In this document: piece by piece, positions 1 through 47,443 of the stretch | How positions within the stretch are numbered: the stretch's first letter is position 1 | How the letters are laid out: each line of letters begins with the position of its first letter | Source: a bacterium | GTDB taxonomy: Bacteria > Hydrothermota > Tepidihabitantia > Tepidihabitantales > Tepidihabitantaceae | Direction of reading: 5' to 3' | Length of the DNA: 47,443 bases | Assembly: GCA_046485285.1 (NCBI GenBank) | Contig: JAWOHE010000084.1 | Location: 1 to 47,443 of the forward strand | Notes under the pieces: model-generated | Databases searched by the model: none | What the model saw: the letters and a program-made list of their open reading frames with translations, nothing else | What the model was told of the DNA's origin: nothing | Position numbers and translations under genes: made by a program

Positions 1-84
1 CTTGAGCACTTCCGGGTCATCCAGTAGAAACCCTTGTCCGGGCGCCTCGGCTGTGTTACTATCGGTCATTCTTCTTGTGGCCAT
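1..84 (-). CDS. 5' end of a hypothetical protein running off the window (MATRRMTDSNTAEAPGQGFLLDDPEVLK...)
   Basis: ATG at 84 preceded by a strong RBS (AAAGGAGG on the minus strand, 90-97); open frame to the window edge. Confidence 0.6.
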   Translation of the reverse strand, partial: MATRRMTDSNTAEAPGQGFLLDDPEVLK

Positions 85-185
85 TCGAGCCTCCTTTCGA
101 TCATAACTGACGCCACATTCTCATCGGAATGCGGCACGGCTCAATGGCCACTCTCTCTTTGCCAATTTGCAGACATTATGGCACG

Positions 186-372
186 CAACTAACCGTATGC
201 CCTACCGTTACCCCAACCGTTCCCCTAACCGTAGGCCCTACGGCTACCCCTACCGCTGCCCCTACCGTAGGGCTAACGGCTCCCCCAACGGTAGGGCTAA
301 CCGTTCCCCCTACCGTACCCCCTACGGTACCCCCTACGGTAGGGGGTACCGTAGGGGGTATGGGGGAGGGGG
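186..372. repeat. 12-bp-period tandem array, about 14-15 degenerate units (e.g. CCCCCTACCGTA / GGGGGTACCGTA)
   Basis: ACCGT/ACGGT-like cores at 192,204,216,228,240,...,348, exactly 12 bp apart. Confidence 0.95.
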
Positions 373-462
373 TAAATTCAGAGGTGAGTGAAGTGCCGTT
401 TTTTCAATCGATTGTGACGATTTCCCGATTGGCCGGGCCGTTAGTTTCTACTAACACAGGCT
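373..462 (+). promoter_or_regulatory. Conserved leader with palindromes CAATCGATTG (405-414) and GTTAGT-N4-ACTAAC (440-455); candidate operators
   Basis: Both palindromes are conserved in the inverted paralogue at 46811-46861. Confidence 0.6.
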
Positions 463-636
463 ATGGATAGTAATGTGAAGGTGGCTGGCTATGGCCCGGG
501 AGAGACGGTTGCGCCGGGTGCGGCGTTACGCGGGTTGCGGCGGCGGGCCGGGAGCGAAGCCGAGGAGGAAGGCGCAAGGGGCACGAGGAAGGAAGGGGAG
601 GAGGGAAGGGACGAGGGCAGAGCGCGGAAGGCGTAA
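463..636 (+). pseudogene. Truncated XRE-family HTH gene (N-terminus only, then runs into a purine-rich repeat)
   Basis: MDSNVKVAGYGPGETVAPGAALRGLRRRAG aligns with the N-terminus of the HTH ORF near 46800 (ADSDAKVAGLRPGETVALVAVSRGLWLRAG); homology ends near 552. Confidence 0.65.
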
Positions 637-659
637 GGGCAGAAGCGGAAGTGGCGGTA

Positions 660-704
660 AGGGATTTCTCCACTCCGGCCTTGCGGCCGTCGGTCGGAAT
701 GACA
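660..704. repeat. REP-like palindromic element
   Basis: AGGGATTTCTCCACTCCG...GGTCGGAATGAC matches the reverse complement of 46349-46387. Confidence 0.7.
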
Positions 705-860
705 GGCGCGGAGAGGGACTTCTCTACAGGAATTGCCTGCGCAGCACGGTAGCGGTGCCGCCTCGATCGAAGTGACGCGAGAGAACTTGCGTTCCATCGG
801 TCGAGATTAGCGGCGGGAGAGAGGTGGTAGTTCGCTTCAATCCGCGGACCGGGCGCCGCG

Positions 861-2819
861 TCAGGCGCGGGCGAAGAAGAGCTCGACCGCGGTGAGGTCG
901 GTGGTGATGTTGATGCCGGGCGGGAGGCTGCGGCGGAAGGTGTCGCCGTAACCCCGGGTGATGATGCGGCGGTCGAGGACGCAGACAACGCCGCGGTCGC
1001 GGCGGCTGCGGATGAGCCGGCCGAAGCCCTGGCGGAAGCGGAGGACCGCGGTCGGCAACTGGTATGCGAAGAAGGGCTCGTCGCCCTCGGCCCTGAGGCG
1101 CTCGGTGATGGCGGCGAGGCGCGGGTCGTCCGGGACCTCGAATGGCAGGCGGCAAATGATGAGACAGGAGAGGGACTCGCCCGGGATGTCGACGCCCTGC
1201 CAGAAGCTCTGGGTGGCGAAGAGGACCGAGTGGATGTCGCGGCGGAACTTGTCGAGCAGGCGGGGCAGGGGCAGTCCGCCCTGGACGAGCGCGGTGTGGC
1301 CGGAGGTGTCGCAGAGGTCGTGGACCTTCTGCATCATCTCCCGGCTGGTGAAGAGGACCAGCGCCCGGCCGCGGCTGGCGCGGATGATGTCGCCGACGTG
1401 GCGGGCGGCGTTGGTGACGTAGGCCGGCTCGGTTGGCAGGGGCAGGCGTTCCGGGACGTAGAGCAGGCTGTTGGCGGCGTGGTCGAAGGGCGAGTCGAGC
1501 TTGAGGGTCGTGAAGCCTGCGAGCCCGAGGCGGCGGGCGGTGAAGTCGAAGCTGCCCGCGACGGTGAGCGTGGCCGAGGTGAGGACCGCGACCCGGAGCC
1601 GGGGATAGATCTCCGTGGCAAGCGGGGCGGCGACCGAGAGCGGGGCGAGGTTGAGAGTGGCGTCCGCCGGGCCGCCCTCGAGCCAGCGGACCGAGTCGCC
1701 CGCCGCCGGTTCGGCAAACTTCTCGAGGTCGGCGGCGGCCTCGGCGAGACGGCGGCCGGCGCCGCCGAGTTCGGCAGCGAGGTCTTCGTCGTCGAGGTCG
1801 GCAGCGGCTTCGGCGAGCGCGGTGCCGAGCCGGTCGAGCCGGGGGGCGGGCGTGGCCGCGACCGGTTCGTCGAGCCGGCGGCGGACCGTTGTCGCGCCGC
1901 CGGGGTGGTCCGCCTCGCCGGTGAGGCGGGCGAAGTACGCGGCGAGCTCGGCGCGGCAGTCAGCGGTCTCGGTCTCGAGCGCGCTGGTGATGCCGGAGCG
2001 GCCGAGCGAGTTGAGCAGGCCGCGGCCGGATTCCGGATTCAGGTTGTCGAGGATGCCGGCGAGCCAGCCGTGGCTGAGCCGGACGCCGAAGTGGTTGACC
2101 GCGGCATCTTCGAGCCGGTGGGCCTCGTCGAAGACGACCGCGGCGAGCTCGGGCAGGATGCCGCCCTCGCCGGAGCCGGCGAGGTAGAGCGAGTGGTTGA
2201 CGATGAGGATACCGGCTGCTTCCCAGGCGCGGCGGGCCCGGTATGCGAAACACTCGCCGAAGTGCGGGCAGCGCTGGCGGGGGCAGGCGGCCGGGTCCCG
2301 GCCGAGCCGGCGTTCGAGCCGGGGCGGGATGGCGACCGGCGCGTCGAGGAGGACGCCGGTCTCGGTCGCGGCCGCCCATTCGAGCAGGCCGTCGGCGGCC
2401 CGGGCCTGCTCGCGCGTGTCGAAGAGCCCGCGCGAGACCCGGGTGTGGAGCCGGAGCCGGCAGAGGTAGTTTTCCTGGCCGTAGGCGACCTCGACCCGGG
2501 GCAGGTCGGGCAGGATGCGGCGGAGGAGCTCGACGTCGCGGGTGATGAGCTGGTTCTGGAGGATGCGGGTGTAGGTGGAGACGGCGATGCGGCAGCGGTT
2601 GCGGGCCGCCCAGTCCGCGGCCGGGACGAGGTAGGCGAGGCTCTTGCCGACGCCGGTGCCGGCCTCGACCGCGAGCCGGCCGTCGGCGGCGAAGGCGGCC
2701 TCGACCGCTCGGGCCATCGCGAGCTGCTGGGGCCGGGGTTCCCAGTCAGGGAGGGCGCGCTCGAGCCGGCCGCCCGGGCGGAAGACCGCGTGGCATAGTC
2801 CGGCCGACGGGGCGGGCAT
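861..2819 (-). CDS. dinG: ATP-dependent DinG/YoaA-family helicase
   Basis: Q motif RPQQ, Walker A EAGTGVGKS, DEAH box, Fe-S cysteines, QGFGRLIR motif VI; start taken at ATG 2819 just downstream of a TACAAT box. Confidence 0.92.
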   Translation of the reverse strand: MPAPSAGLCHAVFRPGGRLERALPDWEPRPQQLAMARAVEAAFAADGRLAVEAGTGVGKSLAYLVPAADWAARNRCRIAVSTYTRILQNQLITRDVELLRRILPDLPRVEVAYGQENYLCRLRLHTRVSRGLFDTREQARAADGLLEWAAATETGVLLDAPVAIPPRLERRLGRDPAACPRQRCPHFGECFAYRARRAWEAAGILIVNHSLYLAGSGEGGILPELAAVVFDEAHRLEDAAVNHFGVRLSHGWLAGILDNLNPESGRGLLNSLGRSGITSALETETADCRAELAAYFARLTGEADHPGGATTVRRRLDEPVAATPAPRLDRLGTALAEAAADLDDEDLAAELGGAGRRLAEAAADLEKFAEPAAGDSVRWLEGGPADATLNLAPLSVAAPLATEIYPRLRVAVLTSATLTVAGSFDFTARRLGLAGFTTLKLDSPFDHAANSLLYVPERLPLPTEPAYVTNAARHVGDIIRASRGRALVLFTSREMMQKVHDLCDTSGHTALVQGGLPLPRLLDKFRRDIHSVLFATQSFWQGVDIPGESLSCLIICRLPFEVPDDPRLAAITERLRAEGDEPFFAYQLPTAVLRFRQGFGRLIRSRRDRGVVCVLDRRIITRGYGDTFRRSLPPGINITTDLTAVELFFARA

Positions 2820-2825
2820 CCGGGC

Positions 2826-2890
2826 ATTGTAGCGCCGGGCGGGGCAGGGGCAAGCCGGCGGCTTGACTTGGCCGGGCGCGGACCTATGAT
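2826..2890. promoter_or_regulatory. Divergent sigma70-like promoters for dinG (TTGCCC-N16-TACAAT, minus) and the MBL gene (TTGACT-N16-TATGAT, plus)
   Basis: Hexamers read directly at 2853-2826 and 2863-2890. Confidence 0.7.
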
Positions 2891-2925
2891 TGCGCCCCTC
2901 ATGGAACGGCGAAGGCTGAGCGTAC

Positions 2926-3558
2926 ATGGCCAGCGTTGACCGGCTGGTGGTCGGCCCGCTGGCGGCCAACTGTTACCTGCTGAAGTCCGGGGACGAGCTG
3001 GCGGTCATCGACCCGGGCAGCGAGCCGGAGCGGATACTGGAGCGGGCCGGTGAGCTGGGCGGGACGGTCCGGTACGTCATCAACACCCACGGCCACATCG
3101 ACCACGTCGCCGGCAACGAGGCGGTCATCAAGGCGACCGGGGCGGAGCTGCTGATTCATGCCGAGGACGCGGTGATGCTGTCCGAGCCGGACTCGAGCCT
3201 CGCGTCGTACATGGGGATGAGCGTGAGCGCGCTCGAGCCGGGCCGGGTTCTCGAGGGCGGGGACGAGGTCGCGCTGGGCGGGCTTTCCCTCACCGTCCTG
3301 CACACGCCGGGCCACACGCCGGGCGGTATCTGCCTGGTCGGCGGCGGGCTCGCGTTCACCGGCGACACGCTGTTCGTCGACTCGATCGGCCGGACCGACT
3401 TTCCCGGCGGGTCGAACCGGCTGATGCGCGAGTCGATACTGCTCCTGCGCGCCCGGCTGGCCGGGGAGACGATGTTGTACCCCGGCCACGGCGAGCCCGG
3501 GACATTCGGCCGTGCCCTGCTCGTGAACCCGTTCCTCGGCAGTATCTGGCCGGCTTGA
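2926..3558 (+). CDS. MBL-fold metallo-hydrolase (glyoxalase II-like)
   Basis: THGHIDH, HTPGHTPG, FTGDTLF and PGHG motifs. Confidence 0.92.
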   Translation: MASVDRLVVGPLAANCYLLKSGDELAVIDPGSEPERILERAGELGGTVRYVINTHGHIDHVAGNEAVIKATGAELLIHAEDAVMLSEPDSSLASYMGMSVSALEPGRVLEGGDEVALGGLSLTVLHTPGHTPGGICLVGGGLAFTGDTLFVDSIGRTDFPGGSNRLMRESILLLRARLAGETMLYPGHGEPGTFGRALLVNPFLGSIWPA

Positions 3559-3615
3559 CTCGTGCCGGCTGATGCCTATCCTCAAGAGCTTACCCAGACT
3601 ACAGGAGGTCACATA

Positions 3616-4755
3616 ATGCCCAAGGTCAGAGTCGGCATTATCGGAGTCGGCAACTGCGCCTCGAGTTTCGTCCAGGGCGTGCATTTCTACCGCAATGCCC
3701 GCGCCGGGGACCGCATCCCGGGGCTCATGCACGTGAATCTCGGCGGCTACCACGTCAACGACATCGAGTTCACGGTCGCGATCGACATCGACAAGCGCAA
3801 GGTCGGCAAGGACCTCGCCCAGGCGATCTACACCGAGCCGAACAACACCTTCAAGTTCGCCGACGTCCCGAAGACCGGGGTCAAGGTCATCCGCGGGATG
3901 ACGCACGACGGGCTCGGCTACTACCTGTCGCAGATAATCGAGCCGGCGCCCGGCCCGACCGCGGACATCGTCGGGGCGCTCAAGCGGACGAAGACCGACG
4001 TGGTCGTCAACTACCTGCCGGTCGGGAGCGAGGAGGCGACCAAGTGGTACGTCGAGCAGATCCTGAAAGCCGGCTGCGCGCTGGTGAACTGCATCCCGGT
4101 CTTCATCGCGTCCCAGAAGTACTGGCACCGCCGGTTCAAGGCGGCCGGCGTACCGGTTATCGGTGACGACATCAAGTCGCAGGTCGGCGCGACGATCCTC
4201 CACCGGATGCTGGTGTCGCTGTTCAACGACCGCGGGGTGAAGCTGCTCCGGACCTCCCAGCTCAACGTCGGCGGGAACACCGACTTCCTGAACATGCTCG
4301 AGCGGAGCCGCCTGCACTCGAAGAAGATATCGAAGACCGGCGCGGTGACATCGCTGCTGCCCTACGACATCGGCGCCGACAACATCTACATCGGGCCGTC
4401 GGACTACATCGCCTGGCTCAAAGACCGGAAGTGGGCGCACATCCGGCTCGAAGGTCAGACCTTCGGCGACGTGCCGCTGAACCTCGAGCTCAAGCTCGAG
4501 GTCTGGGATTCGCCGAACTCGGCCGGGGTCGTGATCGACGCAGTGCGGTGCGCCAAGCTCGCGCTCGACCGCGGGCTCGCCGGCAGCATCGTCGAGCCGT
4601 CGAGCTACTTCATGAAGACGCCGCCGGTGCAGTTCACGGACGACGTCTGCCGGGACCGGACCGAGGCCTTCATCCGCCGCCACGGCCAGAAGCCGGTCGA
4701 GCACAGGCCGGCCGGGAAGGCCGCCCCGGGCAGGAAGCGCCCGGCCGGGAAGTAG
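3616..4755 (+). CDS. ino1: myo-inositol-1-phosphate synthase
   Basis: [30 protein letters not shown] and DSPNSAG motifs; RBS AGGAGG; promoter TTGACT-N16-TATCCT at 3555-3582. Confidence 0.95.
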
Positions 4756-4764
4756 ACCGGGCCG

Positions 4765-5403
4765 GTGCGCGGCGCGCTCCTGACCTTCGAGGGCGTCGAA
4801 GGTTCGGGCAAGTCGACCCAGGCAGGGCTGCTCGCCGATTGGCTCGCGTCGCGCGGGCTGGACGTCGTGCTGTCGCGCGAGCCGGGTGGGACCCCGGTTG
4901 GAGAGCGCATCCGCGATGTCCTGCTCGACGTCGACGCCGGGGAGACGGACGGCAGGACCGAGCTGTTCCTGTACCTCGCCAGCCGCAACCAGCTTGTCCG
5001 GGAGCTGGTCCTGCCCGCGTTGCGGCGCGGGGCGGTGGTCGTGCTGGACCGGTTCGCCGATTCCTCGGCGGCGTACCAGGGCGGAGGTCGGGAGCTCGGC
5101 GAGCGGGTCGTCGCGCGGCTGAACAAGCTGGCGACGGCCGCGATTCGGCCGGACCTGACGATCCTCGTCGACCTGCCGGTCGAGATCGGCCGGCGGCGCA
5201 AGGACGGCGCGCCGCTTGACAGGCTGGAGCGGGAGCGGGTAGAATTTCACGAGCGGGTCAGGCAGGCCTACCTGCGGCTAGCCCGCCGCGCGCCGAAGCG
5301 CGTGCGGGTGGTCGACGGCACCAGGCCCGCGTCAGAGCTGCAGGACGAGGTCCGGCGGCTGGTCGCCGAGGTCCTCGAACGCAGAGGAATGGTGGAGCGA
5401 TGA
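4765..5403 (+). CDS. tmk: Thymidylate kinase
   Basis: FEGVEGSGKST P-loop, REPGGT, DRF..SS.AYQG. Confidence 0.95.
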   Translation: MRGALLTFEGVEGSGKSTQAGLLADWLASRGLDVVLSREPGGTPVGERIRDVLLDVDAGETDGRTELFLYLASRNQLVRELVLPALRRGAVVVLDRFADSSAAYQGGGRELGERVVARLNKLATAAIRPDLTILVDLPVEIGRRRKDGAPLDRLERERVEFHERVRQAYLRLARRAPKRVRVVDGTRPASELQDEVRRLVAEVLERRGMVER

Positions 5404-6980
5404 AGAGACGAGTTGCGATTGTCCTGGCGGTTGCGCTGGCGCTGGTGGTCGGCGGGCTGTTCGGCCGGCTCTGGGCGCAGAGAAGCGCGACGCTGGGGCA
5501 GAGCCTCCAGTTGTTCAGCCGGGTGGTCGGGATTGTCCTTACCAACTACGTCGAGCCGGTCAAGCCCGAGGAGCTGATACGGGCCGCGGTTCGCGGGATG
5601 CTGGGCTCGCTCGACCCGTACACCGACTTCCTCGAGGAGACCGAGTTCGACGACCTGCGGGTCCGCACCGAGGCCCAGTTCGGCGGCATCGGCATCCACA
5701 TCGGCACGGTCGACGGCAAGCTGACCGTCATCGCGCCGATCGAGGGCACACCGGCCGAGCGTGCCGGGATTCGGAGCGGGGACCGGATCGCCTCGATCGA
5801 CGGCGGGTCGACCGAGGGCTTCACGAGCTCGGACGCGGTCAAGCTCCTGCGCGGCGCGCCGGGGTCGAAGGTCACCATCGGCATCGACCGGCCCGGCGTG
5901 AAGGAGCGCATTCCGATCGAGCTGACCCGGGCGATAATCAACATCCGGTCGGTGCCGTTTGCGGGTATTGTCAGTGGCGACATCGGCTACGTCCGGCTGG
6001 CAGATTTCTCGAGGGTCGCGACGAGCGAACTGCGCGCTTCGGTGGACTCGGTTTTCGGCGCGGGCGCGAAGAAGCTGATACTCGACCTCCGCTCCAACGG
6101 CGGCGGCCTGCTGCGCGAGGGGCGGGACGTTTCGGACCTGTTCCTCCCGCCAGGGCAGGTGATTGTCCGGACCGACGGCCGGATGCCGCAGAGCCGGCAG
6201 GAATTCCTGTCCGAGATCCCGGAACTCCACGGCGACTTCCCGATGGTCGTGCTGGTCGACCGGGGCAGTGCCTCGGCCGCCGAGATCGTCGCGGGCGCGC
6301 TCCAGGACTGGGAGCGCGCGCTCATTCTCGGCGACACGACATTCGGCAAGGGCTCGGTGCAGACAATTCACCAGCTCGACGCCGAGACCGCGGTGAGGAT
6401 AACGACGGCGTACTGGTATACTCCGAGCGGGCGGTGCATCAACCGGCCGCGTGAGACCGGTGAGGAGTCCGACGCCGAGGATGAGTACGACGGCGAGGAG
6501 CCGCCCCGACCCGCGCCGGCGAAGCCCGAGGCCGGGCCGCCGGCGACCTATCGCACGCTCGGCCCGCTCGGCCGGCCGGTCTGCGGCGGCGGGGCGATCG
6601 TGCCTGACGTCTTCCTGGAGTACGAGCGGCGCGACGAGTTCGAGATGCGGCTGACGCGCTCGGTGTTCTTCGATTTCGCGGTCGACTACAACAACGGACA
6701 CCGCGGTCTGACGATGAGCTTCGTCGCGGACAGCGCGGTGCTGGAGGAGTTCCGCCGGTACCTGCGCGACGTCAAGGAGATCGAGTTCACCGACGCGGAG
6801 TTCGACTCGGCCCGGAAGCACCTGGCCGGGGAAATCGAGCGCGAAGTCGGCGGCAAGCTGGCCGGGATGCGCGGCGAGTACCAGATGCGGCTGCGCAATG
6901 ACGTCCACGTCGCGCGGGCGCGGGAATTGCTCGCGGGCGCGGGTTCGACGCGCGAGTTACTCGCCTCGCCGGGCAGGTAG
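5400..6980 (+). CDS. S41 family carboxy-terminal processing protease with PDZ domain
   Basis: LDPYT, GIGI (PDZ), DLRSNGGG, SASAAEI and TFGKGSVQ motifs; N-terminal TM/signal. Confidence 0.93.
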   Translation: MKRRVAIVLAVALALVVGGLFGRLWAQRSATLGQSLQLFSRVVGIVLTNYVEPVKPEELIRAAVRGMLGSLDPYTDFLEETEFDDLRVRTEAQFGGIGIHIGTVDGKLTVIAPIEGTPAERAGIRSGDRIASIDGGSTEGFTSSDAVKLLRGAPGSKVTIGIDRPGVKERIPIELTRAIINIRSVPFAGIVSGDIGYVRLADFSRVATSELRASVDSVFGAGAKKLILDLRSNGGGLLREGRDVSDLFLPPGQVIVRTDGRMPQSRQEFLSEIPELHGDFPMVVLVDRGSASAAEIVAGALQDWERALILGDTTFGKGSVQTIHQLDAETAVRITTAYWYTPSGRCINRPRETGEESDAEDEYDGEEPPRPAPAKPEAGPPATYRTLGPLGRPVCGGGAIVPDVFLEYERRDEFEMRLTRSVFFDFAVDYNNGHRGLTMSFVADSAVLEEFRRYLRDVKEIEFTDAEFDSARKHLAGEIEREVGGKLAGMRGEYQMRLRNDVHVARARELLAGAGSTRELLASPGR

Positions 6981-7005
6981 CCGGATGCGCCGCGCCGCAG
7001 GACAC

Positions 7006-7108
7006 GCCACGCAGGCACGAATACCGGGCAAACCGCAAAGGCACAAAGAGAAAGGGGTTCGGGGTCGAACCTAGGGAACCTCTGTCTTCGTGTCTTGGTG
7101 GCTAATCC
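7006..7108. repeat. Miniature inverted-repeat element with 9-bp-period arms (CACAAAGGC... / ...CTTCGTGTCTTGGTG)
   Basis: Homologous to the reverse complement of 26910-27012 and to 11821-11961. Confidence 0.7.
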
Positions 7109-7135
7109 GGCCGCGCGGGGCGGGCGCGGGGGCTG

Positions 7136-8086
7136 ATGCCCGAACTTCCTGAGGTCGAGACGATACGACGCGAGCTTGAGCCGGCGCTGGCCGGCCGGCG
7201 CATCACCGGAGTCGAGCTGGCCCGGCCGGACATCGTTGGCTGGCCCGGGCCGGCCGTGTTCGCCAGGCAGGCGACCGGACGGCGTATCGACGGGCTCGAC
7301 CGGCGCGGGAAGTACCTCATCCTCCGGCTGGACACCGGCGGCCCCGGCCGCCGGGAAGCCACGCCATCGGCGCGGAGCAGAGGAGGAGTTCCTTCCGGAT
7401 CCCGGACCGAACTCCCGGCGCGTGCTGCGCCGGCAGTTCCCGGTGCCGGGGGCGAGCTGGTCATCCACCTGCGGCTGAGCGGCCACCTCCGCGTGTTGCC
7501 GGCGCGCGCCGCGCCGGAGCGCTTCGAGCGGGCCCGGTTCCGGCTGTCCGGGGGCAGGGCTCTCGTTTTCATCGAGCCCAGGGCGCTCGGCCGGCTGTAC
7601 CTGGTCGAGGCAGGCCGTTACCCGGCGGCGCTGGGTGGGATGCTCCGGATGGGGCCCGAGCCGGTGAGCCGCGGGTTCACGGCCGCGTTTCTCGCGCGCC
7701 GCCTCGCCGGGCGGAAGGCGGCGGTGAAGGTCCTGCTGCTCGACCAGCAGACCTGCTGCGGAGTGGGAAACATCTACTCGGACGAGGCGCTGTTCCGGGC
7801 CGGGGTGCGGCCGGACCGGCCGGCCGGCAGCCTGAGCCCGGCCGAGGTCAGGCGACTCGCCGCGGCGCTGCGACGGGTCCTGCGCGACGGCATCCGGTGG
7901 TGCGGGACGACGCTCGAGGACGACCGCTATCGGCGTCCCGACAGGCAGGCCGGGTCGTTCCAGCGGCATCTCCATGCCTATGGCCGCGCGGGCGAACCCT
8001 GCCGGCGGCCGGGGTGTCACGTGACGATCAGGGCCGCGAGGTTCGGCAACCGCGGAAGCTGTTACTGCCCGGGCTGCCAGCACTAG
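7136..8086 (+). CDS. mutM: Formamidopyrimidine-DNA glycosylase with an internal insertion
   Basis: MPELPEVET N-terminus, RRGKY, GVGNIYSDE, C-terminal zinc finger. Confidence 0.95.
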   Translation: MPELPEVETIRRELEPALAGRRITGVELARPDIVGWPGPAVFARQATGRRIDGLDRRGKYLILRLDTGGPGRREATPSARSRGGVPSGSRTELPARAAPAVPGAGGELVIHLRLSGHLRVLPARAAPERFERARFRLSGGRALVFIEPRALGRLYLVEAGRYPAALGGMLRMGPEPVSRGFTAAFLARRLAGRKAAVKVLLLDQQTCCGVGNIYSDEALFRAGVRPDRPAGSLSPAEVRRLAAALRRVLRDGIRWCGTTLEDDRYRRPDRQAGSFQRHLHAYGRAGEPCRRPGCHVTIRAARFGNRGSCYCPGCQH

Positions 8087-8096
8087 GAGGTCGTTC

Positions 8097-9002
8097 TTGA
8101 ACGGTAATGTCTTCGGTATCATCTGTCACGGTGGAGCGGGGGTCATCACCGACCCGAAGGCCTCGGCGGACGGTCTGGCCGAGGCGCTCGAGGCATCCTA
8201 CCGGCTCCTGCGTCAGAGCGCCGACGCCCTTGACGCGGTTGTCGAGGCGGTGAGGCTGATGGAGGATAACCCGGTCTTCAACTGCGGGACCGGCTCGACG
8301 CTGACCGCGAGCGGGCGGGTGGAGATGGAGGCCGCGGTGATGACGCAGGCCGGCGGGTTCGGCGGGGTGATCGCGCTCACCGGCGTGCGCAACCCGGTGC
8401 TGGTCGCGCGCAAGGTGATGTCCGAGACCGACCACATGCTGCTTGCCGGCGAGGGCGCGACGGCGTTCGCCCGCAAGTGCGGTTTCGAGGACTACGACCC
8501 GGTCACCGACCGGTCGCGCCGGCGGCTTGAGGAACTCCTCGCGAAGGGCGAATCGCCGTACTTTGACCTCGAGAAGGCGAAGAAGTACGGCACGGCCGGC
8601 GCGGTGGCGATCGACCGCCGCGGGCGTCTGGCGGTCGCGACCTCGACCGGCGGCATCACCGGACGGATGACCGGCCGGGTGGGCGATTCCGCGGTCCCGG
8701 GCGCGGGCACCTGGGCCGGTCCGACCGGCGCGGTCTCCTGCACAGGCCACGGCGAGGCGATTCTTCGGTTGATGCTCGCGCGGGAGCTGGTCGAGCGGAT
8801 GAAGACGATGCCGGCATCGGTTGCGACAACGCTGGCGATGGCCGAGGCGCGACGGCGGAAGTTCGCGGTCGGCGCGGTCGGGCTGGACGCCCGGGCCGGC
8901 TTCGCGTTTGGGCACACGACGCCGGACATGGCCTACGGCTACATGATCGCCGACAAGCTGTTCATGTTCACCGACGGCAAAGACCGCAGGAAGGCGACTT
9001 GA
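8097..9002 (+). CDS. iaaA: Isoaspartyl peptidase / L-asparaginase (Ntn hydrolase)
   Basis: HGGAG, GTAGAVA cleavage site, TSTGG, GRVGDS, TGHGE; RBS AGGAGG. Confidence 0.9.
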   Translation: MNGNVFGIICHGGAGVITDPKASADGLAEALEASYRLLRQSADALDAVVEAVRLMEDNPVFNCGTGSTLTASGRVEMEAAVMTQAGGFGGVIALTGVRNPVLVARKVMSETDHMLLAGEGATAFARKCGFEDYDPVTDRSRRRLEELLAKGESPYFDLEKAKKYGTAGAVAIDRRGRLAVATSTGGITGRMTGRVGDSAVPGAGTWAGPTGAVSCTGHGEAILRLMLARELVERMKTMPASVATTLAMAEARRRKFAVGAVGLDARAGFAFGHTTPDMAYGYMIADKLFMFTDGKDRRKAT

Positions 9003-11818
9003 GGTTGCGGGCGCTGGTCGTGGCGGCGTTCCTTCTGCTGGCGTTCGCCGGGCCGGCGGCCGCCCAGTTCGGCTGGTTCGGCAAGAATAAGACCCAGACC
9101 CGGGACTACCGCTTCCAGTCCTACGAGACCGAGCACTTCCGCATCCTCTTCTACCCGGGCGGCGAGGTGCTGGCCGAGTTCGCCGGGCGGTCGGCCGAAG
9201 AGTATTACGCCCGGCTCGCGGGCGACCTCGGTTTCGAGCTCGACTTCAAGGTCCCACTGATAGTCTACCTGTCACCGGGGCAGTTCAGCGAGACGAACGT
9301 GATCCTCGACGTCATCGAGGAGGGCGTCGGCGGGTTCTCGGAGCTGTTCAAGAACCGCATCGTGATGCCGTTCACCGGCTCCTACGCCGACTTCCATCAC
9401 ATCATCGGCCACGAGCTGGCGCACATCTTCCAGTTCGCGCTCTTCTACCGGTCGAGGGTGGCGAGCCTGCTCGGGGCGGTTGACGAGTTCCAGATACCGC
9501 TCTGGGTACTCGAGGGCCACGCCGAGTACACGTCCGGCTGGGTCAACGTCCGCTCCGAGGTATTCATGCGCGACCTGGTCCTCAACAACCGGCTCGTGCC
9601 GCTCCACCAGCTCCATGACGGCTACGGCTACCTCGTCTACCGCGAGGGCGAGGCCTTCTACCACTACGTCGAGCAGAAGTACGGCCGGCGCAAGGTCTAC
9701 GAGTTCCTCCACACGCTCAAGAACCGCCGCAACCTCGAGGCGACTTTCCGGCGCGTGTTCGGCGTGTCGGTCGAGCGGTTCAGCGAGGACTGGGAGAAGT
9801 GGCTCAGGGTGCGGTACTGGCCGGAGGTGACCTGGCTCGAACGTTTCGACACGCTCGCCCGACGGCTGACCGACCACCGGCGCGACGGCTCGGTCTACAA
9901 CACCGCGCCCGCGCTTTCGCCCGGCGGGACGCGGATCGCGTTCATCTCCGACCGCAGCGAGTACGCGGACCTGTACGTGATGTCGGCGCTCGACGGGCGC
10001 GTTCTCAAGCGGCTGGTCCGCGGCGAGCGTTCGGGCGGCTTCGAGGCGATGCACCTGCTCCGACCCGGCGTCGCCTGGTCGCCGGACGAACGGATGCTCG
10101 CGCTCGTCACCACCTCGGCCGGCCGAGACAACATCAGCCTGATCGACTACGCGACCGGCCGCGTGCGGCGCCGGCTCGCGCTCGGGCTGGATGCGGTGAG
10201 CGGACCGGCCTTCGCCCCGGACGGCCGGAACCTGGTCTTTGCCGGGGTCAAGAACGGCTTCTGCGACATCTACACGGTCAGCGCCGCCGGCGGCGAGCCG
10301 GTGCGACTGACCTTCGACGGCTACGAAGACCGGGACCCGGCGTTCTCGCCGGGCGGCGACTCGATCGTCTTCGTGTCCGACCGGCCGGACCCGGGCGGCG
10401 AGTGGGCGCCGGGCGGTTATGCGCTCTGGCTGAGGGATGGGGCCGGCCGGCTCACCCGGCTGACCGGGCGCGGCCCGCAGATGGGCGGCCCGGTGTTCGC
10501 GGCTGACGGCCGCCGCATCCTCTACACCGCCAGCGACTCGGCGGCCAACATCTACGTCTACTCGCTCGACGAAAGACGCAACGTCGGCCGAACTCGCTTC
10601 GCGGGCGAGGCCTCGCACGTCTCGCTGTCGCAAGACGACCGCAGGCTGGTGTTCGCCTACTTCGAGCACGTCGGCTGGGACGTCGCCATCATCCACGACC
10701 CGCTCGATCGAATCCCACCCGATACCGGCGGGTTTGCCATCGCGGCAGATACCGGCCGGTTCCGGCACGATGGGCTCGACTTCGGCCGGGTCAGGCCGGT
10801 CGGATTCAGCGTGTCGCCCGACTATGCGGTCGGGGCGGCGACCTGGTCCACTGCCGGCGGGGCGGCAGGGATTGTCAGCATCTCGCTCAGCGACATGCTC
10901 GGCAACCACCGCTTCGCGATCTATGCCGACATCTACGGCGACATTCTTAACTCGGACCTTACCCTCCAGTACTGGCTCCTGCCTTACCGGGTCGACTGGG
11001 GGTTCACGCTCTTCCAGTTCCGGGACATGCCGATCTTCATCCCGGACTCGCTCGCCGTGCTCAGGATGAACCGCGGCGGACAGGCGCTGGCGGCGTATCC
11101 CTTTGACAAGTTCAGCCGCGTCGAGCTCGGGCTCACCGGCTATGCCAGCGACGTCGCCTACATCAACTGGTATCCGGCGCTCCGGGGCTGGTACACCGAC
11201 ACCTCCCGATGGGAGCGCGTCTTCTATGCCAGCCCGGCGTATGTCTTCGACAACACCTACTGGACCTGGCAGGGGCCGGCACGCGGCAGCCGGTTCCGGC
11301 TCGGTGCCGACCTTGCCTTCCTTTCCAGCCGCGAGTTCTACACCCTCTACGCGGACCTGAGGAACTACCAGCGCGTGGCGCGCCGGGCGGTATTTGCCAC
11401 GCGCCTGCTCGGCGTCGGCGGGATGGGGCCGGATGCCGACCACTACTACCTGGGCGGCCAGCATGTCCGCGGCTACCGCTACTGGGAATTCGCCGACCGG
11501 GCCGGGCGGGTGCTGACGCTGGCCGGCGTCGAGCTCCGGGCGCCCTTCATCGATCGACTCAGCATCGCCGCGCCCCTGCCGCTTGAGCTCGGCGGCATCC
11601 GTGGGGTTGCGTTCCTAGACGCCGGCTGGGTGCCGGGAGACACGTTCCGGTTCTGGAACTCGGCGCAGGGGCGGCTCGAAGATATCAAGCTCGGCGCGGG
11701 CGCCGGCATCAGGATTCAGATATCGTACTTCTACCTCAAGTTCGACTGGGGCTACCCGCTTTCGGCTACCGACGACCGGGGCTGGAAGTTCTACTTCGGT
11801 CTGGGCACAGAGTACTAG
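8999..11818 (+). CDS. Omp85/BamA-TamA family outer-membrane protein with N-terminal HExxH peptidase-like and PD40/TolB-like propeller domains
   Basis: Signal peptide, HELAH, repeated PAFSPxG motifs, VRGY loop motif, C-terminal beta-signal FYFGLGTEY. Confidence 0.8.
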   Translation: MRLRALVVAAFLLLAFAGPAAAQFGWFGKNKTQTRDYRFQSYETEHFRILFYPGGEVLAEFAGRSAEEYYARLAGDLGFELDFKVPLIVYLSPGQFSETNVILDVIEEGVGGFSELFKNRIVMPFTGSYADFHHIIGHELAHIFQFALFYRSRVASLLGAVDEFQIPLWVLEGHAEYTSGWVNVRSEVFMRDLVLNNRLVPLHQLHDGYGYLVYREGEAFYHYVEQKYGRRKVYEFLHTLKNRRNLEATFRRVFGVSVERFSEDWEKWLRVRYWPEVTWLERFDTLARRLTDHRRDGSVYNTAPALSPGGTRIAFISDRSEYADLYVMSALDGRVLKRLVRGERSGGFEAMHLLRPGVAWSPDERMLALVTTSAGRDNISLIDYATGRVRRRLALGLDAVSGPAFAPDGRNLVFAGVKNGFCDIYTVSAAGGEPVRLTFDGYEDRDPAFSPGGDSIVFVSDRPDPGGEWAPGGYALWLRDGAGRLTRLTGRGPQMGGPVFAADGRRILYTASDSAANIYVYSLDERRNVGRTRFAGEASHVSLSQDDRRLVFAYFEHVGWDVAIIHDPLDRIPPDTGGFAIAADTGRFRHDGLDFGRVRPVGFSVSPDYAVGAATWSTAGGAAGIVSISLSDMLGNHRFAIYADIYGDILNSDLTLQYWLLPYRVDWGFTLFQFRDMPIFIPDSLAVLRMNRGGQALAAYPFDKFSRVELGLTGYASDVAYINWYPALRGWYTDTSRWERVFYASPAYVFDNTYWTWQGPARGSRFRLGADLAFLSSREFYTLYADLRNYQRVARRAVFATRLLGVGGMGPDADHYYLGGQHVRGYRYWEFADRAGRVLTLAGVELRAPFIDRLSIAAPLPLELGGIRGVAFLDAGWVPGDTFRFWNSAQGRLEDIKLGAGAGIRIQISYFYLKFDWGYPLSATDDRGWKFYFGLGTEY

Positions 11819-11820
11819 GA

Positions 11821-11961
11821 TTGAACCACCAAGGCACCAAGGCGAACGGGACTTCTGGGTCCGGACTCTGGAAGGAGACGGTCAACTCGATAGCCGATGA
11901 CCACCTTGGTCCCTCGATTCCCGTCCAGTCTGTCCTTGTCTTCTTCGTGTCTCTGTGTTTG
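11821..11961. repeat. Miniature inverted-repeat element overlapping the 5' end of the lipoprotein ORF
   Basis: AACCACCAAGGCACCAAG left arm and CTTCTTCGTGTCTCTGTGTTT right arm, same family as 7006-7108. Confidence 0.6.
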
Positions 11962-13194
11962 TTCCTTTCGGCCGGCTGTCGGCAGGCGGTCGACGTCGGG
12001 CCGCCGGTCGAGCCGGAGACGGCGCCGGCCGAGATCGGGTCCAGGCTTCGCCGCCTGGCCGGCTTCGCCTTCCGGCTGGAGTACCATACTGACCGCCCCT
12101 TCGAGCTCGGCGCCTCGTTCTCCGGCGTGCGCGATTCGAGCGACCGCGAACGCTGGGAAGGCGTTTGGTGGCGCGGCGGAGAGCGGCGCAGCTACCACGT
12201 GTTCGGTGATGGCTCGGTGCAGTACGAACGCGCCGGGTCGGCCTGGAGCCGCGTTCCGCGCGGGAACGAGTCGAGGTTCTTCGATCACCTCGAGTCCGTG
12301 CTGAGGGCGGCAGGGTTGACCGGCGACGGCCGGCGCCCGGCACTCGAATTCGCCGGCGAAGCGGGCGGTGTCTACCGGTACGAGTTTGAACCGAGGATGC
12401 CGTTGCTGGACCCGACCGGCCAGAAGCGGATGCGAGGTGAGCTCGAGCTGGACCGGCGGACCGGCCTGCTCCGGCGGGTGATTTGCCGCGAGGTCGACGG
12501 CCCGGCGCGCTGGGAACTTGGTCTGTCGCGCTTCAACCGCGTCGGCCCGGTCGTCGTGCCCTTCGTGCCGGCGATGGAACTGGTCCTTGCGCCCGAAGGA
12601 CCGGGCGGGCGCGCAGGGCTCGACTTGGCTGTCCGCGTGGCCGCTGACCGGCTCAGGGCCGCCGAGCTGCGGCACCGCTTCCTTCGGAGGTGGGGGCAGC
12701 TGCTACTCCAGCTCGAGCGGGACGTGCCGGCGGGCGTGCTCGGACTGCTGCTCGGACCGGCAGATGTCGGGCTGTGGGCGGGTGACTACGCGGTGCCGGG
12801 CGAAACGCTCGGCGGCCCGGGCCACCGGGAAGCCGCGCCTTCGGCGCGGAGCGTCGGGGTCCAGGTCGGCGGTGACGCGGCACGACTGGTCGTGCTGACT
12901 GCGCGGCTCGGCGGCAACGGCGACTTCGAGGTCGGGACCGGGCTCGAGTTCACCCAGCAGCCGACGCTCATCTTCGACACGCGAGACTCCGATGGTTCTC
13001 CGGCTCTTCCCGACAGCGGTCTCGTCGTGCTCGTGCTCGATGGTCGCCCGGTCGATGCCGCGCCCGCCCGCTCAGGCAGGGTCGAGTTCATTGACGTCGG
13101 GGGGCGCGAACTCGTGTCCGCCCTCGCCGTGGCAGCGACCCTGCCACCGACCGCCGGGCTGCGTATCTTACGGTCCCGACCGCTCGCGCCTTGA
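11821..13194 (+). CDS. Hypothetical lipoprotein
   Basis: Long ORF between co-oriented genes; hydrophobic stretch ending LSAGC (Cys53); start uncertain. Confidence 0.65.
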   Translation: MNHQGTKANGTSGSGLWKETVNSIADDHLGPSIPVQSVLVFFVSLCLFLSAGCRQAVDVGPPVEPETAPAEIGSRLRRLAGFAFRLEYHTDRPFELGASFSGVRDSSDRERWEGVWWRGGERRSYHVFGDGSVQYERAGSAWSRVPRGNESRFFDHLESVLRAAGLTGDGRRPALEFAGEAGGVYRYEFEPRMPLLDPTGQKRMRGELELDRRTGLLRRVICREVDGPARWELGLSRFNRVGPVVVPFVPAMELVLAPEGPGGRAGLDLAVRVAADRLRAAELRHRFLRRWGQLLLQLERDVPAGVLGLLLGPADVGLWAGDYAVPGETLGGPGHREAAPSARSVGVQVGGDAARLVVLTARLGGNGDFEVGTGLEFTQQPTLIFDTRDSDGSPALPDSGLVVLVLDGRPVDAAPARSGRVEFIDVGGRELVSALAVAATLPPTAGLRILRSRPLAP

Positions 13195-13224
13195 CCCTGC
13201 TGGATGCGGTCCTAGACTGAAGCG

Positions 13225-16200
13225 ATGATCTGGGTGCGCGAGGCTGTCAGCTGGCTGTGCCTTTTGCTGGGCATTGTCAATGCCGCCAGCGGCAGCGTTC
13301 CGGGCGCGGCTGCGAATCTCGAGCTGCTGCACAGTGACGCGACCGGGCTGACGCTGCGGTGGACGATCGGTGTTCCCGAGCTTCGTGGTGACGGCATGGG
13401 CCGGGCACTCGTCGATCTGCCCGGCGCCGACCACCTGGCGCAGCCGGGCGAGTATCTCCTGCCGACACGGACGGTCCGCGTCGGCCTGCCGCAGGCAGGA
13501 GGGTTTCGGACCGGTCTCAGGCCGGGGCCGGTACGCCGCTACGATTGCGCGGAGCCTGCAGTTGCGGTGGCGGTGTCGAGCGCGGACCTCCCGGATTCCC
13601 AGCCCGCGGCAGGAGGTTCGGAGCCCGAGATCCTGAGTGTCGGTCCGGTCGAGGAACTCCGCGGCATCCGCTTCGTGGAACTGACACTGCGGCCATGTCG
13701 TTATGACCGCGATGCGCGCCAGCTCGCGGTACGCGAGTGGCTTGAGGTGAATGTCGAGTTCGAGTCGCGCCCGGTCGAGATCGCATCGCCTGACCCGATG
13801 GACGGGCTAGTGAGCTCGATGCTTCTCAATGGCGAGACGGCGGTTAGCTGGAAGCCGGCCGGGGTTGACCGGGATTGGAGCTTCTTCGATCGCTCGGCCA
13901 ACTGGCTCAAGCTCTCGGTCAGCGAGACCGGGATCCACGCCGTGACCGGCCGGGAACTGGCCGAGGCCGGCGTCGCAATTGACGGAGTTGACCCGCGGAC
14001 GCTGGCGATGTATACGCTCGGCGAGTACGCTGTCAACGGACCATACCCGGATACGCTCGTGCCGGTTGCCATCCACGTCGAGCGCGAACAGGACGGCAGG
14101 CTTCGGGCGGAAGACAGGGTAGTGTTCTTCGCGCGGGCGGCCGACCACTGGGTCAACCACTGCTCGACCTGGATCGCCAACCCCTACACCGGGCGCACCG
14201 TTTACTGGCTGACCTGGGGACTTGAGCCCGGCCGGCGGATGTCGGTGGGCCTCGGGCCGGACACCAGCGGGTCGCCGGTAGTGTCGGCCGGGCGGTGGCG
14301 GGAGCACCAGGAGGAGAACCAGGATTGCCCGGCGCGTTCCGGCCTGCTCTGGATCTGGCGGACGATGCTCAAGGACTCCCACCTGCCCGGCGTCAGCCTG
14401 GACATCGCGCTCACGCCTGCCACGCCGGTCCGGCTCCTGAGTCTTGCCGGGCGCCTGTTCGCGACCTCCGACGCCAACGCCCTCTCACTGTCAGTGAACG
14501 GCACGCTGCTGGATACCCTCAACTTCAGCTCGGCGCCCGCCAGCCAGCCTTACCTCTTCAGCATCGAGGCCGCGGTTCCGCTGATGTCCCGGGCGAACTC
14601 CCTGCGGCTCGAGCTCACCGGCGAGGGCGCGCGCCGGGTCATGCTCGACTGGCTGGAGTTCGATTACCTGCGGCTGTTGTCGCTCGCGGACGGGCAGTGC
14701 CGGTTCCTGCAGGATGACACCGGCTCGTTCCGGTTTCGGGTGCGGGATGCCGTCGGCCCGGTCGTCGCGCTCGATGTCACCGACCCGATGCGGCCGATGA
14801 TGGCTGACGGGATCGACAGCGCGGGTGGTTCGGCGACCTTTGCCCGGCGGGTCGGGCGGCCGTCGGAGTTCTGCGTCAGCGACGCGCGCCACCTGCTCAA
14901 GCCCGATGCCGTCGAGTTCCGCCGGCCGGGTCGGTTGCGGTCCACGTTACGGACGGCTGATTACTGGGTGGTCGCACCGCCTGAATACCTGCCCGCGGCA
15001 CGGCGGCTCGCACGCTACCGGGCCGGTAACATCGCCTGGCTGGACCGCGCCCGCGCGGAGGCCGTGGCGCTGGATGACGTCTATGACGATTACAGCTACG
15101 GGATGGAAGAGCCGGGAGCGATCAAGCGCTTCTTCGCCGACAAGCGGCCGGTCTACGGCGTGCTTGCCGGCGACGCGACCTACGACTACCGCGACAACCT
15201 CAGGCTGAGGACCGCTCCGACCGTGCCCGCCCACGAGGTTGGCCACAGTCTTGATCCCTCCGGAATCACCAGCCGGGAGGCCTACGCTCTTGACGCCTGG
15301 TACGCCGATTTCGAGGGGGAGGGCGGGAGTCCAGACATGATCCTCGGGAGGGTCACCTGCCGCAGTGGGTCGGAGCTCGCCGCATTCGTGGACAAGGTGA
15401 TTGCCTATGAGTCCGGGCCGCCGGGACTGTGGAGCCGGCGGATGCTGCTTCTTGCCGACGACGAGTGGAGCGGGGATCCGAGCCGACCGGACCCGATCGG
15501 GTTCCGGCACATCGAGCAGTGTGAGGCGGCCGCGGCGGCGGCAGGGATCCAGCTCGACCCGTCAAAGGTCTACCTGACCGAGCACTCCTTCGCGGGTGTC
15601 AAGAACAAGCCCGGAGCGCGGGCGGAACTGATGCGGGAACTTCAGGCGGGCTCGCTGGTATTCTTCTTCTTCGGGCATGGCGATGCATTCGACCTGTGCC
15701 ACGAGAGCGTGTTGAACATCAGCCAGATTGCCGACGTGGATTGCGGAATCCGCTCGCCGTTCTGCTATTTCGGCAGCTGCAGTGTCGGGCGGTTCGAAGA
15801 CACGAAGACCGAGTGCATCGCCGAGGAGTTGGTCCGGAAGCCGGAGGGCGGGGCGATTGCGGCGGTCGGCGCAACCAAGGCAACGACCTCAGGGACCAAC
15901 TCGGTGTTCGCCCGGAACCTGCAGGTGCCACTGCTGAGCCACCCGGATTCGACCGTCGGCGCGGCCTTCTTCAAGGCCTGGCCAACCGACCGGCTGTACC
16001 ACCTGTTCGGCGACCCGGCGACGCGACTGCGCCTGGCCGCGGACTGGCCGGAGCCACCCGCGGTCCGGCCGGATTCGCTCCGGCCCGGGGCTGGCTTCCG
16101 GGCCCGGGCGCTCGTCGGCTGGAACGAAGGGCCGGGCGAGTGGCGATTGTCCGGACCGGCCCGGACCCGAACCTACACTTCGGCCCGGGGCACCTGGCTC

Positions 16201-17088
16201 TACGTGATGCCCGGGGTCACGCTCGGCCGCGGCAATATCGATGTTCTTTCCGGCCGGCTCGAGCTGGACGGCCGGTTCCCGCTCGGGGTGGCGCTGGATA
16301 CGGTGCGGGTCGAGAACGGGTCCTATGCGCCGGTGCCGAATTCGTGCCGGCTGGCCGCGGTCATCGCTGATTCCGCGGTCGGACTGAGCCTTGTAACGGA
16401 CCGGCTGGCGTGGGACCCGGTTCCGGTGCCGTCCGACGACAGTTGCGGGCCGGTCGTGCGGCTGTTCCTCGAGGGCGTCGAGATACTGGACGGAGCGGTC
16501 CTGCCGGCGGACTTCGAGGTCGAGGGCGTCGTCGAGGACCCGGCCGGGGTTCTCGTCGCCCCGGTGCCGGGTTGGACGCCTTCATTCCAGCCCGGGCGCG
16601 CCGCGCCGCGGGCCGAGCTTGCCGACCGGCTGATCTTTGACGGTAACTCGAACTCGACCGCACGGTTCCGCCTCCCGGTGCGTCTAACACCGGGTGAGGA
16701 TACGCTCCAGGTCGTCGCCAGCGATAACCTGCTCAACCGGACGCACAGGCGCGTGGCGGTGCTCGTCCTGCCCGGCTCCGAGCCCCTGCGCATCGACTCG
16801 GTACGGGTGTTCCCGAACCCGGTCGCCGGGCGGGCCTGGTTCACCTTCGAGGTCAACCGCGCGGCGACGGTGTCGGTCCGGGTGTTCACGCTGGCGGGCC
16901 GGCTTGCCCGCGACCTCGGGGAGGCGCCAGCGGCGTTCGGGTACAACCAGTTCGAGTGGGATGGCCGCGACGGGCAGGGCAACCCGCTCGCCAACGGGGT
17001 GTATCTCTTCACGGTCACGGCCCGCGCCTTTGGCGCGGCCGGGCCGGAGACCGTGCGGGTCCGCGACCGACTGCTCGTCCTGCACTGA
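13225..17088 (+). CDS. C25 family cysteine peptidase (gingipain/PorU-like) with C-terminal FlgD-Ig/CTD-like domain
   Basis: GDATYDYR, ILGR, ADDE, catalytic FGHG and SCSVGRFE motifs, YHLFGDP; C-terminal FPNP...WDGRD...ANGVY. Confidence 0.88.
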   Translation: MIWVREAVSWLCLLLGIVNAASGSVPGAAANLELLHSDATGLTLRWTIGVPELRGDGMGRALVDLPGADHLAQPGEYLLPTRTVRVGLPQAGGFRTGLRPGPVRRYDCAEPAVAVAVSSADLPDSQPAAGGSEPEILSVGPVEELRGIRFVELTLRPCRYDRDARQLAVREWLEVNVEFESRPVEIASPDPMDGLVSSMLLNGETAVSWKPAGVDRDWSFFDRSANWLKLSVSETGIHAVTGRELAEAGVAIDGVDPRTLAMYTLGEYAVNGPYPDTLVPVAIHVEREQDGRLRAEDRVVFFARAADHWVNHCSTWIANPYTGRTVYWLTWGLEPGRRMSVGLGPDTSGSPVVSAGRWREHQEENQDCPARSGLLWIWRTMLKDSHLPGVSLDIALTPATPVRLLSLAGRLFATSDANALSLSVNGTLLDTLNFSSAPASQPYLFSIEAAVPLMSRANSLRLELTGEGARRVMLDWLEFDYLRLLSLADGQCRFLQDDTGSFRFRVRDAVGPVVALDVTDPMRPMMADGIDSAGGSATFARRVGRPSEFCVSDARHLLKPDAVEFRRPGRLRSTLRTADYWVVAPPEYLPAARRLARYRAGNIAWLDRARAEAVALDDVYDDYSYGMEEPGAIKRFFADKRPVYGVLAGDATYDYRDNLRLRTAPTVPAHEVGHSLDPSGITSREAYALDAWYADFEGEGGSPDMILGRVTCRSGSELAAFVDKVIAYESGPPGLWSRRMLLLADDEWSGDPSRPDPIGFRHIEQCEAAAAAAGIQLDPSKVYLTEHSFAGVKNKPGARAELMRELQAGSLVFFFFGHGDAFDLCHESVLNISQIADVDCGIRSPFCYFGSCSVGRFEDTKTECIAEELVRKPEGGAIAAVGATKATTSGTNSVFARNLQVPLLSHPDSTVGAAFFKAWPTDRLYHLFGDPATRLRLAADWPEPPAVRPDSLRPGAGFRARALVGWNEGPGEWRLSGPARTRTYTSARGTWLYVMPGVTLGRGNIDVLSGRLELDGRFPLGVALDTVRVENGSYAPVPNSCRLAAVIADSAVGLSLVTDRLAWDPVPVPSDDSCGPVVRLFLEGVEILDGAVLPADFEVEGVVEDPAGVLVAPVPGWTPSFQPGRAAPRAELADRLIFDGNSNSTARFRLPVRLTPGEDTLQVVASDNLLNRTHRRVAVLVLPGSEPLRIDSVRVFPNPVAGRAWFTFEVNRAATVSVRVFTLAGRLARDLGEAPAAFGYNQFEWDGRDGQGNPLANGVYLFTVTARAFGAAGPETVRVRDRLLVLH

Positions 17089-17160
17089 GTGGCTTGACCC
17101 GGTCCGGGGCCGGTCTATACTTTCCAGTTGCATGCTTGACAAACCGGAGGCCGAACTCCA

Positions 17161-18291
17161 ATGAGTAATCGACTACTGCGGCTACTGCCGATTCTCCTGC
17201 TCGCGGGCGGCTTCGCCGGCGCGAGCCAGAACCCGGGCGCGGTCTTCCTGATGATCTGGCCCTCGGCGCGGCCGACCGCGCTGGGCGGCGCGTTCGCCTC
17301 GATCGCGGACGACGCGAGCGCGGTGTACTACAACCAGGGCGGGCTCGCGTTCCTCGAAGGCACTCACGCGACGCTGATGCACGCGAACTGGCTGCCCGGG
17401 CTATACCCCGGGATGTACTACGAGTACGCCGGCGTGACCCGCCAGTTCCAGGAGAAGGGAATAGCGGGGATGAACGTCATCTACCTGACGACCGGCGAAA
17501 CCGACGTCATCAACGAGGTCGGCCAGTTCCTCGGCCGGTACACCACCTTCGACGTCGCGGTCGCGGCCGGCTACGGCTACCCGGTCCTGCGCAACCTCGG
17601 GGTCGGATTCTCGGCGAAGTTCATCTACTCTTTTCTGGTCCCGGAGTGGGTCTGGGAGGTGATGCCGGAGCTCGGCATCGAGCGCGGCGGCACCGGCGTC
17701 AGCTGGGCGATGGACGCGGGCGTCCTGTACAAGCCGTGGGACTTCCTCAACGTCGGCCTTTCGCTTGCCAACCTCGGCCCGAACATCGCCTACACCTCAT
17801 CGGGCGAGTCCGACCCCCTGCCGAGGATGCTCCGGGCCGGCTTCACCGCCTACCCGGTCCGGACCGAGCACTTCCGGCTCGGCGTCACGCCCGAGCTGAC
17901 CAAGATCCTCGTCGGGATGTTCTACGACGAGACCGGCCAGAAGTCGTCCGGCCAGTTGCTCCAGGCCGAGCTCCGCGACGCCTGGAAGACGCTGGCACTC
18001 GAGGGCCATTTTCGGTCCGGCCCGCTCGGCGCGTCGGCCCGGGTCGGTTACTTCGAGGACCTGACGGGCGCGCGGGGCGGCATCGTCCTCGAGCGCGAGG
18101 GCGCGGGCACCGAGCACTACGGGATCTGGGACGTCCTGACCCGGAAGAACCTGGGCAAGTTCCAGTCGCTCGGGCTCTGCTTCGGCGGCGGCATCGAGTA
18201 CGCCCGGTTCAAGTTCGACCTGAGCGTCGACCAGCTCATTTACGACTTCAAGACCAACAACTACAAGTTCTCGTTCTCGTACCAGTTCTAG
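17161..18291 (+). CDS. PorV/PorQ family outer-membrane beta-barrel
   Basis: FLMIWPSARPTALG, DDASAVYYN, NLGP, DPLP motifs; C-terminal Phe; directly follows the PorU-like gene. Confidence 0.8.
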   Translation: MSNRLLRLLPILLLAGGFAGASQNPGAVFLMIWPSARPTALGGAFASIADDASAVYYNQGGLAFLEGTHATLMHANWLPGLYPGMYYEYAGVTRQFQEKGIAGMNVIYLTTGETDVINEVGQFLGRYTTFDVAVAAGYGYPVLRNLGVGFSAKFIYSFLVPEWVWEVMPELGIERGGTGVSWAMDAGVLYKPWDFLNVGLSLANLGPNIAYTSSGESDPLPRMLRAGFTAYPVRTEHFRLGVTPELTKILVGMFYDETGQKSSGQLLQAELRDAWKTLALEGHFRSGPLGASARVGYFEDLTGARGGIVLEREGAGTEHYGIWDVLTRKNLGKFQSLGLCFGGGIEYARFKFDLSVDQLIYDFKTNNYKFSFSYQF

Positions 18292-18298
18292 GCGGATC

Positions 18299-19581
<1,283 letters not shown>

Positions 19582-19600
<19 letters not shown>

Positions 19601-20256
19601 TGAAGCGGGTGCTGGCGAACAACGACGCGCTGGCGGCGGACCAGCTTGCCGGCATCGACCGTCAAGGGGTGCTGTCGCTGAACCTGATGTCCGGGCCCGG
19701 GGCGGGCAAGACCAGCCTGATCGAGCGGACGATCGAGTGCCTGCGCGACCGGGTCCGCATCTACGTCATCGAGGGCGACATCCAGGGCAGCCTTGACGCC
19801 GAGCGCGTCGCGGCGGCCGGGGCCGGGGTGACGCAGGTCAACACCCAGGGCGCCTGCCACCTCGACGCGATGATGCTCCAGTCGGTACTGCCCGGGATCG
19901 ATCTCGCCGCAACCGACCTGCTCATCATCGAGAACGTCGGCAACCTGGTCTGCCCGGCGGAGTTCAGGCTACCGGCGCACTTCAACGTGACGCTGGTCTC
20001 CACGCCCGAGGGGTCGGACAAGCCGGCCAAGTACCCGCTGATGTTCGAGCGTTCGGACCTCGTCCTCATCACCAAGACCGACCTCCTGCCCTACGTCGAT
20101 TTCGACCCGGCGGAGATCGACCGGGCGGTCGCCCGGCTCCGGGTCGAGACGCCGGTGCTCAGGCTGTCGTGCCGGACCGGCGTCGGGCTTGACGGCTGGC
20201 TTGACTGGCTCGAGCAGAAGCTCGCCGCGCGCGGCCGGGTGGGGACGGGCAAGTGA
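19582..20256 (+). CDS. hypB: Hydrogenase nickel incorporation GTPase
   Basis: GAGKTSL, EGD, CHLDA, ENVGNLVCPAEF, DKPAKYP, TKTDL. Confidence 0.93.
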
Positions 20257-20669
20257 AACAGCCGGATTCCGGCAGGCCGAAGCGAGTCTCAGGAAGGCCT
20301 GGTCCGCGAGCCGTCTTCCTGTTCCTCCTCGGTGTTGTCATTCTCGTCGGGTTCCTGGCCTGCGAGGGGCTCGACCCGTTCCAGTTCGCTACCTTCAGCC
20401 TGCGTGACGGCCGCGTCGGCGAGGCCTACGCCGATACCATCCGCACTGAGGGCGGCCGCGGCGAGGTCGCGATGCGGCTCGTCGACGGCCAGCTTCCGCC
20501 GGGCGTCGGCCTGCGCGTCGCGGGCAGGGACGGCATCCTCTACGGCCTGCCGTCGCGCGCGGGCGACTTCCAGTTCACGGTTGAGGCGCGGGACTCGACG
20601 TCGGGAGAGACCCCGCGCCCGCCTGCGGTCGTCACCCAGGGCTTCGCGATAACAATCGACAGCCTCTAG
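20253..20669 (+). CDS. Putative Ig-domain lipoprotein
   Basis: Hydrophobic signal ending LAC; GQLPPGV...G.L.G.P...G.F.FTVEA.DS Ig-like pattern. Confidence 0.7.
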   Translation: MKQPDSGRPKRVSGRPGPRAVFLFLLGVVILVGFLACEGLDPFQFATFSLRDGRVGEAYADTIRTEGGRGEVAMRLVDGQLPPGVGLRVAGRDGILYGLPSRAGDFQFTVEARDSTSGETPRPPAVVTQGFAITIDSL

Positions 20670-20685
20670 GCCCGGGCCTGCCTCG

Positions 20686-21471
20686 TCAGGCGTCGGGAGC
20701 GGGGCGCGCTGTCCTGTTTCGCGTCGCGACCGGCCGGGGCAGGTAGGCCGGCTTCAGGTTGTGGATTCCCCAGAAGACGTTGGTGCGCACGCGGCGGTCC
20801 TGTCGGTAGAGCCGTTCGAGGAACCGGCGCAGGACCAGCCGCGCGGTCTTCGGCTCGTGGGGGCAGCGGTTGCGGCAGGCGCGAATGCCGAACCGCCTCA
20901 GGTAGCCGGCAATCATCGGCTTCTCGACGTAGTAGAGCGGCCGGATGATGACGACCTCGCCCGAGAAGAGCTCCTGGCGGGGCAGGAAGGCCGCGGCGGA
21001 GGAAGTCATCAGCAGGTTGAGCAGGAAGGTTTCGTTGACGTCCTCGAGGTGGTGGCCGAGCGCGACCTTGCGCGCGCCGAGCTCGGCCGCGGCGCGGAAC
21101 AGCGTCTTGCGCCGCTCGCGGGAGCAGAAGAAGCACGGGTCCTTGCCGGTCGCGGCGAGCTTCGCCGGCACGTCGATCGGCCTGACCACGGTCTCGAGCC
21201 CGAGCCGGCGGCAGGCCCGGCAGACCCGGGCCGAGTTCCAGCCCGGGAAGCCGGGGTCGACGTGGACCGGGACCAGTTCCCAGCCGAGCCGGCGGCGGTC
21301 GTTGCGGTCCTTGAGCGCGTGGAGTAGGCAGAGGCTGTCCGCGCCGCCCGACACGCCGACGACGACCTTCTCGCCCGGCTCGATGAGCTGGAACCGGTCG
21401 AGCGCCTTCCGGACGTAGTTTCGGGTCCGGCCGACCGCCCGGGCCGGGGATAGTTTCGCCAGGGAAGCCAC
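20686..21471 (-). CDS. ttcA: tRNA 2-thiocytidine biosynthesis TtcA-family protein
   Basis: SGGADS PP-loop, CFFCSRERR, LGHHLED, IIRPL, CRNRCP. Confidence 0.88.
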   Translation of the reverse strand: MASLAKLSPARAVGRTRNYVRKALDRFQLIEPGEKVVVGVSGGADSLCLLHALKDRNDRRRLGWELVPVHVDPGFPGWNSARVCRACRRLGLETVVRPIDVPAKLAATGKDPCFFCSRERRKTLFRAAAELGARKVALGHHLEDVNETFLLNLLMTSSAAAFLPRQELFSGEVVIIRPLYYVEKPMIAGYLRRFGIRACRNRCPHEPKTARLVLRRFLERLYRQDRRVRTNVFWGIHNLKPAYLPRPVATRNRTARPAPDA

Positions 21472-21489
21472 GCGCCCGCGGCCCGGCCG

Positions 21490-22851
21490 CTACTCCTCGG
21501 GCAGGCGGACCTCGGGGCGGCCGCGCAGCCGGGAGTAGAACAGCTCCCGGATTTCGCTCAGCCGCTCCGGGGTCCGGGCCTCGAAGCGCAGAACCAGTAT
21601 CGGCCCGGTGTTCGACGCACGAACCAGGCCCCAGCCGTCGCCGAACTCGACCCGGGCGCCGTCGATGTCGATGACCCGGTGTTCGCGACGGAAGCCGTCG
21701 CGCAGTTCGTCAACGACCCGGAACTTGAGCTCATCCGGGCAGGCGGCGCGGATTTCCGGGGTCGAGAAGTAGGCCGGGATATCGGCCGCGAGGTCGGACA
21801 GCTTCCGTCCGCTCTCGGCCATCAGCCTGAGCAGTCGGAGCGAGGCGAACAGCGCGTCATCGTAGCCATAGTAGTCGTCGGCGAAGAACATGTGGCCGGA
21901 CATCTCGCCGGCCAGCGGGGCGCCTTCCTCCTTCATCTTGGCCTTGATGAGCGAGTGGCCGGTCTTCCACATCAGCGGCGTGCCGCCGATGCCTTCGAGG
22001 TACTCGACCAGACCCTGCGAGCACTTGACCTCGAAGACGACCTTCGAGCCCGGGCGGGCGCGGACGACCGGGGTCGCGAGAATGCCGAGCAGCCTGTCGC
22101 CGAAGACCATCTCGCCGCGCTCGTCCACCGCGCCAATGCGGTCGGCGTCGCCGTCGTAGCCGATGCCGCAGTCGGCCTCCGCCTCGCGGACAAGGGCGAT
22201 GAGCTGGCGGACGTAGGCGGCCACGGTCGGGTCGGGAAGGTGGGCCGGGAAGTTCCCGTCGGGCGCGAGGTTGATGTAGCGCGGCTCGATCGGCGTGCCG
22301 GCGAACAGCCGTTCGAGCAGGACCCCGGCGGTGCCGTTGCCCGGGTCGAAAGCGACCCGGAGCTTCCCGGGAATCGTGACCTTGCGCCGGCACATCGCGA
22401 GGTAGGCCGGGACGATGTCGTGCCCCGCGAGCGCGCCCCGGCCGGTCGCGAAGCGGCCGGCCTCGACCACCCCGCGCAGGCGCTGGATTTCCGCGCCGTA
22501 GATGGTCGTCCGGTCGAGCCCGACCTTGAAGCCGTTGTATTCGGGCGGGTTGTGGCTGGCGGTGATCATCACGCCGGCGTCGGCGACCTCGTGGAGGGCG
22601 TAGTAGAAGACCGGCGTCGGCACGACGCCGAGGTCAACGACGTCGATGCCGGTCGCGAGGATACCGTCGGTGAGTGCCCGGGCGATGCGCGGGCCGGAGA
22701 GTCGGACGTCGCGGCCGACGACACACTTCGTCACGCCACGGCCGTGCGCGACCGTCCCGTAGGCCCGGCCGAGGGTGAAGACCTCGTTGTCGCCGAGTTC
22801 GGTCTCGGCGAGACCCCGGATGTCGTACTCGCGGAAGATGAGCGGGTTCAC
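21490..22851 (-). CDS. Phosphomannomutase/phosphoglucomutase
   Basis: FREYDIRG, TASHNP, DGDADR, GEMSGH, RASNT. Confidence 0.95.
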   Translation of the reverse strand: MNPLIFREYDIRGLAETELGDNEVFTLGRAYGTVAHGRGVTKCVVGRDVRLSGPRIARALTDGILATGIDVVDLGVVPTPVFYYALHEVADAGVMITASHNPPEYNGFKVGLDRTTIYGAEIQRLRGVVEAGRFATGRGALAGHDIVPAYLAMCRRKVTIPGKLRVAFDPGNGTAGVLLERLFAGTPIEPRYINLAPDGNFPAHLPDPTVAAYVRQLIALVREAEADCGIGYDGDADRIGAVDERGEMVFGDRLLGILATPVVRARPGSKVVFEVKCSQGLVEYLEGIGGTPLMWKTGHSLIKAKMKEEGAPLAGEMSGHMFFADDYYGYDDALFASLRLLRLMAESGRKLSDLAADIPAYFSTPEIRAACPDELKFRVVDELRDGFRREHRVIDIDGARVEFGDGWGLVRASNTGPILVLRFEARTPERLSEIRELFYSRLRGRPEVRLPEE

Positions 22852-22917
22852 CGGTCCATCTTAGCGGCGAAACGGCCGGGCGCAACGGTCGCGCCCGGCC
22901 GCATCACGACAGGGCAA

Positions 22918-23049
22918 TCAGTCGGACCTGCGGCCTTCGATCACGACCGTGCGCGGCATCACGATGCCGCCGGTGACACAGGTGATCAGCCCGTCGAGGA
23001 AGCCCATCTGGCTCTTGATCTTAATGCGAATCAGCCACTTGATAAGCAA
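22918..23049 (-). pseudogene. C-terminal fragment resembling a Bor/Iss-like lipoprotein
   Basis: IKIKSQMGFLDGLITCVTGGIVMPRTVVIEG resembles the Bor C-terminal F.NG....T.GIY.P pattern; in-frame stop upstream, no signal peptide. Confidence 0.45.
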
Positions 23050-23213
23050 CTAGATACAGGATTCGGTGTCGGTCGAACTTGGGACCACCACGGCACGATC
23101 GCTCTGCGCTTGACAGGCTGACCCGCGGCTGTTAGCATCGGGACGAGTCACGCGCGAGAATAGCGGAGTCGCTGCGATTGGCGTGATTGGTGTCTAACGA
23201 TAGGAGGTGCTAG

Positions 23214-23594
23214 ATGGCCCGCAAAGCGATGGCCACACTACTGGTCGTTGCACTACTGCCCGTCTGGGCCCTCGCTCAGGGGGGGGCTTCCCCTCAGTCA
23301 GCACAGCGCAGTTTGCCCGCAGAGGTTCCTGTCTCAGGTGGCGAGGACGCCGCTGTCCTCGAGCTTGCCTCAAACGAGGTCTACTGCGCTGAATGTGGCG
23401 CGAAGAACCAGTCGGATGCAGCATTCTGCTCCAGCTGTGGAGCGGAGCTCAACCCGAAGTCGTCGCGGCCCCAGGTGGTCATCCACAGAGAAGAGAAGCG
23501 CGGCCTCACTGGATGGGAGGTCGTAGGCATCGTGGCGGCAGTAGGCTGCGGGGCCTGTGTGCTTCTCTGGCTGATCGGCCTGGCGGCCAGTTGA
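23214..23594 (+). CDS. Zinc-ribbon domain membrane protein
   Basis: Signal peptide, CAECG..N...AAFCSSCG zinc ribbon, C-terminal TM; RBS AGGAGG; promoter TTGACA-N17-TAGCAT at 23110-23138. Confidence 0.8.
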   Translation: MARKAMATLLVVALLPVWALAQGGASPQSAQRSLPAEVPVSGGEDAAVLELASNEVYCAECGAKNQSDAAFCSSCGAELNPKSSRPQVVIHREEKRGLTGWEVVGIVAAVGCGACVLLWLIGLAAS

Positions 23595-23631
23595 CGGCGA
23601 CCTAACTGCAGCGCCCCTGGCGCCAGCGACC

Positions 23632-24078
23632 GTGCTGCGTGTCGCCGGTTTCGTTGTACAGAAGGTGGCCTCGGTAGTCACCCCGCTGTTGTTGCTCGCG
23701 TCGCTTGTGAACGCACTACACGCGAGCGTTCCTCTTGAGAAACCGGGGGGGTCGTGCTCGGCGGTCGATGTGACAGCATGGGCTCTGGTGACCCTCTATC
23801 GCGTGGTCATCTCTCCGCACTACTTCCACCGTTGCCAGTTCAAGCCTTCATGCTCGGCGTACGGTCTCCGAGCACTCACGAGTCGAGGATGGGCGCTTGG
23901 GGGCGCCATGGCGGTCGACCGTGTCATGCGGTGTCACCCTCTGGCTTCAGCCAGTGGCTACGGAACGGTTCTCGGAGCGGAGTCTGACCCTCTTGGGATG
24001 TTCCGACTGAACCCGTGGGACCCGCGCTCGATGTCGAGGCTCCTTCTCGACCCCGTAGAGGAGAACGTCATCTGGTAG
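23632..24078 (+). CDS. YidD-like (membrane protein insertion efficiency factor domain) protein
   Basis: LYRVVIS...CQFKPSCSAY...DRVMRCHP motif. Confidence 0.8.
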   Translation: MLRVAGFVVQKVASVVTPLLLLASLVNALHASVPLEKPGGSCSAVDVTAWALVTLYRVVISPHYFHRCQFKPSCSAYGLRALTSRGWALGGAMAVDRVMRCHPLASASGYGTVLGAESDPLGMFRLNPWDPRSMSRLLLDPVEENVIW

Positions 24079-24875
24079 TCTTGCTCTGCACTCTGTGCTC
24101 AGTGGCGACTCCTGGTACTCAGGTAAGCGACTCGGCTTGGTTTGGCTACGCAGAGTGGCTGCTAGCAGGGGCTCAATACGACCGGGCCATCGGCGCATTG
24201 GAGGAGTTCAGGTTCTTCAGACCCAACTCGCCCTACGCAGATACGGCTCTCTTCGAGGTGGGACTTGCGCACCTGAAGGCTGGTTCGCTGGACGCCGCCG
24301 CGCGCTCTCTGGAGCGCTATTTGTCTGAAGCTCAGCCAGCGCGGTCAATGGGTCACGCTCGCCTCTACATCGGCTTGGCTCAGCTGCAAGACGGAGAGCC
24401 AGCCCAGGCCAGGGCCACATGGGCCCTGGTCGCGCGCGACGCATGCCCGGAGTTGGCCGACCGAGGAGCGAAGGCTCTCGTGGCGTCTCACCTGTGGGAG
24501 TTACGGTTCGACGAGGCCGCACTGTGGGCGCGCACGCTGGGAGTAGGGTTAGACTCGACACTTGCTCGTCGTCCTACTCAAAGGGCACCGGCTTTGGCCG
24601 CAATCATCTCAGCGTTGGTGCCCGGGTCAGGCCATATCTATGCAGGGCGCACCGCTGATGGCATCGTCAGCTTGGCAGTAACGGCTGCAGCGGGCTACTG
24701 GTTTTACCGGGCAATTGGCCGCTCTGATGCGGAAGCGGGTGTCTTCAGAGGGGCCGTGTTTCTGGGATTCTACGCAGGAGGCATATACGGTGCCGCCGTC
24801 GCGGCCACGAGGCACAATGACCTTGTGCTGCGAGGGTACCGAACGCAAGTGGCAGGATTGCTGCCCTCACCATGA
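24015..24875 (+). CDS. TPR-repeat protein with C-terminal TM2-like membrane domain (true start probably near 24072)
   Basis: TPR pattern YDRAI...PNSPYADTALFEVG; AAIISALVPGSGHIYAG motif. Confidence 0.75.
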   Translation: MGPALDVEAPSRPRRGERHLVVLLCTLCSVATPGTQVSDSAWFGYAEWLLAGAQYDRAIGALEEFRFFRPNSPYADTALFEVGLAHLKAGSLDAAARSLERYLSEAQPARSMGHARLYIGLAQLQDGEPAQARATWALVARDACPELADRGAKALVASHLWELRFDEAALWARTLGVGLDSTLARRPTQRAPALAAIISALVPGSGHIYAGRTADGIVSLAVTAAAGYWFYRAIGRSDAEAGVFRGAVFLGFYAGGIYGAAVAATRHNDLVLRGYRTQVAGLLPSP

Positions 24876-25188
24876 CCCCACTGGCTCCACTTGGCTGACA
24901 TCGGGAGTGCGCTTGCCTTGACCGCCTTGCGCAGTCCCGGGCCGGACTTCGGCGACATGGCACTCAACTGCCTTGACGGACTTGATAGGAAAGTCGGCCT
25001 TGCGAGTACTTGACATCGTCCGGGCCAGAGACAACCTGCTCGGCACGCATCTGTTCCTGCACTACCGCGCCAGCGTCTGACCTGCGGCCGGTCACGGCCG
25101 CGTCCACCTTCCGCCGGTTCCTGACCAGACGAGCCCTCAGCGGCGCATCTCGTCTGCCACCCGGAGTGTTGCGAGCCGCGTTCGGCAC
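24876..25188 (-). pseudogene. Possible frameshifted paralogue of the capsid-like ORF at 25531
   Basis: Pieces in different frames: basic N-terminal helix RLVRNRRKVDAAVTGRR, QVLA, RQLSAMS..SG...SAKWSQWG (compare AVLN, REMWKLT..NG...VAKWVARG). Confidence 0.3.
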
Positions 25189-25204
25189 TCCGCCCCCACC
25201 TGCC

Positions 25205-25420
25205 TTCCCCTAGCGGCCCCGGGGACGCCTCCCCTAGCGGTCCCGGGGGCGGCCTCCGGGACGGCTCCCCTAGCGGTCCCCGGGGTGGCCCCCGGAACCG
25301 TCCCCCCGATATCCCCGGGAGCGGTTCCCCGGACGGCCCCGGTAGCGGTCTCCCTAGCGGTCCCCGGGACGGCCCCGGGAACCGTCCCGGGGATATCCCC
25401 GGGGATATCCCCCGGAGTGC
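25205..25420. repeat. 12-bp-period tandem array, about 18 degenerate units (CCCCTAGCGGTC / CCGGGGATATCC type)
   Basis: TAGCGG/GGACGG/GAACCG/GGATAT cores at 25211,25223,...,25415, exactly 12 bp apart. Confidence 0.93.
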
Positions 25421-25530
25421 TGCTACCTGCCTGCTAACCTCTAGCATTATAGCTGCTTAGCCCAACACGCCCATCGTCACGATCGCCCCCGCAGCAGTCC
25501 CCGGACACCGGCTCGGGAGTCGCGGCCCGG

Positions 25531-25797
25531 GTGCAGGCCGCGTTCGACGGCATCTTCGCGGCCGAGTCCGAGACGCGGGCCGTGCTCAACGCCGAAGGCG
25601 TGAGCCTGACCCTGTATCCGTACTACCTTGCGTTCGGCAGGGAGATGTGGAAGCTGACCAACCGGGTGAACGGGGAGGCGGCCGCGCTCGAGGCGGCAAA
25701 CCTCGTCGCCAAGTGGGTCGCCCGAGGGCTTTCACTGTCGGTGCTGGGGAAGATAAGGTCGAACGTGTTCAGCGTTCCTAAGCCCGTCGGTCCGTAA
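25531..25797 (+). CDS. Small helical protein resembling the SIRV2/Adnaviria major capsid protein, probably 5'-truncated
   Basis: AVLNAEGV....YLAFGREM.KLTNRV.G.A......L......L...VL pattern matches my recollection of the rudivirus coat protein C-terminal helical bundle; coding-like codon usage; no RBS; in-frame stop at 25450. Confidence 0.55.
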   Translation: MQAAFDGIFAAESETRAVLNAEGVSLTLYPYYLAFGREMWKLTNRVNGEAAALEAANLVAKWVARGLSLSVLGKIRSNVFSVPKPVGP

Positions 25798-25997
25798 GGG
25801 CTGACTCCGCGACGCGGGCGGCGTGACGGCGAGCGCCGAAGCGACGCCTGGAATGGGAGGGGCGTGGTCGCCTCTCCCGCAGTCTTGAGGTGAACGGCGG
25901 GATGGATGGCGCGGCGTAAGGTGCCATAACTAATGGGGATAGAGCGACAGGCCGCCAGGGTTGACAGGGGTGGGTGGGCGCGTAGAATTCAGACCTC

Positions 25998-26852
25998 GTG
26001 GCACGACTCCAGGTTACGTTCGCCCTCGGGCTCCGCGGGCGTGCGATTCGCCTTTCCATCCCCGTCTACCTGTTGTATGTCGCCGCGGCCGGGTTGCTAC
26101 TGGTGCTGGTCGGGGTCGGACTCCTGGGCCGGGCGTGGGTCGAGAACAATACCGACTACGGCCGGCTGAACCGGCTGACCGCGGAGAACTACCTGTTGAA
26201 GCAGAGGATTGTCCGCTACTGCGCGGCGATGGACACGTTCAAGACCTTTCTCGCCGCGACCGAGGAGATGGATAACCGGCTGCGGACGTCGGCCGGGCTG
26301 TACCTGATTCCGTCCGACATGCGGCGGGTGGGGGTGGGCGGCTACCCGGTGCCGGGCGAGGATGCGACCGTGGACGACCTCCTGCGCCGGACCCGGTTCC
26401 AGGAGCGGTCGCTGGGCGAGATCGAGCAGGCGCTCGCGTCGCGGACCGAGCGGCTGGGCCGGATTCCCTCGATCTGGCCAGTGCAGGGCTGGGTGACGTC
26501 CGGGTTCGGGCGGCGCCGGGACCCGTTCACCGGCCGGGCGATGATGCACAGCGGCATCGACATCGTCGCGCCGTACGGGAGCCGGGTTGTCGCGTCCGCG
26601 GACGGCCGGGTCGTGTATTCGGGCTGGAAGAGCAACTGGGGCCGGGTGGTCGAGATTGACCACGGCAATGGGCTGGTGTCGTTCTATGCGCACCTGCAAT
26701 CGAACTCGGTCTCGAGCGGGGACGAGGTGAAGCGCGGCCAGGTCGTCGGCCGGCTCGGCTCGTCGGGCCGCTCGACCGGGGCGCACCTGCACTACGGCCT
26801 GCGGCGCAAGGGCGTCTGGGTCAACCCCGAGACGCACATCATCTCGGACTAG
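25998..26852 (+). CDS. M23 family metallopeptidase
   Basis: PSIWPVQG, HSGIDI, YAHL, STGAHLHY; promoter TTGACA-N16-TAGAAT at 25961-25988. Confidence 0.93.
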   Translation: MARLQVTFALGLRGRAIRLSIPVYLLYVAAAGLLLVLVGVGLLGRAWVENNTDYGRLNRLTAENYLLKQRIVRYCAAMDTFKTFLAATEEMDNRLRTSAGLYLIPSDMRRVGVGGYPVPGEDATVDDLLRRTRFQERSLGEIEQALASRTERLGRIPSIWPVQGWVTSGFGRRRDPFTGRAMMHSGIDIVAPYGSRVVASADGRVVYSGWKSNWGRVVEIDHGNGLVSFYAHLQSNSVSSGDEVKRGQVVGRLGSSGRSTGAHLHYGLRRKGVWVNPETHIISD

Positions 26853-26874
26853 CCAGGCGACGCGAGGCAGAGGC

Positions 26875-26900
26875 AACCCGGGGCGCTGCCCCCGGTTTTT
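26875..26900 (+). terminator. Probable intrinsic terminator after the M23 gene
   Basis: AACCCGGGGC-GCT-GCCCCCGGTT imperfect stem followed by a T-run. Confidence 0.55.
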
Positions 26901-26909
26901 CTTCGCAGC

Positions 26910-27012
26910 GGATTCAACACGAAGACACCAAGACTGAGATTGTTCGGGGCCAAGCCCAAGACCCTTTCTTTGTGCCTTGGTGGTTTGCCCGGCGTTTGTG
27001 CCTTTGTGGTTG
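26910..27012. repeat. Miniature inverted-repeat element (inverted copy of 7006-7108)
   Basis: CACGAAGACACCAAG ... CTTTGTGCCTTGGTGGTTTGCCCGGC...TTTGTGCCTTTGTGGTT. Confidence 0.7.
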
Positions 27013-27054
27013 GTCCGGTATCCGGGTCCGGCCCTTTTGCGGCCGGCGGCCGCG

Positions 27055-28320
27055 CTAGCGGTAGAGCGCGACCGGGAGTTGTTCCTCGGCCGCGGCACCG
27101 GGGCCGGTCCAGCGCAGGCGGACCGCGTAGAGCCCGGCCGGCGCGGCGCGGCCCGAGGCGGCACGGCCGTTCCAATGAAGCTCACCTTCGGCCGCCTCGG
27201 GCCGACCGTCGTGGAGGTCGCGGACGAGCCGGCCGGCGAGGTCATAGACCTGGACCCGAAGCCGGCCCGAGGCGGCGGGCAGGCGGTAGCTGATGGCGAG
27301 CGAGTCCTCGATGCCGTCGCCGTCCGGGCTGAAGCCGGGCGCGGCGAGCCGGAGCCGGCGCTCGCCGCCGCCGGGGTCGAGCCAGACGCGGCGGCGGTTG
27401 TCGGCGGTGTCGGCGTCGCCCGGGCAGTCGAGGATTGCCCAGAGCGCGGTGCGGAGTCGGGGCGCGGTGAAGCTGAAGCCGAGGGTCGAGTCCGCGCCCG
27501 GGGTGAGGCGCCAGCCGGCGGCGGCGCGGGTGGGCTCGGCCGGATCGGGCCGGGCGTTGCCGTTGGCGTCGATGAAGAGCTCGAGCCGCCAGTTTTCGAC
27601 CGGGGCGTAGCCGCGGTTGGCGACGGTGGCGCGGACGGTGAAGCCGGCGTCGGGCGCGAGCCGGTCCGGGTCGACGAGCTCGAGGGCGGCGATGGCGAGG
27701 TCGGGCAGGGTGCTGGCCGCGTTGGCCGCGCCCGGGGTCGAGCCGGCCGGGTCCGGGGAGGTGCGCCAGTTGTCGACGCGGTCCGGGCCGAGGACGTCAA
27801 GCCGCTCCCAGGAGACGCCGTCGGGCGGGGAGCAGGGAATCGAGTCGGCCGGGTCGAAGGGCGTGCCGAAGGTGGTGGTGTCACCGCAGGGCGAGGCGAT
27901 GATGACCGGGTCGTTGCCGGCGAGGCCGTTGCCGAGGGTGGTGTTGCCGACGGTGAGGGCGAGGACGTTGGGGCCGAAGCGGTAGGGCCGGACCCAGCCG
28001 CCCTGCGGGTCGGGGTGGGTGTACTCGGGGTCGAGGACGACCGCGTACCACCCGGGCGGGAGCCAGGTCGAGTTGATGGCGAGGTGCGGGGCCTCGGCGA
28101 GGATGCTGGAGTCGGCCCAGGCGGCGATGCGGTCGAGCGCGTCGCCGTCGTCGAGGGTCCAGTCGCGGAGGTCGACCGCCTCGTCGCCGGCGTTGTAGAG
28201 TTCGACGAACTCGTTGCGGTCCTCGGGGAAGAGCGAACCGTCCGCGCCGGCCGGATTGGACATCACCTCGGTGACGACGATGCGGCCGGCGGCGAGGAGG
28301 CAGACGAGAAGCGGGACCAC
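27055..28320 (-). CDS. Secreted lamin-tail-domain protein with CARDB-like and FlgD-Ig/CTD-like domains
   Basis: VTEVMSNP...EFVELYN (LTD), STPGAAN, PDLAI, FSPDGDG, YDLAGRLVR, WNGR. Confidence 0.82.
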   Translation of the reverse strand: MVPLLVCLLAAGRIVVTEVMSNPAGADGSLFPEDRNEFVELYNAGDEAVDLRDWTLDDGDALDRIAAWADSSILAEAPHLAINSTWLPPGWYAVVLDPEYTHPDPQGGWVRPYRFGPNVLALTVGNTTLGNGLAGNDPVIIASPCGDTTTFGTPFDPADSIPCSPPDGVSWERLDVLGPDRVDNWRTSPDPAGSTPGAANAASTLPDLAIAALELVDPDRLAPDAGFTVRATVANRGYAPVENWRLELFIDANGNARPDPAEPTRAAAGWRLTPGADSTLGFSFTAPRLRTALWAILDCPGDADTADNRRRVWLDPGGGERRLRLAAPGFSPDGDGIEDSLAISYRLPAASGRLRVQVYDLAGRLVRDLHDGRPEAAEGELHWNGRAASGRAAPAGLYAVRLRWTGPGAAAEEQLPVALYR

Positions 28321-28368
28321 GGTCCGAGGATAGGCGGGCGGCAGGCCGGGTCAACCCGGCGGGGCGGC

Positions 28369-29856
28369 TCAGCGAAGGCGGGTGACGCGCTCGGGCCGGG
28401 CGCCCGGGACGTGGATGATATAGACGCCGGGCGGGCACGGCGCACCGGACTGCCCGCGGCCATCCCAGCGGGCGCGTCCGTCGCGGGAGGGAAGCAGGCG
28501 GACGCGGCGGCCGGCCGCGTCGAAGACCTCGACCGCCCGGCCGGCCGGCACGCCAGTGACCGCGAGCCCGGCCCGGAACGGGTTGGGCGCGCAGGCCAGG
28601 CGCGGCAGTGGGGCCGGGCCCGGGGCGAGGATGCCGGTCCAGGCGTTGGTGGCGAACCAGACCTGGGCCTTGGGATTGCGCATGTCCTGCCAGACGACGT
28701 AGGCACTGCCGTCAGCGTCAACCGCGATGTCCGGGTCCCACTGGTCGGCCGCGACCGCGTCGTTGACGAGCTCGCGCTCGCTCCAGGTCAGGCCGTGGTC
28801 GTCGGAGCGGCAGTAGTAGACGTCGTAGACGAAGCTCTGCCGGTTGCAGAACTGGAGCGCGGTGTGGACCGTGCCCGACAGGTCGATGGCGAGCTTCGCG
28901 CCGTTAGTGAAGGAGCTGTAGATGGTATCGAGCTCAGTGATCAGCACCTGCGGGCCCCAGGAGTCGCCGGCCTCGAAGAAGGTCCGCGCCATCGTCACCG
29001 ACTGGTTGACGTAGCCGTTGCCGGTGTAGTCGGTGATGACGTGGCCGGCGTCGGCGACGACATGGGGCTGGCGGCAGACGCCGCTGAAGGTGTCGAGCTG
29101 AACGCCGGGCGACCAGGTCCGGCCGGCGTCGGTCGAGCGGTAGAAGTGGGAGTGGATGACGATGCCGGAGGGACCGCGGACCGGCGCGTCGGCGACGACG
29201 AGGTGGTCGTTTGAGCCGGGCTGGACCCAGGCGTCGGGCGGGTAGCAGTTGAACGAGACGGTGTCGTCGTCCACCCGCGCGTCGGTTCCCCAGGTCGCGC
29301 CGCCGTCGGTCGAGACGTCGGAGTAGACCCGGAGGAAGGCACCGCGCTTGTCGGTCCAGGCGCAGAAGAGGTTGTCGGCGGTGTCGAGCGCGAGCCGGGC
29401 CCAGCCGATGTCGACGCGGGAGGGGCTGTCGTCGACCTGGACCGGCGCGGACCAGGTCGCGCCGCCGTCGGTCGAGCGGGTCGCGCGGATGTTGCCCTTC
29501 GAGCCGTCGATGCGGTCGGTGAAGACGAGGTGAATCGTGCCGTCGCGGGCGACCTTGAGGTCGGGATAGCAGGCGAAGCGGTTGCCCTGGCGGATGATGA
29601 TGTTCTCGGCCAGCCAGGTGCGGCCGGCGTCGGTCGAGCGCTGGAAGGCGATGTCCGAGCGCTGGATGGTGAAGGGCACGGAGTCGTTCTCGAAGGCGAC
29701 GTAGATCGGCGGCGGGCCGGAGTCGGAGCAGCCGACCGCGATGGCGGCGTGGTAGCAGGCCCAGGCCGGCCGGGTCTCGGTGTCGACCCGGACGCTCGCG
29801 CCGAAGGCGGCGAGCGCCGGGCCGGCGGCGAGGAGCAGGGCAAGGAGGCATTTCAC
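28369..29856 (-). CDS. Secreted BNR/Asp-box (sialidase-like propeller) protein with CTD-like C-terminus
   Basis: Repeated S.D.G.TW Asp-boxes; PNPF...FDAAGRRVR...WDGR...PGVY C-terminus; signal peptide. Confidence 0.85.
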   Translation of the reverse strand: MKCLLALLLAAGPALAAFGASVRVDTETRPAWACYHAAIAVGCSDSGPPPIYVAFENDSVPFTIQRSDIAFQRSTDAGRTWLAENIIIRQGNRFACYPDLKVARDGTIHLVFTDRIDGSKGNIRATRSTDGGATWSAPVQVDDSPSRVDIGWARLALDTADNLFCAWTDKRGAFLRVYSDVSTDGGATWGTDARVDDDTVSFNCYPPDAWVQPGSNDHLVVADAPVRGPSGIVIHSHFYRSTDAGRTWSPGVQLDTFSGVCRQPHVVADAGHVITDYTGNGYVNQSVTMARTFFEAGDSWGPQVLITELDTIYSSFTNGAKLAIDLSGTVHTALQFCNRQSFVYDVYYCRSDDHGLTWSERELVNDAVAADQWDPDIAVDADGSAYVVWQDMRNPKAQVWFATNAWTGILAPGPAPLPRLACAPNPFRAGLAVTGVPAGRAVEVFDAAGRRVRLLPSRDGRARWDGRGQSGAPCPPGVYIIHVPGARPERVTRLR

Positions 29857-29946
29857 AGCCGGTTTCTCCTGTCCGAGGATAAGCGCGGCGGCCCGCGAGT
29901 CAACCGGCCCGGGTGCTCGACAACGCGCCCGGCGGGACTATGATGG

Positions 29947-31095
29947 TTGAGCCTGTCGAAGGCGCGAATGATTGACGTCAAGCCGGACCGCACCCGGCGC
30001 GCGTGGCGGCTGGTCCTGACGGCGGCGCTTGTCGCGGGGCCGGCGCGCGCGCTGACGGCCGGCGTGAGCGGGCAGGCGCCGGGCTGGGTCGGTGGCGGGC
30101 GGGACACGAGTGTGTTCGGGCTGGCCGGACTGGGCTACATCCCGAGCTTGGCGCTGGACATAGTGCCGGGCTGGTTCGACGCCGAGGCCGCGGTCAGCGG
30201 CCGGGTCGACGCGAGCGCGCGGCCGGACAGCCTCCGGCTCGGGGCCGCGTTCAAGCCCTACCGGGCCTGGTTTCGGCTGTCGCGCGGGCGGCTGGAGGCG
30301 CGGGCCGGCCTGCAGAAGCTGGCATTCGGGTCGGCGATGCTCCTGCGGCCGTTGCAGTGGTTCGACCGCATCGACCCGCGCGACCCGACCGGCTCGACCG
30401 ACGGCGTCTACGCCCTGCTGGGCCGGTACTGGTTCCCGGGCGACGCCAACGCCTGGGCGTGGGGGCTCATCGGCAACAGCACGCCCCGGGCCTGGGAGCA
30501 GTTCGGCACCGAGCAGTGGGTGCCGGAGCTGGGCGGGCGGGTGCAGGTGTCGGTGCCGAGGGGTGAGGTCGCGGCCTCGTACCACCACCGGCGGGCGCGG
30601 AAGGCAGGGCCGGCGGGGTCGTTCAACGAGGACCGGTTGGGGCTGGACGGGAAGTGGGACGTCGGGGTCGGGCTGTGGACCGAGGCGACGGCCCTGCGGG
30701 AGTGGACCGACGCCTCGCCGCTGCCGTGGCAGTGGGCGGCGACGGTCGGGCTCGACTACACGTTCGGGGTCGGCAATGGGCTGACCGCGGCGGCCGAACA
30801 CCTCGCGCTTGCGCGGACAGCCGGGCCGTGGCATACTGCCGGGGCGGTCGCGGGGCAGGTCACCGGCCTGTCGGTCGCGTACCCGCTCGGGCTGCTCGAC
30901 CGGCTGAACGGGTTCCTGCTCTGGGACTGGCAGAATCGACACGCCTACGGCTTCGCCGCGTGGCAGCGGGCGCTGGACCGGTGGCTGTTCCAGGCCGCCG
31001 GATTCTGGGGCCCGGAGCGCCCGGCCGCGGCCGGGGTCCCGGGCGGCGCGGCGGCGGGCAAGGGCCTGCGCCTGACCGTGGTGTTCAACCACTAG
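29947..31095 (+). CDS. Putative outer-membrane beta-barrel protein (first gene of the ABC operon; start may be 29968)
   Basis: Signal peptide, RAGLQK..FG motif, amphipathic strands, aromatic-rich. Confidence 0.7.
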   Translation: MSLSKARMIDVKPDRTRRAWRLVLTAALVAGPARALTAGVSGQAPGWVGGGRDTSVFGLAGLGYIPSLALDIVPGWFDAEAAVSGRVDASARPDSLRLGAAFKPYRAWFRLSRGRLEARAGLQKLAFGSAMLLRPLQWFDRIDPRDPTGSTDGVYALLGRYWFPGDANAWAWGLIGNSTPRAWEQFGTEQWVPELGGRVQVSVPRGEVAASYHHRRARKAGPAGSFNEDRLGLDGKWDVGVGLWTEATALREWTDASPLPWQWAATVGLDYTFGVGNGLTAAAEHLALARTAGPWHTAGAVAGQVTGLSVAYPLGLLDRLNGFLLWDWQNRHAYGFAAWQRALDRWLFQAAGFWGPERPAAAGVPGGAAAGKGLRLTVVFNH

Positions 31096-31112
31096 CGCGA
31101 GAGGAGAAGCGA

Positions 31113-31826
31113 ATGGAAGACGGCGCAATCATCAGGACCGAGAACGTCGTGAGGAGCTACCCGATGGGCCGGACGAGGCTCGACGCGCTCAAGAACGTCA
31201 GCCTCGAGTTCGGGCGCGGGGAGTTCGCCGGGCTGGTCGGGCCGTCGGGCTCGGGCAAGACGACGTTCCTCAACATCATCGGGACGCTCGACGCGCCGAC
31301 ATCGGGGAGCGCGACGGTGCTCGGCGAGCGCGTCGAGAGGCTGTCGCCAAAGCAGGCCGCGGCACTGCGCAGCAGGCAGATCGGGTTCATCTTCCAGACC
31401 TTCAACCTGCTCCCGGTCTACACCGCCTACGAGAACGTCGAGTTTCCGCTGCTGCTCCTGGGGATGGGTCCGGCCGAGCGGCGGGACAAGGTGATGGCCG
31501 CGCTGGAATGGGTGGGGCTGTCCGACCGGGCGTCGTCTCGACCGACCCAGCTCTCGGGCGGCGAGAGCCAGCGGGTCGCGATTGCCCGGGCGGTCGTCAA
31601 GCGGCCGAAGATCGTGCTCGCGGACGAGCCGACCGCCAACCTCGACGCCGAGAACTCACACCGGGTGCTGCAGACGATGGTCAGCCTGAACCGCGAGCTG
31701 GGCACGACGTTCATCTTCTCGACCCACGACGATAAGGTCATCGGCTACCTGCGGCGGAAGATTCTGCTGGTCGACGGCGCGGTGGCCGACGACCGGCCGC
31801 AGGAACCGGCCGGGGGCGGATCGTGA
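31113..31826 (+). CDS. ABC transporter ATP-binding protein (LolD/MacB-like)
   Basis: GPSGSGKT, LSGGESQR, DEPTANLD, STHD; RBS GAGGAG. Confidence 0.95.
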   Translation: MEDGAIIRTENVVRSYPMGRTRLDALKNVSLEFGRGEFAGLVGPSGSGKTTFLNIIGTLDAPTSGSATVLGERVERLSPKQAAALRSRQIGFIFQTFNLLPVYTAYENVEFPLLLLGMGPAERRDKVMAALEWVGLSDRASSRPTQLSGGESQRVAIARAVVKRPKIVLADEPTANLDAENSHRVLQTMVSLNRELGTTFIFSTHDDKVIGYLRRKILLVDGAVADDRPQEPAGGGS

Positions 31827-32992
31827 TGATACTGCGGCTGGCGCTCCGCAACCTGCGCGGGGCGGGAATCAGGACCTGGCTTAACGCGACCGCGCTATCG
31901 TTCGCGTTCGTCGCGATCATCTTCGGCCAGGGGATGCTGCAGGGGATGAACAAGCAGGCCGAGGACGCGTCGACGGCGTGGGAGTTCGCTGGCGGCCAGT
32001 ACTGGCAGGCAGGCTACGACCCCTACGACCCGCTGACGCTGGAGGAAGCACACGCGCTCCTGCCCGGCGAGCTCGAGGCACTGGCCGAGTCCGGCCGGGC
32101 CGCGCCGATACTGGTCATACAGGGCAGCATCTACCCGCAGGGCCGGATGAGGCCGGTATTCATCAAGGGCATCGACCCGGACCAGCAGGTTGTCGCGATG
32201 CCGACCGCGGCGCTGGCCGACCCGGCCGAGGAACTGCCGATACTGCTCGGCGCGCGGCTGGCGCAGACCGCCGGGCTGGCGGTCGGCGACTACGTGACGG
32301 TGCAGTGGCGCGACGCGCGCGGGGCTTACGACGCGCGCGAGGGACGGGTCGTCGAGCTGATGCACACCAGCGTCGGGACGGTCGACAACGGCCAGGTCTG
32401 GGTGCCGCTCGCCGCCCTCCAGCGGCTGGCCGGGATGGAGGGCGAGGCGACGCTGGTGACAGTCGCCCGGGAGGTGCGCAACCCCCCGGCGGTCTCGGGC
32501 TGGGTCTTCCGGTCGTCGGGCTACCTGCTCGCCGACCTGCGCCAGATGGTGCAGGCGAAGTCGATCGGTCAGTCGTTGATGTTCGGGGTGCTGTTCCTGC
32601 TGGCGATGCTGGCGATCTTCGACACCCAGGTGCTGTCGGTGTTCCGGCGCCGGCGGGAAATCGGGATGCTGGTCGCGCTGGGGATGACGAAGCCGCAGGT
32701 AATCGCGCTGTTCACGCTCGAGGGCGCGCTCCACGGCGTGCTGGCGGCGGTGCTGGGGGCGGCGTACGGGGCGCCGCTGTTCATAATGCTCAGCCGCAGC
32801 GGGTTCGCGGTGCCGGGCGGCGATACCTGGGGCTTCTCGCTCGGGGAGAAGCTCTACCCGACCTACACCGCCGGCCTGATACTGGGCACGGCCGCGCTGG
32901 TCTTCGTCGTGGCGACGTTCGTGTCGTGGCTGCCGACGCGCAAGATCGCCCGGCTCAAGCCGACCGACGCCCTTGCGGGGAGGGGAACGTGA
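31823..32992 (+). CDS. FtsX-like ABC permease (LolC/E type)
   Basis: LALRNL, REIGMLVALG, 4-TM topology, P.DAL C-terminus. Confidence 0.9.
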   Translation: MMILRLALRNLRGAGIRTWLNATALSFAFVAIIFGQGMLQGMNKQAEDASTAWEFAGGQYWQAGYDPYDPLTLEEAHALLPGELEALAESGRAAPILVIQGSIYPQGRMRPVFIKGIDPDQQVVAMPTAALADPAEELPILLGARLAQTAGLAVGDYVTVQWRDARGAYDAREGRVVELMHTSVGTVDNGQVWVPLAALQRLAGMEGEATLVTVAREVRNPPAVSGWVFRSSGYLLADLRQMVQAKSIGQSLMFGVLFLLAMLAIFDTQVLSVFRRRREIGMLVALGMTKPQVIALFTLEGALHGVLAAVLGAAYGAPLFIMLSRSGFAVPGGDTWGFSLGEKLYPTYTAGLILGTAALVFVVATFVSWLPTRKIARLKPTDALAGRGT

Positions 32993-32994
32993 GG

Positions 32995-33029
32995 ACATTG
33001 CAGATTGCAGACTGCAGATTGCAGATTGC
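32995..33029. repeat. 7-bp tandem repeat (AGATTGC) x5
   Basis: ACATTGC AGATTGC AGACTGC AGATTGC AGATTGC between the two permease genes. Confidence 0.9.
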
Positions 33030-33050
33030 CGGGCAACATCAAGGAGGCGG

Positions 33051-34322
33051 ATGATGCTGGGCTTCCTGGCCAAGGGGCTGCTGCGCGACCGGAGCCGGAG
33101 CTTGTTCCCGCTCCTGACCGTGGCGATCGGGGTGTCGCTGACCGTGCTGATGGACGCCTACCTGCGCGGCGCGACCGACGGCATCTTCCGCGCGACGGCC
33201 AGTTTCGTGTCCGGCCACGTGCGGGTGACGACCCGGGCCGCGGCCCGCGAGGGGACCGGCGCCTCCAACGAGCTGGCCCTGCTCGGGGTCGGCGAGCTGA
33301 CCCGCGGGCTCGAGCGCGCGCACCCGGGAATGACCTGGACGCCGCGCATCCGGTTCGGCGGGCTGGTCGACGTGCCGGACTCGGCCGGGCAGACGCGCGT
33401 GCAGGCGCCGGCCGTGGGCCTCGCGGTTGACCTGTCCGAAGTCAGCCCGGAGCGCGAGATACTCAAGCTCGAGCAGTCGCTGGCGAGTGGCCGCCTGCCG
33501 TCGGCACCGGGCGAGGTCCTGCTCTCGGACGACTTTGCCCGGCGGCTGGGCGTCGGCCCGGGCGACAGGGTGACACTCGTCTCCTCGACGATGAACGGTT
33601 CGATGGCGGTCGCCAACTTCACGCTCTCGGGCACGGTGCGGTTCGGGGTCAGCGCAATGGACCGGGCCGCGCTGCTCGCCGACATCGGCGACGCGAGGCA
33701 GGCGCTGGACATGGCCGACGCGGCGGACGAGGTGCTGGGGTTCCTGCCGGGCGGCTACGACGACCGGGAGGCGGCGAAGCTGGCCGCGACTTTCAACGCG
33801 GCGCAGGAGGGTGGCGGCGACGAGTTCGCGCCCGAGATGAACAGCCTGCGGGTGGCGAGCGGGCTGGGCGGGATGATGGACCTGATCGGCGCGGCGTCGG
33901 CGGTCATCGTCGCGGTGTTCGTGATGGCGATGTCGGTGGTGCTGTGGAACGCCGGGCTGATGGGAAGCCTGCGCCGCTACGGTGAGATCGGCATCCGGCT
34001 GGCGGTCGGCGAGTCGAAGGACGCCGTCTACCGCGCCCTGCTCGTCGAGGCGTTTCTTATCGGGCTGGTCGGCTCGGCGGCGGGCACGGCAATCGGGTTC
34101 GGCTTCAGCCTCTACCTGCAGGAGGTCGGCATCAACATCGGCGGGATGATGAAGGACGCGACGATGGTGATCGACGACGTCATCCGGGCGCGCATCACGC
34201 CGGCGAGCTACGTCGTCGGGTTCCTGCCCGGGCTCTTGGCGACGTTCGTCGGCGCGGCGATATCCGGGCTCGGGGTCTACAAGCGCCAGACGGCGGTGCT
34301 GGCAAAGGAGTTCTCGGGATGA
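33051..34322 (+). CDS. FtsX-like ABC permease (LolC/E type)
   Basis: ATG after RBS AAGGAGG; EIGIRLAVG motif; 4-TM topology. Confidence 0.9.
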   Translation: MMLGFLAKGLLRDRSRSLFPLLTVAIGVSLTVLMDAYLRGATDGIFRATASFVSGHVRVTTRAAAREGTGASNELALLGVGELTRGLERAHPGMTWTPRIRFGGLVDVPDSAGQTRVQAPAVGLAVDLSEVSPEREILKLEQSLASGRLPSAPGEVLLSDDFARRLGVGPGDRVTLVSSTMNGSMAVANFTLSGTVRFGVSAMDRAALLADIGDARQALDMADAADEVLGFLPGGYDDREAAKLAATFNAAQEGGGDEFAPEMNSLRVASGLGGMMDLIGAASAVIVAVFVMAMSVVLWNAGLMGSLRRYGEIGIRLAVGESKDAVYRALLVEAFLIGLVGSAAGTAIGFGFSLYLQEVGINIGGMMKDATMVIDDVIRARITPASYVVGFLPGLLATFVGAAISGLGVYKRQTAVLAKEFSG

Positions 34323-35050
34323 GCACAATCGGCATGCTGCTGCTCGCGGCCCTGGTCGGGGCCGCGGAACTGCCCGACGGCGACACGATGCTCGCGCGGA
34401 TCGACGCCAACGCCGGGTCGGAGAACAAGGTCATCGTCAGCGAGATGACGATCCACGGCCGGCGCGGCAGCCGGTCGGTGCGGACGATGTCGTGGGTCAG
34501 CGGAACGGATCGGGCGTTCACCGAGTACCTCGCGCCGGAGCGCGACCGCGGCACCAAGATGCTCAAGCTCGGCAACCAGCTCTGGACCTACTCGCCGGAC
34601 AGCGACCGGACGATACTCATCGCCGGCCACATGCTGCGCCAGTCGGTCTCCGGCTCGGACCTCTCCTACGAAGACATGCTGGAGGACCCGAAGCTGACCA
34701 ACATCTACACGGCGACGGTCACCGGGTCGGACTCGGCCGCGGGCCGGCCGGCGTGGGTGCTGGAGCTCGAGGCGAGGTCGGACAACGTCGCCTATCGGCG
34801 GCGCAGGCTCTGGGTCGACACGGAGCGCGACCTCGTGCTCAGGGAAGAGCGATTCTCGAAGGGCGGCACGCTGCTCAAGACGATGGAGGTGCTGAGCGTC
34901 CGGCGGTTCGAGGGCCGCTGGCTCGCCGACCGGGCGGTGTTCCGGGACGCGCTCAAGGACGGCGGCGGCACCGAGTTCCGCATCGACTCGATACGCTTCG
35001 ACGTGCCGATCCCGGAGCACGTCTTCTCGAAGGCGTCGCTGCGCAGGTAG
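34319..35050 (+). CDS. Outer-membrane lipoprotein-sorting (LolA-like) protein
   Basis: Signal peptide; P.RDRGTKML, LW.Y.P, GSDLSYED motifs. Confidence 0.85.
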   Translation: MSTIGMLLLAALVGAAELPDGDTMLARIDANAGSENKVIVSEMTIHGRRGSRSVRTMSWVSGTDRAFTEYLAPERDRGTKMLKLGNQLWTYSPDSDRTILIAGHMLRQSVSGSDLSYEDMLEDPKLTNIYTATVTGSDSAAGRPAWVLELEARSDNVAYRRRRLWVDTERDLVLREERFSKGGTLLKTMEVLSVRRFEGRWLADRAVFRDALKDGGGTEFRIDSIRFDVPIPEHVFSKASLRR

Positions 35051-35159
35051 CCGGGCCGACCGGTCCGGGGAGAAGGGCGGCAGCGGGCGCCCGGCCGCGG
35101 TTGCCTCCCATCCGCCGGAGATTGACTTCCGGGTCCCAGCCGGCAAGATTGCAGTCGCC

Positions 35160-36536
35160 ATGGACATTGACGCGATTGTCCGAGAGAAGAACATCAGGTT
35201 TCTCGACCTGAAGTACTCCGACCTGCCCGGCCGGCTCAGGCACGTCACGCTGCCGATCGAGCGGCTTGGGCAGGCGCTGCGGCAGGGTGTCGGGTTTGAC
35301 GGGTCCTCGGTGGCCGGGTTCCGCGAGGTCGAGTCCGGGGACATGGTGCTGAAGCCCGACCTTTCATCAGCCTTTGTCGACCCCTTTGCCAAGCAGCCGA
35401 CGCTATCCTGCTTTGCCGAAATCCGCGAGACGGGAACGGATTGCGGCTACGACCGCGACCCGCGCGCAGTCCTGAAGCGGGCGGCGGAGGCACTCAGGCA
35501 GGCCGCTGGCGCGGACGAGGTGATGGTGCAGCCGGAGTACGAGTTCTATCTCTTCACCACCGCCGAATTCCGGACCGACCAGTCGTCGGCCGCGTACCGC
35601 GTCACTACCGACGAGCTCAAGCACGACGACCCGACCGGTTTCGCGCTCTGCAAGGGACCGGCCTACCACGCCGCCCCGCCGTTCGACCGCAGCTCCGACT
35701 TCCGCTCCGAGCTCGCGACGCTGATGGACGGTTGCGGGGTGCCGGTCAAGTACCACCATCACGAGGGGGGGCGGTACTCGCAGGTCGAGGTCGAGCCCGA
35801 GTTCCTGCCCGCGCTCAATGCCGCCGACGGCGTGATGCTGACCAAGTACCTCGCCCGCAATCTGGCGCTGCGCCACGGCAAGAGCGTCACCTTCATGCCC
35901 AAGCCGATATACGGCGAGGCCGGGTCCGGGATGCACTTCCACCAGCGGCTGGTGCGGGATGGGGTGTCGCTCTTCGGCGACGACCGGGGCGAGGCGAGAC
36001 TCTCGAAGCTCGCGCGCCACTACATCGCCGGCCTGCTCGAACACGCCCCGGGTCTCTGCGCGTTGACCAACCCTAGCACGAACTCGTACCGCCGGCTCGT
36101 GCCGGGGTACGAGGCGCCGGTGCTGATCTTCTTCTCGCTGGCAAACCGGACCTCCGCGATCAGGATCCCGGGATACGTGTCCTCGGCGGCGGAGATGGAA
36201 TTCGAGTACCGGATTCCCGACGCCACCGCCAATCCCTACCTGGCGCTGGCGGCGATGTTCCAAGCCGGGCTGGACGGCATCCGGTGCCGGCTCGAGCCTG
36301 GGCCGCTGGTTGAAGGCAAGCTCGACTCGTCCTCCGGCGGCCCGGGACACAAGGCCCTGCCGGTGTCGCTCGTGCAGGCGCTCGACGAGCTGACGAAGGA
36401 CCACCAGTACCTGCTCGAGAACGGCGTCTTCACGGCCGACCTCGTCGCAAAGTGGTTGGAGATCAAGACGGGCGAGGCCGAGGGCCTGGCACAGCGGCCC
36501 CATCCCTGGGAGTTCAGCCTCTACTACGGCTGCTGA
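35160..36536 (+). CDS. glnA: Glutamine synthetase type I
   Basis: FDGSS, EYEF, HHE, TFMPKP, GSGMH, NSYRRLVPGYEAP, NR...RIP, EYRIPD. Confidence 0.92.
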   Translation: MDIDAIVREKNIRFLDLKYSDLPGRLRHVTLPIERLGQALRQGVGFDGSSVAGFREVESGDMVLKPDLSSAFVDPFAKQPTLSCFAEIRETGTDCGYDRDPRAVLKRAAEALRQAAGADEVMVQPEYEFYLFTTAEFRTDQSSAAYRVTTDELKHDDPTGFALCKGPAYHAAPPFDRSSDFRSELATLMDGCGVPVKYHHHEGGRYSQVEVEPEFLPALNAADGVMLTKYLARNLALRHGKSVTFMPKPIYGEAGSGMHFHQRLVRDGVSLFGDDRGEARLSKLARHYIAGLLEHAPGLCALTNPSTNSYRRLVPGYEAPVLIFFSLANRTSAIRIPGYVSSAAEMEFEYRIPDATANPYLALAAMFQAGLDGIRCRLEPGPLVEGKLDSSSGGPGHKALPVSLVQALDELTKDHQYLLENGVFTADLVAKWLEIKTGEAEGLAQRPHPWEFSLYYGC

Positions 36537-36554
36537 GGCCGAGCCCGGACAGTC

Positions 36555-37880
36555 CTAGAGTATCGGCAGGTAGCGCCGGATTTCGTACTCGGTGACCTGG
36601 GACCGGTACTCGTCCCACTCCAGCTTTTTGTTGCGGATGAAGTGGTCGAACAGCTCGTCGCCGAGGACTTCGCGCACGAGCGTGCTGGGCTCGGCTTGCA
36701 GCACCGCGCCGAAGAGGTCGGAGGGCAGGGAACCGATGCCCGCCGCCTTGCGCTCTTCCGGGGTCATCCGGTAGATGTTGTTCGACGTCGGCGGGCCGAG
36801 CGCCAACTTGCGGTCGATGCCGTCGAGCCCGGCGGCGAGCAGGCAGGCGATGGCGAGGTAGGGATTGCAGGCCGGGTCGGGCGAGCGGTACTCGGCGCGG
36901 CAGGCATTCGGCCGTTTGGCGTCGAAGGCCGGTACCCGGACCAGTGCCGAGCGGTTCATCTGCGCCCAGGAGATGTAGACCGGCGCCTCGTAGCCGGGAA
37001 CCAGGCGCTTGTAGGAGTTGACCCACTGGTTGGTGACCGCGGTGACCGCGCCGGCGTGGTGGAGGAGGCCGGCCACGAAGTGCCGCGCCGTGTCCGAGAG
37101 GTGCAGCGGCTTGCGGGCGGCGAAGAAGGCGTTCTGCCGGCCCCGGAACAGCGAGAGGTGGATGTGCATCCCTGAGCCGTTGACACCGAATACCGGCTTG
37201 GGCATGAAGCTGACGTGGACGCCGTTGGCCTGGGCGACCTGCTTGGCGACGAAGCGGGCGGTGATGACGTTGTCGGCCATCGTCAGCGCGTCGCAGTAGT
37301 GCAGGTCGACCTCGTGCTGGCTTTCGGATACCTCGTGGTGGCCGTACTCGACGCGGACCCCGAGCTCCTCGAGCGCGGCGATGGTCTCGTGGCGGACCCG
37401 CTCGGCAACCGCGACCGGGGTCAGGTCGAAGTAGCCGGAGTGGTCGAGGAAGTCCGCGCTCTTGTCGTCCTTGAAGTAGAAGCACTCGAGCTCGCAGCCG
37501 ATGAAGGGCGCGAGCCCGCGCGCCTGGCAGCGCGTGACGACCCGGCGCAGGACCTGGCGCGGGTCGGCGGTCACCGGCTTGCCGGCCGGGGTCGTGACGT
37601 TCCCGAACATCCGGCCGGCCCGCTCGCCTTGGACCGTCCAGGGCAGGACGGCGAAGGTGGTGATGTCGGGCCGGACGACCATATCCGACTCCTCGATCCG
37701 GGCGAAGCCGGCAATCGAGGAGCCGTCGAAGGCCATCCCGTGGTCGAGCGCGCGACGGAGCTCGCGGGCCGGGACGGTGATGCCCTTGAGGAAGCCGAGA
37801 ACGTCGGTGAACCAGACCTGGACGAAGCGGACTCCGTCACGTTCGATTGCGCGGACAGGGCTGCCGGTTTTCTTCTTCAT
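36555..37880 (-). CDS. glnA: Glutamine synthetase family protein (second paralogue, GSI-alpha-like)
   Basis: FDGSSIAGFARIEESDM, HHEV, SFMPKP, NGSGMH, NSYKRLVPGYEAP, EYRSPD. Confidence 0.92.
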   Translation of the reverse strand: MKKKTGSPVRAIERDGVRFVQVWFTDVLGFLKGITVPARELRRALDHGMAFDGSSIAGFARIEESDMVVRPDITTFAVLPWTVQGERAGRMFGNVTTPAGKPVTADPRQVLRRVVTRCQARGLAPFIGCELECFYFKDDKSADFLDHSGYFDLTPVAVAERVRHETIAALEELGVRVEYGHHEVSESQHEVDLHYCDALTMADNVITARFVAKQVAQANGVHVSFMPKPVFGVNGSGMHIHLSLFRGRQNAFFAARKPLHLSDTARHFVAGLLHHAGAVTAVTNQWVNSYKRLVPGYEAPVYISWAQMNRSALVRVPAFDAKRPNACRAEYRSPDPACNPYLAIACLLAAGLDGIDRKLALGPPTSNNIYRMTPEERKAAGIGSLPSDLFGAVLQAEPSTLVREVLGDELFDHFIRNKKLEWDEYRSQVTEYEIRRYLPIL

Positions 37881-37920
37881 CGTCACCCCGTTAGTCAGTG
37901 CGGACGCCTGCGGACGGGCG

Positions 37921-37990
37921 ATTGTAGCCGGCGGCTGCACCGGGTCAAGCCGCCGGCAGGGGTTGACTTGCGGCGAATCCGGGATACTGT
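37921..37990. promoter_or_regulatory. Divergent promoters for the second glnA (TTGACC-N16-TACAAT, minus) and asnA (TTGACT-N16-TACTGT, plus)
   Basis: Hexamers read directly. Confidence 0.65.
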
Positions 37991-38031
37991 CTCAGCCGGT
38001 CGCTCGACAAGCTAACCTGTAAGGAGTCACG

Positions 38032-39249
38032 ATGGCCAAGAAGATGTCGGGCCGGAAGCCGGCCCGAGAGGCTACGCCGAAGGCGAAGAAAGCGGCGAAG
38101 CCGATCGTCAAGCCGGGCAAGACCGGCAAGGCGGCCGACCTCGCCGGGCCGGGGATGAGCACCTACCCGAAGGTCGACAAGATCCTGCCGGTGAACTACC
38201 GGCCGGTTCTCAACAACAACGAGACCCAGAGGGCGATCTACGCCGTCAAGGAGTACATCGAGAAGGGCCTCGCCCGCGAGCTCAACCTGATGATGGTCCA
38301 GGTGCCGCTGATCGTCGAGAAGGAGAGCGGCATGAACGACAACCTGGACCGTGACGGGTCGCGGACGCCGGTCGACTTCCCGTGCGGGCTCGGGATATCG
38401 CCCCGCATCAACGCCCAGATCGTCCAGGCCGCGACGAAGTGGAAGCGCTGGGCGCTCAAGCAGTACGGCTGCAAGGTCGGCGAGGGCATCAACACCGACA
38501 TGCGCGCGGTGCGCAAGGACTACTTCCTCGACCACGACCACTCCTCCTACGTCGACCAGTGGGACTGGGAGAAGGTCATCCGGCCCGAGGACCGCAACCT
38601 CGACTACCTCAAGGCGACGGTCCGGAAGATCTGGAAGGTCATCACCGGGGCCGAGGACTTCGTCCAGCAGATGTATCCCCAGCTCAAGGACAAGCGCTAC
38701 CCGAACCTGCCCAAAGAGCTGCCGTTCATCCACGCCGAGGAAATCCTCGAGCGCTACCCGGACCTGCCGCGCAAGCAGCGCGAGACGCGGATTCTCAACG
38801 ACTACTCGCCGGCGGTGTTCATCATCGGCATCGGCTGGGTGCTCAAGGATGGCTACCCGCACGAGATGCGCGCGGCGGACTACGACGACTGGGTGACCGA
38901 CACGTCGAAGATGACCGGCAGGGACACCCACGGCCTCAACGGCGACATCCTGGTCTGGAACCACCTGACCAAGCGCCGCCACGAGCTGTCGTCGATGGGC
39001 ATCCGGGTGACCAAGGACACGCTGAAGCTCCAGCTCAAGATGTCCGGCCAGCTCAACCGGCTGAAGATGCCCTACCACAGCATGATAATGAAGGACCAGA
39101 TTCCGCTGTCGATCGGCGGCGGCATCGGTCAGGGCCGGGTCCAGATGCTCCTGCTCCGCAAGGCGCACTTCGGCGAGGTGACGGTCACGGTCTGGCCGAA
39201 GCAGCTCCACAAGGTCTGCGAGAAGCACAACATCTTCGTGCTGAAATAG
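38032..39249 (+). CDS. asnA: Aspartate--ammonia ligase with Lys/Ala-rich N-terminal extension
   Basis: KWKRWAL, HSSYVDQWDWE, RAADYDDW, LNGDIL, ELSSMGIRV, SIGGGIGQ. Confidence 0.96.
   Translation: MAKKMSGRKPAREATPKAKKAAKPIVKPGKTGKAADLAGPGMSTYPKVDKILPVNYRPVLNNNETQRAIYAVKEYIEKGLARELNLMMVQVPLIVEKESGMNDNLDRDGSRTPVDFPCGLGISPRINAQIVQAATKWKRWALKQYGCKVGEGINTDMRAVRKDYFLDHDHSSYVDQWDWEKVIRPEDRNLDYLKATVRKIWKVITGAEDFVQQMYPQLKDKRYPNLPKELPFIHAEEILERYPDLPRKQRETRILNDYSPAVFIIGIGWVLKDGYPHEMRAADYDDWVTDTSKMTGRDTHGLNGDILVWNHLTKRRHELSSMGIRVTKDTLKLQLKMSGQLNRLKMPYHSMIMKDQIPLSIGGGIGQGRVQMLLLRKAHFGEVTVTVWPKQLHKVCEKHNIFVLK
39191..39246 (+). repeat. 56-bp direct repeat, copy 1 (asnA 3' end)
   Basis: Identical to 40976-41031. 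Confidence 0.95.
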
Positions 39250-39411
39250 CACGACCGATACGCATCACGGGCCGTCCGGCAGCGGACGGCCCGGTTCTTC
39301 GTCCGGCCGTTGCGCCGGACCAGTCGGCCGCGGGCGGCCCTGACCAAGAGGCGGTTGGGTTGACTCGACCGGCCCGTGAGGCACAATGTTGGTGCAATAA
39401 GGAGGCGAAAG

Positions 39412-40152
39412 ATGAGGCGATTCTCCTGCCTGCTGGTGCTGGCGCTCGTGGCGCCGGCGGTCGCTCGCTGGAGCGTGGACATTGAGGCCGGGCCGGTGTT
39501 CAGCGGCTACAATGACGTGCGGATTCCCGGTGACACCGGTACGAACTTCTCGCTGACCGACGACCTGAAGGCGCGGACAGCTCTTGGGTTTCGGGCGAGG
39601 GTGAGCAAGACCTTTGGGGATAGGCACTGGGTGAGCGTCCTGGTCGCGCCGCTGCAGGTCGAATCCCGCGGAACCCTGGACCGGGAGGTGGTCTTTGCGG
39701 ATACGCTTTTCGAAGCCGGGGAGGATGAGCTGAGAGGGCTGTACCGGTTCGATTCCTACCGGCTGACGTACCGCTACGGACTGGTGCGTGCGCGCCGGTT
39801 CAGCCTCGACCTCGGGCTGACAGCCAAGATCAGAGATGCGGAGATCAGGTTGGAGTACGTCTCAGCGAGGGACTCGGGCGCAAGCAAGAAGAACACCGGG
39901 TTCGTGCCGATTGTCAGCTTCCGCGCCGACTGGCAACTCGGCCCGCGGCTCGGCTTGGTGCTGGACGGCGATGCGCTTGCCGCGCCTCAGGGACGGGCCG
40001 AGGACGTGACCGCGGCCCTGCGAATCGGTTTCGGTGACCGGGTCGACGCACGCGTCGGGTACCGGGTGCTTGAGGGCGGCTCGGACGTGGACGAGGTGTA
40101 CGGCTTCGCACTGTTCCACTACGCGGTCGCGGGCATCACCCTGCGGCTCTGA
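39412..40152 (+). CDS. Hypothetical outer-membrane beta-barrel protein
   Basis: RBS AAGGAGG, signal peptide, amphipathic strands; promoter TTGACT-N16-CACAAT at 39360-39387. Confidence 0.8.
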   Translation: MRRFSCLLVLALVAPAVARWSVDIEAGPVFSGYNDVRIPGDTGTNFSLTDDLKARTALGFRARVSKTFGDRHWVSVLVAPLQVESRGTLDREVVFADTLFEAGEDELRGLYRFDSYRLTYRYGLVRARRFSLDLGLTAKIRDAEIRLEYVSARDSGASKKNTGFVPIVSFRADWQLGPRLGLVLDGDALAAPQGRAEDVTAALRIGFGDRVDARVGYRVLEGGSDVDEVYGFALFHYAVAGITLRL

Positions 40153-40340
40153 GCCGCGTGGCGCTCGCGCTACGGCCCCGGCGAACCGCTCGTCATCCCA
40201 GACGCCAGCCCCATGTCCTGGAGAAACGCAGCACCTACGTGCTGACGTAGTCGCGGCACGTTCACCTACGTTCGTGGGCTGCCTTCGGGCAGCCCGCGCG
40301 CTTGACGCATTGGCCCGCGGCGTTAGACTGGGTCGTGGAA

Positions 40341-40586
40341 ATGCGCCACTACCGGTTCAACCGCATCACTCTCGACCCGGCCAAGTGCTTCGGCAAGCCC
40401 TGCATCAGAGGGCTGAGGATGCCCGTTGCTTCCATCCTCGGCTATCTGGCATCCGGCATGAGCATCGATGAGATGCTGAGCGAGTGGCCTGAACTCGAGC
40501 GTGATGACATCTTCGAGGCCCTGGCGTATGCCTCCTGGGCCATGGAGGAACGTCTGGTGTCGCTCGAACCGGCAAGCTCGACTTGA
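40341..40586 (+). CDS. DUF433 family antitoxin
   Basis: [24 protein letters not shown]....E.L..WPELE..DI..AL.YA. Confidence 0.9.
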
Positions 40587-40948
40587 AGTTCCTTCTGAAC
40601 ATGAACCTGCCGCGGGAACTTGGCCGGCGGCTGGCGACCTGCGGCCACACGTGGCGACACGTGGGCGACATCGGGTTGGCCGCAGCCGCGGACGAACAGA
40701 TTGTGGCGGAGGCCAGGCAGACACGGGAAGTCATCCTGACCCACGACCTTGACTACGGCGCGATTCTCGCTTTTTCCGGGGAAGACGCGCCGTCGGTCGT
40801 CACCTTTCGCACTGTGAACACACTCCCCGACTATCTTCTCACCCGGCTCATTGCAGTTCTTCCCGACATTGAGCCCGCGCTCGCTCAAGGGGCCATCGTG
40901 GTTCTGGAGGATGCGGCAGCGCGCGTTCGTCGGCTGCCCATCGGGTAG
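40583..40948 (+). CDS. DUF5615 family PIN-like toxin
   Basis: MKFLLNMNL...GH...HV...GL..A.D..I......ILTHDLDYG; 4-bp overlap with DUF433. Confidence 0.85.
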
Positions 40949-40975
40949 AGGGCGTTTCCTCGCCCGCAGGCAGTA

Positions 40976-41031
40976 TCTGGCCGAAGCAGCTCCACAAGGT
41001 CTGCGAGAAGCACAACATCTTCGTGCTGAAA
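40976..41031 (+). repeat. 56-bp direct repeat, copy 2 (orphan duplicate of the asnA 3' end)
   Basis: Identical to 39191-39246; the following stop TAG reads CAG here. Confidence 0.95.
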
Positions 41032-41149
41032 CAGCATGAGACCGAGTTGTCACGGCGGGCTGCCTTGGCTTCGCCCCTGCTGGCGTAGTGCGGGCAGCCC
41101 GCCCAGTTCGAGCTGATCCGGGAAGTCGAGCTCGGCGTCGGCCTCGTGG

Positions 41150-41338
41150 GTCCGTCCCGACCAGACTCGACTATCCAGATGCGACCAGCCAGCGGGCCTC
41201 TGACCGGCAGGCGTCGAGCAACTGCTGGTCGGCACACCCGCATAACCCCTGGTCTTTGACGGTGACGACATCGTGACCGGCGGCCGCGAAGAGCTGCTGC
41301 GTTCTGGTTCTGAAGTTCTCGGCGAGCTTGAGCTTCAC
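41150..41338 (-). pseudogene. DUF5615 PIN-like toxin with internal deletion and frameshift
   Basis: VKLKLAENF...GHDVVTV.DQGL.G..D N-terminus joined out of frame to LAGRIWIVESGR C-terminal-like motif; stop at 41171. Confidence 0.7.
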
Positions 41339-41583
41339 TTGACGGACGCTGCGGGAACCGGGACGTGGCGGGATCGAGACATCTCCGCGCCACAGGCTAT
41401 CGCCGCGCGAATGTCGAGTTCCTCCAGGCCCGGATGCTCGCGCAGGATGTCCAGAATGCCCATGCCATCCGCGAGCATGTCCAGAAGCAGGGATAACCAG
41501 ATGCGGTGCCTCCTGATGCACGGCTTGCCGAAACAGACGTTCGGGTCAACGGTGATGCGCTCAAGCAGCGGGTTCACAGTCAT
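41335..41583 (-). CDS. DUF433 family antitoxin
   Basis: [20 protein letters not shown]....LL..LADG....IL..HP.LE..DIRAA. Confidence 0.88.
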   Translation of the reverse strand: MTVNPLLERITVDPNVCFGKPCIRRHRIWLSLLLDMLADGMGILDILREHPGLEELDIRAAIACGAEMSRSRHVPVPAASVK

Positions 41584-41793
41584 TCCTCGGCATGAAGCCA
41601 GCCCGGCAGGAGGACGAAGTCAAGGTCCGGCGCCGATCCTGCGAAGAGCACGACCTCCTTCGGTTGACGCGGCATGGGACCGAGCCGGCAGGACGGGCGG
41701 GCCGCCAGGCCGCGCAACCCCGCGCAGCGGCCGACCGCGGCCTCACCTGAAACGCGCGCTGGCATCGGGGAGCCCGGCGGGTATGATTGCGGA

Positions 41794-42867
41794 ATGAGAA
41801 CCCGCAGCCCGGACGCAGGTCGGCACCGTCCGGTCCGGCTCGAGCTCGAGGACGGGACGACGTTCGACGGCGTCGGCTTCGGGTTCGACGGGCCGGCGGC
41901 GGGCGAGGTGGTGTTCAACACCTCGATGGTCGGCTACGTCGAGGCGCTGACCGACCCGTCGTACCGCGGCCAGATACTGGTGATGACCTACCCGCTCGTC
42001 GGCAACTACGGCGTGCCGGCAGGCCCGGAGCGGTGGGAGTCGGGGCGGATCCAGGCCGCCGGGTTCGTCGTCCAGCACGCGCACCACGACACCAGTCACG
42101 CCGGGGCGGCGCTGGCGCTGGGCGACTGGCTGGCGGCGGAGGGAGTGCCCGGCATCACCGGCATCGATACCCGGCGACTGACCCTGCGCCTGCGCGAGCG
42201 CGGGACGATGCTCGGCCGCATCGTGCCGGCGGGCGGCGAGGCGCCGGCGTTCTTCGACCCGAACGCGACGGACATCGTCGGCCAGGTGTCGACGCGCGAG
42301 GCGGTCCGCCACGGCGCCGGCGGCAAGCGGGTGATACTGGTGGACTGCGGGGTGAAGAGCTCGATACTGCGCGAGCTCGCGGCGCGCGGGGTCGAGGTGC
42401 TGCAGGTGCCGTTCGACTGGGACTACACCGGCACGACCTTCGACGGCATCCTCCTGTCCAACGGCCCGGGGAACCCGGAGCGGTGCGGTGCGACGGTCGG
42501 CATCCTGCGGCGGGCGCTGGCGCTCGGGCGGCCGGTGTTCGGCATCTGCCTCGGCGCCCAACTGCTGGCGCTGGCCGCGGGCGGGCGGACCTACAAGCTC
42601 CGCTACGGGCACCGGGGCCAGAACCAGCCGTGCCGCGAGTCGGGCGGCGAGCGCTGCCGGCTGACGAGCCAGAACCACGGCTTCGCCATCGACCCGGACT
42701 CGCTGCCCGGCGACTGGCAGGTGTGGTTCACCAATGCCAACGACGGCTCGGTCGAGGGCATCCGCCACCGGCGCCGGCCGTTCCGCGCGGTGCAGTTTCA
42801 CCCCGAGGCCGCGCCCGGGCCGCTCGACAGCCGGGACCTGTTCGATAGCTTCGTGGAGGCGCTGTGA
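41794..42867 (+). CDS. carA: Carbamoyl-phosphate synthase small subunit
   Basis: GEVVFNT, TDPSY.GQ, SNGPG, GICLG, QNHG, QFHPE; start at ATG 6 nt after TATGAT. Confidence 0.96.
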   Translation: MRTRSPDAGRHRPVRLELEDGTTFDGVGFGFDGPAAGEVVFNTSMVGYVEALTDPSYRGQILVMTYPLVGNYGVPAGPERWESGRIQAAGFVVQHAHHDTSHAGAALALGDWLAAEGVPGITGIDTRRLTLRLRERGTMLGRIVPAGGEAPAFFDPNATDIVGQVSTREAVRHGAGGKRVILVDCGVKSSILRELAARGVEVLQVPFDWDYTGTTFDGILLSNGPGNPERCGATVGILRRALALGRPVFGICLGAQLLALAAGGRTYKLRYGHRGQNQPCRESGGERCRLTSQNHGFAIDPDSLPGDWQVWFTNANDGSVEGIRHRRRPFRAVQFHPEAAPGPLDSRDLFDSFVEAL

Positions 42868-45800
42868 GGCGGCCGGCGAGCGTGCTGGTGCTCGGGTCGG
42901 GCGCGCTGCGCATCGGCCAGGCCGGGGAGTTCGACTACTCGGGCAGCCAGGCGATCAAGGCGCTCAAGGAGGAGGGAATCCGGGCGGTGCTGGTCAACCC
43001 CAACATCGCGACCATCCAGACGACGCCCGGGCTCGCCGACGAGGTCTACCTGCTGCCGGTCGAGCCGGACTTCGTGGCCCGGGTCATCGAGCGCGAGCGA
43101 CCCGAGGGACTCCTGCTCAACGTCGGCGGCCAGTCGGCGCTCAACACCGGCGTCGAACTCTGGCGAGCGGGCGTGCTCGAGGCGGCCGGCGTCGAGGTGC
43201 TGGGCACACCGGTCGCGACGATTATCGAGTCGGAGGACCGGCAGCGGTTCGCGGCCCGGATGCGGGCGCTGGGCGTGGCGGTGCCGCGCAGCGGCACGGC
43301 GACGTCGGTGGCCGAGGCGCTCGCGGTCGCGGATGGCATCGGCTACCCGGCGATGGTCCGGGCGGCCTACAGCCTGGGCGGGCTGGCCTCGGGGGTGGTG
43401 CGGACGCCGGACGAACTGCGCGGCCGGGTGACCGAGGCGCTGGCCCAGTCGCCCCAGGTGCTGGTCGAGGAGTACCTCGGCGGCTGGAAGGAGGTCGAGT
43501 ACGAGGTCGTCCGCGACCGGTTCGGCAACGCCGTGACGGTCTGCAACATGGAGAACCTCGACCCGATGGGAGTCCACACCGGCGACAGCATCGTCGTCGC
43601 GCCGTCGCAGACGCTGACCAACGACGAGTACCACCGGCTGAGGAGCGTGGCGCTCGAGGTCGTCGCCGGGCTGGGCGTGGTCGGCGAGTGCAATGTCCAG
43701 TACGCGCTCCACCCGGCAAGCGGCGAGTACCGGGTCATCGAGGTCAACGCCCGGCTGTCGCGGTCAAGCGCGCTGGCGTCGAAGGCGACCGGCTACCCGC
43801 TGGCGTGGGTCGCGACCAAGCTGGCGCTGGGCGCGAACCTCGCCGACCTCAGGAACTCCGTCACCGGGGTGACCGGCTGTTTCTTCGAGCCGGCGCTCGA
43901 CTACGTGACGGTGAAACTGCCGCGCTGGGATCTCGCCAAGTTCCGGGCGGCGTCGCGCCGCATCGGCAGCGAGATGAAGAGCGTCGGCGAGGCGATGGCG
44001 ATCGGCGTGACCTTCGAGGAGGCGTTGCAGAAGGCGGTGCGTTCGCTCGGGCTCGGCTACGACGGGCTGACCGACCCGCGGGCCCGGGTCGAGGACCCGC
44101 TCGACGAGGTCGCGAACCCGACCGACCGGCGGCTCTACGCGATGGCGCAGGCGCTGGCCGGGGGCACGAGCGCCGAGGAGCTGCATCGGCTCTCGGCGGT
44201 CGACCGGTGGTTCATCGCCCGGCTCGAGACGGTCGTCCGGGCTGAGGCCGGGCTTGAGGGGGCGCGGCTCGAGGCGCTGGACCGGGAGCGGCTGCTGGGC
44301 TTGAAGCGGCTCGGGTTCGGCGACCGGGCGCTCGGGCGCGCGCTCGGGGCCGACGAGGCGGCGGTCCGTGCCCGCCGGCTCGAGCTCGGGGTGCGGCCGC
44401 ACGCCCGCCGGATCGACACGCTGGCGGGCGAGTTCCCGGCCGTGACCAACTACCTGTACCTGAGCTACGCCGGCGAGGCCGGGGAGCTCGAGCCCGACGA
44501 GCGCGGGCGGCCGGTCATCGTGCTCGGCAGCGGGCCGTACTGCATCGGCTCGTCGGTCGAGTTCGACTGGTGCTCGGTCGGGGTGTGCCGGACGCTGTCC
44601 GCGCTCGGCCACCGGACGGTGATGGTCAACTGCAACCCGGAGACCGTCTCGACCGACTTCGACGAGACCGACCGGCTCTACTTCGAGGAGCTGACGCTCG
44701 AGCGGGTGCTCGACATCGTCGAGTCCGAGCGGCCGCTCGGCGTCGTCGTGTCGGTCGGCGGGCAGGTGCCGAACACGCTCGCCCGGAGCCTCGACCGCTG
44801 CGGCGTCCGCATCCTCGGGACGGTGCCGGACAGCATCGACCGGGCCGAGAACCGGCACCGGTTCGCCGAACTGCTCGACGAGCTGGGCATCGTCCAGCCG
44901 CCGTGGCGCGAGCTCCGGGACCCGGGCGAGGCCCGGCGGTTCGCGGACGAGGTCGGCTACCCGGTGCTGGTCCGGCCGTCCTACGTCCTGTCGGGCTCGG
45001 CGATGAACATCGCCCGGACCCCGGCCGCGCTCGACCAGTACCTTGCCGAGGCCGCGCGGGTCGCGGCCGACAACCCGGTGGTGGTGTCGAAGTTCATCGA
45101 CGGCGCCAAGGAGGTCGAGATCGACGGCGTCGCCCAGGACGGCGAGCTGGTGCTCTACGCCATCACCGAGCACGTCGAGCTGTCGGGCGTGCACTCGGGC
45201 GACGCGACGGTCGTCCTGCCGCCCCAGAACACCTACCTCGAGACGGTCCGGCGGGCGAAGGTGATTACCCGGGCGATCGCCCGGGCGCTCGCCATCAATG
45301 GGCCGTTCAACGTCCAGTTCCTCGCCCGGGACAACGAGCTCAGCGTCATCGAGTGCAACCTCCGGGCGTCGCGGTCGTTCCCGTTCGTGTCGAAGGCGAC
45401 CGGCTACAACTTCATCGAGACCGCGGCGCGGGCGATGATGGGCGTCGACGTCCGGGGCGACTACCGGACCCTCGACCTCGACCACGTCGCGGTCAAGGTC
45501 CCGCAGTTTTCGTTCTCCCGGCTCAAGGGCGCGGATCCGGTGCTCTACGTCGAGATGACCTCGACCGGCGAGGTCGCCTGCCTCGGCGACTCGCTCGACG
45601 AGGCCTGGCTCAAGGCGGCGATCGCCAACGGCCTGCGATTGCCGCAGCGGTCGGTGCTGGTGTCGATCGGCTCGGACCGGCACAAGACGAAACTGCTCGA
45701 GAGCATCCGGGCGCTGGCCCGGGCCGGGTTCGAGCTCCACGCCACCGCCGGCACCCACCGGTTCCTCGCCGGGCACGGCATCGAGTCGCGGCCGGTGCGC

Positions 45801-46067
45801 AAGGTCTCGGAGGGCGAGCGACCGACCGTCGTCGACCTGATACTCGAGCGGCAGGTCGAGTGCGTCATCAACGTCCCCCGGCGCGAGTCAGACGAGGCGA
45901 CGCTGACCGACGGCTACCACATCCGCCGGACCGCGGCCGACATCGGCGTACCGCTGGTCAACGACGCCGAGCTGGCCCGGCTGTTCGTCCGGGCCCTGCT
46001 CGCTCACCCGCGCGCCGGGCTCGACTGCCGGCCGCTCTCCGACTACGTCGGCCGCCGCGGCCGCTGA
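42864..46067 (+). CDS. carB: Carbamoyl-phosphate synthase large subunit
   Basis: IGQAGEFDYSG, EVNARLSRSSALASKATG, NPETVSTD, RPSYVLSG, MGS domain. Confidence 0.98.
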   Translation: MRRPASVLVLGSGALRIGQAGEFDYSGSQAIKALKEEGIRAVLVNPNIATIQTTPGLADEVYLLPVEPDFVARVIERERPEGLLLNVGGQSALNTGVELWRAGVLEAAGVEVLGTPVATIIESEDRQRFAARMRALGVAVPRSGTATSVAEALAVADGIGYPAMVRAAYSLGGLASGVVRTPDELRGRVTEALAQSPQVLVEEYLGGWKEVEYEVVRDRFGNAVTVCNMENLDPMGVHTGDSIVVAPSQTLTNDEYHRLRSVALEVVAGLGVVGECNVQYALHPASGEYRVIEVNARLSRSSALASKATGYPLAWVATKLALGANLADLRNSVTGVTGCFFEPALDYVTVKLPRWDLAKFRAASRRIGSEMKSVGEAMAIGVTFEEALQKAVRSLGLGYDGLTDPRARVEDPLDEVANPTDRRLYAMAQALAGGTSAEELHRLSAVDRWFIARLETVVRAEAGLEGARLEALDRERLLGLKRLGFGDRALGRALGADEAAVRARRLELGVRPHARRIDTLAGEFPAVTNYLYLSYAGEAGELEPDERGRPVIVLGSGPYCIGSSVEFDWCSVGVCRTLSALGHRTVMVNCNPETVSTDFDETDRLYFEELTLERVLDIVESERPLGVVVSVGGQVPNTLARSLDRCGVRILGTVPDSIDRAENRHRFAELLDELGIVQPPWRELRDPGEARRFADEVGYPVLVRPSYVLSGSAMNIARTPAALDQYLAEAARVAADNPVVVSKFIDGAKEVEIDGVAQDGELVLYAITEHVELSGVHSGDATVVLPPQNTYLETVRRAKVITRAIARALAINGPFNVQFLARDNELSVIECNLRASRSFPFVSKATGYNFIETAARAMMGVDVRGDYRTLDLDHVAVKVPQFSFSRLKGADPVLYVEMTSTGEVACLGDSLDEAWLKAAIANGLRLPQRSVLVSIGSDRHKTKLLESIRALARAGFELHATAGTHRFLAGHGIESRPVRKVSEGERPTVVDLILERQVECVINVPRRESDEATLTDGYHIRRTAADIGVPLVNDAELARLFVRALLAHPRAGLDCRPLSDYVGRRGR

Positions 46068-46084
46068 CCGGACCGGCGGGCGGT

Positions 46085-46126
46085 AGTTCAAGGTTCATGG
46101 TTCAGAGGTCAGAACGCAGCGTTCAG
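46085..46126. repeat. Degenerate 7-bp tandem repeat (GGTTCAG-like) x6
   Basis: AGTTCAA GGTTCAT GGTTCAG AGGTCAG AACGCAG CGTTCAG. Confidence 0.7.
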
Positions 46127-46149
46127 CGCGCTCCCTTCCTCTCCCGGCC

Positions 46150-46460
46150 TGTCATTTCGACCGCAGCGCAGCGAGGTGAAGGAATCACTTTCCGGTCCTC
46201 CGCCGCCCCGAACCCGGACCAAGGGATTCCTCCAATCGGCGGCTGCCCGCCTCCGTCGGGATGACAGCTTGCAGTGGCTGTGCCGCCTCCGGCAAACCTG
46301 ACTGTGACCCCTCCTGTCAACTCGCCCGACGGCCGCAAGCCCCCTCCCGTCATTTCGACCGGAGCGTAGCGGAGTGGAGAAATCCCTCTCCTGTCCTGTG
46401 GGAGCGACATCCCCTTCTACTTCGCTCAGAGCTTGCCCTGAGGCACTCGAAGGGGCAGGC
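46150..46460. repeat. Cluster of REP-like palindromic elements
   Basis: TGTCATTTCGAC..GGAATC (46150-46186) inverted with GATTCC..GTCGGGATGACA (46223-46266); GTCATTTCGAC..GAGAAATCCC (46349-46386); CCCTTCTACTTCGCTCAG..CTGAGGCACTCGAAGGG (46412-46455). Confidence 0.75.
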
Positions 46461-46539
46461 TCTGTCGCGATCCGATTCGACATATCGCGGTTGTGAAACC
46501 GCTCCTACATCCAAACCGCACGGAGCCCACACCATCCCT

Positions 46540-46803
46540 CATCTCGAACGACGCGCCGCAGGCCCGCCTGCGCGCAACGCGCGGGCAGGCCCGCAGGTAA
46601 TCGGCAATCAGCCTCAGCGTCGGGCGCCCCACCCGGCCGTGCTCAAGCCGGCTGAGATGCGAATAGAAGCCAGGCTCGCGGCGCATCAGGTGCGCCAGCT
46701 CGACCAGGCTCAGCCCGGCCCGAAGCCACAACCCGCGTGACACCGCAACCAACGCAACCGTCTCTCCCGGTCTAAGGCCAGCCACCTTCGCATCACTATC
46801 CGC
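46540..46803 (-). pseudogene. XRE-family helix-turn-helix gene, apparently truncated
   Basis: RAGLSLVELAHLM......HLSRLEHGRV..PTL..IADYLRAC HTH pattern; the ATG of the paralogue at 463 is GCG here; frame runs on into REP repeats. Confidence 0.7.
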
Positions 46804-46893
46804 AACCTGTGTTAGTAAAAACTAACGACCCGGTCGACCAGAGAATCATCGCAATCGATTGAAAAGCCAGAACTTGATTGGGCCTTGAATTTA
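46804..46893 (-). promoter_or_regulatory. Conserved leader with GTTAGT-N4-ACTAAC (46811-46826) and CAATCGATTG (46852-46861)
   Basis: Inverted paralogue of 373-462. Confidence 0.6.
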
Positions 46894-47147
46894 CCCCCTC
46901 CCCCATACCCCCTACCGTACCCCCTACCGTACCCCCTACCGTAGGGGGAACGGTAGGGGGAACGGTAGGGGGAACTGTTGGCCCTACCGTTGGGGTAACC
47001 GTTAGCCCTACGGTAGGGGGAACGGTAGGGGTAGCCGTAGGGCCTACGGTAGGGGTAGCGGCTGGGGTAACGGTAGGGCATACGGCTGGGGGAACGGTAG
47101 GGGTAGCGGTTGGGGGAGTGCGGGTGGGGATGGGGGTAGCGGGCGGG
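46894..47147. repeat. 12-bp-period tandem array, about 17 clear units plus a degenerate tail; inverted relative of 186-372
   Basis: ACCGT/ACGGT-like cores at 46914,46926,...,47106, 12 bp apart. Confidence 0.95.
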
Positions 47148-47443
47148 TGTCAAAACCAGGACATAGGTTACGCTTAATTATCACGACATAGGTGACACTT
47201 TTGTCTGCCGGCGACCCGCACCTACGCTTCTGACTGACATATCAGCCGCCCGCAGATAGGCTTCACTACGCCGATCGGCAGGTCGCAGAACCAGACCCGC
47301 CAGGTCTTCTCGGCCAGACTCTCCAGCCCGACCGACGTCTTCCCCAAGGCCGCGCTCAGGTATACAGCCTCGTTCTGTAGCCAGATACAGCCGTCACGCC
47401 GAACATGCCGCCGCTCGAATCCCGCCGGGTAGCCGTACGGCCT
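47148..47443 (-). mobile_element. Right end of an IS481-family insertion sequence (partial)
   Basis: Terminal TGT at 47148; two GACATAGGTKAC sub-terminal repeats (47160, 47185); transposase C-terminus adjacent. Confidence 0.8.
47222..47443 (-). CDS. IS481-family transposase, C-terminal part
   Basis: My translation: YPAGFERRHVRRDGCIWLQNEAVYLSAALGKTSVGLESLAEKTWRVWFCDLPIG..., typical IS481 C-terminal domain; stop at 47222. Confidence 0.78.
   Translation of the reverse strand, partial: RPYGYPAGFERRHVRRDGCIWLQNEAVYLSAALGKTSVGLESLAEKTWRVWFCDLPIGVVKPICGRLICQSEA

Follow-up and report, generated by a model that had tools for sequence, protein, structure and literature searches.

The stretch of DNA analyzed here (in the following the window) is 47,443 bp in length and carries, close to each of its two ends, an array of 12-bp tandem repeats followed by a conserved leader and the beginning of a gene for a helix-turn-helix (HTH) protein, the two copies being inverted to each other. 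This raises the question of what such a cassette is, how often it occurs and what the array does. On balance, we favour the explanation that both copies belong, in a decayed state, to a family with about 35 members; its intact form would consist of an upstream control region with an iteron-like array and the gene of an XRE regulator. The module of array, G-rich box (here named G-box) and regulator gene is probably an undescribed control element.

The window corresponds to contig C96 of an assembly of 102 contigs and 2.34 Mb (here named G000) with 69% G+C and 88% completeness. Homologues were compared in 41 genomes for the regulator family and at 60 foreign loci for the layout of arrays and G-runs. 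The genomes of the relatives are fragmented, so that the repeat counts given for them are lower bounds.

Structure of the two cassettes in the window

The features of the two cassettes, together with those of a third array located in between, were the following (coordinates, strand, description and basis):

1-185 (+): end of an insertion sequence (IS_A) cutting into the left array; nine genome copies with 97-100% identity
186-345 (+): left array, type T1, unit approximately CCCCCTACCGTW, distally cut by IS_A; TRF period 12/24/36 at 189-341, aligned with other copies
335-379 (+): left flipped units, forming a palindrome, and G-box GGGGAGGGGGTAAATTC; G-box pattern match at 363-379, flip visible in the sequence
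380-462 (+): left leader with the palindrome GTTAGT-N4-ACTAAC at 440-455 and a degenerate putative promoter; 31-copy alignment and promoter scan
463-636 (+): left XRE gene remnant, a 57-aa ORF with about 30 homologous codons followed by a purine-rich repeat; ORF and alignment
661-702 (+): REP-like small repeat 3' of the left copy, GGGATTTCTCCAC...GTCGGAATGAC; the halves match the genome 49 and 61 times
25190-25412 (+): third array, type T3, of a second, gene-less family, ending in GGGGATATCCCC; TRF and array typing
46349-46390 (-): REP-like small repeat behind the right copy; genome motif matches
46426-46785 (-): right XRE gene remnant, a 119-aa ORF with recognisable HTH part and unrelated remainder; family match
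46559-46585 (-): 27-bp GC hairpin repeat, inserted in frame after '...DYLRAC'; missing at that spot in the intact C19 gene
46786-46886 (-): right leader with the palindrome GTTAGT-N4-ACTAAC (46826-46811) and a degenerate putative promoter; 31-copy alignment and promoter scan
46887-46972 (-): right G-box (46887-46903) and a palindrome with a 29-bp stem, formed by flipped units; G-box pattern and DNA folding
46941-47147 (-): right array, type T1, with distal box CCCCACCCGCACTCCC at 47129-47114; TRF 46906-47117, 14.8 copies of period 12
47148-47443 (-): end of a second insertion sequence (IS_B) adjoining the right distal box; 3 of 3 full IS_B ends adjoin the distal box of an array

By blastn of the genome, positions 346-552 (+) matched 46920-46714 (-) with 81.2% identity over 207 bp (E 1.2e-51). 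Pairwise alignment of both copies showed homology from the array via the leader to approximately codon 30 and none past this point. Both results agree with the original prediction, made from the sequence of the window, of an inverted pair that is homologous through array, leader and about 30 codons. The damage it had noted in both HTH genes was confirmed as well, as the ORFs of 57 aa (left) and 119 aa (right) compare with 269-293 aa in intact genes, and so was the REP-like palindrome following each copy (motif at 661 (+) and 46374 (-)). The extent it had given for the right copy, 46540-47147, covers only a part, as remnant and REP-like repeat extend the copy to approximately 46349-47147.

The switch to purine-rich sequence in the left remnant represents a junction common to several copies of the genome (here named class B). 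The right remnant shared 68% identity with residues 6-76 of the intact protein encoded on contig C19 and no similarity further on. Its score for the HTH_31 domain was 19.1 bits and thus under the Pfam cut-off of 27; with only about 30 codons left in the other copy, neither of the two encodes a whole HTH_31 domain. A scan for the sigma-70 consensus found no sites in 1-900 (left copy) and 46300-47443 (right copy). The right palindrome, folded as DNA, reached -38.1 kcal/mol (z -5.6), and none of 200 shuffled sequences folded as well. The two features are dead remnants of family members, not working members. In annotations, pseudogene is the better label for the two ORFs, and the arrays are best entered as repeat features.

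Both cassettes are located at the 3' ends of convergent housekeeping genes, encoding a DinG-like helicase and CarB (carB), respectively, and both remnants point inwards, towards these genes. In total, 24 of the 32 scanned proteins of the window had Pfam matches (E<=1e-5), all to ordinary cellular families, including helicase, Omp85 protein, C25 peptidase, PurA, phosphoglucomutase, two glutamine synthetases, AsnA, CarAB and a Lol/MacB-type transporter; the other eight were without match. The cassettes had originally been tied to a capsid-like locus. No capsid family was present among the 24 of 32 proteins with a Pfam match, and no functional link of the cassettes to such a locus was seen. Across the whole window neither Rfam 15 at gathering score nor a tRNA scan gave a match.

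Copy number and composition of the cassette

Leader and gene start gave 31 blastn matches on 27 contigs of G000 with identities of 66-100%. The most divergent match was the one on contig C19 (66%), all others ranged from 73 to 100%. A 17-nt pattern of the G-box, allowing up to 1 mismatch, occurred 35 times in G000, 24 times in the sister species G004, five times in G002, twice in G001 and not in G003. In 36 further genomes of the family and order it was found 0-1 times each, which is the range of the reversed pattern used as control (0-1 occurrences). The BLASTN count that had been proposed as a check, together with the number of G-boxes, thus bears out the claim of a multi-copy element. An all-against-all comparison of +/-4 kb revealed a shared core from about -250 to +400 around the G-box, with unique flanks. 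Of the element boundaries that had been proposed for definition, the core could therefore be delimited, however without a fixed right boundary.

The original prediction had also considered that only two copies exist or that they result from misassembly. Both window copies are located less than 550 bp from the contig ends and adjoin IS ends, as an artefact might. However, 31 leader matches on 27 contigs speak against two copies only, and the divergent sequences, the unique flanks and a copy that is positionally conserved in another genome (G004) speak against misassembly. With 31 copies in unique flanks, two copies only and a simple assembly artefact are therefore ruled out, and we attach practically no probability to either.

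In the aligned copies the cassette consists, in this order, of the distal box CCCCACCCGCACTCCC (common to most of them), the array, one to three flipped units, the G-box GGGTATGGGGGAGGGGGTAAATTC, the leader and the start codon. The flipped units form a palindrome between array and G-box. The leader of approximately 100 bp contains the very conserved blocks TTTTCAATCGATTG and CGTTAGTTTCTACTAACATAGG ahead of the start codon. Its consensus, derived by eye from 31 copies, shows TTGACC-N17-TAACAT with GTTAGT-N4-ACTAAC over the -10 and an ATG a few bases behind. We read TTGACC-N17-TAACAT as a putative promoter, from the consensus and by eye; its hexamers are degraded in both window copies.

At least four types of array units were distinguished by their palindromic core, here named T1 (TACSGTA), T2 (AGTWACT), T3 (GACSGTC-like) and T4 (GGTSACC). 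Both arrays at the ends of the window are of type T1. The four types occur in G000 with nearly the same leader and HTH remnant. Array type and kind of downstream junction were scattered over the leader tree without clean subfamilies (187-bp alignment, weak signal), and the copies are therefore mosaics.

G000 contains 58 typed arrays of the 12-bp kind, about 33 with G-box and about 25 belonging to a second family. Arrays of this second family carry the same kind of distal box, end in one to three GGGGATATCCCC palindromes, are gene-less and often form tandem pairs about 80 bp apart. The third array of the window is one of them. Behind it an 88-aa ORF is located (25531-25797, +), which had no Pfam match but DNA relatives on contigs C98, C24, C82, C16, C73 and C101 with 68-81% identity. 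A separate arrangement was seen on contig C65 (3218-3647; loci L002/L009), where two cassettes lie head to head with divergent leaders and a perfect palindrome of four units is placed between two inverted G-boxes.

The regulator gene family

A search with the protein of contig C19 (293 aa) gave 25 matches in G000, only two of which covered more than 90%, namely C19 itself and the protein of contig C4 (269 aa, 73% identity to the C19 protein). These two are the intact HTH copies for which a search had been suggested. The other matches ended within the first 70-140 residues, were frameshifted or contained stops. Differences between copies were not codon-phased (0.141/0.152/0.147 at the three codon positions), and the copies therefore drift as pseudogenes.

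The intact C19 protein matched HTH_31 (PF13560) with 34.2 bits at a gathering cut-off of 27, in agreement with the XRE type that had been assigned to the gene from the remnants. In 9 of 11 foreign homologues the score was also above 27 bits, the exceptions being L060 (21.5) and L064 (26.9). An AlphaFold model of the C19 protein reached a mean pLDDT of 82, and a fold search with this model had matches in the N-terminal XRE domain only (ClgR 3f52, C.BclI 2b5a and C.AhdI 1y7y; TM to target 0.74-0.86). For the helical C-terminal two thirds of about 200 aa no Pfam or fold match was found. Within the helical tail (C19 residues ~240-255; alignment A2) we noted a conserved basic motif, GRGRRRKTR, which reads RGRPRK in other genera and contains an invariant arginine. 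We take this motif to resemble an AT-hook.

Matches to the regulator family were present in 37 of the 41 genomes (1 to 17 in each), mostly as open frames of 220-420 aa. Homologues in the databases are named 'XRE-family regulator' or 'hypothetical protein, candidate division WOR-3 bacterium' only. The regulator is restricted to this bacterial family, which goes by candidate division WOR-3 in the naming of database homologues.

Conservation of the layout in other genera

At 21 foreign loci the excess identity at lags of 12, 24 and 36 bp was 0.09-0.10 in windows centred at -360 to -120 from the start codon of the regulator gene, as compared to about 0.02 elsewhere. About half of the windows at -360 to -120 exceeded 0.08 versus 0-12% elsewhere. 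In the larger set, phasing at 12/24/36 bp above 0.08 was found at -400 to -130 in 35 of 60 foreign loci and was weak or missing in the other 25. Constant-period tandem repeats of period 12 are thus located directly 5' of a gene for a DNA-binding protein at 35 of the 60 loci. A run of at least four G was present in the bin -120 to -88 in 40 of 60 foreign loci, with only 1-15 of 60 in the other bins.

When broken into lines of 12, the foreign arrays show up to approximately 30 units, in each of which about 7 nt form a conserved core and about 5 nt vary. Among paralogues the core is not the same (GAGCAAC, ACTGCGGG, AGTAGCT and GGTCACCG). Palindromes over the -10 region were seen by eye in many of these loci. 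Since phasing and G-run position are kept across genera, array, G-box and putative operator are the native upstream region of the regulator family rather than a peculiarity of G000.

Evolution of the arrays

Between two paralogues of one foreign genome (L055 and L074) the coding part is 97% identical and the leader almost unchanged, the arrays however share only 76% identity. These two arrays align with 0 gaps over 300 bp, and the mismatches are spread evenly over the codon positions (26/25/21). The arrays of the orthologues L087 and L089 shared 73% identity, again with 0 gaps and with mismatches mainly at the variable unit positions. Cores are kept within each array and spacers vary. The arrays are non-coding, evolve faster than the gene and keep their phase.

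That the array, on either strand, could instead encode a small protein with four-residue repeats is suggested by long open frames over GC-rich arrays, for example 113-aa ORFs across both window arrays, and by frames which give GVTP/PGVT or L-x-E-E repeats (by eye). Long open frames of this kind arise by chance because units free of stops are repeated. Moreover, a 3-base periodicity is absent (identity at lags 3, 6 and 9 was not raised in foreign arrays), a conserved start codon or ribosome site was not recognised by eye, and the repeat peptides are unrelated between lineages. Four of the five loci of lowest GC (L060, L062, L063 and L064; array GC 0.40-0.47) have no frame open throughout the array, and the fifth (L051; array GC 0.48) has two reverse-strand frames open through the whole array. 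Based on the even mismatches over codon positions, the lack of 3-base periodicity and the closed frames in four of these five low-GC loci, we rejected the array as coding sequence and regard this possibility as highly improbable.

Insertion sequences and small repeats at the cassettes

What lies on the far side of the arrays had been left as a question by the original prediction. Besides gene 3' ends, we found ends of IS_A, IS_B and a third insertion sequence (IS_C), second arrays (C101, C89) and an inverted partner cassette (C65). Seven of nine copies of the IS_A end adjoin a 12-bp array cassette or sit less than about 35 bp from it, and six of seven IS_C copies were located at array cassettes, as were the full IS_B ends listed above. 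Beyond the window such neighbours of IS end and array occur on contigs C98, C95, C94, C39, C7, C11, C21, C33, C87, C68, C63, C85 and C57. The junctions vary by copy, and the IS ends are therefore separate insertions into a preferred target. It looks as if three unrelated IS families share a target preference for the arrays or their boxes. Because IS insertions cluster at the cassettes, 19 of 31 copies are found less than 1 kb from a contig end.

On contigs C93, C55, C86, C91 and C95 the 3' ends of co-directional genes are located upstream of the array and share a common C-terminal tail and a 60-bp spacer. An interpretation of this tail as 'T9SS sorting tail' was discarded, as Pfam and NCBIfam gave no support in the two proteins tested, which had only LVIVD repeats and a sub-threshold match to choice-of-anchor B.

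Two kinds of small repeats were associated with the regulator remnants. The two halves of the REP-like repeat (GGGAYTYCTCCAC...GTCGRARTGAC) had 49 and 61 matches in the genome, and its units are inserted in regulator remnants. The 27-bp GC hairpin unit had 12 genome matches and is likewise inserted, with one to three tandem copies at the same codon of many remnants, among them the copies on contigs C93, C94 and C65; it was not found in the intact genes.

Age and mobility of the cassettes

The two sites of the window were compared with the related genomes G001 and G004. Downstream of the orthologous helicase gene, G004 carries a cassette in the same orientation, of a different unit type and gene-less, and G001 has ribosomal protein genes instead. 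Downstream of carB the cassette is absent in G004; at this site G001 (L120) has a 12-bp array in opposite orientation to the right cassette of the window. The helicase site is therefore filled in G000 and G004, and the carB site in G000 and G001, not G004. The array of L120 has the unit GCTGACAAGTAG and ends in GGTGACCCCGGGGGTGACCCC and a G-rich box.

From these differences it follows that cassettes were gained, lost and rearranged within the genus, with at least one in place since two species split. In G004, the 24 G-boxes compare with only 5 regulator matches. Five of 12 G-box loci read in this genome have one leader type, and by eye none contains a recognisable regulator. A tRNA gene (Phe, Arg) was located approximately 250-300 bp behind the G-box in two of five cassette loci scanned in G004 (L112 504-578 and L114 532-605).

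The cassette had been described as a 'non-autonomous element or regulatory module'. A MITE-like non-autonomous element would be moved in trans by a transposase, with the regulator fragment as passenger and with distal box and G-box as imperfect terminal inverted repeats around the tandem array. This is consistent with the agreement, read by eye, of 14 of 18 positions between distal box and reverse-complement G-box, with the left end of the copies on C65 and C95, which is an exact inverted G-box, with tens of copies in unique flanks and with the expansion of different subfamilies in two species. The lack of a cassette downstream of carB in G004 and the occurrence of arrays without gene fit as well. 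However, leader and gene start are part of the shared core of every copy even though the putative inverted repeats do not enclose them. The copies vary in their right boundary and are 73-86% alike rather than nearly identical. One window copy is positionally conserved in G004, and in other genera the layout of array, box and promoter precedes intact genes, where units correspond one by one as orthologues with 0 gaps. We therefore consider a mobile element of this kind unlikely, and self-mobility of the cassette is the less likely reading in general. Of the two parts of the original description, the multi-copy nature and the regulatory layout held, and the mobile element was not supported, given the variable right boundary, the non-identical copies, the positional conservation in G004 and the layout before intact genes.

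As far as can be judged from the sequences, duplication and recombination among copies would fit better than active transposition. An old cis-control region which was multiplied and decayed would fit the layout before intact genes in other genera. In the present genus the module may thus have multiplied via duplication and recombination between copies; most of the gene parts would have died afterwards, with arrays and leaders persisting.

Putative function of the array

In its intact form the proposed module would read, from 5' to 3', as a distal box rich in C; an array of 10-30 units, each exactly 12 bp long (core of ~7 nt, variable part of ~5 nt); a palindrome of C-run and G-run; a G-rich box approximately 100-120 nt ahead of the start codon; a promoter with a palindrome of the 16-bp type over the -10, likely an autoregulatory operator; and the regulator gene. 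The conserved cores are phased, the register is kept, the array is located 5' of an HTH gene, and units are both direct and flipped; therefore, an iteron-like track acting in cis is best supported. Most likely, the array would function as an iteron-like track for protein binding, where a sequence-specific protein may bind side by side every 12 bp. Most simply, this protein would be the neighbouring regulator or a partner of it, and binding along the array could set or insulate the promoter, with TubR/tubC and StbA/stbS as models.

Some observations count against the favoured explanation. About 25 arrays of the second family are without gene, and 25 of 60 foreign loci are weakly phased or unphased. 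The occurrence of four unit types on nearly the same leader and HTH remnant argues against a simple co-evolution of regulator and array, even though these genes are dead. In addition, frequent 6-mers of the array were not significantly enriched in the promoter region of the same locus (own mean 0.26 vs 0.14, permutation p 0.105, 31 loci). Resemblances between array and promoter seen by eye, AGTAAC and ACTAAC at C19 as well as GGATGA and GGATAA at C4, are therefore anecdotes.

Arrays might also be signals at the level of RNA or DNA structure, either C-rich Rho-utilisation (rut) sites or G-quadruplex/hairpin insulators, which would stop upstream read-through before the promoter. On the sense strand both T1 arrays of the window are rich in C (C-skew +0.42 and +0.51), and their C-tracts recur every 12 nt. 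They agree with the rut consensus of RhoTermPredict (C>G, C every 11-13 nt over 78 nt; PMC6407284); the skew is however not general among foreign arrays. The strong hairpin at the array end (z -5.6), the positional conservation of G-runs and the co-directional gene ends upstream of the array in several copies point in the same direction. Against this, of 29 strongly phased foreign arrays 8 had a C-skew above 0.1, 8 had one below -0.1 and 13 had one near zero, T3 and T4 arrays of G000 are without skew, and a rut site does not need a conserved 7-nt core in each array. The mixed strand skew of the 29 foreign arrays gives no support to Rho/rut as an explanation for the whole family, and structural signals as the function of the arrays seem quite improbable.

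A more specific version of the iteron-like track can be put forward only tentatively, and we see it as rather unlikely. Here, each paralogue would have its own track, on which the XRE regulator or a partner polymerises over 10-30 sites up to the G-box; the filament would set the state of the promoter, and IS homing as well as a role of relics as sinks would follow. If so, a principle resembling plasmid centromeres would be employed many times over on one chromosome, the three unrelated IS families would home to the filament or to its DNA structure, and gene-less relics could still act as protein sinks or recombination substrates.

Relation to known systems

REP/BIME, BOX and MIRU-type elements are dispersed intergenic repeats of modular composition, with variable internal tandem units and palindromic parts, located at gene 3' ends; REP/BIME elements are known IS targets. 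The cassettes resemble them in having tens of dispersed intergenic copies, in being modular and palindromic and in their location at gene 3' ends. They differ in the unit of only 12 bp with strict phasing, and in carrying a putative promoter and operator as well as a gene start, in a layout that is kept before intact genes across genera.

With ClgR and the C-proteins of restriction-modification systems the C19 family shares the N-terminal fold, the HTH_31 domain and a palindrome overlapping the -10. It differs from them by a helical C-terminal part of about 200 aa that has no Pfam or fold match. To our knowledge, upstream array and G-box have no counterpart among XRE autoregulators of the ClgR/C-protein type, and in the open-access literature searched no description of the element was found.

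A precedent for binding of 12-bp iterons by an HTH protein is given in a preprint (10.1101/2022.04.29.490116). According to the same preprint, tubC of pBtoxis, bound by TubR, contains seven 12-bp repeats, and stbS of R388, bound by StbA, consists of 9-bp repeats with 2-bp spacers (10.1101/2022.04.29.490116). These systems share with our arrays the tandem direct repeats of fixed period just 5' of the gene for an autoregulated HTH protein and the units of core plus spacer. In contrast to them, the present arrays are located on the chromosome, at 1-17 paralogous loci per genome; they count 10-30 units, flipped ones among them, a G-rich box closes them, and their binding is putative. A further difference is that the present regulator is of the XRE type with a long helical tail.

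If the favoured explanation is true, a whole bacterial family (candidate division WOR-3) would use an undescribed device upstream of promoters, with 10 to 30 phased 12-bp sites and a G-rich cap before up to 17 paralogous regulator genes per genome. Higher-order DNA binding on chromosomes could then be tested on a concrete case, and insertion sequences would be seen to home naturally to a non-coding target with structure. Many contig breaks in these metagenome-assembled genomes would find their explanation as well.

CRISPR arrays consist of repeats of 21-48 bp with unique spacers of similar size between them. We rejected this class for the present arrays, which have a period of only 12 bp with about 5 variable bases. 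Finally, a period of 84 occurred in 14 genome-wide TRF rows, the length of seven units of 12 bp and also of eight turns of 10.5 bp.
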